Notes under the pieces: generated by a model
Seen by the model: only the letters and a program-made list of their open reading frames with translations
What the model was told of the DNA's origin: nothing
Database searches by the model: none
Shown: positions 1 to 64,000 of the stretch, one piece after another
Numbering within the stretch: position 1 is the first letter of the stretch
How the letters are laid out: each line of letters begins with the position of its first letter
NCBI GenBank assembly: GCA_000146045.2
Contig: BK006946.2
Location: 416,001 to 480,000, forward strand
DNA from: TPA_inf: Saccharomyces
Taxonomy: Eukaryota
Reading direction: 5' to 3'
DNA: 64,000 nucleotides
Position numbers and translations under genes: made by a program

Positions 1-195
1 TTAAACATAGAAAATCCCGAAAACCAATCCGAATAGAAACGGCGTACATACATAAAGAATAAATCAGGAACGTGAACACCTTCCTTACATATATACACAC
101 ATACATAGGCATATGTATCGCATCTTAAAGTGAGAGATCTACCTATTTTCCTTTTTTTTCCATTTACAACATAGCAATTGATGTTTTTTTCCCTT

Positions 196-3100
196 CTAAG
201 TCATCTCGATGTCATCATCTTCATCGTCTTTGTAGTCAACTTCTTTCCTGACCCTCAATTTCTTCATCACAATATTTTCGTGCCCTTTCTTGGTTTCATT
301 TTTGTTAGACGGTGAATAACTGTCATCATCACTGTCTGATTCTCGATCCCCATCACCTTCTTCGTCGTCAGCCTGTGATCTCGCATGATGAACTTTCTTC
401 TTTTTTTTTTGTGATTCATTGTTTTCGTGAGCTAATAACCTCTTTTGAAGCCTTTGTCTTTGAGTTTGTGACGTGTGAAGAATCCGTCCGATTTTAGCTT
501 TTATATTGTTTTGTATTTTTTCAGTCAAGCTCTCTGGTATGTATGTTTTGAAAGATAACTGGGCCTCCTGAACCGTTGCAAAAGGTTTGAACAAATCTGA
601 TGGTAAGTTTAATTTACCTGGATATGCTGAATGTTGCCAATTTTTCTTCTCTTTTAAATTCAATAGAATCATTTGCGACAGCTCACCTATGATATACATT
701 TTCTGACCGTAAGGTCTATGCTTCTTTGGCGCTTCTTCTTTTTGTGGTCCTTCTTCTTCATCAATTTCATCCTCAACTAACTTATCTTGATAGTTTTTTA
801 CCCTTTCTGATAAATAATAGAGCAAACTGAAGTTCTCTTGGGCGGCAATAGAGTCAAAGTAAAACAGCAAATAATCAATCGCTGTTGTTAAAGCATTTAG
901 ATATGCGTCTCCTTCGGAATCTAAACCTCCCACAATATCAGGGTGATGTGCAATCGCATGTATCAACCTAGGCAAAGCTCTTTCAAATATCGTCCCTTTT
1001 TTAAATGATTTTAAGCCAAATGTAAAGTTTATCCATATCTTCGTTGTGGTTTTCAGTTCGACATCTGGTTCATAAGCAGTAAAAAATACTAGTGGTAGGA
1101 ACTTTATGGAAATCAGTTCATTAGCAACATAATCTTTCAGTTGTTCCAAAAATGTTTTTCTTACTGGCAGCGATTCATCTTCAACCAAATTAATTAATTT
1201 AATAATGTCCGAAGGTTTGATAAAGTTGTTCAAATTAGAAATCCTGGCCAGTTTTAAAACTTGAATTCCTGCCACACACCTCAATTTTGTTTGATAATTA
1301 CTGGGGGTGGGATAAAACTCCTTGTTAAACTCGGAAATCAGCTCACCACCACTTGCAATCAAGTAAAAGAATAACTTCATAGTTTTTTCGGTGAAACTTT
1401 CTGCCAATTCATCTCGTGGAACATCCGGAGCAATTGATCTCAATTTGTTGGTGAACAGCTTTAAAGTAAACACCTTATTACCTATTGCAGAATATTTCGT
1501 GTCACTTAATAGAGAATCTTCTACCCAGTCAATTTCTTTTTTTGAATCACCAACGACCTGGTTTGATAATAGAACTTCTTTAATTAGGTATGATATGATA
1601 TCAGTGGAATCATCATTTAGGACGTGAGGGAATTTTTTAAATATTTCCATGAGTACAATAATATGAGATGTAAAATACTTGTCTTTTTGCAAATCTAAAG
1701 GTAGGATACGTATTTTTATCTTTTTCAGAGTTTCTTCAGCTTTGGGCGATAAAGCGATAAGTTTTGTGGCGTATTTCGTTATTTCTGGTTTACTTTCAAC
1801 TGCAAAATCGTATAATTTGGTGAAGAAAAACGTGTCGTCAAAATCCACTTGATCCTTTAATGTTTTGGAAGCCTTGTAAAGGGTTTTTAAAGCTTCTTCC
1901 AATGACAAGTTATCATTTTTTTCTGCATCTGGATCATCCAAATCCTTGATAATGGTTTTTAATGTTCTAATCTGATCTTTAAATAATGTGGGATTGACTT
2001 TCGATATATCATCCAAGATTCTTCTTTTCAAATCCAATTGTTTTGCGTCAGAATTATTAGATAGGTTCAATAAAACACTGATGTTGGATACATTATAAAT
2101 TATTGGTGAGGCTCTAAAAAGCAAAATTTGTATTACCTTGGCGATATCACGTGGCATAATGGAAGCACCAGTAGATATATTATATTTTTTAAATAGTCCT
2201 GGCGTTTGTAACTTACTGACCAATTCATTGTAACAATTTTTAAAAGTAAGAAACGGAATATCGTTGGTGACACAGGCATTTAATAAATAAAAGATTCTTT
2301 CGTCGTTAAATTGTTTTATTGTTTCGAGGGCGTCGATTGCTTTCGTAGAGTCAGAAAGGCCAGAAGCTAACCACTGGAGAGTTTGGTTGTACTTGTTCAT
2401 TACAATAGGACCTTGAGACGAGCTCATACTTTCTTGATTGTTCAAAAATTTACTAAAATCAATATATTTGGATATAGCGAAGGATATTTTGATTTGTCTT
2501 GCATTGAAAGCGAAAAATGAAGTGAATGCCTTCTTATCAAAATGTGACAAAACCGTTAGCAGTCTGTGGACTCTTTTATCGTTATCTGGTTCAAACGGTA
2601 GTAGGTATTCGAAAATTACGCTGTCGACTTGTTCATTGATGTTTAAATCATTGATATAATAGAGATTGTATAAAGTGGATGGTATGGTGTCTATGATTTC
2701 CCAAATTTCTTTATTTTGGTATGTCCTTTCGATCTCATTCAATGAATTTGAGTAAAACTTGGCCATAGTGTTAATGCAGAGTTCCCTAACCTCCTTATGT
2801 TTTTCTCGGGCCAAATGAAGTAAAGATGTATAAATGGCTTTATTGGTTATATTTTTCCAAATTTCAGTAACGGGAACTTTATTAAAAATCATAACAGAAG
2901 TCCTGCGTACACGAGGATCAGAATCAATAAAGGTTTTTGCCAGTGCCTGATTCAGTTCTTTGGATATGTCTTCTCTCGTGGCAATGATTTGAGGAATTGA
3001 TTCTGTCCATTCTACTCTAACATCGGGACTAATATCAGCAATTTTGGAAATCCATGCCTTGAACGTATCGGAATGTGTAGAAACAAAATTTAAATCCGAA

Positions 3101-4029
3101 TATGAGGTAAGTATTTGACCAATTAATTTTGTAGCTTCTTTTCTGAAAAGCTCGTTTTCCGAAGATAATTCGTGGTATATAAATCCGATTACTGCATTGA
3201 TCAGTTCGGGTACTGTTTCCCAAAGTCTCAATACCAGTTTATGTAATTTCACTACCACAGTGAGAAGTCTTGAATTATTGTCATCATTAGTTGCTTCATG
3301 AATAATCTCGGAATAGTATTTAGTTAGATGTCTACTCATTCTATTGGAATAAGTATCACACAAAATTAGACTAACTTCGTAGCCACAGTCAGAAGTAACG
3401 TTCAAACCTTCAGGAATTTCATTCGGGTTATAGGTCAAAAACTTATTAAAAATTAATCTTAGTACTTCTAGGGGAACAGAATCGAACTCAGAGATGACTT
3501 CACCGAGAATACCGCCTATTACATTGAAGAGCCTTGCGGGGAAGCTCTTGTTAGGATCGTAAAAAATATGGAATAGTTCGATAAGTAAATTGTTTGAACT
3601 AGGTAAATCGGCTAATAATACGATTGATCTGTATTCTAGTAGCTTAGTGATCAAATAAGTTTGTTGGATGTGATAGCCGTTTTCTTGGTCACCTAATTGT
3701 TCAAATTGTGAGAGCACCAGCTTGAAAATGTCCGTTAGTTGAGCATCCGTATAAGGCGCATCTGGAGCATATAATCTCAGGATATCGCTTAGACAACAAG
3801 CGGTGAAAGCGCGGATCCCCACGTCTTTATGTTTTAATAATTTTCTGCTAACTAGTGCGTCCCTATATTTATCTAATCCCGTTAAATCTGTATTGTCTTG
3901 ATCCAGAGAGGCTAATTCCTCATGTAAAGCTTTTAAACGATCTAATAGTTCATTTGTTGATATCAGCTGATCGGAGGTAGATATTATAGGTGAGTTAAAC
4001 TTCAGTTTAGTAACAGCACCTTTAGCCAT
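196..4029 (-). CDS. PDS5: Pds5 cohesin-associated protein (HEAT repeats, acidic/lysine-rich C-terminal tail)
   Basis: Uninterrupted 1277-aa ORF; the length and sequence match yeast Pds5 (YMR076C). Confidence 0.9.
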   Translation of the reverse strand: MAKGAVTKLKFNSPIISTSDQLISTNELLDRLKALHEELASLDQDNTDLTGLDKYRDALVSRKLLKHKDVGIRAFTACCLSDILRLYAPDAPYTDAQLTDIFKLVLSQFEQLGDQENGYHIQQTYLITKLLEYRSIVLLADLPSSNNLLIELFHIFYDPNKSFPARLFNVIGGILGEVISEFDSVPLEVLRLIFNKFLTYNPNEIPEGLNVTSDCGYEVSLILCDTYSNRMSRHLTKYYSEIIHEATNDDNNSRLLTVVVKLHKLVLRLWETVPELINAVIGFIYHELSSENELFRKEATKLIGQILTSYSDLNFVSTHSDTFKAWISKIADISPDVRVEWTESIPQIIATREDISKELNQALAKTFIDSDPRVRRTSVMIFNKVPVTEIWKNITNKAIYTSLLHLAREKHKEVRELCINTMAKFYSNSLNEIERTYQNKEIWEIIDTIPSTLYNLYYINDLNINEQVDSVIFEYLLPFEPDNDKRVHRLLTVLSHFDKKAFTSFFAFNARQIKISFAISKYIDFSKFLNNQESMSSSQGPIVMNKYNQTLQWLASGLSDSTKAIDALETIKQFNDERIFYLLNACVTNDIPFLTFKNCYNELVSKLQTPGLFKKYNISTGASIMPRDIAKVIQILLFRASPIIYNVSNISVLLNLSNNSDAKQLDLKRRILDDISKVNPTLFKDQIRTLKTIIKDLDDPDAEKNDNLSLEEALKTLYKASKTLKDQVDFDDTFFFTKLYDFAVESKPEITKYATKLIALSPKAEETLKKIKIRILPLDLQKDKYFTSHIIVLMEIFKKFPHVLNDDSTDIISYLIKEVLLSNQVVGDSKKEIDWVEDSLLSDTKYSAIGNKVFTLKLFTNKLRSIAPDVPRDELAESFTEKTMKLFFYLIASGGELISEFNKEFYPTPSNYQTKLRCVAGIQVLKLARISNLNNFIKPSDIIKLINLVEDESLPVRKTFLEQLKDYVANELISIKFLPLVFFTAYEPDVELKTTTKIWINFTFGLKSFKKGTIFERALPRLIHAIAHHPDIVGGLDSEGDAYLNALTTAIDYLLFYFDSIAAQENFSLLYYLSERVKNYQDKLVEDEIDEEEGPQKEEAPKKHRPYGQKMYIIGELSQMILLNLKEKKNWQHSAYPGKLNLPSDLFKPFATVQEAQLSFKTYIPESLTEKIQNNIKAKIGRILHTSQTQRQRLQKRLLAHENNESQKKKKKVHHARSQADDEEGDGDRESDSDDDSYSPSNKNETKKGHENIVMKKLRVRKEVDYKDDEDDDIEMT

Positions 4030-4191
4030 TTTGTTCGCACTTTATTTCTTGCTTCTTTACAAATATACCTGTAAAAATTGAGACCGGATACAAACTAACA
4101 AGGTGGATAAACTTCTTTTAGGTCTTTTTACAATTAACAACAATTTCGATGGAGCCTAGGTTTATAAACTTTCACTTGTTTATACAACTTT

Positions 4192-4212
4192 ACGCGTCGC
4201 GTCGCGACATGT
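4192..4212. promoter_or_regulatory. MCB (MluI cell-cycle box) cluster upstream of PDS5
   Basis: ACGCGTCGCGTCGCGACATG contains ACGCGT plus overlapping CGCGTCGCG cores. It lies about 165 bp upstream of the PDS5 ATG. Confidence 0.55.
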
Positions 4213-4587
4213 CTATAGATTAAGTCACTTTTAACGCCATCATTCCGGGTAGTGCATATTTTCCCTTGGCGGCTAAATAGATGAAAAGGTAAAAGTTTAA
4301 TCTGAGAAAAAAACTGCATTGAGGAGTCTGAAAACTGAGGATAAAACAAACAGTCGCAGTTGAGTTGTTCTTTTTCATGGAAATTCTTACTATGTACTGC
4401 ATTTAGGAGGGGAGTTCATCACACTATTATAAATTAAAATATACATCCTGCTTCTTACTAAATTATGTTTTTAACTATTCTTACTGCCGCAATTCCAAGA
4501 GGGTAGAGGGTAACTTCAGAGTCTTTACCTAAAAGGTGGGACGCCAGACGGGCGTTAAAAAACTTTCCGTAACGGCTGAGATAAAAA

Positions 4588-4661
4588 TGATTTCGCCCAG
4601 GATCGAACTGGGGACGTTCTGCGTGTTAAGCAGATGCCATAACCGACTAGACCACGAAACC
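4588..4661 (-). tRNA. tV(AAC): tRNA-Val (anticodon AAC)
   Basis: Reverse complement reads GGTTTCGTGGTCTAGTCGGTTATGGCATCTGCTTAACACGCAGAACGTCCCCAGTTCGATCCTGGGCGAAATCA. This is a cloverleaf with anticodon loop CUUAACAC; an internal A box (TGGTCTAGTCGG) and B box (GTTCGATCC) are present. It matches yeast tRNA-Val(AAC). Confidence 0.9.
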
Positions 4662-4939
4662 TGTTATTTGTGATGGTCTGGACCTATACTTATGGTTTTA
4701 TGGACTAAACATTTTATGTAATCTTTTATAGAAGAACATTTCTTTTTTCAGGTCAACCGTACAGGAAACTTTCCTCTAATAATAGGATCTTTTTTAATGT
4801 AGCTCTCAATATATGGCCTAAATATCATGTCCTATTCTTTTTTTGAAATATCTCCGACATTTAACAAAATAGTATTATTTCATGGCATGACCATTGAAAA
4901 TTGTGCAAGAACTTTAATTTAGGAAAGTTCATTGATTCA

Positions 4940-5318
4940 GGATAAATATATAAAGAAAAAGCCACTATCCCCAGAAATTTTGCTGTTGATGAAGGCTACG
5001 ATGCTGTGAATTCAGATTATAGGAGAAATTCACCTCGAGGACTTGAAATCCACATTAAGGAATCGATATTTTTACACGATAATATTATAACTTTTTCCTC
5101 TATTTTGTTTTTCTTTTAATATATTGTCATTCATCATTTTATTTCAAGCAAAATTTAAAGGTTAACATAAATTAATAGTTGCCATAATTGGGACAGAAAC
5201 TTCCATTACATCTCTAGACTTTTCTCAATCTTTATATCATCTTTTTATGTCGTATATGATAATCTTCTAGTAGTATGGAACAAGTCAAGAGATGATAGCT
5301 GATGCTTCATTTTAACAA
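4940..5318 (-). mobile_element. Degenerate solo Ty1/Ty2 delta LTR remnant upstream of tRNA-Val
   Basis: Scattered blocks match the delta LTR in reverse orientation: ttcacctcgagga...ggaatcg, atatttttaca, cgtatatgataat, ctagtagtatgga, gatgatagctgat. It lies about 280–650 bp upstream of the tRNA 5' end. Boundaries are approximate. Confidence 0.55.
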
Positions 5319-5483
5319 TAAAAATTCTAACGACTATTTATCACGTCTTGGCTTAGCTATAAAAGTACTATATAAACTTAGTATTTATTTTTGAAAATAC
5401 TAAACAAATTCTATCAACGAAAAACCTGGAAGGAACCTATTTACATTCCCTTTATTTTTAATTTTGAAGCTACATACAGACAT

Positions 5484-6149
5484 TCAGGATAGTAATGCTA
5501 AAGGTTCCTTAGTGTCTGATCTCTCCTCCGTCGCGAATTCCTCTCTTTCTTTTTGCTCGGTTTGTTCTCCTTGAGGCAATGATGGCAAACCTTCTGTTGA
5601 TGGCATGTTAGCTACTTTTGCGTTATTCATCTTCTCTGGATTGAGTTCACTTTCTAGAGCATCCAATTCCTTATCTAGATCGTCTTCATAATTGCTTGTT
5701 CCGACTAAGCTTCTAGATAATGTCTCGTTAATTTCATTTTGATACGCAATTTGATCTTGTACATCGTCCATCAGTTCATCAACATTGCTAAATTCCTTGT
5801 TTAGTTTTTTCAAGATTTCATTTCCATTTTTCAGTCCATTAATAAATTGCTTTTCTACCATTTTGAACTCAAGTGTTGACACCATATTTTCCAAATTAAT
5901 AAGCTGATCCGAAGCCTGCTGCAACAAATGCTCCTGATAATGAATTCTTTTTAGTAGAAATCGTACCTTCATGTTAGATTTATAATTTTCAGGATTTTTT
6001 CGTATTAGGTCTTTTAGTTGACTCTTCTCTACCAAAATCAAATTATCTGTCCTCCTCGTAAACTTATGAATTTCATCTTTAGATCGTTTTACTTCTAGGA
6101 TCGCCCTATCTGTTTTGGTTATATGCACTTTACTACTTTTTTGGCCCAT
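5484..6149 (-). CDS. VPS20: ESCRT-III subunit Vps20 (Snf7 family, coiled coil)
   Basis: 221-aa ORF beginning MGQKSSK (N-myristoylation-type start); matches Vps20 (YMR077C). Confidence 0.88.
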   Translation of the reverse strand: MGQKSSKVHITKTDRAILEVKRSKDEIHKFTRRTDNLILVEKSQLKDLIRKNPENYKSNMKVRFLLKRIHYQEHLLQQASDQLINLENMVSTLEFKMVEKQFINGLKNGNEILKKLNKEFSNVDELMDDVQDQIAYQNEINETLSRSLVGTSNYEDDLDKELDALESELNPEKMNNAKVANMPSTEGLPSLPQGEQTEQKEREEFATEERSDTKEPLALLS

Positions 6150-6502
6150 TCGATATATACAAAAGCACCAAGTGGAGTTAATTCAGCAGTCTGTACTATT
6201 TTTCCAAACTATCTATGTTTTGTTCTTTTCTATGCGCTATATTGTATCCCACAGATAGTAATTCGATTTTCGGTCTTTCTGCTCTTCGGGGTTCCATTTA
6301 TGTAGAAATAAGAACGATAGCGAAGAGGGTAAAAGATCACGAATAAAAAACGAACGCTGCGTGACAAAATCGGAGCTGTTGCGACTACCGGCAGGATTGA
6401 TTGCTAATGTTCTTTATTTACTTCTTTTAGATTTCTATGTAAGCTGCTGGTCCATATACAAGTATGCTTCTTAAGAGAGACTGCGTATATATCTTACGTC
6501 AT

Positions 6503-8728
6503 TTATTCCCACAGGTTATTCCAAGTCACATTTTTCCTGACAGCGTTAGAGAACCCCTCATTGTATTTCACCCATATTTTAACCGTTTGATTGCAGTCAT
6601 CTGCTTGGTTGGTTTCGTCTGATCCAATAGTTTTTTGTGTCTCTTCCAATTCCTGAGTTTGCTTCAATAATCCGTACTGATTCTTGAAAAAGTCGATTGT
6701 ACTTGAGGAAGAATTTAACCCAGTTTTGACTTTTTTGCTATGCATTTCCTGTGACTGTAGTCTATCCTCAGTCACTTGGTCTATATGCCTTTTCTTGGCC
6801 CGGTTTTCCTCAATCTTTGCTAACAGTGAACTCAAATTATTAGCCCGTTTATGTTGGACTTCGTTAATATGTTTAGGATTTAACAATACGACTTCATCGA
6901 TTGGGGGATCGATTGTTAGGCCACCCCTTACATCAAATCCTTCTGACCGATTTTGGATTAGATTCAGTTGAAAGCTTTTCAGCAATTGAACTAATTCCTC
7001 CATGATGGCTTGTTTGAGTTTCAGGTTCCTTATTTTATTAAAATCGGAAGAGATCATCGAATCTAGATATGGTAGTATTTCAAAGATTAACGATTTTCTA
7101 TCCGTAAAACTTGCCATTAGTGGGGACTGAACCGAGATATGTCTCATAATCAGACTAACTATATCTGAATTGGCTCGTTTTAATTCACGTTGTTCGTATT
7201 CACTATTCTTCATTCTAATATCATCTTTGTTTGCGATATCGCCAAACGTTTGGAAGAAGACTAGGGGCACAAGGGCGGAGTAACGTAACAATTCGCCATT
7301 ATGCGCATACATTGATTGGTACATTAAATCATGGAAAAATAGCCAATCTGAAATGTTTGCTGGCTTTCTTATACCATTGTCGGAATATTTTACGTAGGGA
7401 AATATATTAAAACAGCCTTGCAATATCCTGTCAGAGTTACCATTAAGCTCTACTTGGTTTAGCAATTCATAAAACTGCTCCTTTATATCACGATGTGGAT
7501 CCTTTCTAAACAATTGGTTCACGATTTTAAACCATGATATGGGGGAGTCCTTGTTGGATGACGCCCACGTATTTTTTGCACAAGCAGGTTTATCTGATGC
7601 AGAGGAATCTCTTGAATCAACATTCGAGGCCAAGAATTGTAAATTGTTTATACAATTCCTTACGTCACCTTGAGCCAAATCAATTAAGTCATTGATTGCT
7701 TTTATAGGAATATTCATGTTTTCTTTATGGCAGATAAGGTTCAATCGCTCTAGTAGGGTAGTATCGGAAGGTCTTTTCACAGCAATAATTTCACAGAATG
7801 GTTTCAGCTTTTCCAAAGAAGGAGCATATAGATTATTGCAAATACAAATAATAGGTCGCGTAAGCAATTTAGACCTTTTCTTTTTGCGCTTTTTGTCCTT
7901 TTTATCTGGTTGACCGTATAATAGTTTATTAGTGGCTTTAATATCGCTTTGCATAATGTCAACTAAAATTCTAATAAATCCACTCTCAATACTTCCATCA
8001 ATCTCATCCGCCACTAAGCACACAGGATTTGTATCGAAAGTATGATTGAATAAAAGATTATATATTTTCTCTTTTACCATAGGTCCAGCCCTTTCATCAC
8101 TTGCATTGATTTCTGAGACAGAAAACCCTGATTGTTTGGCAATAACGTGAGCTACTGAGGTTTTGCCTATTCCTGGTGGCCCGTGCAGTAGTAAAATTTT
8201 CTTTGGTGGCCTTTTCAATGGATCGAGTTCCATATCACTGACCTCTTTTTCGGTTGGCAATTTGGGTAATTGCTCTTTAAACACAGCCGGCGTCCATTGT
8301 CTCAACCAACCTAACATTCTCCTGTTTGTCTTTTCATTACCAACCAAATCTAGAAATTTTTTAGGACGCCATTTCTCTACCCAGAGTGTGTCGCTACCTA
8401 TCTTGCCAGTTATAGGTGAAGTCTTTTGTGCGTTAGTGCGGTCATCGCCAGATGCCTCAATTTTGTCTAACAAATAGTTTATATTGATGCCGTACGTGTC
8501 GTCTGATCTCCAAACAGTATCTGGGTTAGTGTATAGACTAATATTCCCGGTTGCTAACTTCGCAGGCTTCTTCTTTAATTGAACCGTTTCGCCAGTACTT
8601 GATACAAACGCGTGAATATCTTCCTCATTAATACCAATTGCATTATTACCAGGGGCTTGTTCTATATCACCAGTATCAAAAAGGGAACTTCTCCCTAGTG
8701 AACCAATGTATGGTGCGGTATCAACCAT
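6503..8728 (-). CDS. CTF18: Ctf18 alternative RFC large subunit (AAA+ ATPase)
   Basis: Walker A GPPGIGKTS. The protein begins MVDTAPYIGSLGRSSL at the internal Met, giving 741 aa; the track ORF start 33 nt upstream is an extension. Confidence 0.85.
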   Translation of the reverse strand: MVDTAPYIGSLGRSSLFDTGDIEQAPGNNAIGINEEDIHAFVSSTGETVQLKKKPAKLATGNISLYTNPDTVWRSDDTYGININYLLDKIEASGDDRTNAQKTSPITGKIGSDTLWVEKWRPKKFLDLVGNEKTNRRMLGWLRQWTPAVFKEQLPKLPTEKEVSDMELDPLKRPPKKILLLHGPPGIGKTSVAHVIAKQSGFSVSEINASDERAGPMVKEKIYNLLFNHTFDTNPVCLVADEIDGSIESGFIRILVDIMQSDIKATNKLLYGQPDKKDKKRKKKRSKLLTRPIICICNNLYAPSLEKLKPFCEIIAVKRPSDTTLLERLNLICHKENMNIPIKAINDLIDLAQGDVRNCINNLQFLASNVDSRDSSASDKPACAKNTWASSNKDSPISWFKIVNQLFRKDPHRDIKEQFYELLNQVELNGNSDRILQGCFNIFPYVKYSDNGIRKPANISDWLFFHDLMYQSMYAHNGELLRYSALVPLVFFQTFGDIANKDDIRMKNSEYEQRELKRANSDIVSLIMRHISVQSPLMASFTDRKSLIFEILPYLDSMISSDFNKIRNLKLKQAIMEELVQLLKSFQLNLIQNRSEGFDVRGGLTIDPPIDEVVLLNPKHINEVQHKRANNLSSLLAKIEENRAKKRHIDQVTEDRLQSQEMHSKKVKTGLNSSSSTIDFFKNQYGLLKQTQELEETQKTIGSDETNQADDCNQTVKIWVKYNEGFSNAVRKNVTWNNLWE

Positions 8729-8988
8729 GATCCCTGACCTTACATCCACCTTTTGGGTCAAATAGTGTACACATTAGGAATAAAATATATGAAATCATGT
8801 TTATTTACGTGTTAGATGTTCCGTACAACGCGACTGGCTAGTTCGTTTTTTCCACATTTTTTTTTTCAACGTTGATCAACAATAAAATGGTACATCTTCC
8901 TTTGTTTGTGTCTTAAGTGTCCTTTCCTGGTATATCGCTTGACCAGCGCCTGTAGCATCAAACCAAACCTTCATCGCCCTAAAACACA

Positions 8989-8997
8989 ATGGTTACA
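8989..8997 (+). CDS. SEC14: SEC14 exon 1 (ATG GTT ACA, Met-Val-Thr)
   Basis: ATGGTTACA is followed immediately by the canonical yeast 5' splice site GTATGT. It joins in frame to exon 2 to give [27 protein letters not shown]. Confidence 0.85.
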
Positions 8998-9153
8998 GTA
9001 TGTTGTTGCTTTTATTTACTTTTTCTTTTTTTGACATTCATTGTGACAATATTCACATTCTTCAGATAGTTCTGTCTATATGAAGCAAAAATGATATATC
9101 AATAAGTTTACTAACAAACACAAGTGGTATTACTATGACTTCACTTTAAATAG
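8998..9153 (+). other. SEC14: SEC14 spliceosomal intron (156 nt)
   Basis: 5'ss GTATGT at 8998–9003. Branch point TACTAAC at 9109–9115. 3'ss TAG at 9151–9153, 36 nt downstream of the branch point. Confidence 0.85.
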
Positions 9154-10059
<906 letters not shown>

Positions 10060-10711
10060 TATTATTTTTAAAGACATTTTTTTTTCGAGAGAGAAAAGAG
10101 GAGTTCTAAGTAACGATATTTTACAACTGAGATAAGTACAAGTATGCTTATTTACTCTATTCTACTTTTTTGAATAGGCATAGTTCACACTTTTATCTCC
10201 TTAGTTTGTACTACTCTTTTTTTATTTTTTTTTTTTCTTCCACTCAGCTATTAGATTATTTATTATTTTATTATCTGTGGTATCATTTTCTACAGCCATA
10301 CCTTGATTTTAGTTTATTTTGTTGGCAGTTATATACATTTATCTTATAGAATACATATGCACGTATTAAACAATAAAAAGAACATAAGCAAAAATGAAAC
10401 CTCGCTACAATAAAACTTTATTACGCATTGCAGTGCGCCGTAAAGAGTATTCATTAGAAGTACAATGGTAGCCCTATTTGGTTGCAACATGTTTTAGCAA
10501 AGAGATTAGTAGGCTAGGATATCAAGTCCATGCCCCTTTATCACATACTGTAATGATAGATGCACCTCCGGAAAAGTAAAAAAAGTTTTTCAGGTTACAA
10601 TTGTGCAAATTGCGAGTCTATCTCGAATAATTTTGCAGCGCTCATTTCACGGTTGAGCCGTTTTGTATCACAAGCCAAGTTTAACATTTTATTTTAACAG
10701 GGTTCACCGAA

Positions 10712-13627
10712 TTATATTCCCAAATTGCTGAAGTCTTTTGACAATTCATGCTTTTGTTCTTCTCTCTGTAACTCTCTCGCGAAGTTAGAGTTCAAATGAG
10801 AAGCCTCCTCCTGGTACAAATTTCTATCGTCAATTTCATTGCGATTTTGCTTTTGAGAAAAAGCACTTTTAAAATTCTCAAAATTCCAATATTCATTATT
10901 GATGTAAGAAGAAAGTTCTGTGTTGTCAACAAATGCATTACCAAAGTCCCCAATTTGACCACTGAATGACACCATACTCTGTGCATCAAAATCCTGGAAC
11001 TTCGGAAAGTCACCCATTTCAGATTCTACGTTAAATTGAGCGTTCATTGGCCGTTCAGTCTTTCTTGGCTGAGGACGAACTAATTGAACAGTGCATAACT
11101 GTAAGTTATCCAACGTACCTTCGACTAAACAACCCTTCTCTCTGAAGTGGATTAACAGATGGTTCCATAATGTGTTTCTTGCCAAAGATCTAGGATTACC
11201 AAGAATAACTAGACCATATTTGGCACGGGTTAGACCCACGTTTAGACGACGAGGATCACGTAAGAAACCAATGGCCTGTTGTTCATTGGCACGAACACAC
11301 GATAAGATTATGTAATCCTTTTCACGACCTTGGAATGCATCAACTGAGGCAACTTCCACTTTGATATACAAATCCTTATCCAATGAACCATTCATTTGCA
11401 TATATTGTAAAATATAAGCTCTTTGTCCCTCATATGGTGTGATAACACCAATTTGCTCGGGCTTGACACCGTCTCTGAAAAGTTTAGTGATGATTCGTTC
11501 ACAATTCATGGCTTCAATTCTGTTTAAGAAGGAAGTACCGTTAGCAGAAATCTCCTCTCTACCGTAATTGGCCCAAAACATCATTGGTATACCGCGAATT
11601 GGCCATGGGAATTTGCTGTTGGGAACGGTACGCTGTTCAATCGTTACACCATTTTGTAGGCTGCCTTCATAAAACATGTTACTTGGAAACTCACTCAAAT
11701 AAGGATTCATACGGTATTGAACTTCCAAACGAATCGGTACGTGGCCTAGAGAGATTAATCTTTCAAAGAGAGATTGTTTCAAACCAGCGTCTGCCGCCTT
11801 TCGTTCCAATATGACTGGGCCCAGTTGCTGGTGATCACCAACAAGTATAACTTGTTTCGCACCTTTAACGATTGGGATTAAACATTCCGGCTCAGAAGCT
11901 TGAGTACTTTCATCAATTAACACAGTCCTAAATTTAGTGTCTAAGCGCTTATCACCAGCACCAACACATGTGCAACATACGACATCTGCCTTATTGAGAA
12001 TTTCTGCTTCTGTTTTCCTTACTAATTTAACAAACCGTTTTGTATCAGAAGCAGATAATTCGCCAACTTCATCCTTTAACTTTAATAGGTTTTTTAATTC
12101 CCCTTTAGCACCACGGCCAACCAAATTATGCAATGCTAAGTTGGAGACGGAACTCTCCACATCTTCTCTACTTTTCGCGGTAAGTCTAACAACTTTTAAA
12201 CCCAAGTCACGTAATTTGGCAGCCAAATGATCTACAGCAACGTTTGATGGGGCACACACCAATATTCTATCCTTGTGTATTTTGGAAAGGTGATACACAA
12301 TCGTTGCTGAAGTAACTGTTTTACCAGTGCCTGGTGGGCCTTGAATTAAAGATAACGGACGTTGTAATACATGACTAACAGCGTTCGACTGGGATGAGTT
12401 TAATTGTGCAAAATTCGGAATTGAAAACTCCTTAGGTAATGGGACATCAAATGAAATGTCAACCACTTGATGGCCTAAAATTTTATAGTACAAATAACCT
12501 GAAATAGATTTTTTATCAATGGCAAATTTTTTCAATGCGTCTTGCATCCTGTCATAAGAGGTACCTTTCCAGATGAACTCAGCAGTAAAACCAGTGGTCA
12601 AATGTGTTGGAGGTGGCGTTTTACTTGGTTTTAACTCTAATGTGAATGTGTCCTGGAAGCTATTTGGTAACCGAACAATGTAACCACGACCTTCCCAATC
12701 AGGATGTTGCATGCCAGAGTACCATAGTATCATTTCATCACCGATGGCAACTTTCAACTCGTTAGATTCGAAAGTAGATAAAGTGAAAGATGCTAAATGC
12801 CTATTATTTAAAGCTAAGGACCATGAAACAGAAATATGTTCTAAAGCTTGAGATTCCTTGAGTTGTTTATCATAGTCGGCCTCCAATTTGATTAAAGGCC
12901 CGTAAGATCTTTGGTATTCGTAGGCGTCTTGATATCTCAATAGTAAAGGTGGGATTGCTTCCTGTTCCTCTGGGGCGTCAATATCATTAATTGTAGCGTC
13001 TTTATTGGATCTCCATTTTGCCTCCAACTTGGAAATTTGGCTAGGAGTGATTAAACGAGCTTTCAATTTTTCTTCTTCAGTTGGTTGCTCTGCGACCCAT
13101 GATAAAAGTTGTCTGTCTTCAATTAATGGTTGCCATTGATCAGTATCCCAGTTCGCATTTTTCGTCTGGGCACAAGGTATTCTACAAAGTAAAACAACCA
13201 CGGCCTCACTTTTAGCGGAAACAAATCCCAATAAAAACACGTTCTTACGTCCACAGTTATAACATTCCAAAACGGTATCCCCTAAGTCAGAATCTGGATG
13301 TAAAGAAACTACGTTATGGTGGGATAAAACTAAGTGATTAACAATGTGGGAGCTGCTTGTACCGTTTTTAGTGTTACAAAACCATTTCTTACATGAATTA
13401 CATTTGATGACACACTTTGCAGAATCTATACCACAATACGCACATGAATTGTCTGAAGCTGAAGGCGAACGGAATCCAGTCTCAGTGACTTGAGCCTCTT
13501 CAAATAGCTGATTATCTACATCGTCATCCTCCACCAAGGTGGAATTTAGTTGTGTTGCGGGTTGGACATTTACATCAGATGGAGAGTTTGATATATCATA
13601 AGGAGTGTGAGAACCGGAACCGACCAT
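10712..13627 (-). CDS. NAM7: Upf1/Nam7 nonsense-mediated decay RNA helicase (Cys/His-rich N-terminal zinc domain plus SF1 helicase)
   Basis: Begins MVGSGSHTPYDISNSPSD at the internal Met (971 aa). CH-rich region; Walker A GPPGTGKT; DEST box VLIDESTQ. Confidence 0.9.
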   Translation of the reverse strand: MVGSGSHTPYDISNSPSDVNVQPATQLNSTLVEDDDVDNQLFEEAQVTETGFRSPSASDNSCAYCGIDSAKCVIKCNSCKKWFCNTKNGTSSSHIVNHLVLSHHNVVSLHPDSDLGDTVLECYNCGRKNVFLLGFVSAKSEAVVVLLCRIPCAQTKNANWDTDQWQPLIEDRQLLSWVAEQPTEEEKLKARLITPSQISKLEAKWRSNKDATINDIDAPEEQEAIPPLLLRYQDAYEYQRSYGPLIKLEADYDKQLKESQALEHISVSWSLALNNRHLASFTLSTFESNELKVAIGDEMILWYSGMQHPDWEGRGYIVRLPNSFQDTFTLELKPSKTPPPTHLTTGFTAEFIWKGTSYDRMQDALKKFAIDKKSISGYLYYKILGHQVVDISFDVPLPKEFSIPNFAQLNSSQSNAVSHVLQRPLSLIQGPPGTGKTVTSATIVYHLSKIHKDRILVCAPSNVAVDHLAAKLRDLGLKVVRLTAKSREDVESSVSNLALHNLVGRGAKGELKNLLKLKDEVGELSASDTKRFVKLVRKTEAEILNKADVVCCTCVGAGDKRLDTKFRTVLIDESTQASEPECLIPIVKGAKQVILVGDHQQLGPVILERKAADAGLKQSLFERLISLGHVPIRLEVQYRMNPYLSEFPSNMFYEGSLQNGVTIEQRTVPNSKFPWPIRGIPMMFWANYGREEISANGTSFLNRIEAMNCERIITKLFRDGVKPEQIGVITPYEGQRAYILQYMQMNGSLDKDLYIKVEVASVDAFQGREKDYIILSCVRANEQQAIGFLRDPRRLNVGLTRAKYGLVILGNPRSLARNTLWNHLLIHFREKGCLVEGTLDNLQLCTVQLVRPQPRKTERPMNAQFNVESEMGDFPKFQDFDAQSMVSFSGQIGDFGNAFVDNTELSSYINNEYWNFENFKSAFSQKQNRNEIDDRNLYQEEASHLNSNFARELQREEQKHELSKDFSNLGI

Positions 13628-14078
13628 TTGATAATGACAATGATTGATGTAATATAAAAAGTATATTCGGTCTTGCTGCCCTTCCTTCTTTCCTGATGAA
13701 ATCTTCAACGTTTGTTGGCTGACAAGAGAAATAGAGTCTTCTGTTAGTGTGCGTTAAAACGATGCCTCTTTTCGCTTTTTTTTTCTCCTTCACAATAGCA
13801 TCGTAAGTTTCTGGTAAGCTTTTCATTTGATCAGTTAGTACGAAAGCGTATAAAGGTGTCCCTCCCAAATCAAGTAAGCAAAGGGAAACTGATGATACTA
13901 AAATAATGTAAATTAAGATTAAACTAAAGTTAAAAGTAAAAGCATTCACTCGTTTAATATTATTGAGTGGATAGTAACTAACTATGTATATTTTCTTTTT
14001 GTTTTTCTTATTTCCCGTTCATGAATTCATTAAAAGTTAGGCGAATTACGGAGTTCGCCAGATGCATATGTTTCGTTT

Positions 14079-15095
14079 TCAATTGGAGAATGAACTCGCT
14101 AGTGACAATTTTATGAATGATTTTCTCCTGGGATTCCTTTCCTCCAGGCAATTAGAAGTGTGAGGACTAGATTCTTCGTTAGAAGAAGCCACACTAGTAT
14201 TCAATGAACTATTGGAAGGAGATTTCACCAAAGAGTTGGAATACGAGTTGTTTCTAGTCTGCAAGGGAGAGGAAGAGGAACCATTGGAAAGAAGCGAAAA
14301 GGATTCTCTTCTTAGATTTGATGGCGTTCGTTCTCTGTGATAGTGGTTAAGGTTTCCACTGTGACCTGGGACGTTATTTGATGATATTTTCCCATGGGAA
14401 ATCAATTTTAGTCGATTATTCTTTTCGTTGGAGAGATAAGACGACGGATATGCAGCCGAACTTGAATTCAGATTCAAATACGAGTTGGAATTCGAGGCGG
14501 GTGTTGAAACAGATGTTAATGGGGAAGTGAGATCATTTGACTGGTCGTTAGCTACTGCTAGAGAGTCTAGCTCGGATGAAACGTATTTTTCAAGGCCGTA
14601 TAGATGTGTTGGTATACCGTAACAGGAAGAATGCCTGGATCTTGGCTTTATGCATTTGTGGTCAAAACAGGAATCCGCCGCGTCGCCCAAGGAAGACTGT
14701 CTTGTGGATTGTCTGGACAACTGGTGAATGAGGGTGCTACTATTTGCTCTTATTCTTCTTGGAGAAGGGCGAATTGGTTCATTGGAATTGTTCGTTGAAT
14801 TTGCTGGGACGAAGCCATACAAGTGATGCGGAGCTGTCTTGATTTTTCTCAAATGGTGGCCAATAGTATGATTGCCTATGTGTCTGCTTGTATTACCGGC
14901 ATTGGTACTGCTGCTGTGGTGAGAATTATTTGATTTCGAGGAATTTTGAAAACTAAAGGACGCTAATTTGGAATTTACAAAATCATTCAAATCATTTGAA
15001 CCTAAAAAACTTTGTACGTCTGTTTCATCTTCATAATCACAATCTTGACAAAATGGATCTTGTACACCTCTTTCAAAAATTTCTGAAGCAATCAT
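14079..15095 (-). CDS. ISF1: Ser/Asn-rich low-complexity protein Isf1/Mbr3
   Basis: 338 aa from the first ATG (the track's first codon is TTG). Very S/N-rich; matches YMR081C. Confidence 0.8.
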
Positions 15096-15768
15096 CAAAA
15101 TACAGCGACTATTTCTATTCTTTGATGTTTTTTATTCCACTGAGGAGATAATTATTCAAACTGAAATATTTTACGCAAACCTTTCTATTTATGTGTATTA
15201 CCTTTAATCTAAGTGGTTGTAGCTCATACACTTATTATAATTGGTAGAGAAAGAAGAAAAGAAAAAAAGACAAATTTAAGTAGACTTGAATAAAAGTAAG
15301 ATAGAAAGAGATGTGAGATTTTCAGATGTTTGCTTACAGAAAAAACAAGAGTTCTTAAACATCAAGAAATCGGTAAAAGTGTAATTGTATTTATAATAGT
15401 GAGTTTCGGAACTTAAAAATCCGTTTCCCCGTCAAGAGAAGCAAAGATCAGTTCATATAGTGATTTCCCTTAAAAAGTTACCACAGCTTCTGAATTAACT
15501 GTAATCCTTATCTACTAGTATCAACCAACCCTTGTGTTTTTTTTTTTTCACACTTCCTCTAGGAAAAAATCCAGGAGTAAGACGGCGTTTTTTTCAAATT
15601 TTCTTTCTCCAGTTTTTCCATGCTGGGTTTCTTTTCGTTAATAGTGGTGGGTAAAAGAAAACGTACGAATAAAATGCTGAATGTAGAACATACTGTAGGC
15701 TCATTAATACACAGTAGAACGCAGACCCATTCGAGGGGCTCATTGGAAACACGTAGTCGACATTAGTT

Positions 15769-16152
15769 CTAGATAATCCGCTTGATGGGCCACATATGGT
15801 AATGGCTTCTCGAAGCAGATGTTACGAGCCGCCAGAACGAGGCGGTGGCATCTGCCTCGCGCTGTTTTCTAGCGGCAGAGAAAACCCGTAGATATGTTTC
15901 TAATGCGCGTGTGCGGGGAATTTCGTTGTCACGTTGTTTTGGTAAGTTCCTTCGCTTTCTCGTAAAAATAAGTAAAAATCCGGGGAAACTATTATTTGCG
16001 GTTCGAAATAAAAGCATTTTAATTTCCTTCCTTGGCACATTTCTTGGCCACGGATGACCTAAAACATTGCCAAATAAAAAGGGGTAAGAGAACTTTTGTC
16101 TTATAGTTATTTCAGCGATAGTCATTCTTCCAGTTTCTGTTTTGTAGGACAA
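15769..16152 (-). CDS. Small ORF of unknown function; possibly the dubious/uncharacterised YMR082C
   Basis: ORF in a locally GC-rich patch; no recognisable domain. Start codon uncertain. Confidence 0.25.
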   Translation of the reverse strand: MSYKTETGRMTIAEITIRQKFSYPFLFGNVLGHPWPRNVPRKEIKMLLFRTANNSFPGFLLIFTRKRRNLPKQRDNEIPRTRALETYLRVFSAARKQREADATASFWRLVTSASRSHYHMWPIKRII

Positions 16153-18787
16153 GGGGATTGCTGCTTAGATAATCAGTGCCGCAAGAAATCTCAGATGTGG
16201 GGCCAAAGGTAAAAAATAAAAAATAAAACTGAAAGATAAAAAATAAAAAAAAGATCGTCTCACGTACATCGTATCTGCTCGAGTGAAATCACTGTATGGT
16301 AAAAATGTATTATGCATCTCTTGTTAGCATTAAATGAGCGTAAAGCCGCATTTGTGTAGGTGGACTATCATTGATAAGGAATTCAACTTGATTTGAGTCA
16401 TATTCTTCCGAATGATTTCTGGTTTAGTTTTAAGTTTTCCCTTTTGCCCCGCTAGGATCTAGTTTGTCTATTCAAATTACAGTGCATGAAAGTTAACTTC
16501 GAATTGATAGGGATGCGTCGCTACGCTCACGGGACAGCTCATAAACACAAGGAGCTTAATGAGCTGCAACGCTAAAAAGGGGTAGAATGATTAAAAAAAA
16601 ATCTTGGACAGCGGGCCACTGATACCACGGTAGGGACCAAATACTTCCAGAAGCTTTCGTGAGATACGAAACATTACTATAGTTTTACTGCATGTTTACA
16701 AGGCAAACATTAAACTTTAATAGCAAAAAGTCATTTTTTTGTGGATTTTAAATGCAACGTTGCTCCTCACCTGCATCTTGTAAGCTCTAAGTTTTGATTG
16801 AGCATATTTATAATGTTGCTACGAGTTATTTATTCGGGAACTTTATGGTCTCGGAGCGACAATTTTGTTATCATAATGTCATATTATAATGTGATACATC
16901 GTCTGAAGAAGAGAATGCTTTCGAAAAATTCACCTTAACGCTATGATCGAGGTTTGCTAACTCAGGGTAAATAAATATTACATTTGTGATATTTCGGCGG
17001 TTGTGCCTCTTTTACTACTTTACAATTAGTTACAATTTCTTTTTCTTGAGTTACTTTTCCTCAAAAAGAAAAAAAAAAGAAGAAAGGCAAACCTAAACTA
17101 ACTTATGATAATATAGAAATATTCAAAGCTAAATAAAAGTAATTCTGGTCTTGACCAACCGTGATGTTCAAAATCACTCGACCAATTTTCACTACGTCGT
17201 CCTGACAGCCCATAGATGGGATACCAGTTCATTAGTCCAAGGAGTAGCTTCCTTCAAGATTTTCTTTTTTAAGTAGTAAATCCATATCAAGAAGTGTTAT
17301 GAAACATATTATTGGAGGCATGCACTATTACCTAACGTCGCCATATGCGCTCGTATCGATTGTATCGATTGTTACGGGTTCTCTTCCACCCCTGTAGCGC
17401 TGTCTGTGAAGCTTTCTTATTACACATCTCCGCGTTCATTGACGTCAATCTTTTTAGAAGGGATCCTGATCACGAAGGAACGCATAGTGCATCGCTTAAC
17501 CTGGCTAGTTGGTTGCAAAGGAATGCTATTTTTAAATACTAGCGTCTTGCAAATAAACAATCGGATATGAAAACAATATGACGTATTATATCGGCTCGTA
17601 TTAATTACATTATACTGATTTTTAAAGGAATCATATAGCATGGGTCTTTGCACAATGCATTACGTGGGAGCACATCCCTTTGAAACGCACCCACGCATTT
17701 GCTAAAGAAAAAGAAAGTAATAAAATAAAAGAGGGCAAAAGAAAGAAGGACAAGAGAAATTCTTCGCCACGGCATTGAATCTATTTCTCCTTACGAAAAA
17801 AAAGATCAAGGAAACATGTCGGAAACAAATGGGAAACAACAAAAAGGACTTATCATTCCTACTTTTTTGTCGAGGGCATTTGTCGAGGGTAATACTGCAT
17901 ACTGCCTATTGTCGGTCCCGCAGAATTAATAGTGGCTGCTCATACACAACGAAAAAAATTGTTAACAAAATAGAAGGATTCGTCTATGCCCTTTTTTCAG
18001 TGCGGAAATTATATACCACACAAGCCGTCGAAGCCCATAGGGTCCTTTAACAATAAAGACTCTCCTAAAAAAATTTTTCTTGTGACACGTCAGTGCAGGA
18101 TATAAATGTAGCAAGCGTATATAACAAATGACAAAGGGTTCTTGCGCAAGGTTACTTTAGCGTTGCTGGATAATGATCGGATTGTTTTTAGATCACGATA
18201 GCACATTTGAGGAATCGTATCGAAACGGACAGGGCAAGAGTACGAGGGCGAAATGAACTTATAACACCATTGATATTTTCTCCTCAATCTTATCATTCCA
18301 CGCACATTATTTTCCTACTATGTTATGCGGGAACAGTTCCTAAGGAATTTTTCTAATGGCATTTCGGCAGCGTCATCAAATGTACGCACCCACTTCAAGT
18401 GATCATTCGCTCGTTACTACCTATCACGTGTCGCATCACTCGCGACGTCCATGCGCATGCTGTGCCGCAGGAGAATTCGAGATGCGAATGAGCAGCAGCC
18501 ATTTTGATGTTGTGAGCATCGGAACGTTTCTGCGTCCGTACACTGTCCTTTTGTTACTTAGATAATGGCTAAGGCAAGCAGTCCGGGCCACAGGAGTCAA
18601 AGGCTTTTCGCCAGCTCCTAAACGCTGGAAGTGTAATTTTTTTTCGTCTTATAAAATTAAACAAACCCTTTTAGAAAGGAACACTCGCTTTATCTCTTCG
18701 ACCGAATTTACTATACATGGATATATATATATTATCTTCTGTTCACAGTTAAAACTAGGAATAGTATAGTCATAAGTTAACACCATC

Positions 18788-19915
18788 ATGTTGAGAACGT
18801 CAACATTGTTCACCAGGCGTGTCCAACCAAGCCTATTTTCTAGAAACATTCTTAGATTGCAATCCACAGCTGCAATCCCTAAGACTCAAAAAGGTGTCAT
18901 CTTTTATGAGAATAAGGGGAAGCTGCATTACAAAGATATCCCTGTCCCCGAGCCTAAGCCAAATGAAATTTTAATCAACGTTAAATATTCTGGTGTATGT
19001 CACACCGATTTACATGCTTGGCACGGCGATTGGCCATTACCTGTTAAACTACCATTAGTAGGTGGTCATGAAGGTGCTGGTGTAGTTGTCAAACTAGGTT
19101 CCAATGTCAAGGGCTGGAAAGTCGGTGATTTAGCAGGTATCAAATGGCTGAACGGTTCTTGTATGACATGCGAATTCTGTGAATCAGGTCATGAATCAAA
19201 TTGTCCAGATGCTGATTTATCTGGTTACACTCATGATGGTTCTTTCCAACAATTTGCGACCGCTGATGCTATTCAAGCCGCCAAAATTCAACAGGGTACC
19301 GACTTGGCCGAAGTAGCCCCAATATTATGTGCTGGTGTTACTGTATATAAAGCACTAAAAGAGGCAGACTTGAAAGCTGGTGACTGGGTTGCCATCTCTG
19401 GTGCTGCAGGTGGCTTGGGTTCCTTGGCCGTTCAATATGCAACTGCGATGGGTTACAGAGTTCTAGGTATTGATGCAGGTGAGGAAAAGGAAAAACTTTT
19501 CAAGAAATTGGGGGGTGAAGTATTCATCGACTTTACTAAAACAAAGAATATGGTTTCTGACATTCAAGAAGCTACCAAAGGTGGCCCTCATGGTGTCATT
19601 AACGTTTCCGTTTCTGAAGCCGCTATTTCTCTATCTACGGAATATGTTAGACCATGTGGTACCGTCGTTTTGGTTGGTTTGCCCGCTAACGCCTACGTTA
19701 AATCAGAGGTATTCTCTCATGTGGTGAAGTCCATCAATATCAAGGGTTCTTATGTTGGTAACAGAGCTGATACGAGAGAAGCCTTAGACTTCTTTAGCAG
19801 AGGTTTGATCAAATCACCAATCAAAATTGTTGGATTATCTGAATTACCAAAGGTTTATGACTTGATGGAAAAGGGCAAGATTTTGGGTAGATACGTCGTC
19901 GATACTAGTAAATAA
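18788..19915 (+). CDS. ADH3: Mitochondrial zinc alcohol dehydrogenase III
   Basis: 375 aa. N-terminal presequence [27 protein letters not shown]. Zn-ADH motifs GHEGAGVV and GAAGGLG. Confidence 0.92.
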
Positions 19916-20627
19916 TAGCGTGTTACGCACCCAAACTTTTTATGAAAGTCTTTGTTTATAATGATGAGGTTTATAAATATATAGTGGAGCAAAGATTAAT
20001 CACTAAATCAAGAAGCAGTACCAGTATTTTTTCTATATCAAGTAGTGATAATGGAAATAGCCCAAATTTGGCTTCCGTCGACACATAGAACGTTTGAGAG
20101 ACATTATCACCATCAAGCATCGAGCCGCCCAAACCTAACCGTATAAGTTTTTTCACGTTTTTGATTTTTCCTTGCACACTTCGATATTACTCTCACGATA
20201 AAAGGGCCGAAGAGAATATTTTTCTTGAACATCCAGAATTTTAATTCGGAGAAATTTCACAAGCCGCCGATTTAAGGGTCCTGTGTTCTTAATAATCAGC
20301 CTCTCTCAAAGCAGGTAAGAGGCAGTCTTTCTTTTAACAATAGGAGACATTCGAACTAAAACATCAGCCCCAAAAATGCGCTTGAAGGTCATTAGGATTT
20401 GGATTTCTTCCTCATTTTTAAAGGCGCCCCTTTTCGTTTTAGTCATGCTGGGCTAGACTAGCACGTAGTGTATGGAATCAAACTGATGCCGTCCCCTGAA
20501 TTATATTTACAATTCAGAAACGTCTTTGAACATTTATAATTAAATTATAAAACAAAAGGAATTTGTAAAAAAGACTTTCAAAAGATGATCCAATAAACTA
20601 GATTAAAAACCCAATATAAGAAGAAGA

Positions 20628-21416
20628 ATGTGTGGCATTTTTGGCTATTGCAATTTTTTAATTGAGAAGACAAGAGGAGAAATCATCGACACTTTAATCG
20701 AAGGGTTACAGGCATTGGAGTACAAGGAATATGACTCCAGTGGAATTTCGATCCAAGGTGATGAGCTGGAGTCTCTCAATATTTATAAGCAAACCGGTAA
20801 AATAAGCAGTTTGAAGGAAGAAATCGACCTTTACAATCTTAATAAGAACCTGCCCTTTATTTCGCATTGTGGCATTGCCCATACTAGGCGGGCAACACAT
20901 GGAGGGCTAAGACGTGCAAATTGTCATCCACATAACTCAGATCCATCTAATGAATTTGTTGTGGTACACAACGGGGTTATTACCAACTTCGCTAATTTGA
21001 AAGCCTTATTGATGGCAAAGGGCTATGTGTTCAAAAGTGACACTGATACCGAATGTATTCCTAAACTGTACAAACACATTTATGATACAAGCATTGAACT
21101 CGGGTACAACCTCGATTTCCATGTATTAACAAATTTAGTACTTAAAGAATTGGAAGGCTCTTATGGTCTGCTATGCACTTCTTCTCATTTTCCCGATGAA
21201 GTGGTTGCCGCAAGAAAGGGTTCCCCGTTAGTTATTGGTGTTAAAGGTAAAACTGACATGGACGTAAACTTTGTCGAGGTGGAATATTTGGATCAAGAAG
21301 AAGACTACTTGAAGCTTAATACTCAAACCAAGAGTTCTGGTAATGTCTTGGCTGCCGCACCTGTAAAATATAACACTTGTTTAAGGAAGTCACCCCCCTT
21401 CGTTCACAATACCTGA
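20628..21416 (+). pseudogene. YMR084W: N-terminal (glutaminase, Ntn-type) portion of a GFA1-paralogous glutamine:fructose-6-phosphate amidotransferase, ended by a frameshift
   Basis: Starts MCGIFGY (catalytic Cys2) and is collinear with Gfa1 residues 1–~260. It stops where the reading frame jumps. Confidence 0.8.
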
Positions 21417-21490
21417 GAAACTCTACAACTTCTACATTCAATCATGGCTCATCCACAGAAACGCCAGCCGAGAACGGCTTGCCGCGACCC

Positions 21491-22789
21491 ATGGAATTCT
21501 ATTTGTCATCCGATTGTGCATCACTAGCGCGGTATGTGAGTAAAGTAGTATATTTGGAGGATAATGATATTGCCCATATCTATGATGGGGAGCTTCATAT
21601 CCATTGTTCTAAAATTGGTTCCGAGGACTTTTCATTTAGAACAGTTCAAAAATTAGAATTGGAGTTGTCCAAAATCAAAAAAGGCCCTTACGATAATTTT
21701 ATGCAAAAGGAAATATACGAGCAGTGTGAAACAACAAAAAATGTCATGAGAGGAAGAGTTGACGCCTTTACAAACAGAGTAGTTTTGGGAGGACTAGAAA
21801 ATTGGTTGACAGAATTGAGAAGAGCAAAACGAATAATAATGATTGCATCCAAGGCCTCCTTCCATTCATGCCTAGCTGCCCGTCCCATCTTTGAGGAGTT
21901 AATGGAAGTTCCAGTAAACGTTGAATTGGCCTTGGATTTTGTTGACCGCAATTGTTGCATTTTCAGGAACGATGTTTGCATATTTGTTTCTCGAAGTGGG
22001 GAGACAACTGATACAATTAATGCTTTGAACTACTGTATCAAAAAAGAGGCAGTCACAATCGGGGTAGTTAATTGCAGCGGTTCCTCTATCTCAAGATTTA
22101 CACATTGCGGTGTTCATACAAACACAGGCCCCGAGAAAGGTATTGCAACAACCAAGTCTTATACTTCTCAATACATCGCTTTAGTCATGATTGCCCTATG
22201 GATGTCGGAAGATTTGGTGTCTAAAATAGAAAGGAGGAAAGAAATAATTCAAGCCTTAACTATAGTCCCAAGCCAAATAAAAGAAGTTTTGGAGCTTGAA
22301 CCATTGATTATTGAATTGTGTGACAAGAAACTAAAACAGCATGATACATTTTTGCTTTTAGGAAGAGGTTACCAATTTGCCTCTGCTTTGGAAGGCGCCT
22401 CGAAGATGAAAGAAATTTCTTACGTGCATTCTGAAAGTATTCTTACCAACGAGCTAGGACACAGAGTCCTAGCTGTGGCATCTGATAATCCGCCAATTAT
22501 CGCCTTTGCGACAAAGGATGCTTTTTCGCCCAAAATCGCGTCTTGCATTGACCAAATAATAGAAAGGAAGGGCAATCCGATTATCATTTGTAACAAGGGG
22601 CATAAGATATGGGAGCAAGACAAACAAAAAGGAAACGTTGTTACACTCGAGGTACCCCAAACCGTAGATTGTCTCCAAGGGATACTTAACGTTATTCCTT
22701 TACAATTAATTTCTTACTGGTTAGCGATCAAGAAAGACATCGGAGTTGATTTGCCAAGGGACTCGGCGATGTCGGCCCCGGATATATAA
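21491..22789 (+). pseudogene. YMR085W: C-terminal (tandem SIS/isomerase domain) portion of the same GFA1 paralogue, in the +1 frame
   Basis: MEFYLSSD... aligns with Gfa1 ...VEFFVSSD... and continues to the Gfa1-like C-terminus ...PRDSAMSAPDI. 432 aa from the first ATG; the frame is open from 21377. Confidence 0.8.
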
Positions 22790-23207
22790 AAAAGTGTTCT
22801 TTAATTCCTTCTAATTTCATTAAAACAAGTACTTATATTTTGGGCAGTATGTAGAATAGATGTTCACACTCTATAGCCAAATAACTTAATTATTGGTCAA
22901 GGTAATCTCTTGCAATTGGTGTCACTGCCACATCTTTTAACGTCAACAGTAAATCCGCAAAATCCCGTCGCGTCGCCGCTAAGCAGGCCCAATTTTAGCT
23001 CACTGCGGCAGCGGGCTGGCCGTGTGGCGCGAGGGTCAACATGCAAAAAAGGACGATAGATAACCTTAAAGGAAGTATTCATTTCTTCGCTAAATTTTCA
23101 GTGCTCCCTTACTTTACCGACAAATTGGATAAAAACATATAAAACACAACAGCAACACGTAGCCATACCAACCAATTCCACAAATCACCAGCCGTTCGTT
23201 CCTAAAA

Positions 23208-26090
23208 ATGTTTAGAAGAAGAACAACTGCACCAGAAATGGAACAGGCGGACCCGACAGCAGTGGCAGCTGCAGCAAGTATCGGTAAATTATTAATGAAG
23301 AAGGGTAATCAATCTGATAACGAACAAAGGCCGACCTATCGATCCGCTTCGATGACAAACTTAAGAAAACCTTCTGCCCCCAAAAGAATGTCTTCTATTT
23401 CTAGTATATCATCGGAATCTAGAAGGAGCGATGGTAAAGGTCGTCCCGGGAAAATAAACAGCCTTACCCAACGGTCATCAATGGGGAAGGGAGATTCATT
23501 AAATTCTCCTTTAACGAAGGAACCGCAGCACAAAACTAGGTCTCACAATAGAACTTCGAGTCTCCCTAACCAGAGAGGTCAGCAAAGCAGAAACAGTTCT
23601 GGTTTACAACGTCAAAAGTCCAAAACACACCAAAGAATAAGCTATGATGAGGCTCAACGTACGTTCAAGGATTTTGGCGGACCACAGGCCAGAGGAATTT
23701 TAACGGGACAACACCGTACTGAAAATCCTAGCGGGTCTATTCCTTTGAGGACTACGCGAAAGTATATTCCTGGGCCCAACGGGCTGGTTGCAATTGAGGT
23801 CCCCGTTGAAAAACCAAGCAATGCCAATACTTCTAAATTGCTAAGGCGTTCCAACTCTGCCCACAGTGCCTTGAATGCAAGAAATGGTTCACTTTTAAGA
23901 AAAAAAGTATCGCAGGAATCTTTACATTCTCAACCAAAGAAGACTTCGTCTTTAGGGAATACATCAAGTACACAAGCAAAAAAAGGCCAAAAGGCGGTTC
24001 AGGAGAGAAATCTTGCCAAGAAACATCCAATAAATTCAAATGTTCCTCTCATTGAAACACAAGTTCGTGAAGAAACAGACCAAGAGTTGAAACTTGATAA
24101 TTCTAACTCTTCCGAATCCGAAACAGTAGTCAATAGCGAAAATAATCTAGAAAAACCTTCTTCACTAAACATTGAAAAAGATGATCTAAGCAAACTAATA
24201 CATGAAAACATTGAGTTAGAAAGTTTTATTGAAGAAAAAGGGAAGGAAAAACCTTTAAATTCTGATCAAGAAGATGTTTTCATAAGCGAAAAAACTGTAA
24301 AAGGCGATGTACAATGGCCAAAAAATAACCGTCAAGCATCTACTCTTGAGAAAACTTTTAATTACGACAACGAAGAGAAGAGGGAGGGGAATAAACCAGT
24401 AGCAGAACATCCTCTTCCGGAGGCCGAAGTGGATGACAAGTCGGTTGAACAACTGAACAACATTTCTTCTAGCGGCAGTTATTCGGCCCAAGGATCAGTT
24501 GAAAACTCCAAACCAGAAAATGGCAATAAAAATCTAGAGAATGACACAACATCGTCTCCCACACAAGACCTTGATGAAAAATCCCGCTCAATAGAAGAGA
24601 AGGATACCTTGGAAGGGACCGAGAGTTCAAAAAAAGTTGAAAAGCCAGACAATTGTTGTGAGAAAATTTCTGGTGCTAATACTTCTTCCAAAAAAGGGAA
24701 TGTTGGCGATACTAAGGATGAATTCTTCGATACAGTAGAAGAAAGCGATCAGAAAACGAGCAAGTCGAATTCCTCCAAGAACACCGATCATTCTAATCAA
24801 ACAGAACCAACGCCTTCTTTGGCTCAGTATTTAAGGACCTCAAATACCTACCTTTCTCGAAAAAACCAATCGAAACAAGCTGAGCAAGAAAAGTTTCACA
24901 AGCCTGAAGCTCCTATGGTTCCTGTAACGAAAGTAGTTACACCAATCAAATCTGCTCTTAAAAAATCGTCAGGATCGTCCAACCATGACTCATCCATGTA
25001 CTCTGATAACTCTCCCGCCAATGGCGCATACCTGTCTCTTACGACTGCTGAAAATACGAGATTAAATGCTCAAATGACGATGTCCGACAGCGTATCACGC
25101 AGAGCAAGTTTAAAACGATCTTCTATAAAAAGACCTCAGTCAGTAGGCCAGTTCAGAAGCATCAGATCAAATTCGCCTTCTCCCCCAGAGAAAATAAACA
25201 ATAAACGCCATTCTGCTATACCCCTAGGAACCCCAGAGAAGGGTAAACCAAAAAGAAATTCGGTTATGGCTTCTCTGTCTAAAAATTCGCAGCAAATTCA
25301 AGAGCCCGCAAGTGTATATGAGTCAAATGGCCCAAATAAACCTAAAAACCAAATCAATAAGAATATAAAGAGAGGATCACAGATCGCGCAAAACAATAAA
25401 CCTTCAACGAAGGACATGAATAGTATTTTGTACCCCAAAGAACCACCTCCTCGCAAATCTAGTTTTGAGAAGACGAGAAGCAATGAATCCCATCTCGGAT
25501 TTAAAAAGCTTTCTTTGAGAAATGGTAATTTTGAGGAGGCATTGAGTGAAAGCTATAATGGGCAAGCTAGCCAGAATAGCACAAATGTGAATCGAACCGA
25601 TACAGCACAGGAGTTTTTCAAATATTTGGGTCATTCATCAAGATTTGCGGATTCAGACTCAGAAGATGAGTCCCAATTTTTCAACCAAGGCCCATCAAAA
25701 TACAACACAGAAACAGAAGGCAATAAAACCAGCGGTAACAAAAATAGTAATGGTGGTAACGGTGCTTTTTCGCTTTTCAAGAGCAAAAGTAAGCAAAAGG
25801 AAAATAATGTGGTTTCCCCTGGAGTCTCAAGTCCTAATCATACTACCACCGATCCTGCCATTACAAGTAAAAAGGTGGACAAGAAATTCAGCGGGTTATC
25901 TTTAAGAGCTGCCAGTGAAGCTGAACCTGCAAAAAATTCAAACCCTTCGATGACCAATAGGTTACGCTTCTCTAGTAATCCAGAGAACGGCGAAAGCAGG
26001 CTCCCACAAGCACAGGAAGTCAGCGTTACAAAAGAAAAGAAGGGTAGTTTCGGCAAAAAACTGAAAAAAATCTTTGGTAGAAAGAAATAG
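23208..26090 (+). CDS. SEG1: Seg1 eisosome assembly factor (long, S/N/K-rich low-complexity protein)
   Basis: 960-aa ORF; length and composition match YMR086W. Confidence 0.85.
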
Positions 26091-26442
26091 GGACTCTCGG
26101 CAGAAATTCTCTCCTTGTACAAGTTATGTATTTTATTCTTTTTCGTGCTCGTTCAACTTCTGAACGATGGCTTCCATGCACTGTAACATATAAAGGATTT
26201 TTTAATAATGAATAATCAAGAAATCTCCATTTTATATGCTTTTTTTTTTTTGCCGTTTCCACTGCAATCAATGGCGATATAATCGGATGAACAATAAATA
26301 TTCGTGTTCCTATTCGTGTTCCTATACGTGTTCCTAGCAGCAAACAATAACAGAAGAGAAGCATTTGATTTTCGTAAAAACTTCAGGTGTGGGTGTTTCT
26401 TATTAACGGTTAAACTTTACGAATTGAATCCCCTATGTATAA

Positions 26443-27381
<939 letters not shown>

Positions 27382-27413
27382 AGGTATATAATATAAAGTC
27401 TATTTTCAATTTT

Positions 27414-29102
27414 TCAAGAACTTGAACTACGTTTGTAAGTATGTTTCACCAGATATAACGATAAAACAATTCCCACTGCTGCCAGGGCTATATTTGGAAT
27501 ATAGGAAATCAGGAATGCCTTTTTGTAGACATCAAGAATGCGAACAAATATATCCGTTGGAAAATTGGGCCCTCTCAAGTAACTCGAATCATTGATAAGG
27601 GAGTAGTACTGCTTTTTGGTGAAGTGATATTCGTCATCACGCTTGGTTTTGAACATATAATTCCATAACATGGACGACAGGCTATTCTCATAGGACACTA
27701 AAGTTAAAGAGGCACCAAGAACGTTACCAATGGATCTCCACAAATAGAAAACACCAGTCATGGTTCCTTGCTGTGATTTTTCGACGGTGAATACGATGCT
27801 TACTAACGTGGCCACTAATAGACAAGCGTAACCAAAGGACACAAGGACTGATGCAAACACATATATCAATTTCCACCATATTGAGTTAGATCTGAATGTA
27901 ATAGACTCAAGCATATCATATATGGTGTAGTCAGGATTCAAGTGTGAAAGTAGGAAATAGCCCAATCCCAAACCCAATAGCTGCATTATCATACCACCAA
28001 AAATGATTTGATATGCACAGTGTGCTAGGTTAATTTTCGTATTCCGCAATACCCATCCTGTTACCAATGATCCGACTGCAACTGATATAGAGGGGAAAAT
28101 CAAAAAGAGGCCAGTCTTTGTTACACTAATATTTTGAAGCAATTGTAAATAGATTGGTGACCTAAAGATTTCACCAAATACAACAAATGAAGATATAACC
28201 GTTACCGCTGAGCTCAAACAGAATGAGCGAGTCAATAGTTCGAATGGTAAAATTTTCTCAGTCGCGTAATAACGTTCAACCAGGATAAAAACAATAAAGC
28301 TACCAATGGTAAACAATGCTAAATACAACTTGTTCAACTGGCTAGAGCACAAAAATAAAACTCCACTAATGGTCGCCACCAGGCTTAATGAGCCAAATAT
28401 ATCTATCCGTGACAGATTCTTTAAGGTATATCTTTCTTTCATAGGAGGAACATGGAATAGCTTAATATTAATGTTTTTGATTGCTAATACCGAGCACAAC
28501 ATTATCACGGGTACTTGGATACCAAAAAGAGCCCTCCATCCAATGGTTTCTATAAATACACCACCCAACGGAGCACCTAGTAATTGACCAAACCCGAAAA
28601 CAATATTCGCATATCCCTGGTAAACGCCCCTTTCTCTTGCTGTACATATGTCACTAACAGCAATGCTACTAATAGCATTCAATCCTCCTGCACCAATACC
28701 ACATATGGCTCTTGCTATTGAGAATTCCGTGACGTTTCTGGCAAAACATGTTAATAAGCACCCAAGGCCAAAAAAAAATTGAGCGGTTAATAATGCTGAC
28801 TTCCGCCCTGTTATATCAGAAAGCTTCCCATATAGTGGTTGGAAAGCCGTATTTGTCAAAAGAAAACTCGTCGCAATCCATTGCTTTTTACTTGATTCAG
28901 AGAATTCCTCAGCAACTCTATTCATTATATTTGCGACAATAGTGCTATCCAAGGAACTCAAAAAACTACCCAACCATAGCGAAAACAAAATGGGAAACTT
29001 AGGTAAGGCCAAATTATATTCATGAAATTTTTGTTCCAAGGGAGGGGCTTCAGCTTCCTCAGGTGGAGGGAGTAGATTTGAAGTCTCGTCTAGTGTTTGC
29101 AT
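27414..29102 (-). CDS. VBA1: MFS vacuolar basic amino acid transporter
   Basis: 562 aa from MQTLDETSNLLPPPEE; about 12–14 predicted transmembrane helices, typical of an MFS transporter. Confidence 0.85.
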   Translation of the reverse strand: MQTLDETSNLLPPPEEAEAPPLEQKFHEYNLALPKFPILFSLWLGSFLSSLDSTIVANIMNRVAEEFSESSKKQWIATSFLLTNTAFQPLYGKLSDITGRKSALLTAQFFFGLGCLLTCFARNVTEFSIARAICGIGAGGLNAISSIAVSDICTARERGVYQGYANIVFGFGQLLGAPLGGVFIETIGWRALFGIQVPVIMLCSVLAIKNINIKLFHVPPMKERYTLKNLSRIDIFGSLSLVATISGVLFLCSSQLNKLYLALFTIGSFIVFILVERYYATEKILPFELLTRSFCLSSAVTVISSFVVFGEIFRSPIYLQLLQNISVTKTGLFLIFPSISVAVGSLVTGWVLRNTKINLAHCAYQIIFGGMIMQLLGLGLGYFLLSHLNPDYTIYDMLESITFRSNSIWWKLIYVFASVLVSFGYACLLVATLVSIVFTVEKSQQGTMTGVFYLWRSIGNVLGASLTLVSYENSLSSMLWNYMFKTKRDDEYHFTKKQYYSLINDSSYLRGPNFPTDIFVRILDVYKKAFLISYIPNIALAAVGIVLSLYLVKHTYKRSSSS

Positions 29103-29608
29103 TCTTCTTGTTCCCTCAACAACTAGGGCTCTGAGCTTAGTGAAGAACAAAGAGGAGACAAAAAACAAAATAATTCGATAGAAAAAAATCGCTGCTGTAT
29201 TCTTATATTTTGGGAATGTGGGTTGGCCTAAAGTGGAACCGCATGCTCTTCTCTATCACCGGCCCTTAAGATGACCTACGTTTATTGTCGGACAGATATC
29301 ATCCAACAAAACGACGCAGTGAAAAAGTGTATCATGCGAATACTGAAGATAAGATAGGCTAAGCCGTGGAATCAGCGATAAAAAAAAGATCGCGTGTATT
29401 AACCAATGACAGCCTCACAGAAGCGCTTTGATCATATATAGATATAGGTGCATTTATACACGTATATATATTTACATGTTTTCAGATTAGATTATATGGT
29501 AAATACGTGACAGTGTTCTACCGAAAAAGAAAGATGTCTGGCTTTCAATAAAATAAGCAAGATATGTAGAACAGTCTTCCTCCATTTCTTTGTATTGTGA
29601 AATATCAA

Positions 29609-32086
29609 TCAGTTTGTAGATGGCTTAGGCTCATTACGTTTTTCGTTTTTTTCTTCTTCCTTCCTGATTTTTTCCGTTTCGTAATCGTTCAAGTACTTAT
29701 CAAAAGCATCATTCCTTTCTGGGAAAGGGCGCTTACCAAGTAAATCAATCATATCTTCTCTTGTCAAAACTTCTTTTTTCAGTAGTACTTGAGCAATCTT
29801 CTCTACATCTTCTGCTTTTTCTTTAAGCAGCTTTGTACATCTGTCATGGCATTCTTGGACGATTCTGTATACTTCGGAATCAATAATGTCACCTGTCTCG
29901 TCCGAAAATGGTTTTGTCAAATCGCTATCATCTCTCTTCTGGTAATTGACCCAGCCAATTTTATCACTCATGCCTAATTCTGTGACCATTGCCGTGGCCA
30001 TGCTAGTAACTTTTTTGAAGTCATCAGATGCGCCACTTGTAACTGATGGGAAATGTAATTCTTCAGAAACTCTTCCACCCAGAGACATGGTCATTCTGTC
30101 CTTAAGTTGCTGTTCAGTTAGTAAGAAGATATCACCTGGCAAATACTGTGCATAACCAAGGGCGCCCTGGCCACGTGGAATAATACTGACTTTCAGAAGA
30201 GGATCTGCGTATTTTAAGTACCATCCACATACAGCATGACCAGCCTCGTGGTAAGCCACTACTTTCTTCTCTTCGGGAGAGAGTAGCTTGGATTTGCGTT
30301 CCACTCCACCGATGACTCTTTCGATAGCTTGTTCAAAATGATTCAATTTTACTGCATCTTCATCACTTCTAGCAGCAATCAAGGCGGCCTCGTTACAAAC
30401 GTTGGCAATATCAGCACCAGAAAAGCCTGGCGTCAAAGCCGCTAATCTATTTTTCAAATCAAAAATTTCCCCGGCAAGTTTCAAATGATGTAAATGAACA
30501 GCAAAAATGGCTTTTCTACCCTCAAGTTCGGGCTTGTCGATATTGATATGCCTGTCAAATCTACCAGGCCTTAATAATGCTTTATCGAGAATATCGGGTC
30601 TATTGGTACCAGCTAAAACAACAACGTGGTCAGCTGGAGTGAAACCATCCATTTCTACTAACATTTGATTTAGCGTGTTCTCTCTCTCATCATTGGCACC
30701 TGAAAAATTACCCTTTTGTCTTGCTTTTCCTATAGCATCAATTTCGTCAATAAACACAATTGAGGGTGCATTTTCTCTTGCAGTTTTGAACAAATCTCTT
30801 ACTCTTGCTGCACCAACACCAACAAACATTTCTACAAATTCTGAACCAGAAACAAAATAAAACGGAACACCGGCTTCACCTGCTGTTGCCTTTGCAAGCA
30901 AAGTTTTACCGGTACCTGGTGGACCAGATAGAATCGCACCTCTAGGAATTTTAGCTCCCATTTTTTCATAACGAGAAGGTTCTTTCAAGAAGCTAACAAA
31001 CTCCATAATTTCTTCCTTAGCCTCATCGCATCCGGCAACGTCCTTGAACTTGATCTTAACGTCTGTTTCAGTGTTAAATTTTTTAGCCTTAGAACGACTC
31101 AGACCAAATATGCCTCCACGGCTACCGCCCGCTGCTTGTGCCGATCTTCTTGTCAACCAAATAATACCTGCAATCATTAAAACAGTTGGCAAAATTTGGA
31201 ACATAGCTTTAGCCCAATTGCCTTCTTGAACATATAGTACAGGTATTCTGAAATCCTTATCAATGTCCAGTTCGTCCTGTGCTTTCTGAAGTTTGTGTTC
31301 GAAGCTATCAATTGAACCAATTGTGAAATAATAGAAGTTGCGACCGTAATTGTCGGCTTGGTTTTTTCCGTTGTCATTTAACATCACTTTCACCATGGAC
31401 TTGTTGACAACAATCAACTTCGCAACATAACCTTTTGCCAATAGTTTCTCTCTAAAATCCTGCCACGTTATCTCACTTTGCTCTTCCAAACTGTTGAGGA
31501 GATCCAATAAAAACGAAAGGAGGAAAAAAGTTAGTCCTATCTGGAATAAGTTAACATTTTTCGATACAGGATTACTAGGATCATTTAGAGGTGGTTTTGG
31601 GGGAGGAGGTGGTGGTGGCGGTGGAATATTTCTGCTATTGTTACCTTCAAAGTAGCCCTGCTCTTTTGTTCTGTTTGACTTGGCTTTTGAAGGACCATTT
31701 TCCTCCTCTTTTTCCTTTCTTTCTTCTTGAATTCTGTTAGATTCTTGTTTCAATACAGCATCTTCTAAACGCCTAATACTTTCATCAATTTTGCGTTTCT
31801 GTTCTTTCCAGTTAGCCGGTATAGTATTATTTTTAGTTTGTTCGATATATTTTTCTACTTGTTTTCTTATTGCTTCAACCTCTTCGTCTGTGGGAATTTC
31901 TTTGTTAAGTTTAGCGTCTTCGTTATTGTCCTCGTTCTTGTTACCGCTCTTATTCTCTTGCAGCCTATTGAGTAGCCGATATTGAGTATGTAAACTCTTG
32001 ATATGGGTCAAGCCGTAATAGGACCGGAAGCGAACGGGCCTTCTAACTACCTTAGTAGCAATTCTTGACCAAGAAAGTAGCAACAT
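29609..32086 (-). CDS. YTA12: Mitochondrial inner-membrane m-AAA protease subunit
   Basis: 825 aa. Walker [15 protein letters not shown] zinc-metalloprotease motif. Polyproline run [12 protein letters not shown]. Confidence 0.92.
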
Positions 32087-33244
32087 TAGTACTCTTTCTA
32101 ACTTTAAAGTTGCTTGCCAAGACTCTTGAGTGTGCTATATTGTATTCGTTGGCAGCTCAAAATCTTTCCTTTAAAACTATAGTGGCAAAAGTTAGAGATC
32201 GTTTTCACGAGAAAATGATGGGGAAAAATGGACCAAAAGACAAATGTATTCACAATGTGACACCAGATAGCTTGGTGATTAGTATATAGATCTTACAGGA
32301 CACCGAATAATACCAGAAGGGACTTTCTTATTGAACGAACCGATATGTGCATGCGTTATCCTATAAAGAAATACGTCCGGATGGGATATTCAAACAAGAC
32401 GCCGGACAAAATAATTCACACATATGGAGGATGTTACGTACATGAGCACAAGACGAACCGTACAAAGAGAAACATACATCATCACTCAGACGATAAGATC
32501 ATAAATTAGCAGATGACACTTTAGTTTATTCTCTTTGGTAGGTTTTCTACAATCAGAATTATCTAACGGCGAACTTCTGTAGGCAGAGTTTTCGCATCGC
32601 CCAATGAGATAATGCACTTTCAAAAGACCACGCTGCACTTGCATCAAATTGGTTTACGAAAGAGCAAAGTCGAGGATTAGCACATTCCGTGTGCCCATAC
32701 GTTACCATTTTTGACAAAGTTGGCAACATCAAGCGAGACATATCTACAAATATACGTATCAGAATTGTACCCGAAGTATTTCTGGTTATATTCGTTGCTA
32801 ACCATTTTAACGTATTCAGCCTAGTAGCCTGCAAGAACTATTAATACAAATCGTGAAACAGAAGTTCTTTGAGTTAAAGTACAAAGACAGACAACAGCCC
32901 TCGGTGAACCTGTTGGTGTGTGTTTCCTGTATCACAAAACACAAGCGAGCAAAGAAATACGACGTTATAGCTTTTAATAATACGACGAGACAATGTTAGT
33001 GGCCGTAATAACTTTCCAACAAAAGTACTTTCCAAACTTTGCTGTTACCTCTGTGATTGTTTAGTACGAAAATTGTATCGCGCTGTCAACAGCAAGGGGC
33101 TGCAAGTATTACGTAAGGGTACACTCGAAGTAGGGATATATATTTAAAGTCCCATCGTGACGCTCATAATAGGATACTTTCCCTCCAAATAAAAATTCAT
33201 TGAAGTTATATCATCGGTATTCATATATTATTGACTTAACAGCC

Positions 33245-33928
33245 ATGTCTCCTATGAAAGTTGCGGTTGTCGGTGCCAGTGGTAAAGTTGGACGTTTATT
33301 GATAAACCAATTGAAGGCCAACGATAGTTTCTCAACACCATTAGCGATTGTTAGAACACAGGATCAAGTCAATTATTTCAAGAATGAAGTAGGTGTTGAT
33401 GCTAGTTTGACAGATATAGAAAACGCGTCCGTTAGTGAGATCACAGACGCTATTAAGGCTTATGATGCCGTGGTCTTTAGCGCCGGTGCGGGTGGTAAAG
33501 GAATGGAAAGAATTTTCACGGTTGATCTGGATGGCTGTATCAAAGTTGTTGAAGCATGCGAAAAGGCTGGTATCAAAAGGTTCGTTGTTGTTTCAGCGCT
33601 CAAGGCGGAGGATAGAGATTTTTGGTATAACATTAAGGGTTTGCGTGAATACTATATTGCAAAGAGATCTGCTGATCGTGAGGTTAGAAACTCTAATTTG
33701 GATTACACTATTTTACAGCCTGGATCGTTGGAACTAAATAAAGGTACCGGTCTTTTGCAACCCCTTGACAAATTAGAAGAGAAGGCTTCTGTTAACTACT
33801 CCATTAACAGGGAGGATGTAGCTTCTTTTATTGTGGAAAGCTTGCTACATCCAAATGCAACAGTGAAAAAAACCATTTCGTTGGTAAATGGCAACGAGCC
33901 AATGGAAAAATTCATTCAAAGTTTGTAG
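33245..33928 (+). CDS. YMR090W: NAD(P)-binding Rossmann-fold protein (NmrA/atypical SDR-like), unknown function
   Basis: 227 aa from MSPMKVAVVGASGKVGR (GxxGxxG dinucleotide-binding motif). Confidence 0.8.
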   Translation: MSPMKVAVVGASGKVGRLLINQLKANDSFSTPLAIVRTQDQVNYFKNEVGVDASLTDIENASVSEITDAIKAYDAVVFSAGAGGKGMERIFTVDLDGCIKVVEACEKAGIKRFVVVSALKAEDRDFWYNIKGLREYYIAKRSADREVRNSNLDYTILQPGSLELNKGTGLLQPLDKLEEKASVNYSINREDVASFIVESLLHPNATVKKTISLVNGNEPMEKFIQSL

Positions 33929-34057
33929 ATCAACCTATTTACGCGTGAAATGCATATGTAGATGAATAGTCAAGAAAAGAAAAAGAAAGTGAGAATATAT
34001 GAATTTTTTTACCTTGATTTGAAGATAAAAATTTGTTATATTGTTACATTGAGTATA

Positions 34058-35365
34058 CTAAATATATTCGTTGCATTTTTCGAAATTTTGTTGTTCGGTG
34101 ATAGCCCTTAAAACGTCTTCATCAACAACGTCTTCATAGATCTCTTTCGGGATTTCCGACAGTCCCGTTTTCGGTTTATTCAAATCGTTATCGTGTATAA
34201 CGGTCTCATACACAATGCTTGTGTCGCTGGGACTATCGTTTTTTGATCTCCTCCATCCTAAAACAGTGGTTGACTGTGTGGATTCTGGTATGTGTAATAT
34301 ATTTGTGTATGCATCTCTCAAGCCTTGTTGATCTACAAGAAGAACCTTCACTCTATCATAAAACAAATCGCTATTAAATCTACTACACGCAGCAGAATGC
34401 TGATAGAGCCAATTTGTAGAGCTCAGCTTACTACCTGATGCAATAATATTAGAATTACTCATGTGACCATGTGGCCTGTGTTCAAAGAATTCCACCTGGT
34501 TTTTTGCAGGGTTTATGCCATTCTCGGAAGCAGGATACATCATGGTTTCTAAGGCCCTTGCGGATTTATCAATAGGATCACCAGCAAGTTTTCCTTCAAT
34601 TACATTTCCCTTTGTTCTTAATTCAGAAGCATAATAATCATCGGTTATATGTTTGCCGCCACGAATGATTTTAGCACCAAATTCTTTAAACACGCCTCTA
34701 GCGGTGACTAGAGCGATTTGTCTATTTCTATATGAATAAGGTAAAACGCCACGGTCTATCAAGTCGTTCTTTTGAGTTTGATTCAGAATGAACTTATAAA
34801 GGTTGGGGTGAGTTTGAAAAAATAAATATGAATCTCTAAAACCCACTATCCTAGCCGGTTCGGTGGCCAGCATAAACTTTCGATTCCCCTTCTCAGTTAA
34901 TGTGAAGGTGCGCACTAAAAATTCTCTGCCTCCTAATAGATCACCATCTGCAGTTATCTTCGTCTCACCTTCAGGATCATCTGGTAGAACATATTCTTCA
35001 TTGACCACTTTCAAAGGATTTAAGTTCTCCTCAGCATCATCGATTCCGGGAAATACTGGTTTTTTGAACTTTGAACGGTTTCTAGATCTAGTAACGCCTT
35101 TATCCTCTGACAAATCCTCTTCTTCGTCCACGTGCCTCCTTTTGTTTCTTCCGCTTTTATTTATCTGTTCCTCCTCATCACTTATTTCTTCTTCATTCAC
35201 TCCCTCATTGGCTTCTTCTTCTCTGTAATCATCATCTTCATTCTCATCATTTTCATCAATATCTAAATCCTCAGTATCAATTGCATAATTGGGTCTGTTG
35301 CTAGTAGATCTTGACCGCTTCTCATGTTCAACTTCGGAAGCTAGACCTCCCTCTGAATCTGACAT
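34058..35365 (-). CDS. NPL6: RSC chromatin-remodelling complex subunit
   Basis: 435 aa with an acidic N-terminus; matches YMR091C. Confidence 0.85.
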   Translation of the reverse strand: MSDSEGGLASEVEHEKRSRSTSNRPNYAIDTEDLDIDENDENEDDDYREEEANEGVNEEEISDEEEQINKSGRNKRRHVDEEEDLSEDKGVTRSRNRSKFKKPVFPGIDDAEENLNPLKVVNEEYVLPDDPEGETKITADGDLLGGREFLVRTFTLTEKGNRKFMLATEPARIVGFRDSYLFFQTHPNLYKFILNQTQKNDLIDRGVLPYSYRNRQIALVTARGVFKEFGAKIIRGGKHITDDYYASELRTKGNVIEGKLAGDPIDKSARALETMMYPASENGINPAKNQVEFFEHRPHGHMSNSNIIASGSKLSSTNWLYQHSAACSRFNSDLFYDRVKVLLVDQQGLRDAYTNILHIPESTQSTTVLGWRRSKNDSPSDTSIVYETVIHDNDLNKPKTGLSEIPKEIYEDVVDEDVLRAITEQQNFEKCNEYI

Positions 35366-35631
35366 TTCTGCTAGATGGTATTTCCTTCTTCAAAAGTAAA
35401 TGTACTGTATTCAGTAATGCTTAAACTTTATAAAGCTGTTTTCTTGCAATATTTTTGTCTGCTCACAGTAACATGTTTAATAGTTCGAACGGGTTTTTTT
35501 TTAAAAGAGCGAAGTAATCAAAGCATTCGGGTAATAATTACAAGTTTATATGGACTGTGGTAAAAACAGTGTAAAACTTTTTTATATCTATTTTTCTAAG
35601 GTTACGTAATTGTTTACTTTATATTCTTATC

Positions 35632-37479
35632 TCACTCGAGGACAACATTCCACCTTTTAATGCAAGCGTCCGCACCAGAACTAACCAAGGTAGATGGTGT
35701 TTCCCATAAAAGGTTGTTAACACCGTCCTTGTGAGCATTCAACGCCTTAATGATTTTCATAGGTCTTTTGACGGAGTAAATAAAAATATTGGTGTCTAAA
35801 GAACCAGTGGCAACTAAGTCCTCTTCAATTTCCTCTTCGTTTGCTCCCTTTTCAGCAGGTTTCCATGAAATGGCGTTGATTTTACTGGTGTGGAAAGCCC
35901 ATCTTGAAGTTTTCACTTCTCTTGATTGTAAATCATATAGCAATATCTTGCCCATAACATCTCCAGCAGCGATGTATGTTTCAGATGGCGAAATTGATAT
36001 GTACGAGGGTTTTGCGCGAAGAGGTGTTTTTAAATCAAAACTGACTTCCAAATCTGATAATTTGAATACCTGAATAGTATTACCTTCTTCCAAACCAACT
36101 GCAACGTAATTTTGGCTCAAGCTAACGGCAGAGCCTGGTGAGTTCAGTCTTACACTCTTGATTATATCGCCCGTAAAAGACTGTAATATCAACAAATCAT
36201 CATCATTTGTTAGTACTGCAGTGAAGCCATCATTGTTCGCACTAGCAACCTTTGGTTGCGATCCAAATTCATGCTTAGTAATACCGTTCACTTTCAAAGT
36301 ATCATCCCAAGAAATACTGGAGTATTCTTGCGCTTTACTATTATCCAATGATACAATCAAGTTGGAGTGATCTTGGTGCATGGAAGAGCTAGACCATTCC
36401 ATAATCCTACCATCATATGACCCACTGATTAGTGGGTTGACTGTCAAAGCAGTAATACCCTTGTTATGACCACTAATGGTTTTTAAAACCTCGTCATGTC
36501 CAAGTTCATAGAAGTTTAAGGTCCCATCCAGTGAAAGAGAAATAATCCTTCCGTTTCCTGTTGCAACAACACCAACTTGTTGATTTCCCAGTTGTTGCTT
36601 GTCTAAGGTCCATTTTTGAACGCATTTTGAAGTCGTGACGTCCCAAACCCTAATGGTAGCGTCTGCTCCTACGGTAGCAAACTTTTGGGAATCAAGCCAC
36701 GATAGTGCAAATATACCACCTTGAACTGGTTCTTGATCATCCTCTATGTATTTAAGAAACTCACCTGATTTGCCATCAAAGCAAGAAATCTTTCTGTCAG
36801 ACCCTACCGTAATAACAAATTCACCGCTGTCAGGTGAAAATTCAACATCCCTGACAAATGAGCCTTGTTTGTGGTGTGTTCTGTCACTGGCAGAGAACTT
36901 AAATGGAGGTCCTTGATAAAAGACAACAGATCCATCATCTCCAACTGTCATAGATCTCATAGGTCTAGATTGCTTCAAATGACAAGCATTGATGCGTTGT
37001 GAGTGACCTGAAACTTCACCTAAGGAATTACCAGAATCCCAGGATATGAAAACACCAAAGTTATCACGACCTTCTCCCACAACGCAGAGTCTTCGCCCTT
37101 CAAAATCCCAGGAGATATCGCTGATTGGACCTGCTAAAACTTGGAATTCAGACTTAACATTCACTTCAACAGAATTGCTTTCTTTGTCAAATGTCCATCC
37201 CCAAACAATCACTTTTCCAGATTCGTCACCGGAGCATAGGTACTGGGAACCCTTAATTGGAGAGAACTTTACCGTTGTGACTACCGAAGAGCCATGACCA
37301 GTAAATTGTACTACTGGAGGTACTTTACTGTCTCCATCGTCCAAACAACGTACAAATGCAGATTTTCCACATGGGTAAGCAATTGCGTTGGTTGTAGGGT
37401 CATACGATAAATGCGTAGTAAAGTTACGCTGTGTCGAAGGCTGAGGTGGTATAATTTCCTTCAAAGAGATAGATGACAT
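35632..37479 (-). CDS. AIP1: Actin-interacting protein 1 (WD40, cofilin cofactor)
   Basis: 615 aa with many WD repeats; matches YMR092C. Confidence 0.9.
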
Positions 37480-38014
37480 TATTTTTGTTTACTTTGCTAC
37501 TTTTGCCCGTTAATATACCTTAAAAACTGTATTTGCGAGTTGCAAAAGGCAGAATAGTGCTGAGTTGCTTCCCCTTATAATTAAATAATGATCATTAATC
37601 AAAGATCTGACATATATGCCTTCGGTAGAAAAGGTGGCAGGTTACAGGGTGAAAACATCCGTACATCATATACAATTCATTGTTTCGAAAACAAACGAAC
37701 GGGACACTAGAGACCAATAAAAACGTTTCAGAACGTCTTGGTAGCGTTCAGTTCTGATTATGAACGGAAAGCAATAGCTAGTATTGATACACCTCCAGTT
37801 TCTAGTCATTCACCCCAAGTAAGCATAATATTTAACGTTCTGTGACCTACATACCTCGTAATTAGTGATAATTATCTTTTGAAAATTTTTGGAATAACTG
37901 AAAAATTTTGAAAACTTTCGAGCTTTGAAGAAAAAACGATGCCCATCACTAATAGAAGTCCCTTGAAACAGTTTTTGCTAAGAACAGGCCTAAGGATCAT
38001 AATATAGAAATAAA

Positions 38015-39556
38015 ATGTCGACTGCTAGGCCTAGAATAATCACTTCGAAGGCTCCATTATTGCCTCAACAGACTACCCCGGAGCAGCGTTACTGGCGTCA
38101 ATACACTTCCGCACAACTGGTTAAAGAACATAATAGCGTTACTCACATATCATTCAATCCTCAACATCCTCATGATTTTGCAGTAACTTCCTCAACCAGA
38201 GTTCAAATATTTTCTTCAAGAACTAGGCAAGTGATCAAGACCTTTTCAAGATTTAAAGATGTTGTCTATTCTGCATCCTTTAGGAGTGATGGTAAATTGC
38301 TTTGTGCCGGTGATGCTACCGGTTTAGTGTCTGTATACGACAGTTATAATCCCAGGACTATCCTTTTATCTATAAACGCTTCCACACATCCCACACATGT
38401 TACGAAATTCCATACGCAAGATAACAAAATTCTGGCTACGGCGAGTGACGATAGAGTGACAAGACTTTGGGATATATCCAACGCATATGAGCCACAATTA
38501 GAGCTCACCGGAGCTACTGACTATGTTCGTACCTTATCATTTATCCCAGCAGCCCCACATTTGGTTGCAACAGGCTCATACGACGGTTTGATCAGATTAT
38601 ATGACACAAGATCTAGCGGATCCACGCCAATTTATTCTCTGAATCATGACCAACCTGTTGAAAATGTTATTGCAGTATCTCCAACCCAAATTGTTTCTTG
38701 CGGTGGCAATAATTTCAAAGTGTGGGACTTGACCAGTAACAAGAAATTATACGAACGTGGCAATTTCAATAAGGCTGTGACATGCTTGGACTATGTTGAA
38801 AATTTTGATTCTCCAATGCAATCGGCGTTGATCGCTTCTTCCTTAGATGGTCATGTCAAAGTCTTTGATCCTTTAGACAATTTCCAAGTCAAATTTGGCT
38901 GGAAATTTTCGGGTCCCGTACTAAGTTGTGCTGTCTCCCCTAGTACCGCACAAGGGAATAGGCATTTAGTAGCAGGTTTATCATCAGGACTACTAGCCAT
39001 TAGAACTAAAAAGAAAGAGAAACGTTCTTCCGATAAAGAAAACGCACCCGCCAGTTTTAATAAGAATGCGAAAAGTAATAACTTCCAGAGAATGATGCGA
39101 GGCTCGGAATACCAAGGTGATCAAGAGCATATAATCCACAATGATAAGGTAAGATCTCAACGTCGTATGCGTGCATTCGAAAGGAACATAAATCAGTTTA
39201 AATGGAGCGAAGCACTCGACAATGCCTTTGTACCAGGTATGGCCAAAGAGTTGACACTTACTGTTCTTCAAGAACTACGCAAACGTGGCAAAGTTCGTGT
39301 AGCGCTATATGGTAGAGATGAATCTACATTAGAGCCGCTACTGAATTGGTGCTTAAAAGGTATTGAAGATGTGAGATCAGCATCTATTGTAGCGGATTGG
39401 GTCGCCGTGGTTTTAGAATTATATGGGAATACGTTAGAAAGCTCTCCAGTTCTTCAAGAATTGATGATAGATTTGAAAACTAAAGTTAGACATGAAATTC
39501 ATAAGTCTAAAGAAGCTCAAAGAATTGAAGGTATGCTTCAACTTTTAACGAGTTAA
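38015..39556 (+). CDS. UTP15: U3 snoRNP / SSU processome t-UTP subunit (WD40)
   Basis: 513 aa; N-terminal WD40 and C-terminal Utp15 domain; matches YMR093W. Confidence 0.9.
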   Translation: MSTARPRIITSKAPLLPQQTTPEQRYWRQYTSAQLVKEHNSVTHISFNPQHPHDFAVTSSTRVQIFSSRTRQVIKTFSRFKDVVYSASFRSDGKLLCAGDATGLVSVYDSYNPRTILLSINASTHPTHVTKFHTQDNKILATASDDRVTRLWDISNAYEPQLELTGATDYVRTLSFIPAAPHLVATGSYDGLIRLYDTRSSGSTPIYSLNHDQPVENVIAVSPTQIVSCGGNNFKVWDLTSNKKLYERGNFNKAVTCLDYVENFDSPMQSALIASSLDGHVKVFDPLDNFQVKFGWKFSGPVLSCAVSPSTAQGNRHLVAGLSSGLLAIRTKKKEKRSSDKENAPASFNKNAKSNNFQRMMRGSEYQGDQEHIIHNDKVRSQRRMRAFERNINQFKWSEALDNAFVPGMAKELTLTVLQELRKRGKVRVALYGRDESTLEPLLNWCLKGIEDVRSASIVADWVAVVLELYGNTLESSPVLQELMIDLKTKVRHEIHKSKEAQRIEGMLQLLTS

Positions 39557-39824
39557 GGAAATATTAGCATATAGATTTTAATTTGTATCTATTTTATAGA
39601 TATTCAGGCATACATATATATCTCTTTCTCATTGTAATCGAAAAAAATAATATCTTCTCTTTTTATTGAAAAAAGGAACCTGTATAAATTTCATTTTAGA
39701 GTGCTTTGCATTTTGATACGTTTTCGCGTTTAACTACCTTCGAGGGCTTGAAAACAAAACATTGTGAGATGAGATGCTATCAACAGAAAGCTGACTGTGA
39801 GTCCCCAGAAGTCCATGTCGCTTG

Positions 39825-41261
39825 ATGCCTTCTTTCAATCCTGTTAGATTCTTAGAGTTACCAATTGACATTAGAAAAGAAGTTTACTTCCATTTAGATG
39901 GTAATTTTTGCGGAGCACATCCCTACCCAATAGATATATTATACAAATCTAATGATGTGGAGCTTCCAGGAAAACCAAGTTATAAAAGGTCTAAGAGATC
40001 TAAGAAATTATTGAGATACATGTATCCTGTTTTTGCCACGTATTTGAACATTTTCGAATACTCTCCGCAACTCATTGAAAAATGGCTTGAGTATGCATTT
40101 TGGTTGCGCTATGATTGCCTGGTTTTGGACTGTTTCAAAGTAAACCATCTTTATGACGGAACGCTTATAGATGCATTAGAATGGACGTACCTTGATAATG
40201 AACTTCGACTGGCCTACTTCAATAAGGCCAGTATGTTAGAAGTTTGGTATACTTTTAAAGAGTACAAGAAGTGGGTGATAGACAGTGTTGCTTTTGACGA
40301 GCTTGACTTACTTAATGTAAGTAATATTCAATTCAACATTGATAATCTAACTCCACAACTAGTAGACAAATGCTTATCAATTTTAGAACAGAAAGATTTA
40401 TTCGCAACAATCGGGGAGGTACAATTTGGACAAGATGAAGAAGTAGGAGAAGAGAAAGATGTTGATGTTAGTGGAGCTAATTCTGACGAAAACTCCTCAC
40501 CTAGCTCCACAATTAAAAACAAGAAAAGGTCAGCATCCAAAAGATCACATTCAGATAATGGCAATGTGGGAGCAACGCACAACCAACTAACAAGTATTTC
40601 TGTTATAAGAACAATAAGAAGTATGGAATCCATGAAGAGCCTGCGGAAGATCACTGTGAGAGGAGAGAAATTATATGAGTTGCTAATAAATTTTCATGGG
40701 TTCAGAGACAATCCTGGTAAAACGATTAGTTACATAGTGAAACGTAGGATAAATGAAATACGCCTATCACGCATGAATCAAATTTCCAGAACCGGACTAG
40801 CTGACTTTACAAGATGGGACAACTTGCAAAAGCTTGTATTAAGTAGAGTAGCTTACATCGACCTGAATAGCATTGTCTTTCCCAAAAATTTTAAATCTCT
40901 GACAATGAAACGTGTAAGTAAAATCAAGTGGTGGAACATCGAGGAAAATATACTAAAGGAACTAAAAGTCGATAAGAGAACTTTTAAATCGTTGTACATA
41001 AAGGAAGATGATAGTAAATTCACAAAATTTTTTAATTTACGACACACAAGAATAAAAGAGCTTGACAAAAGTGAAATTAATCAAATAACATACCTTCGAT
41101 GTCAAGCAATAGTTTGGCTATCTTTTCGGACTTTGAACCATATCAAGCTACAAAATGTATCTGAAGTTTTTAACAATATCATCGTACCTAGAGCATTGTT
41201 CGATAGTAAACGAGTAGAGATTTATCGATGTGAAAAAATCTCTCAGGTTTTGGTAATATAA
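39825..41261 (+). CDS. CTF13: CBF3 kinetochore complex F-box/LRR subunit
   Basis: 478 aa from the ATG (the track's first codon is TTG); matches YMR094W. Confidence 0.85.
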   Translation: MPSFNPVRFLELPIDIRKEVYFHLDGNFCGAHPYPIDILYKSNDVELPGKPSYKRSKRSKKLLRYMYPVFATYLNIFEYSPQLIEKWLEYAFWLRYDCLVLDCFKVNHLYDGTLIDALEWTYLDNELRLAYFNKASMLEVWYTFKEYKKWVIDSVAFDELDLLNVSNIQFNIDNLTPQLVDKCLSILEQKDLFATIGEVQFGQDEEVGEEKDVDVSGANSDENSSPSSTIKNKKRSASKRSHSDNGNVGATHNQLTSISVIRTIRSMESMKSLRKITVRGEKLYELLINFHGFRDNPGKTISYIVKRRINEIRLSRMNQISRTGLADFTRWDNLQKLVLSRVAYIDLNSIVFPKNFKSLTMKRVSKIKWWNIEENILKELKVDKRTFKSLYIKEDDSKFTKFFNLRHTRIKELDKSEINQITYLRCQAIVWLSFRTLNHIKLQNVSEVFNNIIVPRALFDSKRVEIYRCEKISQVLVI

Positions 41262-41284
41262 AAATGTGGAAAACCGGCGGTATT

Positions 41285-41959
41285 TTAATTAGAAACAAAC
41301 TGTCTGATAAACCAATCATGAAATCTTGTATCACTGTCAGCAAGCTCTGGATGAAAAGAAGTCACAAGGATATTATGATTTTGCGTTGCAGCTACAACCA
41401 CATCCTTTCCATTCACTGGCAATTCATATAAACTTTTAACCGCGATAGGATCAAGAATTCTCTCGATCACGGGTGCGCGAATAAATGTAGCAGGAAAATT
41501 ATCACAGCCAGGTATGAAATTGGAAAAATCACACTTTTGTGTAAAAGATTGAGCTTGTCTTCCAAATGCGTTTCTTCTCACGTCGACCTTCAACACACCT
41601 AAAGTCTTTACTAGGGCACTTTCGTTTTCTAATTGCGCGCTTAAAAAGATGAGACCAGCACAAGTACCCCAAACTACCTTTTCCGGATTATGAACAAATT
41701 CGTATAAACAAGGATATAAGCCTGTTCTTTGAGCGATGAGGGACATCGACGTAGATTCTCCTCCGGGAATAATTAAGGCGTCGCACTGGGCTAGATCCTC
41801 AGGAGTTTTTACAGTTTTGATTTCTATCTTTATTCCGTAGTCGTTTTCAGCCAAACACCTTTTTAAATGGTTGGTATGCTCCAAAAAGGCACCTTGCAAC
41901 GCCAAAACCCCAATTACTTTCATCGACTTTCCGGACATTGTACTGTGGGTTTTGTGCAT
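41285..41959 (-). CDS. SNO1: PLP synthase glutaminase subunit (PdxT/Pdx2 family, class I GATase)
   Basis: 224 aa with a GATase Cys (GTCAG). It is divergently paired with SNZ1. Confidence 0.9.
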   Translation of the reverse strand: MHKTHSTMSGKSMKVIGVLALQGAFLEHTNHLKRCLAENDYGIKIEIKTVKTPEDLAQCDALIIPGGESTSMSLIAQRTGLYPCLYEFVHNPEKVVWGTCAGLIFLSAQLENESALVKTLGVLKVDVRRNAFGRQAQSFTQKCDFSNFIPGCDNFPATFIRAPVIERILDPIAVKSLYELPVNGKDVVVAATQNHNILVTSFHPELADSDTRFHDWFIRQFVSN

Positions 41960-42407
41960 ACTTTAAGATATGGTTTTTCTTTCTATTTAACGAAATGAAA
42001 TAATAAGAAAAAAAAACCTGGTGGCATCAACGTGATTTTTGGAAGAAAGAATAAAACATTCAAAGAGTTCGTGACCAGTTATTGCTGATAAATGCCGTTT
42101 ACTGACTCAGTTGGAATTTATGGCACTAGTTGGAATAGCTCATCATGACATAATGACTCAGCCGACAAGGGTAAGGGTTGAAAGCCGGGCTTTTTCACTA
42201 CTTTTCAGGTAGCGCCGCCATTTCTTCATGACTCTGACACACTCTGCCGCACCGTTAGTTACGTCTGTAATTCTGGCTGCGAAGTACCATTTTCGATATA
42301 AATAGGAGGACGCTGAGAGCTATGGACGAAGTCTATGGTATTGTTGGAGAAACCTTTAGGAACGACTAGCAAATATACACAGTACTAATATTCAGTTAAT
42401 TATCACG
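41960..42407. promoter_or_regulatory. SNO1–SNZ1 bidirectional promoter with three Gcn4 sites (TGACTC) and a TATA element
   Basis: TGACTCA at 42103–42109 and 42154–42160. TGACTC at 42229–42234. TATATAAATAGG at about 42297. Confidence 0.7.
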
Positions 42408-43301
42408 ATGACTGGAGAAGACTTTAAGATCAAGAGTGGTCTCGCCCAAATGTTAAAAGGTGGCGTTATTATGGATGTTGTTACTCCAGAGCAGGCAAAA
42501 ATAGCTGAAAAATCTGGTGCATGTGCGGTAATGGCATTAGAATCCATCCCAGCAGATATGCGTAAGTCAGGAAAGGTTTGCCGCATGTCAGATCCGAAGA
42601 TGATTAAGGACATCATGAACTCCGTTTCCATTCCCGTCATGGCTAAGGTAAGGATTGGCCATTTTGTTGAAGCTCAAATTATTGAGGCATTGGAAGTTGA
42701 CTATATTGACGAAAGTGAAGTCTTGACTCCTGCTGATTGGACTCACCACATTGAAAAGGACAAATTCAAAGTTCCATTTGTTTGTGGCGCTAAAGACTTA
42801 GGTGAAGCTTTGAGAAGAATTAATGAAGGCGCCGCTATGATTCGTACCAAGGGTGAAGCTGGAACGGGCGATGTCTCTGAAGCCGTCAAGCATATAAGGA
42901 GAATTACAGAGGAGATAAAGGCGTGCCAACAATTGAAGAGCGAAGATGACATTGCAAAAGTTGCTGAGGAAATGAGGGTACCAGTTTCTTTGCTGAAAGA
43001 TGTTTTAGAAAAAGGTAAGTTGCCAGTAGTAAATTTTGCTGCAGGTGGTGTAGCAACGCCAGCCGATGCCGCATTGTTAATGCAGTTGGGTTGTGATGGT
43101 GTGTTTGTTGGCTCAGGAATTTTTAAATCATCTAATCCTGTAAGGTTGGCCACTGCAGTAGTAGAGGCTACCACTCACTTTGACAATCCCAGCAAATTGT
43201 TGGAAGTATCTAGTGACTTAGGAGAGTTAATGGGTGGTGTATCAATCGAATCTATTAGTCATGCTTCCAATGGAGTAAGACTTTCCGAAATTGGGTGGTG
43301 A
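42408..43301 (+). CDS. SNZ1: PLP synthase subunit (PdxS/Pdx1 family)
   Basis: 297 aa; highly conserved (β/α)8 PdxS sequence; matches YMR096W. Confidence 0.92.
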
Positions 43302-43423
43302 TTTCTTTGAACAGGTATTTTGAGCATTATAACACTTTTTCCCCCCTCAACTTTGTATTACTCGGTACACATTGTAAAATGATCTAATTATTAGATAAGC
43401 TTATGTATGCTGGATATTATTTA

Positions 43424-44527
43424 CTAGAATACTTGATTGGGGTTCCCTTTTAGTTTGTTAGACAATCCCTCATACGAAAGATCTCCTAACTTTTCCAATT
43501 GATCATTTACATAGTTTTTATAAGAAAACTCGTCATTATTCAACAGTACCTCAGGGTCAAATATGATACCCTTTCCATGCAACCTCCATTTGTTAGTCCA
43601 CTCGATAGCCGTTGATTTTTCATTTTGGCTTTTATTCACTTGAAGCCTTCTTAAAACATCATATATATCATTTGTGGGAGAATTGGTGCTTCCAGGGTAA
43701 AGCTCTGTTCTTCCATCGTTCAAATTTTGCAAGTTCATTAGGTATAAAAGGTAATCCGCTTGAAATATTGGATCTACAAGGTTATTTTTAACACTACCAC
43801 ACAACGCCAGTCCTAGCATTCTATTATGATCTGAAACGCGACCGGGAACACCGATTCCTGGAGTATCTATCAAGTATATTTCATTTCTTGATTCCGTATT
43901 CCGTGAAGTTACTCTAATAACCTCGCTTGTGGCTCTAGTAACACCAGCTTCTGCACCAGTTTTGGCTACTTTCTTAAATTTTCTTCCCATATTCACTTGA
44001 TTGTGAAAAATTGTCCTCAAGCTATTTATTAAAGTAGATTTTCCAACATTTGGCATGCCAGTAATCAATGCTCGGTATCCCATAGGTAGATATCCGCCAT
44101 TTGTTTCTAGTTCGTAATTTTGCCATTCTAGTATTTTTAGTAGATTCCTGACGTCAGTTTTGTTTCGGCAATCCAGTAAAATAAACTTTTCTCCCAGCTC
44201 TTCATGCCAATTCTTTAACTTTCCTATATATGGCTTATTGCCGGGCATAAGATCCTTTCTAGTGTATACCACTAATTTCATCACATCGTGTTCCTTTCTT
44301 GCTATTCGATCGAAAACCACATTCCTTGTAGATAACGGGGCACGTATATCACGTAGTTCTATTATCATATTCATTTGAGGAAGCAACTTTTCAAATGTTT
44401 TAAGAGCTTTGACTTGGTGTCCCTTGAAATCAGTGAGAGGCATACTGTACTTTGGAAATTCATATCTTGGTGTGAAGGATGAAACGTTGGAAATTATTTT
44501 CCTAGTTCCTCTCACATTTATGTGCAT
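43424..44527 (-). CDS. MTG1: Mitochondrial ribosome-associated GTPase (YlqF/RbgA family, circularly permuted G domain)
   Basis: 367 aa with G1 motif GMPNVGKST and DTPG; matches YMR097C. Confidence 0.88.
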   Translation of the reverse strand: MHINVRGTRKIISNVSSFTPRYEFPKYSMPLTDFKGHQVKALKTFEKLLPQMNMIIELRDIRAPLSTRNVVFDRIARKEHDVMKLVVYTRKDLMPGNKPYIGKLKNWHEELGEKFILLDCRNKTDVRNLLKILEWQNYELETNGGYLPMGYRALITGMPNVGKSTLINSLRTIFHNQVNMGRKFKKVAKTGAEAGVTRATSEVIRVTSRNTESRNEIYLIDTPGIGVPGRVSDHNRMLGLALCGSVKNNLVDPIFQADYLLYLMNLQNLNDGRTELYPGSTNSPTNDIYDVLRRLQVNKSQNEKSTAIEWTNKWRLHGKGIIFDPEVLLNNDEFSYKNYVNDQLEKLGDLSYEGLSNKLKGNPNQVF

Positions 44528-44770
44528 TTCTGTATTTGATTTGGCTTTTTTGCATTCAGGTCTGAGTAATGAGCATTATCATTCGTTCTTTCTTCTCCTA
44601 ATAACTAAACCAAATTGTTTCGAAAAGACAAAAATTGTGTACTTTTGACATGATGGTCCGTGTTCTTTGATCTGCGGCAAAATGAACCTACCATGTGGCA
44701 GAATTAAATATTTGATTCAAATATAAATAAGGCGAACGACGAGAGATTAAGATATTATATACAGGTAATA

Positions 44771-46609
44771 CTATTGATTGTTTGTTCCACGGACTAGGAA
44801 TTCTTCCAATGTGGAATTCTCCATTCCAGCGGTTTTTAATAACGCTTTAATGGAGTTGCATAACTCCGGAGTTACGTTAACATTTAAACGTCTGATCCAT
44901 AGCAAATGACCATTATTTACGATTTTCGATATAACGTGACTATCACCGCTTTGATTGATAACATTTATAAATTCATTCCAGGGCCTTTTGTCCTGACCTT
45001 CCCCTTCCGTTGGTGTGATAGCTTCCCAGACTTGAAGTAGCTTATTCCAGTCTTTGATTTTGGCCAAGTTTTGCAATATTGAGACAATCATGCCTGAAGT
45101 CAACTTATCTCCAAATGTTTGGAAAATGTGGTCTATTGTCTCGTAGAGTGATCTCAATTTTACCCGTTCATCCGCGACCATGGAATTTAAAAGAAGGGAT
45201 ATTACCACTTCATCGTAAACAACTGAGCCATCGTCCTCTGTTTGTAGACCTTTAAATAGGTTCAAAGCTCTGATAATCACCCTATTTTGCTTTACTAGGT
45301 TAAAGTATGAATGACTAGAATGCTGCGTTTTCAAAACCATTTCTAAAAGAGCGATTAGATCTTCCCTTATTAACTCTTGCCCCAACGATTTTTTTAAAAG
45401 TAGATAATCCTTGAGGAAAACACGATCTGAATAAAATTGTGGGTCTGCTTTGTTTAGAAGTATCGCATATTCTAGTCGTAGTGGCCAATATGCAGCCGAT
45501 TGATTTATGGTTAAAAAAGTTGAATGTTCGTCAAATAAGGACTTCCATTGAACAACATCTACTTTCCTCTCTTGTCCTACCAAATCCTTTAAAGTATTTT
45601 TAACATGCTCCAAAGTACGTATATTGTGAGTTTCAGTACCACTACTACTCTGAATTATCTTATTGGCTCCTTTGAAGTCTTCCTTTTGTAGAAAGTATCT
45701 TAAATTACTTAGCCCGTTTGGGTTGATAGTTGAATACCTTCTCCTTTGCTGGGCCAGTCTTCTTAGGCCTAAAAGAATATTATTGTTGCTTGAAATTTCA
45801 TTTACCCCTGAAATAGTAGGGACATTACCTGAATCTATATTTTGGAACTTAGATTTCTCATTTTCAGGTGCATACAGCTCTTCTAAATTCAATTCATTAC
45901 GCCTTCTCTGTGTCAAAATATTTACAAAAATACCATCGACACGACAATCAATCATATACCAAGCCTCACTATTTAAGTCTTTTGCAGAGCATTCAGAGCT
46001 TCTACCTAATAGTTTACTAAGGTTGGATTTTCTTGCTAATCTTCTTTTTCTTCTACTTTCTTGTCGCTCATTAAAGTTTCCTTCAACGTATGCACTACTA
46101 CAGAATTCGTGCTTCAAAAACTTGTTCAACTCTAAGAAACTTTTATGACAATGTTTGGTAGATCTTGCTGTACATATGACCATGAAGTCACCCAACTTAT
46201 TAACGGCTGAAACAGAGTTTGGGCTTTTCTTCCGTAAATCGAAAACCAGGAAGTCATCCAGACCAAGTTTACCAGTTAGGAGGTCTGCTATTTTTCTTAA
46301 TGAGTTTGGAGAGGTTTTAGGTATCTCCAATTCTTTGTTCATCGTGTGGTGGTTATTTTTCTTACCTTCCATTAGTTCCTTTTCATTGTCAACAATCCTG
46401 AGGTACCAAGGTGTTTCCAGAGGGGTAAAAGTAGACTTTTTGGATACACGACTTTGTTCATGACTGTCATTTTTGCCCTTTGTCGAGTAATAAACTGCTG
46501 TGATGTGACTATGAAGAAAATAAGGGCCCTTTTTGAATAATATGGTAAAAGGAATATTGGCCACGCCTATCCTCTTGCCATGGAAAGGTAGTAGACAGAA
46601 TTTATTCAT
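44771..46609 (-). CDS. ATP25: Mitochondrial ATP synthase (OLI1 mRNA stability/assembly) factor
   Basis: 612 aa from the internal ATG ([13 protein letters not shown]); matches YMR098C. Confidence 0.8.
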
Positions 46610-47127
46610 GTCAACAAACCTCAATTTTTGAATAAGCAGGCTATTACACTTAATCTTCACTTGGTGTCGATCTTTCTTAGTAGCTTAACTTGCTTTTTTT
46701 TTTTTTGGCTGAATGGTCCTCATTGTTTCTCTTTATCGGGATGAAAAGCATAATTATCAGAAGATTGCAAGTATATTAGAAGAGAGGTTAGAAAAAGATG
46801 TCAAGAAATACTAGTAAAAACAAATACCATTACTGTGTACTAGAGTACTATTTAAGAAAGACGGATTATTTCTAAAGTTACGATAGTTCGGATGATTGTG
46901 ACCCCATTTCTAATAAAACCAATATTATCAGGTATATAGAAATGCTGCAGGATCTTTTCAAGCATATATGATACCACCAAAAAAGTGTAAAATCCCATAT
47001 AATATAACGTTCTTCTATTTGTTTCGTACAGTTCGCTGATTGGTATTATTACATCAGGAATATTGTATGTTCGCTTCGTTAAAGTTTGATCGCTGTTTCC
47101 TATATGCGGCGTCTAATATATAGATGA

Positions 47128-47461
47128 TGAGAATTTGACAAATAATGAGAATTGTTAGGATCCAATTATACTTAACAGCTATAATAATAGTACACAAAAT
47201 ATACTAAAAGTTCTCCTCGAGGATATAGGAACCCTCAAATGGAATCCATATTTCTACATAATAGTATTACGATTATTCTTCACTCTGTTTTACATGTTTC
47301 ATTATCCTATTACATTATCAATCCTTGCATTTCAGCATCCTCTAACTTCGATGACAGCTTCTCATACCTTATGCCATCATCTAACACCGTATATCATAAT
47401 ATACTGGTAGTGTGACTACTAGTTGATAGACGATAGTTGATTTTTGATTTTTATTCCAACA
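47128..47461 (-). mobile_element. Solo Ty1/Ty2 delta LTR (about 334 bp, near full length)
   Basis: Ends ...TATTCCAACA (reverse complement of TGTTGGAATA) and starts TGAGAAT... (reverse complement of ...TTCTCA). Internal CTCGAGGATATAGGAAC, GGAATCCATATTTCTACATA and TAATAGTATTACGATTATTC match delta. It lies 93 bp upstream of tRNA-Asp. Confidence 0.85.
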
Positions 47462-47553
47462 GTCCTGATGATAAGTTACTGTCAAAGACATAATTATTAT
47501 CAAAATATATGGTATTAGATGGACTGGTAAAAGTACAAAACTTCAGAAATTTG

Positions 47554-47625
47554 TCCGTGATAGTTTAATGGTCAGAATGGGCGCTTGTCGCGTGCCAGAT
47601 CGGGGTTCAATTCCCCGTCGCGGAG
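47554..47625 (+). tRNA. tD(GUC): tRNA-Asp (anticodon GUC)
   Basis: TCCGTGATAGTTTAATGGTCAGAATGGGCGCTTGTCGCGTGCCAGATCGGGGTTCAATTCCCCGTCGCGGAG matches yeast tRNA-Asp exactly. It is followed by a T7 Pol III terminator. Confidence 0.93.
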
Positions 47626-47933
47626 ATTTTTTTATCAGACCAGGTGGGTGTTGTTTGATCATCACAAAGTAGAATTCAGTGTCATTTTTAAAAACGTTAC
47701 TTAATTTTACGATAATATGCTGCCAGAACAAGTTTAACAATACGCTTTTGGCAATTTGTTCTTGCTGCACTTGGAATTAAATAAGAGTCTTAGTAAACAG
47801 AATGTTGCTTTAGTTGTTCGTCAACAAAAACAAAGATAAAGGATGGAGGTAATCAAATAGCCCACATTAAGAAAAGTATACAACTGGGAATTTACTTTAT
47901 AAAAATTACCGTTGCTACATTTTTTTATATTAT

Positions 47934-48860
<927 letters not shown>

Positions 48861-50299
48861 TTACCAAAGGCTTATAATGAACCTCAGAATCACCTCTTTA
48901 TTCATTTCTAGGGACCTACTAAGTTTTCTTTCGGCGTGAAAAATAAAAGGCGCATTGGTGACCCCATTTGCGATACCTTTTTATGGAAAGACAGCTTGAA
49001 GAAAGACCTTGTTATCATTGACTGCGTCTAGCGAACGAGGACATCTACACACTATTTCTTCTGCTGCAATGATTGATGCCGTTTAGATGAATGGTCGGGA
49101 CGTAACTTATGTTTTAAGAAGAAGGCACTTTTCCTGGTGCAATAGATGAATCTCGGTTTCAAGTTAACTATATAAATATGGGGTTGGCATTATATGTCAT
49201 GCTTTATTATAATTAGGCATATAAAACTACATGGTTATGAAAGGCGCTGGCAGTAAAAGGGTTGTTTGTCAATGGCAAGAATTAATCATTCTCGCATTGA
49301 AATATATGTAGATCGAGGTGAACTGTTAGATGGTCCATCAGACATTTATTATTTTGACTTATGTATTTCCCTCTCAATTTTGTTATCAGTAATCGAGTCA
49401 TGTGTACTTTAAAGTTCATATTCTCACGTTTTTCGCAAGATATTAGCCGCCAATAGCAACTCCGAATAATAAGAGCTATATAAAGGCCGTTGAAGCCCAC
49501 GGAAAGAGAAAGAAAACTAATAGTTATTACAATATAGACCGTTGGTTTTTTCTTTCCCTCCTGGAGCAGCTGCGTATAGTTACTACCTAAGAAGTGGGCT
49601 AGAAGTTGGCTAGAAGTGGGCTACTTAATATATATCTTTGGATACATAGAAAGGAACCAGGAAAAAGGAAAATTATTTAGATGGCTTCCATAAGTTTATG
49701 ATGGTTCAAACGGCAAAAAGCCTTTTGACTATTTTTCTTGGTTGAACTATCTTCTTATTAGGCCTACTACAACAATGCATCGAGCTAGGATAACAACTAG
49801 AATACTTTGGTTATGTATTGTATGGGTGTTCAGTGGCAAAATTTGAGAGTTGGGTTATTGATGGTCGGCCTATACAAACGAAAGACCTAGAGCAGCTCAC
49901 AAGGAAGAAAGTGCTGGACAAACTTCCCTACCTGAAGAGAAAAATATCCGTTTTTTATATAGTTTCTGTAAGTGTGCACAGTGACTTCCTCATTAGAGCG
50001 ATATAGATAATTTGAGACTTTATTTATTTTTTATTTTTGTTGGTTCTCATATTCAACCTTCCATTTATCTAAGTTGAACCATTAAACATTCCCTTTTTTA
50101 CTTTGCTAATTTCATCATACCCATTGATCAACTATAAGTGAAACTTGGGAATCTTCCATTATACAAAGGTGAGGTCCCTATTTGTTGCATTTTTCAATTC
50201 ATTTCCCTGGGAGTTTTTGTTTGTTTTTGCTATATTAACATATCATAACAGCGTATAGAACGTAATTTGAAATATTCAAAACAAAGAAAAGGTAAAGAA

Positions 50300-52162
50300 A
50301 TGAGAGACTCTAATCATCGATCATTAACGTCGAACAAGCCTATAGTAACAATAACATCTACTGTCTATGACCGAAGGGCATTGGATATCAACTCTAGTAT
50401 TCCGTTAATAAACTCCCTAAACTACTTAACATATCTAACCTCTAATTCATCAAAAGTTAGGGAAACGGTAGCTAACGACGGTGCTCTCGAAAGATTAGTC
50501 TCAATATTGAGGAGTTGTCATTTAAGTTTGTTTGAGTTGCTGGATTTGGATTTAGAAAATTTTAATGAGCACGAAAACATAAAGGATCTATGGAAGGAGA
50601 AAAGACTAGCACTATGCGCTTGGAAATGGACTTTAACATTTCAGTGCTTAGTATTGACAGGTACTAGAGGGACAGAACAAATTCGTAAAAAAGTGGTAAT
50701 GTCTGGGGTCTTATCTGTGCTGGTCACAGTATTGGATAACTATTTACTATATCATAAAAATTACGACTTCATCAAAGATCAAACAATGACCTTTGACTTC
50801 AAAGGGATAACCACGGAGACAATGTATAAATTCATGAGAAAAGATGAGAATGAAACATATCAGCAGTATATAGAGTTCATTACAGGTCAGGATAAATTGA
50901 AGTTGTCAACTGACAAAAATTTTCTAAACGAACGATTAGTGGCACCGTCTATGACAATTCCAACTGATTTTAGTGATATATGGGGCCGGTTTGCAGACCT
51001 AGCTAGCAATTTTGAACCTGACCAGGAAAGACACGACGACGACATTGATATTGATAGTGAAGTAGAAAGTGAAAATTTTGATGCACATAAGAATTTCTTT
51101 TCGCAACCAGACATTAATAGACCTACAATTTCCACTCCACGTGAATTTTTTCTCGGAAGAATTGTCCCCAAACAAGACGACGTTATATGGTCGCTTCAGT
51201 TATTAGCTTTTGTTTCGAAGTATACATATATGAAATCAACCCTTCAAAATGTTGAGCTGGTTGAATCCCTATCGTTCAGAAGTATGGCTTACAAAATTAA
51301 ACAGAGAATCTCAGAAGAGAATGACTTAGAAGAACAAGAAAGAGACGTAACTGTAAAATTGTCTTCATTATATCCTTATTTATCGAAAAATCCTGAAAAC
51401 AATTCCAAAGTTAAGGCACTAGATACTAGCAAAATGGATCCATTTTTCAAAGAATTAGAAGAACTCTCAAACAGATGTCAACAAGAAGAACAAAATGAAA
51501 TATGTAATAACCACTGTCCCGTTCTTAATTTGTTTGAGCGCTACCGTGTACCGAAACCTAGCGACGACAATGCCTATGGCAAAGACAAGGAAAGAATTAA
51601 TTTAAGGAAGAAAATATCTGATAACTTTGAAAGGCGCTGGAGCTACGATAAAATGAAAAAGGAATTAACAAATATTGTTTACAAAAACAAGGTACTAACA
51701 AATGTTGTAAACATCTTCCCCTTAGTCGAAAAATATACAGTGAGCGCAGAAAATACACATGATGTTATATATTGGAGTTCTGTCATCATGAGAAATTCAT
51801 GTCGAAAAAATGAGATCTTAGGTGTGCGTCAGTGTGCCAATTTTTCGTGCGGAAAATGGGAAGATTTTCCAAGACAATTTGCAAAATGTCGTCGATGCAA
51901 AAGAACGAAATATTGCTCACGAAAGTGTCAATTAAAAGCATGGGGATATCATAGGTATTGGTGTCACGAAGTTGGATCAAGTCATATGAGATCCACGAAT
52001 ACTACCACAGGTGTCAATACCCCAAATGAGCCTAGTTCTTTAAATGCCACCGCTACTACAGCAGCTGATGTTTCGAATTCTACCAGTACGTTCACTCCTA
52101 ATATATCCACCACCGTACCTGATGAAATAAGCAATAGGGATGAAAATAGCATACCTGAGTAA
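50300..52162 (+). CDS. MUB1: MYND zinc-finger adaptor of the Ubr2 ubiquitin ligase
   Basis: 620 aa from MRDSNHRSL. C-terminal MYND finger C..C..C..C...C..C..H..C. Confidence 0.85.
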   Translation: MRDSNHRSLTSNKPIVTITSTVYDRRALDINSSIPLINSLNYLTYLTSNSSKVRETVANDGALERLVSILRSCHLSLFELLDLDLENFNEHENIKDLWKEKRLALCAWKWTLTFQCLVLTGTRGTEQIRKKVVMSGVLSVLVTVLDNYLLYHKNYDFIKDQTMTFDFKGITTETMYKFMRKDENETYQQYIEFITGQDKLKLSTDKNFLNERLVAPSMTIPTDFSDIWGRFADLASNFEPDQERHDDDIDIDSEVESENFDAHKNFFSQPDINRPTISTPREFFLGRIVPKQDDVIWSLQLLAFVSKYTYMKSTLQNVELVESLSFRSMAYKIKQRISEENDLEEQERDVTVKLSSLYPYLSKNPENNSKVKALDTSKMDPFFKELEELSNRCQQEEQNEICNNHCPVLNLFERYRVPKPSDDNAYGKDKERINLRKKISDNFERRWSYDKMKKELTNIVYKNKVLTNVVNIFPLVEKYTVSAENTHDVIYWSSVIMRNSCRKNEILGVRQCANFSCGKWEDFPRQFAKCRRCKRTKYCSRKCQLKAWGYHRYWCHEVGSSHMRSTNTTTGVNTPNEPSSLNATATTAADVSNSTSTFTPNISTTVPDEISNRDENSIPE

Positions 52163-52444
52163 AGTACAAGGGGATTTCGATGACCTAGGTTTAACAAGAT
52201 CATGAAATATTCATTAACGGAGTTTTTTGTTTTCGCTTTTTTTATTTTTTGTTCCTAATTTTTTTTTTTTTTACATTTTATTAGCTATACACTTGGCGCA
52301 AGGATATTTTATATACCGGATATAATAGATAATTAAAAGACTACTAATTAAAAATGATGTAATATGGTAATAGGTATGGAAGAATCAGGGAGTTTTCAGA
52401 ATGTTCTTTGCCCTCTCTTGGGCTTTCTAGTTTTGCACTTTTAC

Positions 52445-53476
52445 TTATTCATCTCCTGTAACCGAAACTGAAATGGGGGGGTTTGGAAAGTTGTACAAAG
52501 ACATAGCTGTTTTCTTTTTTTTAAATATTGAAGGAACGCTTTCATGTATTTTTTCAAACAATGAGTGATTCTTCTCATTATATTTTTGAATGGTGGAAAA
52601 GAAGGACCATTTGAGAATCATCAGGTACATAGCAAAGAAGCTAAAATTTGGCCACAACGTATCACTAAATTCAATGGTGGCATTTTCATGTACTTGCCAT
52701 AGCATATAGTCTGAGAGCCTCCTATGCCCACTTGTTCTGATTAATAATTCACATTTATTGGAATGGAAACCCATGTACATTTTATTAGTAAATTTTCTTA
52801 TATTAATCCTTGGTGATTTATTTTCCAAATGGTCTTCAACTGAATCACGAATAGTATGTAACATATCATTTCTTGAAGTGTAAGGAAAACATATAAATAA
52901 AGTGAAATCGTCTCCATCCTGTGTGATTTCTTCCACTTTTTTAATTTTTTTTCTCATTTCTGGAGATAGTAAAGATTGATCACCTACTATTCTTATTTTA
53001 GATCCGTATAAGGGATCCTTATAGTCCTTGGCTCTTTTTGCGAATTCATCAAGCTTTACCGTAAACAAATTCATTAGCGTATCTACTTCTTCTTTTGGTC
53101 TATTAAAATTTTCAATAGAAAATGCATAGGCGGAAACACATTTTACACCCAATCTTTTGCAGATATACAGTAGTGTTAGTAACGTTAACCCACCAGCTTC
53201 ATGGCCTTTTTTTACTGGTAGCCTTCTTGACTTGGCATATCTCCGGTTACCATCCATGATAAAGGAGACATGTTCAGGCACTGGCCCTACCCTTAATGCT
53301 TTTATCAAAATATTCTGAAGATTTACATAAAACCATGAAAACAAGCTTAATGACATAACCCACGCAAATACTCTCTGAAATATACTTTTCACTGCGAAGC
53401 ACATCTGTTCTTTGGTTTCTACCAAAAGCCTTTTTAGGGCTACAAACTGAATCTGAATAATACTGGGCATTTTCAT
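52445..53476 (-). CDS. SRT1: cis-Prenyltransferase (dehydrodolichyl diphosphate synthase)
   Basis: 343 aa from MKMPSIIQ. UPP-synthase family motifs (MDGNRRYA). Confidence 0.85.
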   Translation of the reverse strand: MKMPSIIQIQFVALKRLLVETKEQMCFAVKSIFQRVFAWVMSLSLFSWFYVNLQNILIKALRVGPVPEHVSFIMDGNRRYAKSRRLPVKKGHEAGGLTLLTLLYICKRLGVKCVSAYAFSIENFNRPKEEVDTLMNLFTVKLDEFAKRAKDYKDPLYGSKIRIVGDQSLLSPEMRKKIKKVEEITQDGDDFTLFICFPYTSRNDMLHTIRDSVEDHLENKSPRINIRKFTNKMYMGFHSNKCELLIRTSGHRRLSDYMLWQVHENATIEFSDTLWPNFSFFAMYLMILKWSFFSTIQKYNEKNHSLFEKIHESVPSIFKKKKTAMSLYNFPNPPISVSVTGDE

Positions 53477-53847
53477 TATGGTCAACAGAAACGTCCTATG
53501 TTTGAAAGGCAGCCTGTTCTTTATAAGTTGATAAATTGAGAAAAGTGCACCAAATCTTAATCTACTCTGTGTGTATTTTTAGGTCCCTTAAATAACAGAA
53601 AAAGTATAGCTTTAGCCGCCGAGGTCCACTCAGTTTGGAGTAGTTACCCTTAACAGGCACTCACTCCGTTTTGTTCTTTCGAAGAGATACGTTATAGTAT
53701 ATCGGCAACAAATGATAGGCTCATTGTTAGCGTTCATTAATTATTAGATTAAAATTTATTTAAGTGTATCGTGTTTCTTTACTTTATGTACGAAGATTAA
53801 TATGCATTTAAAGGTATCATCCACGGAAAAAAAATACTCCATCAGCG

Positions 53848-56352
53848 TTAGCGGAAGTTATTAACTACTGTACCGCAGTCTACGCAATAATAGTTTCTAT
53901 CTTGTTGGTCATTAGCACCAGAAAAAGCCTCAAACCTTGAACCGTTACAAACATTGCAACGGATAGGTAAATTCATTGCGCTCGTTGGAGTGGTAGGCCC
54001 ATGTGCATTGGAGAAAATAGATGACATGCTTTCCCTTGGTGTTCTTGGCTGTGCATTACTGCCGAGTGTTTTTAGTGATGTACTGCTTTTGGGACATATA
54101 TTAGAGTATCCACGTCCCGTTGCATAGCCTTTTCCAGTATTAGTATACGCCGCTGCCGGTTGGCCAGCCAAGTTTGATTTCGCTCTCGAGTTGAAGCTTC
54201 GACTCAAAGAATGCAAAGAATCAGAACTGTTAAACCTTCTCCGAACCTCTCTATTGTATTCTTCTAGTTTGAGTAACACGCGCTTTCTTATAACAGAGGG
54301 CATATCTGCTCTAAACACACGAATAGTCCCTACGTTATCAGTACTGATCAATATCGTTCCAATTGCGTCAACGACATCTGGGATAGCACTGGTGGCGGAA
54401 GCATTAGAAATTGAGCCTGGTTTAGAATTGTAGCCCAAAGACGACTCTACATCTGACATTATGCCATCGTCGTTACTCCGACTCAAAACATCGAAACTAT
54501 CGGATGTCTGAAAAAACTCTAGAGATAGCTCGCAGATAACATCGTTAGACAAAGATAATGTTTTCGAAGTTTCTGGCGGTGCAATGCTAACACAAGTAAC
54601 AGGGGCATTGTGTGCATGAAAAGAAATGTAATCCGTATTTTTGATATAATGATCGTTGCTATGATGAGGCAAGGGAAGTAAGTTAGTAAGTTTTAAATGA
54701 TGATGTGGTTTTTCTTCGTTATTCTGGCTGGAAGACCTACTCATTGATTTACTAAATATGCTTCTCAAACTTCCGGACCGAGCCAATCCCTTTGGTTTCC
54801 TTTTAGGTTCGTCTTGATCATTCTCTCTATCCGAAGACTTTAACCTCCAGCCGTAAACCCAATGGTCATCACTACTATTTACAACGATTGGCTGACCATG
54901 CCAGATGGACAATTGTGCCTTGTGTTGGGAAGATCCGCTATGGAAGCCTTTCAATACCTCTAGAAGCTTCCTCTGTTCTAAGTCAAAAATTCTTATCCTC
55001 GAATCATTCGATGTAACTACTAAGCGGAAAGAATTGTCCAGTTGAGATCTAAAAGCTTGCAAACCCGTCACACGTGGACCATGACGAATTTTTGAGTCAG
55101 TTTCCGTGACCATGACGTGAGCGTTTTGTTCTTGTGTTTGTCTATCAGCTACGTGAAATGAAGAAACTGGAGTGAGACCTCTGGTCATCAGAATATGAAC
55201 GTATCCATTAAATGTTCCTATTATAGTGTATTTTCCCTCCTCAGGGGATAATGTAACAGATGTTATTAAGTCTTGACAATCGTACTCAAAGCTAACTTCA
55301 TCATCCAGTATAGACCATAACCTGCATTTGTGATCCAGACAGCCGCTAATGAAAAATCTATCGTCGGTGGGGTGAAATTCCACACAAGTGACAAAATCAG
55401 GATGTATGAATGTCTTAAGTGAATTTTTCCTATCGGGATGCCATAGTTTTACTGTCTTATCCATCGATGCTGACAAAATAAAATTATTTTTAGACCAATT
55501 TATATCCAGAACATCTTGCACGTGTTCTTTATACAGTCGCAAAGGCGTTGGGTGAAAGACAGGCGCATACAAATTCAATAATTTTTCCTTCTCTTCGTAT
55601 TTCTCTGTAGCAGAATCCAAAAATTGTTTTTCTTTTGGATTGTTCAATGAACTGACCTGCTGTTTGATCCGCATCGACTTGGCTCGTGCCTCTTTATTTG
55701 ATTCCGCACTCGAGTCCAATTCGGCTCTTTCAACTGGAGAGCCAATAACTTTCCATATTCTTATTTTACCATCTTTGCTACCAGTGGCCATAAATTTTCC
55801 ATCGCGGCTAAACTTTGTACTCCATATAGCTTTAGAGGTTGGTTCAGATGATTTGGAAGTGGAGGTAACCGTTTCACCTTCGTAGGCCATTAGTTCTTGC
55901 GCGAGAAACAATCTTCTAAATTGTTTCAGGTTTTTCCGACGTTTCAACATTTTAATGTATTTTGGCTCTCTCAAATAGTTTTCAAATTGCTCTGTATCAA
56001 TGGAATTGAAAGGGTAAAACTCATTGACCCTAAGATTCGAATTTAAAGTATTGCCTCTCTGTAAATGTTCCTTTAGTCTCATAAATGAATCAGTGGCGTT
56101 GCCGTTGTTACTATATTTTAATTTGTCATTTGTATTATTAGTTTTTGTCATTCTGAACTTCAATGGCTCGATATCTGCAGAATATTCAAGATTTAGTTTG
56201 CTTTTACTTTTACTTTCACCGGAACTGGACTCGCCGTCGAAGCTCTCTTGATGCGACCGACTCTCCTCTTCAGATCCAGTGGTATTCGAGGAATTGCTGA
56301 ATTCAGAATGTACCTTGCTTATACTTGTTTTATCCTCCGCCATATTCGTCAT
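53848..56352 (-). CDS. YMR102C: WD40-repeat protein of unknown function (DGR2 paralogue)
   Basis: 834 aa with WD repeats in the central region and low-complexity termini. Confidence 0.85.
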
Positions 56353-56901
56353 ATTTCTAATTCTCGTACTATATTATACGCCACTACCGTATACAATATG
56401 CCAAGAGCTCAGCAACTGCTTTCTATTCTTTTTCTTTGATTGTCTTTGTTCCTCTTTTCCCTCTTTCTTTTCCTCCTCTGTTTAACAAGTTGGAGAGAGT
56501 TGCAGTCTTGTTCCCTATACGGTCCAGCTGTGACTTGTACGAACGCGTATTGTATCCCAGGAAGAAATAATGATGTAACTCGCTTACGAAGCTTAAGAAA
56601 GGGCAAAAAAAATGTGTCCCCCCTAACTGCGAAAGTGAAAAAAAAAAAAATTAATGCGTTGAATTTACACAGTTCTATGTATAATTAACTGCTACGATAG
56701 AAACTGGACAGTAGTAAGAAAGATTGGACTAGGCATCACCCAGACTTTACTTTTTCGGCATACATATCTATTTATATATAGTTTAATACGTAAATACAAA
56801 TATATATATACTGTAAATTTTAATCATTAAGCTTTTCTTTTTTTTTTGTTCACGCTTTCACCCTGTGAGGCGAATGAGGTTAGCTTTTTCCCTTTACGGG
56901 A

Positions 56902-57303
56902 CTAGGTAAGGCTCCCCATGGCTGAGCCCGCGCAAGGAAATCCAGGATCATCCGCGGAAGAAATAAGCTGCTCCCGGCCCAGACTATGTAAGAAAAGTGG
57001 CAACAAACAGAAAAGCGAATCTTTCCTTTCAGGCAATGCAAGGGTCCTTTGCCGTTTGGCGAATTCCGGTAACCTCGACTTGCGCCCCGCGGGCTTCGCT
57101 TTGACATCCGCGGGTATAAGCGTCCGTCCTTCGGCCGACAACAGGTCGGTCTTTGATCTCAATTCCGTAGATGGAAGAATTCTGATAATGCTGTAAAAGA
57201 AATGAATAAGCAACATAAGTCGTGTGAGAGTTGCTAAAAGAAGAGCGCAGCCTCTGCGGACCATTCTATTTTCTGTAGTTCTTCTTGTCCCCGTTAACCA
57301 CAA
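56902..57303 (-). CDS. Dubious ORF (YMR103C-like) lying inside a GC-rich island; probably not protein-coding
   Basis: 133-aa ORF with no recognisable domains. Other ORFs overlap it on both strands. Local composition is atypical. Confidence 0.15.
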   Translation of the reverse strand: MWLTGTRRTTENRMVRRGCALLLATLTRLMLLIHFFYSIIRILPSTELRSKTDLLSAEGRTLIPADVKAKPAGRKSRLPEFAKRQRTLALPERKDSLFCLLPLFLHSLGREQLISSADDPGFPCAGSAMGSLT

Positions 57304-57419
57304 TAGTAACGGAGTGCGTATCGCAATCTACTTGAACTATCCATTTTTGAAAATTGCAACCTCTTGCGGCTATAGCTATAAATTCCGTCCGGCTCGGCTC
57401 GGCTTGCTTCGGCTTGCTT

Positions 57420-59453
57420 CTAACTAATGCTTCTCCCCTGCGAAGGAGAATCACCCAACTGTTCGTCACCAATGTACGTCCACCCACCAAACTGCTTTTG
57501 AATACTTGCACTTAAGTACTCGTCCACTACACTATCGATCGGTTTTTCCTTAGTGAACTCTTGATCAAAATTTGCAGTATCTATTTCACTCTTTACAATT
57601 GGCTTGTAAGGCGGAATATAGCCCTTCAAAAGTAGCTTTTTCCATGAGATGTCTTTAAAGAAAGGATGGTTACGAATTTCATCTGTACCGTTAACGCCGA
57701 GTCTTCTGCTTGGGTCTCTGCTTAAGAGGCCAATTAATAGGTCTTTTGCCGCAGGGTCAAATCCATCAGGAAATAGTAGCGGTTGCTGCAGAATTTTCTT
57801 GTACATAACAGGAACGTTCTCATCATAGTATGGTGGCAGCCCTGTCATCATCTCATACAGTAAGATACCTAATGTCCACCAGTCAACTGTTTTAGTATAG
57901 CCCTGCCCCAACAAGATTTCTGGTGCCAAATATTCGGGAGTACCACAGAAAGTGTCTGTTTTGTCATTATCCTTCATGTTCAGCTTGCAAAGCCCAAAAT
58001 CACACAGTGCAATATGTCCTTGGTAATCCAATAGAATGTTTTCAGGCTTTAGGTCACGATAAATGACGTCAAGTTTGTGTAATGAATCGAGAGCACATAA
58101 TAGTTCTGCAATATAAAAACGGGAGCGTGCTAGACTGAATCGTCCCTCGTGTTGTAAATGGTAGAACAGTTCACCGCCATTAATGAAAGCTAATACTAGG
58201 TACAACTTCTCCGGAGATTGGAATGAGAACTTCAACGGAACAATAAAGGGGCAGTCAACTCTTGCTAGGACAGTCCTCTCCGCTAAAGTATGTGTCACTT
58301 CACATTTCGATACAATATATGCTTTTCTCAGAGCCTTCAAAGCGTAAATCTTTTGGGTATCTTTTTTCCTTACTTGCATCACTTTGCCGAACGAACCCTT
58401 CCCGATAACCTTCAATAGATCAAAGTCATCAATGGAGAGAGGCTTGTTCTTAGAAGGTTTGTAGTCCACCGTGATATTTAATTTACCATATCCCCTTTCT
58501 AAAGAAATCCAATGGTGATTGTATAGTCTTATTTGGGCTGCAGAATCGATTTTTAAATTCAAAGGTAAATGGAAGGAGTCCAAATGGATATCCTGATTTG
58601 TATTGATTTTTTTTAAAATCTCCTTCAGTACTTCGTCCTGCTCGCCAATCTCCTGTTGCCAGTTTTTAGAGGGTAAAAGTAGGGATGGAATCCTTGCAAA
58701 GACATCGATTTTTAAAAATCGTAATTTTCTTGTTACATCAAATGTCGATATTTTGTTAAACACTGGTTGCTCCATCGTTCCCATATCTGGACTAATAGTA
58801 GTAATAGAATTATCAAATTCAATTGTAAAATAAAGTAATGGGCTTGAATTTGTTGACCCAGGTAACAATATAGAGGAAGGAATGAATTTAGTGGCAAAAG
58901 CTCTATCTATCAAGCCTTCCCCTGCTGAATCTTGATCCACTCTCTTGTATCGTGGTAGCTGCCGCATTATGGCTGCAACTTCGGAAGCGTCATTGGATGA
59001 TGAAGTAAGGATGCCGGAACTTAGTAGTTTTTGTAAAATAGTAGAGTTAGAGGTGATAGGGAAGGGAAGAGTAAAATCTTTACCAGAATACACCTTCACT
59101 GTCATTAGTCCGGATTCCGAACTCGGTCCCTGCGTCTCAGTAGACGACTGACTAGCTTTCCTTTCGGAAGCCTTAGAATTGTCATTTCCTATCCCCGATG
59201 GATTCTTGAAGGATGCATCATTACGTAATTTTGGAGAACTTAAGGAACTTGGGAGAGTCTCATTTGTATTGATCTTTCTTATATGGTGTTCGTGTTCATG
59301 ATTATGATTCTTCGGGCTACCATCGTGATGTTTTTCTCCATGGTGGAAATGAAACAGGCCATTACCCCACGATTTTTCATTTTCATCTTCACTACTCCCA
59401 TCATCTTCTTTGGACCTTCCTAACTTAAACTTGGATATTCGCCAGGAATGCAT
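57420..59453 (-). CDS. YPK2: AGC-family Ser/Thr protein kinase (SGK homologue, TORC2 effector)
   Basis: 677 aa from MHSWRISKFKLGRSKE. Kinase motifs GKGSFGKV, HRDLKPEN, DFG and APE. C-terminal turn/hydrophobic motif. Confidence 0.9.
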   Translation of the reverse strand: MHSWRISKFKLGRSKEDDGSSEDENEKSWGNGLFHFHHGEKHHDGSPKNHNHEHEHHIRKINTNETLPSSLSSPKLRNDASFKNPSGIGNDNSKASERKASQSSTETQGPSSESGLMTVKVYSGKDFTLPFPITSNSTILQKLLSSGILTSSSNDASEVAAIMRQLPRYKRVDQDSAGEGLIDRAFATKFIPSSILLPGSTNSSPLLYFTIEFDNSITTISPDMGTMEQPVFNKISTFDVTRKLRFLKIDVFARIPSLLLPSKNWQQEIGEQDEVLKEILKKINTNQDIHLDSFHLPLNLKIDSAAQIRLYNHHWISLERGYGKLNITVDYKPSKNKPLSIDDFDLLKVIGKGSFGKVMQVRKKDTQKIYALKALRKAYIVSKCEVTHTLAERTVLARVDCPFIVPLKFSFQSPEKLYLVLAFINGGELFYHLQHEGRFSLARSRFYIAELLCALDSLHKLDVIYRDLKPENILLDYQGHIALCDFGLCKLNMKDNDKTDTFCGTPEYLAPEILLGQGYTKTVDWWTLGILLYEMMTGLPPYYDENVPVMYKKILQQPLLFPDGFDPAAKDLLIGLLSRDPSRRLGVNGTDEIRNHPFFKDISWKKLLLKGYIPPYKPIVKSEIDTANFDQEFTKEKPIDSVVDEYLSASIQKQFGGWTYIGDEQLGDSPSQGRSIS

Positions 59454-59896
59454 GTTACTATATGTATATTTGTATACGCGATAATTTGACCCAGTTGAAC
59501 AATTCTGGTTTAGGAGCACTTTGGCTGAATTTTATCATTTTATTTATAAATCTAAGGATGACGGCCATTTTACAGATTTCTCGAGGGAAATATAATAAAA
59601 AACTCGGGGTAGGTAATCTGAATTCGGGGATACGCTAATTTGGGAAAAATTCGTGAATTAGATATAATTAGAAACAGCACTTATGAAGAAGATACTGCGA
59701 TTAACCAAAATATTCTCCTCCTTATGAAAAAAAAAAAAAAAAGACTCAGAAACCTATGCAATCGTTTGCTAATATGTCGAAATATGGATCTATTAAGTAT
59801 ATAAAGTATGTGTTCAAAAAATTGAAATTTTCTTCTTTACCGTTAATATTCATTGAAAAAGGTGAAAATCATTAAGCCATTAGTAAATCATTCGTT

Positions 59897-61606
59897 TTAA
59901 GTACGAACCGTTGGTTCTTCAGTTCCTAAAACTTGTTTAAAGTTCAAGAACTTGATGACCGAGTTAATAATTGGCTTCAAGTATTCTTCAGCTGTCTTTT
60001 GGTATTGTGATTTATCATCGCAGTATTTTTCAATGTACAATCTAATGGTAGCACCTGAAGAACCTGTACCTGACAATCTTAGAACGAATCTTGCACCATT
60101 GGAAAGCTTGACATATAAACCTTGATGGTCAGAAACAGAACCGTCCAAATCTGTGTATGAAAAATCACCACAATCGGTGACCTTAAGAGACTCATCGGCT
60201 GGGAAGGCGGAATTAACAACACCCGATTTGGTAACATATGCTCTCAATTGATCGACAATCTTGTTAGCTTTTTCTGTTTCAACTTTTTCAAAATCATAAC
60301 GAGTGAAGAAAGTACGGCCGTACTTTGCCCAGAATTCATTCTGTATCGTCTTAATAGAAGCTTCGTTCTCCGGATGATGCTTGTTGTAAATGGCCAAGAT
60401 GTTCAACCACGCCATAATGGCCCAAACACCGTCCTTTTCCCTTACGTGGTTGGAACCAGTACCAAACGATTCTTCACCACAAATAGATAATTTTTTAGCG
60501 TCGAACAAAGCACAGAAAAATTTCCAGCCAGTTGGGACCTCATAACAGTTTAGACCATGGGCCTTGGCAACACGGTCTATGGCTCCTGAGGTAGGGAATG
60601 AACGGGCCAGACCATATATACCTTGCTTGGCGAAATATGGGATTTCAGCTGCATATTCGGCAATAATTGCGACGGAGTCACCTGGAGAAACGAAAGATGG
60701 GCCGTAACCGTAAATCATATTTCTATCACCATCACCATCGGATGCAGCACCAAACTCAATCTTTTCACGATCTACTCTTTTCACTAACGAACTGGCATAA
60801 GTTAAGTTTGGATCTGGATGCATACCACCAAAATCCGGAGAAGGATGCCAGTTTTGTAAAACCTCATCCGCCGGTAAACCAAATTCATCAACGAAAATAG
60901 CCTTACCGTATGGTCCAGTTACACCGTTCATACTGTCAAACAGTAACTTCCAATTCTTAGTAGAACGTTGATTATCGATGAATTTCTTGATTAAGTCGAA
61001 ATCGAAGATTTCCTTCAAGAAGTTGACATAATCTTTTGTAATATCGATAATGTCAACGAGTAATGGACCGTATTTCTTGTTCTTGCCTATCGTACCCAAG
61101 TCTAGTTCTGGGAAGTCTTTGATAATCTTATAGCTGGTAAGCTTTTTGGAAATCTCCCAAATAGCATTTGTGACGGATTCAGGAGCAGGACCCCCATTGG
61201 ATAAGTTATACTTAATACCCATGTCATTTTCTGGACCACCTGGATTATGTGAGGCGGTTAAGATAATACCACCAGTACATTTTTCCTCGTAGGTTCTCAT
61301 GATGTGAGAAGCGGCTGGCGTAGACAGAAGACCATGCTGGCCAATAACTAACTTTTTAATACCGTTGGCAGCACCGATAGCGGCAATCTTATGAAGAATG
61401 ACATCATTGTAGTAACGCCCATCACCACCGACAACAAGAGTGGCACCTTTAGAACCCTCTGGAATAGCTTCCATGATCGATTGAATGAAATTTTCTGTGT
61501 AGTTAGGTTCGTCTTTAAACACCTTTGTCTTCTTACGCAAACCAGAGGTACCAGGCTTTTGGTCTTCATATGGTTTGGTGGGAACCGTTTCAATTTGAAA
61601 TGACAT
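59897..61606 (-). CDS. PGM2: Phosphoglucomutase, major isoform
   Basis: 569 aa with the active-site TASHNPGG; matches YMR105C. Confidence 0.92.
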   Translation of the reverse strand: MSFQIETVPTKPYEDQKPGTSGLRKKTKVFKDEPNYTENFIQSIMEAIPEGSKGATLVVGGDGRYYNDVILHKIAAIGAANGIKKLVIGQHGLLSTPAASHIMRTYEEKCTGGIILTASHNPGGPENDMGIKYNLSNGGPAPESVTNAIWEISKKLTSYKIIKDFPELDLGTIGKNKKYGPLLVDIIDITKDYVNFLKEIFDFDLIKKFIDNQRSTKNWKLLFDSMNGVTGPYGKAIFVDEFGLPADEVLQNWHPSPDFGGMHPDPNLTYASSLVKRVDREKIEFGAASDGDGDRNMIYGYGPSFVSPGDSVAIIAEYAAEIPYFAKQGIYGLARSFPTSGAIDRVAKAHGLNCYEVPTGWKFFCALFDAKKLSICGEESFGTGSNHVREKDGVWAIMAWLNILAIYNKHHPENEASIKTIQNEFWAKYGRTFFTRYDFEKVETEKANKIVDQLRAYVTKSGVVNSAFPADESLKVTDCGDFSYTDLDGSVSDHQGLYVKLSNGARFVLRLSGTGSSGATIRLYIEKYCDDKSQYQKTAEEYLKPIINSVIKFLNFKQVLGTEEPTVRT

Positions 61607-61860
61607 GTTATGTTAACTTTTGTTACTTTTTTTACTGAGAAAGATTGGTTGATCTTCTTCTTATTATCCTATTGTTCAAGCAACGCTGAAGAAAGACATG
61701 GAACACTATCTTCGAAAATGAAACAATATTAACGGTACCTTTTTATATTTCCCACATTGTTCGGGCGGCAGTCATCCAGATTCTGAAAGAATCAACTATT
61801 TCTTTTACACTTTTCAACCCCTGTTTGTTCCTGGAACTGCACATAACAAAAGTATAACGT

Positions 61861-61965
61861 CCCCTTTCACGTAAGTTCCCCACGAAAAAAGTAGTGCGCG
61901 ACACCACCCCTTTTCGTGAGCTCCGCGCTTCTCTTCACCGAGCCTAAGTTGGGCCTCTCCCCCCT
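61861..61965. promoter_or_regulatory. Three STRE (CCCCT/AGGGG) elements in the PGM2 promoter
   Basis: CCCCT at 61861–61865, 61907–61911 and 61961–61965, which is 255–360 bp upstream of the PGM2 ATG. Confidence 0.6.
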
Positions 61966-62300
61966 AGAAAGAACAAGTTGGCCCTGTTGTCCTTAGCTCG
62001 CAAGCTCAGGGGCAGCAGCGTGTGTTGAGATTAGAGAACCGCTCGACCTCAACGGATGATAGTATGATTTTAGTACATACAGGGAACGTCCTCTACCCAC
62101 GTTTTATTGTTGTTGCATTTACTTTTGAACAGCGACAGGGGGGAAGGTGTAAAGGAGGAAAAGCAACCTGCATGGCTAGTGTTCAAAGTTACAAGGTAAC
62201 AATGCAAATCAGTAGTATGACAATTATTTACCCGCTATTTATTTTTTTTTCTCTTTAACTGTGGTGACGAAAACATAACTCAAAGGATGTTAGACCTTTT

Positions 62301-64000
62301 TTAATTATTGCTATTGTTTGGACTTCCCCTACTGTGTTGTTCACCGCGCTTCAATAGCGTTTCTAGGTCCGGGATCTTTTCCCTCTCAAGCTCAGTTTTT
62401 AGTTCGGAGTCGAGTTTTAATTTGTCTACTTTCTTGATGCCGAGCACTTCAACCAATTTTGTGCTATCAAATTTCTTGTGCGTGTAAGGACTTATTTTGT
62501 TTTTCAATGAGTCAGGAAGCTCTGGGATTTCAAATTCCCTGGAATCATTGATCATCAGTTGGTGAATCCATTCCAGTAGCACCTGTTGTTGCCTGTAGAC
62601 AAAAACCGTGGGTATTCTAAGAGGATCCTTTTTGTTTTCCTCTTGGTCTTTATTTAAAGAGGGAAGTGGGAGAGTGGTGTCTGTTGTTACTTCGCCTATG
62701 GGTTGATAGTAGTTGCCTAACGGAATCTCTGGTAGCTCATCTGTATCCATTGAATCTACAAATTGTTCCATAAGCTCATCGATTTGATGCCCGTCTGTTT
62801 CCTTTTTCAGCGGTACCCCGGATGTAGTTGTTCGATCCAGAAGTTTTGGAAAATCAGTTACCCTCTCGTCTTCCGCGAATGGTAATCTACACAAGGTAAG
62901 GCTCTTAACAAACTTCTTCTCGGAATTAATGTTACTGTGCTCAATTAGAACGGGACACAATGCACACATATTCACTTCACTGTCTTTCTTGCTCACATAT
63001 CTTGCAACAGCAATTTTTCTATTTTCTAGCATAACATCCACTAGAGCACTGAAAGCCATTAAGTCAGATTGACAGCCAAGTCTTGTGTCGGCGGTAATGA
63101 AGGAGGATTCCGACGTCAAAAAGTACCTTGGAAGAGCTTCTCTATTCAAAAATCCTCTTAAATCCAAGCCTGGAAAAGATTCATATACAGTTTGATCGAC
63201 TAGAACGGACGGTAGCACTACGTAGTCTGCACCATAACGGTATGCCTTCGTTACAGAGTCTTTGGAGATGGTCACGGGAATGTATGACGATCCAGACTGG
63301 TCATCTTCACTGACATTTTTCTTATTTCCTTCGTTGTGAATTTCATATTCGATTATGGATTTGACCCCCACATACCTTTCTTTCTTCTGGGAGTCTTCCA
63401 CCTCAACAGCGGTTTTCCTATTTAAGCCTGAAACTGCTTTCGTAGCAGGAAAAGCCTCTACCTTGATACATAAGCAATTTTCATCTTGCATGCTGCCGCT
63501 AGGATTCGATGTTTGTGTTGATAATATATCTGCCCCTAACCTAAGCTCGCCTGAGAATACTCTTACTGGCTTAACGACAGATGTTGCTGGGGAAGTGATT
63601 TCAACAAGAAGTTCATTCATATTGTAGATTCTTGAATTCGGTATCGCTTCGACCAACTTTAACCAGTTCGATTTTTTCCTCTCCTCTTGAGTGTCTTTAC
63701 CGCAATCAATCAAAATGATTCTTGTGCTTAATTCTTCCGTTAGCAGGTCTATTTCTTCATCAGTAATATCCAGATCATCTAAATTGTCTGTAAATACAAC
63801 AATTTGTTTTAGAATTTTTCTTGCTTGAAATTGTTGTTTAATATCTAATGAGACGACCAACAGACATTGAATCATTGATTGTAAGCCTTCATTCGAACTA
63901 TCATGACTGTGCTGATCACAATATTGTTTCAGGCGTTTTATAAACCCAATGGTGGCCGTCGTGGTAACAGGAGCCAAAAAGGATTGTATTTGGAACACAT
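62301..64000 (-). CDS. YKU80: Ku80 subunit of the Ku heterodimer (C-terminal ~566 codons; N-terminus lies beyond the window)
   Basis: The frame stays open to the window edge. The sequence ...VFQIQSFLAPVTTTATIGFIKRLKQY matches internal Yku80 sequence. Confidence 0.85.
   Translation of the reverse strand, partial: VFQIQSFLAPVTTTATIGFIKRLKQYCDQHSHDSSNEGLQSMIQCLLVVSLDIKQQFQARKILKQIVVFTDNLDDLDITDEEIDLLTEELSTRIILIDCGKDTQEERKKSNWLKLVEAIPNSRIYNMNELLVEITSPATSVVKPVRVFSGELRLGADILSTQTSNPSGSMQDENCLCIKVEAFPATKAVSGLNRKTAVEVEDSQKKERYVGVKSIIEYEIHNEGNKKNVSEDDQSGSSYIPVTISKDSVTKAYRYGADYVVLPSVLVDQTVYESFPGLDLRGFLNREALPRYFLTSESSFITADTRLGCQSDLMAFSALVDVMLENRKIAVARYVSKKDSEVNMCALCPVLIEHSNINSEKKFVKSLTLCRLPFAEDERVTDFPKLLDRTTTSGVPLKKETDGHQIDELMEQFVDSMDTDELPEIPLGNYYQPIGEVTTDTTLPLPSLNKDQEENKKDPLRIPTVFVYRQQQVLLEWIHQLMINDSREFEIPELPDSLKNKISPYTHKKFDSTKLVEVLGIKKVDKLKLDSELKTELEREKIPDLETLLKRGEQHSRGSPNNSNN

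Follow-up and report, generated by a model that had tools for sequence, protein, structure and literature searches.

YMR084W and YMR085W are the two halves of a single GFA1 paralogue broken at a poly-C tract in Saccharomyces cerevisiae S288C

Introduction

Enzymes of the GlmS/GFAT family (EC 2.6.1.16), to which Gfa1 (YKL104C) from Saccharomyces cerevisiae belongs, have in common with the protein described here an N-terminal Ntn glutaminase starting with Met-Cys, an insert of the eukaryote type and two SIS domains. All these parts must be carried by one polypeptide, as required by the intramolecular ammonia channel. The isomerase domain possesses three catalytic residues, Glu488, His504 and Lys603, which are highly conserved (PMC9272926).

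Two groups of described yeast genes can be compared with a member of this family that is found spread over two reading frames. The first one gathers the genes expressed through a programmed frameshift, in the +1 direction for Ty1, EST3, ABP140 and OAZ1 and in the -1 direction for the L-A virus, in which two overlapping ORFs likewise correspond to one homologue. The second one consists of the segregating loss-of-function alleles of the S288C reference, where a single-base frameshift divides into adjacent ORFs a gene that is found merged and intact in other strains, and intact in sister species.

The locus studied here is located between ADH3 and SEG1 and is annotated in S288C as two genes, YMR084W and YMR085W. 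SGD describes these as paralogues of GFA1 that are merged into one ORF in related strains, and the whole would be the ohnologue of GFA1 left by the whole-genome duplication. That the gene is split, that a frameshift is the cause and that intact alleles exist is already known, as can be seen from the source and UniProt names: the forms from YJM789 and RM11-1a are called "Putative glutamine--fructose-6-phosphate aminotransferase", and a half from EC1118 "PUTATIVE PSEUDOGENE". YMR084W is unmentioned in the main text of a "core gene set" preprint. The series of tract lengths and the active-site changes reported below add detail to this picture and leave it unchanged.

Results

We analyzed a window of 64,000 nucleotides of S288C DNA, whose positions are used throughout. 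YMR084W (20628-21416, forward strand) encodes 262 residues that are exactly those of NP_013801.1. The product begins with MCGIFGY and matches the class-II glutamine amidotransferase families PF13522 (E = 1e-13) and PF13537 (E = 3e-10); within the GFA1 paralogue, it makes up the N-terminal glutaminase domain. After 257 native residues, the ORF continues out of frame for five more (FVHNT) and is stopped prematurely by the TGA at 21414-21416. YMR085W (21491-22789, forward strand) encodes the isomerase half, identical to NP_013802.1, in which PF01380 (SIS) is found in two stretches (E = 9.5e-50). It corresponds to residues 289-720 of the intact protein, its start codon being Met289 of the latter, and ends with a TAA at 22787-22789. 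Residues 258-288 of the intact protein (LRSQYLRNSTTSTFNHGSSTETPAENGLPRP) are encoded in the -1 frame by 21398-21490 of the forward strand, outside both ORFs annotated in S288C.

An earlier note on this DNA had placed the downstream ORF in the +1 frame. This assignment has to be corrected, as the two start codons are separated by 863 nt (21491 - 20628 = 863 = 3 x 287 + 2), which puts YMR085W in the +2, that is the -1, frame relative to YMR084W. It follows that the lesion is the loss of one base from the intact gene, and that rescue by the ribosome, if any, must be a -1 shift. The frame of YMR085W is open from 21377, its first ATG being at 21491, and both frames are open together only over about 40 nt (21374-21413), between a TAA at 21371-21373 and the TGA at 21414-21416. 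A single indel joining the frames must therefore fall within this short stretch. The latter includes a run of six Cs (21393-21398, forward strand), which is the sole run of five or more Cs or Gs in the gene and the lesion site, its intact and ancestral state being C7.

When one C was added to this run, an uninterrupted ORF of 720 codons was obtained. By searching about 5.8 billion proteins, we found a 720-residue protein from several S. cerevisiae population assemblies (P0001) that is 99.6% identical to the repaired product and differs from it by just three residues (E48K, M129V and N608D). Intact forms of 720 or 714 residues are also annotated in RM11-1a and YJM789. Over 2.16 kb, the eight loci encoding P0001 differ from the window by one indel only, C7 versus C6, which bears out the proposal of a Gfa1-like gene split by an indel of 1 nt at the C run. 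The collinearity of YMR084W and YMR085W with one Gfa1-like enzyme, also proposed from the bare sequence, was likewise confirmed: the repaired protein of 720 residues can be aligned with Gfa1 over 99% of its length with 59% identity, and its homology to the solved GFAT/GlmS structures is unambiguous by sequence (E = 3e-179). The single polypeptide demanded by the ammonia channel is encoded by the C7 alleles, whereas the native frame is lost after residue 257 in the window. The locus thus bears the disabling lesion that defines a polymorphic pseudogene, with C6 facing intact alleles in the same species and intact orthologues in others. Altogether, the S288C locus is a natural loss-of-function allele of a single gene.

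The orthologues of the sister species are single ORFs of 724 aa in S. paradoxus (84% identity), 719 aa in S. mikatae (76%) and 723 aa in S. uvarum (69%). All three are syntenic, with an alcohol dehydrogenase of 375 aa upstream and a SEG1 homologue of about 960 aa downstream, and all three display exactly seven Cs over the codons of a conserved Ser-Pro-Pro-Leu (SPPL) motif. From the presence of C7 and of an intact gene in the three species, we conclude that C7 is ancestral and that the window carries a contraction from C7 to C6. The count of Cs in S. paradoxus, which the earlier note had suggested, gives C7 with an intact gene, as it does in S. mikatae and S. uvarum, and not the two separate ORFs of an ancestral split. 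When the paralogue-specific residues 178-720 were used as the query of a protein search, only S. cerevisiae, S. paradoxus, S. mikatae and S. uvarum/eubayanus clusters were matched, and no match from S. kudriavzevii or S. arboricola was obtained. S. uvarum and S. eubayanus also carry loss-of-function alleles, at other positions, and the GFA1 paralogue appears to have been repeatedly dispensable across the genus. We also considered whether the conservation of C7 across species could be a sign of selection on the tract; this was discounted, as no other proline codon is used more often than CCC in this gene (9 of 26).

In the index of the assembly collection, the 262-aa product of YMR084W is listed without any change for 345 blocks, and a second variant of 262 aa for 64. 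At the DNA level, we determined the length of the tract in 39 S. cerevisiae loci that had been retrieved through an exact match of their protein and that form a selected set and not a population or frequency sample: C6 is found in 19 of them, C7 in eight (a set biased towards one protein sequence), and C5, C8 and C9 in four each. Only C7 is in frame, and C5, C6, C8 and C9 are all out of frame. C8 leads to a 305-aa product annotated in EC1118, where the source name is "putative pseudogene", C9 to a 263-aa product and C5 to another out-of-frame product. Multiple frame-toggling tract lengths from C5 to C9, a feature of phase-variable contingency loci, are thus present in the DNA.

The number of distinct haplotypes bearing the C6 allele is at least 13, and they come from many assemblies. 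As a result, the idea of a strain-specific, pseudogene-creating indel holds for the indel and fails for its restriction to S288C. On the basis of SNP haplotypes, C5 and C6 form one 5' group while C7, C8 and C9 form the other, with some recombinants downstream. This grouping fits stepwise slippage, and the simplest history would be C7 to C6 to C5 on one side and C7 to C8 to C9 on the other. No revertant was seen among the 39 loci, and no C7 was found on an S288C-like 5' haplotype, only eight C7 loci from a biased set being available for this comparison. Further lesions are observed at the locus. A second frameshift is present on a C7 background in the protein P0150, and a nonsense mutation (E25*) on the C5 haplotype. 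YJM789 has an in-frame deletion of 6 aa in the paralogue, and P0002, a single gene model, shows a gap of 44 aa in the glutaminase domain, due to a genuine in-frame deletion or else to an artefact of annotation.

Between species, the dN/dS of the intact gene is 0.13-0.16 overall, which indicates that purifying selection has acted on it throughout the evolution of the genus. By region, the values are 0.08-0.11 for the glutaminase domain, 0.25-0.40 for the insert bearing the tract and 0.12-0.18 for the isomerase half. The derived variants that are private to frameshifted alleles and lie 3' of the premature stop comprise 16 non-synonymous and 6 synonymous changes. This ratio matches neutrality, and an omega of 0.16 is rejected (binomial p = 3.5e-4, for a small and non-random sample). 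Together with the second-hit lesions, it supports the view that the split alleles would correspond to a real loss of function.

To compare the paralogue with the family, we aligned the repaired protein with GlmS from E. coli, Gfa1 from S. cerevisiae and another eight Gfa1 sequences representing seven further yeast species. In E. coli numbering, Cys1, Arg73, Asn98, Gly99, Asp123, Ser303, Ser347, Ser349, Thr352, Lys485, Glu488 and His504 are kept, Cys1 being the catalytic residue of the glutaminase next to the initiator Met. The changes in the S. cerevisiae paralogue concern the catalytic residue Lys603, replaced by Met, and the channel residue Trp74, replaced by Arg, as well as Gln348 (Arg), Thr302 (Ala), Ser401 (Thr), Val399 (Ile) and Arg26 (Lys); the C-terminal tail PRNLAKSVTVE has become PRDSAMSAPDI. 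All these positions and the tail are invariant from E. coli through every aligned yeast Gfa1. Met603 is shared by the paralogues of S. paradoxus and S. mikatae, which have lost His504 as well, and Lys603 is kept only in one allele of S. uvarum, another one stopping before this residue. To E. gossypii, the branch of the paralogue measures 0.55 substitutions per site and that of GFA1 0.14, a difference of about four times. Because the long branch of the paralogue dominates the neighbor-joining tree, the latter says little about the timing of the duplication.

It had been proposed that an intact copy would be a second entry enzyme of the hexosamine pathway. In view of Met603, Arg74, Arg348 and the diverged C-terminal tail, this proposal is doubtful, and so would be any canonical GlcN-6-P synthase activity of the intact protein. 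In agreement with this caution, YMR084W was dropped from the GlcN-6-P synthase reaction during the curation of a genome-scale model, because of the auxotrophy of gfa1 (PMC11704421). Judging from the substitution pattern and the alignment, we conclude that the intact protein would be a selected but catalytically altered relative. Since residues invariant in the synthases have been lost, its function would probably lie beyond plain redundancy with Gfa1.

Upstream of the locus, a motif scan detected two CCCCT motifs of the STRE type (20427-20497, reverse strand), at -201 and -135 from the ATG. The pair is also present at -201/-135 in S. paradoxus and at -197/-136 in S. mikatae, and one motif is found at -188 in S. 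uvarum. It is likely to be a stress-responsive promoter element for the whole locus. High-pressure CO2 stress co-induces YMR084W and YMR085W 4-11 fold (PMC9605315), and the motifs and this co-induction would fit a single stress-responsive transcription unit. As for the downstream half, a 2-D gel spot has been assigned to YMR085W by peptide-mass fingerprint (PMC9462545), and yeast models of proteotoxicity have been reported to grow better upon deletion of ymr085w (PMC8958550). Expression of the downstream half in some strains could account for the spot or the phenotype, but neither of them demonstrates its translation from the C6 allele.

Discussion

The explanation that we propose, and hold to be very probable, is that one fast-evolving GFA1 paralogue was disabled in S288C by slippage from C7 to C6, giving a loss-of-function allele that segregates widely. 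The position, the nature and the polarity of the lesion are established, as is its presence in many independent assemblies. With regard to mechanism, slippage during replication would have shortened from C7 to C6 a coding poly-C tract, which lies in the insert of the glutaminase domain, a region of poor conservation. A ribosome starting at the normal ATG thus exits the native frame after residue 257 and stops five codons further on, and the isomerase half is left stranded in the -1 frame, where it is annotated apart as YMR085W. The mRNA may well be one transcription unit with a premature stop, and the split allele would yield no functional full-length protein, apart perhaps from a low level of rescue through ribosomal or transcriptional slippage at the run.

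One would first wonder whether the C6 run is simply an error in the reference, the gene being in fact intact in S288C. Homopolymers are indeed classic sites of sequencing and assembly errors, and a part of the population assemblies of the collection was built from long reads. The probability of such an error is nevertheless practically negligible: both ORFs of the window are identical to the curated RefSeq entries, C6 is tied to a specific SNP haplotype, which is not expected from random error, and the 345 blocks that hold the 262-aa product come from independent assemblies, among which are NCBI chromosomes and short-read assemblies from Logan. The sequencing-type difference that the earlier note had kept as an alternative is excluded by this recurrence. 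Recoding is another way to keep the gene functional, as a full-length protein equal to the C7 product could be made at the C run, either by a programmed -1 frameshift of the ribosome or by slippage of transcription. A tRNA-Pro slipping by -1 from CCC 21396-21398 to CCC 21395-21397 re-pairs perfectly, and the slip would give the exact KSPPLRSQY junction of the intact protein; the reports on the YMR085W spot and on the ymr085w deletion also allow for some expression. We nevertheless regard recoding as extremely unlikely. The 0 frame reads TCA CCC CCC TTC, in which there is no X XXY YYZ heptamer, and the region just downstream (21399-21500) does not provide any stimulatory structure, its MFE of -14.7 kcal/mol being that of shuffled sequences (mean -14.55 kcal/mol, z = -0.05). 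Compared with the programmed frameshift genes of yeast, this locus lacks a conserved slippery heptamer and a stimulatory structure, and it needs a -1 shift where +1 is typical of the chromosomal ones. Moreover, the arrangement in two frames is not conserved, the orthologues of the sister species and many strains of S. cerevisiae having a single ORF with C7. Alleles that would require opposite shifts (C8 and C5) coexist, and neither the 16:6 ratio downstream nor the nonsense codon of the C5 haplotype would be expected if the downstream half were usefully translated. The view that a programmed frameshift is improbable was already that of the first reading of this DNA, and the absence of a downstream fold and the neutral substitution pattern strengthen it.

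A different possibility is that the gene underwent a fission, YMR084W being in S288C a stand-alone glutaminase and YMR085W a stand-alone protein resembling a sugar-phosphate isomerase. Each ORF contains complete Pfam domains, both are annotated as genes and co-induced by stress, and YMR085W has been given a peptide-mass identification and a deletion phenotype. Such a fission is highly unlikely, however. The ATG of YMR085W lies 863 nt beyond that of YMR084W, with just 74 nt separating it from the premature stop, and the isomerase half is devoid of Lys603. In addition, the variants of the downstream half that are private to split alleles behave as neutral, and several frame-breaking alleles and second lesions segregate.

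On the other hand, one could imagine that the intact protein is a stress-induced and catalytically altered pseudoenzyme, acting for example as a partner or regulator of the Gfa1 oligomer, and that the C7 tract is a mutational on/off switch that has been repeatedly toggled. We consider this combination very unlikely. It is compatible with the five tract lengths found in S. cerevisiae, with the occurrence of C7 in four species in a shifted codon register, with the conserved STRE motifs upstream and with a dN/dS that stays near 0.15 although Lys603 has been lost. It is weakened by the fact that the tract lengths track haplotype groups, that no revertant was seen, that CCC is the commonest proline codon and that the disabled alleles gain more lesions.

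The disabled paralogue that we favor instead resembles the segregating loss-of-function alleles of S288C. As in these, a frameshift of one base in the reference strain interrupts a gene of which other strains and the sister species have an intact copy. The difference from the single private mutations of S288C is that the lesion lies here in a homopolymer with at least five length alleles in the species. The poly-C allelic series also illustrates how a coding homopolymer can be a source of recurrent natural knock-outs.

For work with strains derived from S288C, YMR084W and YMR085W have to be treated as the halves of one disabled gene, and neither as two genes nor as an isoenzyme of Gfa1. Metabolic models and deletion screens that call YMR085W "the first step of the hexosamine pathway" do so on the basis of homology, and the comparison of active sites gives no support to this assignment. 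As for the function of the intact protein, broken and intact copies of the gene segregate when an S288C-type strain is crossed to one such as RM11-1a, which provides a tool for its study.

Additional lesions in S. cerevisiae

The haplotype already frameshifted by a five-cytosine C tract (C5) carries a second disabling hit in the GFA1 paralogue. In the four C5 loci (L021-L024), a G-to-T substitution aligned to window position 20700 turns codon 25 from GAA into TAA, which is why gene callers set the start of the product at Met31. Another change is found in YJM789 (protein variant P0125) and several other YJM strains (P0137), whose protein lacks six residues in frame (FRTVQKLELELSK becoming FRTELSK). 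The deleted codons, encoding VQKLEL, correspond to 21644-21661 in the linker that precedes the first SIS domain, and the deletion probably arose by slippage within a short GAATTGGAGTTG repeat.

Protein clusters do not give a reliable count of intact alleles, for two reasons. Some gene models from population assemblies, such as P0128 (711 aa), span the C8 frameshift by running through about 45 out-of-frame residues before jumping back to the native frame, and are thus falsely "intact" proteins. The 90% cluster of the intact paralogue protein also holds sequences of Seg1p, the product of the neighbouring gene. Elsewhere in the window lie two ordinary nuclear genes for tRNA-Val(AAC) (4588-4661, minus strand) and tRNA-Asp(GTC) (47554-47625, plus strand), which have no connection with the split paralogue.

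Orthologues and upstream region

Other species too possess defective or altered alleles of the orthologue. One S. uvarum allele terminates ahead of the isomerase catalytic residue Lys603 (E. coli GlmS numbering). The S. uvarum/S. eubayanus protein cluster examined (P0181, P0182, P0185, P0186 and P0188) includes an orthologue split into 244 and 435 aa, both on one contig, with its frameshift upstream of the C tract. The S. eubayanus orthologue begins with MCS instead of MCG and has an annotated upstream Met. Protein searches, including one with query residues 178-720, did not recover the paralogue from S. kudriavzevii or S. arboricola.

Upstream of the paralogue lie two STRE-type CCCCT motifs, both in minus-strand sense, at 20427-20431 and 20493-20497 (-201 and -135 from the ATG, respectively). 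Comparison of the upstream regions of the orthologue loci showed that S. paradoxus and S. mikatae have both at conserved positions and that S. uvarum has a single such motif. This retention across Saccharomyces species suggests that the paralogue is a conserved stress-induced gene, in agreement with the induction of YMR084W/YMR085W reported under high-pressure CO2 (PMC9605315).

Follow-up and report, generated by a model that had tools for sequence, protein, structure and literature searches.

A conserved GC-rich island upstream of LAF1 (YMR102C) as a probable distal activating sequence with a Pdr1/Pdr3 site

The promoters of the Pdr1/Pdr3 regulon, those of PDR5, SNQ2, YOR1, PDR3, RSB1 and TPO1, are marked by the PDRE, a palindromic Pdr1/Pdr3 site for which a type A (TCCGCGGA) and a type B (TCCGTGGA) are distinguished; half-site binding by Pdr1p/Pdr3p has also been reported (bioRxiv 10.1101/2023.08.11.553033). 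LAF1 (YMR102C), named and described as a sterol-transport cofactor (PMC7760575), has already been connected with these regulators. It is common to a Pdr1p CUT&RUN dataset and the Pdr1p ChIP dataset of Fardeau et al., and its peaks are also visible in ChIP-exo raw data (bioRxiv 10.1101/2023.08.11.553033). Deletion of PDR1 lowers the YMR102C mRNA, and that of PDR3 does so to a lesser degree (PMC3091778). The YMR102C promoter has been described as containing at least two Pdr1p/Pdr3p motifs (PMC2903563), and LAF1 is listed among the targets of the Yrr1/Pdr8 family (PMC12239629). A wider group of upstream activating sequences (UASs) is bound by Zn2Cys6 dimers, including those of Gal4 (CGG-N11-CCG), Put3/Tea1 (CGG-N10-CCG), Leu3, Hap1 and Oaf1/Pip2; here inverted or everted CGG half-sites give rise to short GC-rich palindromes.

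The locus considered here is a GC-rich island in the window, that is, the whole 64,000-nucleotide (64-kb) stretch of S. cerevisiae DNA that was analysed. It lies 520-800 bp upstream of LAF1, downstream of YPK2, and overlaps the orphan ORF YMR103C (Table 1). In common with the regulon promoters it has a type-A PDRE, a one-base variant of that site and a CCGGAA half-site core, and according to the papers the mRNA of the downstream gene is PDR1-dependent and its promoter is bound by Pdr1p. It departs from them in that the target is a sterol-transport cofactor and not a transporter, that the PDRE is unusually far from the ATG (at -606), and that the site resides inside a 280-bp module of 55% GC with many other conserved blocks. 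With the wider group of Zn2Cys6 UASs the island shares CGG half-sites arranged as short GC-rich palindromes and, as for Put3/Tea1, a CGG-N10-CCG unit (57111-57126), which is intact in three of the five species compared. Unlike those UASs, however, it contains no Gal4, Ppr1, Hap1, CSRE or Lys14 pattern, its single ORE match is confined to S. cerevisiae, and the one spacing kept throughout the genus is that of the PDRE (CCGCGG, zero spacer).

The reading which we favour, with a probability of about 0.8, is that the island is a distal UAS of the LAF1/YMR102C promoter, in which about ten short conserved, putative protein-binding blocks lie close together, several of them built on CGG/CCG. It is ordinary gene-control DNA that is already documented, a known kind of element and essentially already known. 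The Zn2Cys6 activators Pdr1p and Pdr3p would bind the PDRE as dimers, the related factors Yrr1p, Yrm1p and Pdr8p would probably use it also, and through it LAF1 would join the multidrug-resistance regulon. The short CCGCGG palindromes would then be the binding sites themselves and not RNA stems, and the high GC content would largely reflect the dense packing of sites, albeit with site content alone being insufficient. YMR103C and the ORF antisense to it would be chance open frames in DNA that is GC-rich and poor in stop codons. The importance of the island would extend little beyond annotation hygiene, a compositional oddity proving to be ordinary regulatory DNA.

Table 1. Features of the LAF1-YPK2 interval (positions are those of the 64-kb window)
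Feature	Position	Strand	Remarks
LAF1/YMR102C coding sequence	53848..56352	-	Gene most likely controlled by the island
TATA-like element TATAAATA	56769..56776	-	Invariant in the five-species alignment
GC-rich conserved core, proposed UAS of LAF1/YMR102C	56870..57146	-	About -520 to -800 from the LAF1 ATG; GC 0.55
YMR103C ORF, 120 aa + stop	56902..57264	-	S. cerevisiae-specific among the five species compared; overlaps the proposed UAS
Antisense 92-aa ORF	56918..57196	+	Reading frame not conserved
Invariant block TCAGCCAT, part of TCAGCCATGG	56918..56925	-	Contains the start codon (ATG) of the 92-aa ORF on the + strand
Canonical type-A PDRE TCCGCGGA, palindromic Pdr1/Pdr3 site	56951..56958	.	Flank GGATGATCC invariant (56945-56953)
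Invariant 12-mer GGACCCTTGCAT	57036..57047	-	Longest invariant run in the island; matches no motif scanned
CCGGAA, Pdr1/Pdr3 half-site core (TTCCGGAA type), in conserved block TTACCGGAACTTCGCCAG	57064..57069	-	Exact in three of five species
Palindrome CCCGCGGG, in conserved block GCCCGCGGGGCGCAAGT	57086..57093	.	Partly conserved
Second PDRE-like site TCCGCGGG (CCCGCGGA on the LAF1 strand)	57107..57114	+	
YPK2 coding sequence (677 aa from the ATG)	57420..59453	-	677-aa orthologue called in S. kudriavzevii

The evidence which carries this reading comes from a comparison of S. cerevisiae with S. kudriavzevii, S. arboricola, S. eubayanus and S. uvarum, S. paradoxus and S. mikatae being left out. 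In the four other species the syntenic position is also GC-rich (0.55-0.62), and 126 of the 294 columns in the five-species alignment of the island are invariant, compared with 2-30% in the neighbouring 57150-57420. Conservation takes the form of short invariant blocks of 6-12 nt with frameshifting indels between them. Position, composition and short blocks have thus all been kept across these Saccharomyces species. The YPK2 3' flank (57150-57419), poorly conserved, separates that gene from the island, and YPK2 ends rather than starts on the island side; the element probably acts on LAF1 rather than on YPK2. TATAAATA, a candidate for the LAF1 TATA box, lies between the island and LAF1, some 100 bp from the former and 420 bp before the ATG. 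Nearer to the ATG is a block (56496-56679) which is conserved still better than the island. The distance between the island and the LAF1 ATG is fairly large, and both points count against the reading.

Of the blocks, the PDRE is the most readily interpreted. TCCGCGGA is present in a single copy in the 64 kb, on the promoter side of LAF1 and within an invariant context (CTTCCG.GGATGATCC), and the aligned site is retained in the orthologous promoters of all five species: as TCCGCGGA in S. arboricola and S. eubayanus, as the type-B form TCCGTGGA in S. uvarum and as the one-base variant TCCGCGGG in S. kudriavzevii. The second PDRE-like site also forms the CCG half of the CGG-N10-CCG unit, and the block TTATACCCGCGG found there is conserved in S. 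cerevisiae, S. kudriavzevii and S. arboricola. The CCGGAA core may likewise be a site for Pdr1. The CCCGCGGG palindrome is less constant, its central CGCGG reading CGCAG or CGTAG in three species. The island was scanned for the motifs of Gal4, Put3/Tea1, Ppr1, Leu3, Hap1, ORE, CSRE, Lys14, Rgt1, Rsc3, Reb1, Abf1, STRE, URS1, Yap1, Rpn4 and SRE, together with a consensus for Yrr1, and none of these is conserved in all five species save patterns which overlap the PDRE. Only one of the roughly ten conserved blocks is assigned to a factor, and the others probably bind further factors. Of the three readings offered in the initial annotation, only that of a CGG-type element for Zn2Cys6 regulators is borne out, given a canonical PDRE, further conserved blocks containing CGG, and papers which place Pdr1p on the LAF1 promoter. 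The published Pdr1 peak presumably sits on the PDRE, and 56951-56958 offers a concrete conserved site for the reported occupancy.

Outside the genus the picture is mixed. The LAF1 orthologue of N. glabratus has a tandem TCCACGGA-TCCGTGGA upstream at -882/-874, and that of N. dairenensis has TCCGCGGA at -1170 and CCCGCGGA at -597, adjoining a GC peak of 0.55. No PDRE is found upstream of the LAF1 orthologues of N. bracarensis and K. naganishii, hence the regulation is not shared by all orthologues. Neither a PDRE nor a GC island is present upstream of DGR2, the S. cerevisiae paralogue of LAF1, or of the pre-duplication gene of T. globosa, and comparison of these two promoters with the island by blastn yielded only chance matches of 10-12 nt, one of them (E 0.18) overlapping the quasi-palindromic block AAGGACCCTTG. 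After the genome duplication, then, the PDRE island is found on the LAF1 copy only, which fits a divergence in the regulation of the two sterol-transport cofactors. The gene order YPK-RRN3-SSH4-SRP21-DGR2/LAF1 is seen both in T. globosa and in the S. cerevisiae sister block and is thus ancestral, implying that three genes were deleted exactly at the island locus. A more ambitious proposal, rather unlikely when taken as a whole, is that a composite genus-wide enhancer, with some nine of the ten blocks (notably GGACCCTTGCAT and TCAGCCATGG) serving other factors, was put together after the duplication, at the scar of the lost RRN3, SSH4 and SRP21. Through it LAF1, and not DGR2, would have entered a drug and sterol stress network, and within it YMR103C would have arisen, in the S. 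cerevisiae lineage, as a translated de novo ORF.

The composition of the island requires separate comment. The richest 300-bp segment of the entire 64 kb is 56851-57150, with 55% GC (sd 0.040 among 300-bp segments), and the richest 100-bp segment is 57051-57150, at 0.63. The core (56900-57160) has a GC content of 0.552, against 0.32 in the intergenic flank 56600-56900 and a mean of 0.380 for the window. The GC-rich island reported in the initial annotation is therefore real, and the strings quoted in its support are found where they were placed, but its extent needs to be revised. Of the interval proposed, 56880-57420 (GC 0.488), the part up to about 57150 stands, with a start near 56870, whilst 57150-57420 has a GC content of only 0.43-0.47 and is poorly conserved. 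CCGCGG, also singled out earlier, occurs at 56952, at 57087 (within CCCGCGGG) and at 57108; these are the sole three copies in the 64 kb and compare with 0.20 expected from the dinucleotide content of the island, a 15-fold excess (P ~0.001). CGG and CCG triplets are five times as dense in the island as in the window (57.8 versus 11.9 per kb), although their number (16 versus 13.6 expected) shows no excess over what the composition of the island predicts.

These figures bear on the possibility that the GC richness is mainly a matter of regional composition, the sites being incidental, and that it arose by GC-biased gene conversion, with a conserved recombination hotspot at the promoter, or by selection for nucleosome-favouring sequence. 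In every species the variable alignment columns match the invariant ones in GC content (0.52-0.61 versus 0.57), so that site content alone does not account for the composition, and the unremarkable triplet count points in the same direction. A purely compositional process would not, however, produce invariant blocks of 7-12 nt, an exact 8-bp PDRE retained across the genus, or the excess of CCGCGG. As a replacement for the UAS such a process is improbable; it is compatible with the UAS and may add to it.

Less probable again is that the island is a protein-coding gene, YMR103C, with coding constraint behind both its conservation and its composition. YMR103C is an ATG-initiated ORF of 120 aa which is preserved across many S. 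cerevisiae strains and carried by RefSeq. Its ATG is absent in all four other species, however, where the column reads ACA, GTA, GCA and GCA, and each of these species has 8-12 frameshifting indels in the frame. At codon positions 1, 2 and 3 the fraction of variable sites is 0.55, 0.54 and 0.58 (p=0.83; p=0.99 for the core), as compared with 0.08, 0.14 and 0.76 (p=2e-14) for YPK2 and p=0.004 for LAF1. No ORF similar to YMR103C occurs at the orthologous loci, no homologue outside S. cerevisiae was found in 5.8 billion clusters or 1.84 billion representatives, and Pfam gave no match; one additional phmmer match was an artefact of repeats and gave no BLASTP alignment. YMR103C may encode a young, species-specific de novo peptide, but this would not explain conservation across the genus. 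The other frames of the island are of 75 aa on the - strand (where the frame containing YMR103C runs to 133 aa, or 120 aa from its ATG) and of 92 aa on the + strand. The 92-aa ORF has no periodicity (p=0.92), and its frame is broken in S. kudriavzevii and not the same in S. uvarum. The earlier view of these ORFs as by-products of GC-rich non-coding DNA is upheld, whereas the description 'dubious' does not fit the status of YMR103C in RefSeq, which is that of an uncharacterized protein. In being short, orphan and located in GC-rich intergenic DNA, with neither start nor frame conserved, YMR103C resembles proto-genes and de novo ORFs, but the DNA beneath it is under strong non-coding constraint, and its apparent 'conservation' among strains would be owed to the underlying enhancer. 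It is better regarded as an ORF which overlaps an enhancer and is not itself conserved, and deletion of YMR103C would remove the LAF1 UAS.

It is scarcely tenable that the island is a structured non-coding RNA with the palindromes as its stems. Short perfect inverted repeats and high GC are present, a 'YMR103C' microarray signal exists (PMC4462951), and in S. eubayanus and S. uvarum one pair of the 5-bp CCGAC/GTCGG hairpin is U-A instead of C-G. Yet that hairpin is equalled or bettered by 53 of 500 shuffles, and the island folds no more stably than its dinucleotide shuffles (MFE z +0.64 on the + strand and +1.22 on the - strand), so the 'hairpin-dense' character ascribed to it is no more than its composition gives. 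In RNAalifold, which together with explicit pair counting had limited power with only five sequences, the covariation term is unfavourable on either strand (penalties of +4.8 and +2.4 kcal/mol), many pairs are broken and there is no net covariation. Rfam returned no match to the island, either at the gathering threshold across the whole window or at E up to 10 across 56600-57600; elsewhere in the window it identified one tRNA, and sub-threshold miRNA-like noise in an AT-rich spacer. Neither RNA nor coding signatures are thus seen in the island, and blocks of 6-12 nt split by indels are typical of protein-binding sites. The array signal follows that of YPK2 (3.50x versus 3.59x), as 3' read-through would, and may represent YPK2 read-through.

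The initial annotation also raised a foreign or introgressed remnant, and this, or a decayed relic of RRN3, SSH4 or SRP21, can practically be dismissed, since despite a composition atypical of yeast intergenic DNA and the loss of those genes exactly here, the island occupies the syntenic site in five Saccharomyces species, is therefore old and vertically inherited, and found no match by blastn among 72,556 plasmids. Searches of the intergenic DNA of six species by tblastn with the S. cerevisiae and T. globosa RRN3, SSH4 and SRP21 proteins gave only noise, scattered and inconsistent between species, with a lowest E of 0.27 among the matches listed. A metagenome scan with the 17-base island probe GGACCCTTGCATYKCCT recovered 120 loci. 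The only one to match the full 1,067-bp YPK2-LAF1 intergenic region by blastn is a contig 99.8% identical to S. cerevisiae; a second has a match of only 32 bp, lying outside the island, and the rest are chance 17-mer matches.

The GC-rich patch between LAF1 and YPK2, which lie 1,067 bp apart, is a conserved upstream activating region for zinc-cluster regulators, carrying a pleiotropic drug response element (PDRE) and most probably serving a known Pdr1 target, LAF1; a non-conserved ORF overlaps it. The strings cited in the initial annotation are present at the positions given for them. The excess of GC over the window is real, albeit narrower in extent than the reported 56880-57420, being confined to about 56870-57150: GC is 0.488 over the former interval and 0.552 over 56900-57160, compared with an average of 0.380 for the window and 0.32 in the adjoining intergenic DNA. 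The most GC-rich 300-bp (56851-57150; 0.550) and 100-bp (57051-57150; 0.63) stretches of the 64 kb both fall here. All three copies of CCGCGG in the window (56952, 57087 and 57108) lie in the island, where simulations preserving its own dinucleotide content predict 0.20 (P ~0.001).

Annotated features and open reading frames at and around the island (window coordinates)
Feature	Position	Strand	Remark
LAF1/YMR102C	53848-56352	-	S. cerevisiae gene
YPK2	57420-59453	-	S. cerevisiae gene; coordinates from its ATG
YMR103C, 120 aa	56902-57264	-	ORF overlapping island
ORF, 75 aa		-	same strand as YMR103C; overlaps island
ORF, 92 aa		+	overlaps island
tRNA gene	47554-47625	+	Rfam tRNA, 56.3 bits; sole Rfam match in window

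Orthologous loci were fetched via LAF1 homologues from S. kudriavzevii, S. arboricola, S. eubayanus and an S. uvarum-type contig. In all four the YPK2-LAF1 distance is about 1.04-1.06 kb, and a GC island (0.55-0.62) recurs in the corresponding place, some 520 to 820 bp upstream of the LAF1 ATG. The conservation profile, proposed earlier as a check, is uneven. For 270 bp past the YPK2 stop the sequences hardly align, with 2-30% invariant columns, while the island has 44-62%, arranged in short blocks with small indels between them (AAGGACG, TTATACCCGCGG, CGCAAGT, TTACCGGAACTTCGCCAG, GGACCCTTGCAT, CTTCCG.GGATGATCC and TCAGCCATGG); after these comes an invariant TATAAATA at 56769-56776. To judge from the alignment, such block-wise conservation is the probable footprint of protein-binding DNA. 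Directly past the YPK2 stop codon, at 57376-57420, there is a pentamer/decamer repeat (GCCGA and GCAAGCCGAA on the gene strand), the copy number and sequence of which vary among Saccharomyces species.

One invariant block contains TCCGCGGA (56951-56958), a canonical type-A PDRE, the site for the Zn2Cys6 activators Pdr1p and Pdr3p, and its only copy in the window; PDRE types are as defined in bioRxiv 10.1101/2023.08.11.553033. The element is also TCCGCGGA in S. arboricola and S. eubayanus, its counterpart being TCCGTGGA (type B) in S. uvarum and TCCGCGGG in S. kudriavzevii. A second PDRE-like site, a one-base variant, lies at 57107-57114; in S. eubayanus and S. uvarum its place is taken by a full second PDRE, approximately 215 bp upstream of the first. 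Another conserved block holds CCGGAA (57064-57069), the core of a reported Pdr1/Pdr3 half-site. None of 20 other yeast motifs scanned in the island is conserved in all five species. Assignment to a factor concerns one island block only, the predicted Pdr1p/Pdr3p site.

The suggestion of a CGG-type Zn2Cys6 element finds support in the conserved PDRE together with published Pdr1p data. LAF1 is common to the Pdr1p CUT&RUN targets and the ChIP targets of Fardeau et al., and has peaks in ChIP-exo raw data too (bioRxiv 10.1101/2023.08.11.553033). YMR102C mRNA drops when PDR1 is deleted and, to a smaller degree, when PDR3 is (PMC3091778); its promoter has been noted to contain two or more Pdr1p/Pdr3p motifs (PMC2903563), and the targets of the Yrr1/Pdr8 group include LAF1 (PMC12239629). 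The product of LAF1 is a beta-propeller protein that partners the sterol transporters Lam2/Lam4 (PMC7760575), which makes it plausible that the gene belongs to a regulon for membrane and drug stress. Both element and regulator are already in the literature; the observation is real and its explanation ordinary. A type-B PDRE, TCCGTGGA, with a flank as at the island site (TTCCGTGGATGAT), also occurs at 53820-53827, in the LAF1-SRT1 spacer and 21 bp beyond the stop codon of LAF1; the same spacer in S. kudriavzevii, S. arboricola, S. eubayanus and N. glabratus lacks it.

The gene order PGM-YPK-RRN3-SSH4-SRP21-DGR2/LAF1 is shared by the S. cerevisiae sister block and T. globosa, a species that split off ahead of the genome duplication, which makes the YPK2-LAF1 spacer the scar of a three-gene loss (RRN3, SSH4 and SRP21). 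The island itself is not a relic of these genes, since translated searches with the three lost proteins gave only noise (lowest E-value 0.27 among the matches listed). Neither the promoter of DGR2, the LAF1 paralogue, nor the 239-bp T. globosa promoter has a GC island or a PDRE. The N. glabratus LAF1 orthologue carries tandem PDREs, TCCACGGA-TCCGTGGA, at -882/-874; these stand back to back with zero spacer (TCCACGGATCCGTGGA, 4119-4134 of locus L006), whereas the Saccharomyces sites are spaced. In N. dairenensis, TCCGCGGA lies at -1170 and CCCGCGGA at -597, the latter beside a 0.55-GC peak; the N. bracarensis and K. naganishii LAF1 orthologues have no upstream PDRE. We infer that, after duplication, the PDR regulon gained the LAF1 copy and not DGR2.

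A regional compositional force, for instance biased gene conversion, nucleosome preference or degenerate CGG-site turnover, may contribute to the GC content of the island, since its variable alignment columns (GC 0.52-0.61) are as GC-rich as the invariant ones (0.57). With constitutively active Hog1, an array recorded 3.50-fold induction of YMR103C and 3.59-fold of YPK2 (PMC4462951), a parallel which suggests that the 'YMR103C' signal is YPK2 3' read-through and not an independent gene. As a conserved gene YMR103C fails on start codon, frame, codon periodicity and homologues: its ATG column reads ACA, GTA, GCA and GCA in the four other species, each of which has 8-12 indels within the ORF that are not multiples of three, and the variable fractions at codon positions 1/2/3 are 0.55/0.54/0.58 (p = 0.83), without periodicity. 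The YPK2 3' end, a control in the same alignment, gave 0.08/0.14/0.76 (p = 2e-14). YMR103C has no Pfam match, and comparison with 5.8 billion protein clusters gives it no relatives beyond S. cerevisiae; exhaustive phmmer against 1.84 billion representatives added one match, a repetitive protein with which BLASTP gives no alignment. The antisense 92-aa ORF likewise lacks periodicity (p = 0.92) and does not keep its frame across species. A standard YMR103C deletion would take out the LAF1 PDRE region.

A structured non-coding RNA finds no evidence in Rfam, folding or five-species covariation. Searches of Rfam, with gathering scores for the entire window and with E up to 10 for 56600-57600, give no match in the island. 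Minimum free energies are no better than those of dinucleotide shuffles on either strand (z = +0.64 and +1.22), so the 'hairpin-dense' character is what 55% GC gives. In the five-species alignment many pairs are broken and RNAalifold gives an unfavourable covariation term for each strand (+4.8 and +2.4 kcal/mol); the CCGAC-aacag-GTCGG hairpin (57135-57149) is equalled or bettered by 53 of 500 column shuffles. Recent foreign origin is ruled out by the block-wise conservation at syntenic Saccharomyces loci; blastn of a plasmid collection found no match to the island, and of 120 metagenome loci returned by a 17-mer probe out of the island, a single one, with 99.8% identity to S. cerevisiae, matches the full 1,067-bp intergenic region; a second aligns over 32 bp that lie outside the island, and the remainder are chance matches.

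Closer to LAF1, a proximal block at 56496-56679 (about -145 to -330 from the ATG) is more conserved than the island and than the YPK2 coding end, with up to 82% invariant columns in five species and the invariant runs GTAAGCGAGTTAC, TATTTCTTCCT, AATACGCG and GACCGTATAG. Its blocks were not found in Nakaseomyces or Naumovozyma, and its RNA folding z is +0.28. It holds an ACGCGT (MluI/MCB-type) site and several CGTA-type motifs, and a further motif pair, ATACGG...GCGTATA, lies at 56375-56392. The CGTA-type motifs at both places resemble sterol-response elements (TCGTATA), a similarity that would be suggestive upstream of a sterol-transport gene such as LAF1. The second GC peak of the window, at 61861-62060 in the PGM2 upstream region (0.555 over 200 bp), contains four or five CCCCT/AGGGG (STRE-like) motifs, and 100 bp at 22941-23040 reach 0.62 GC, with GTCGCGTCGCCGC, GCGGCAGCGGGCTGGCCG and GGCGCGAGGG.
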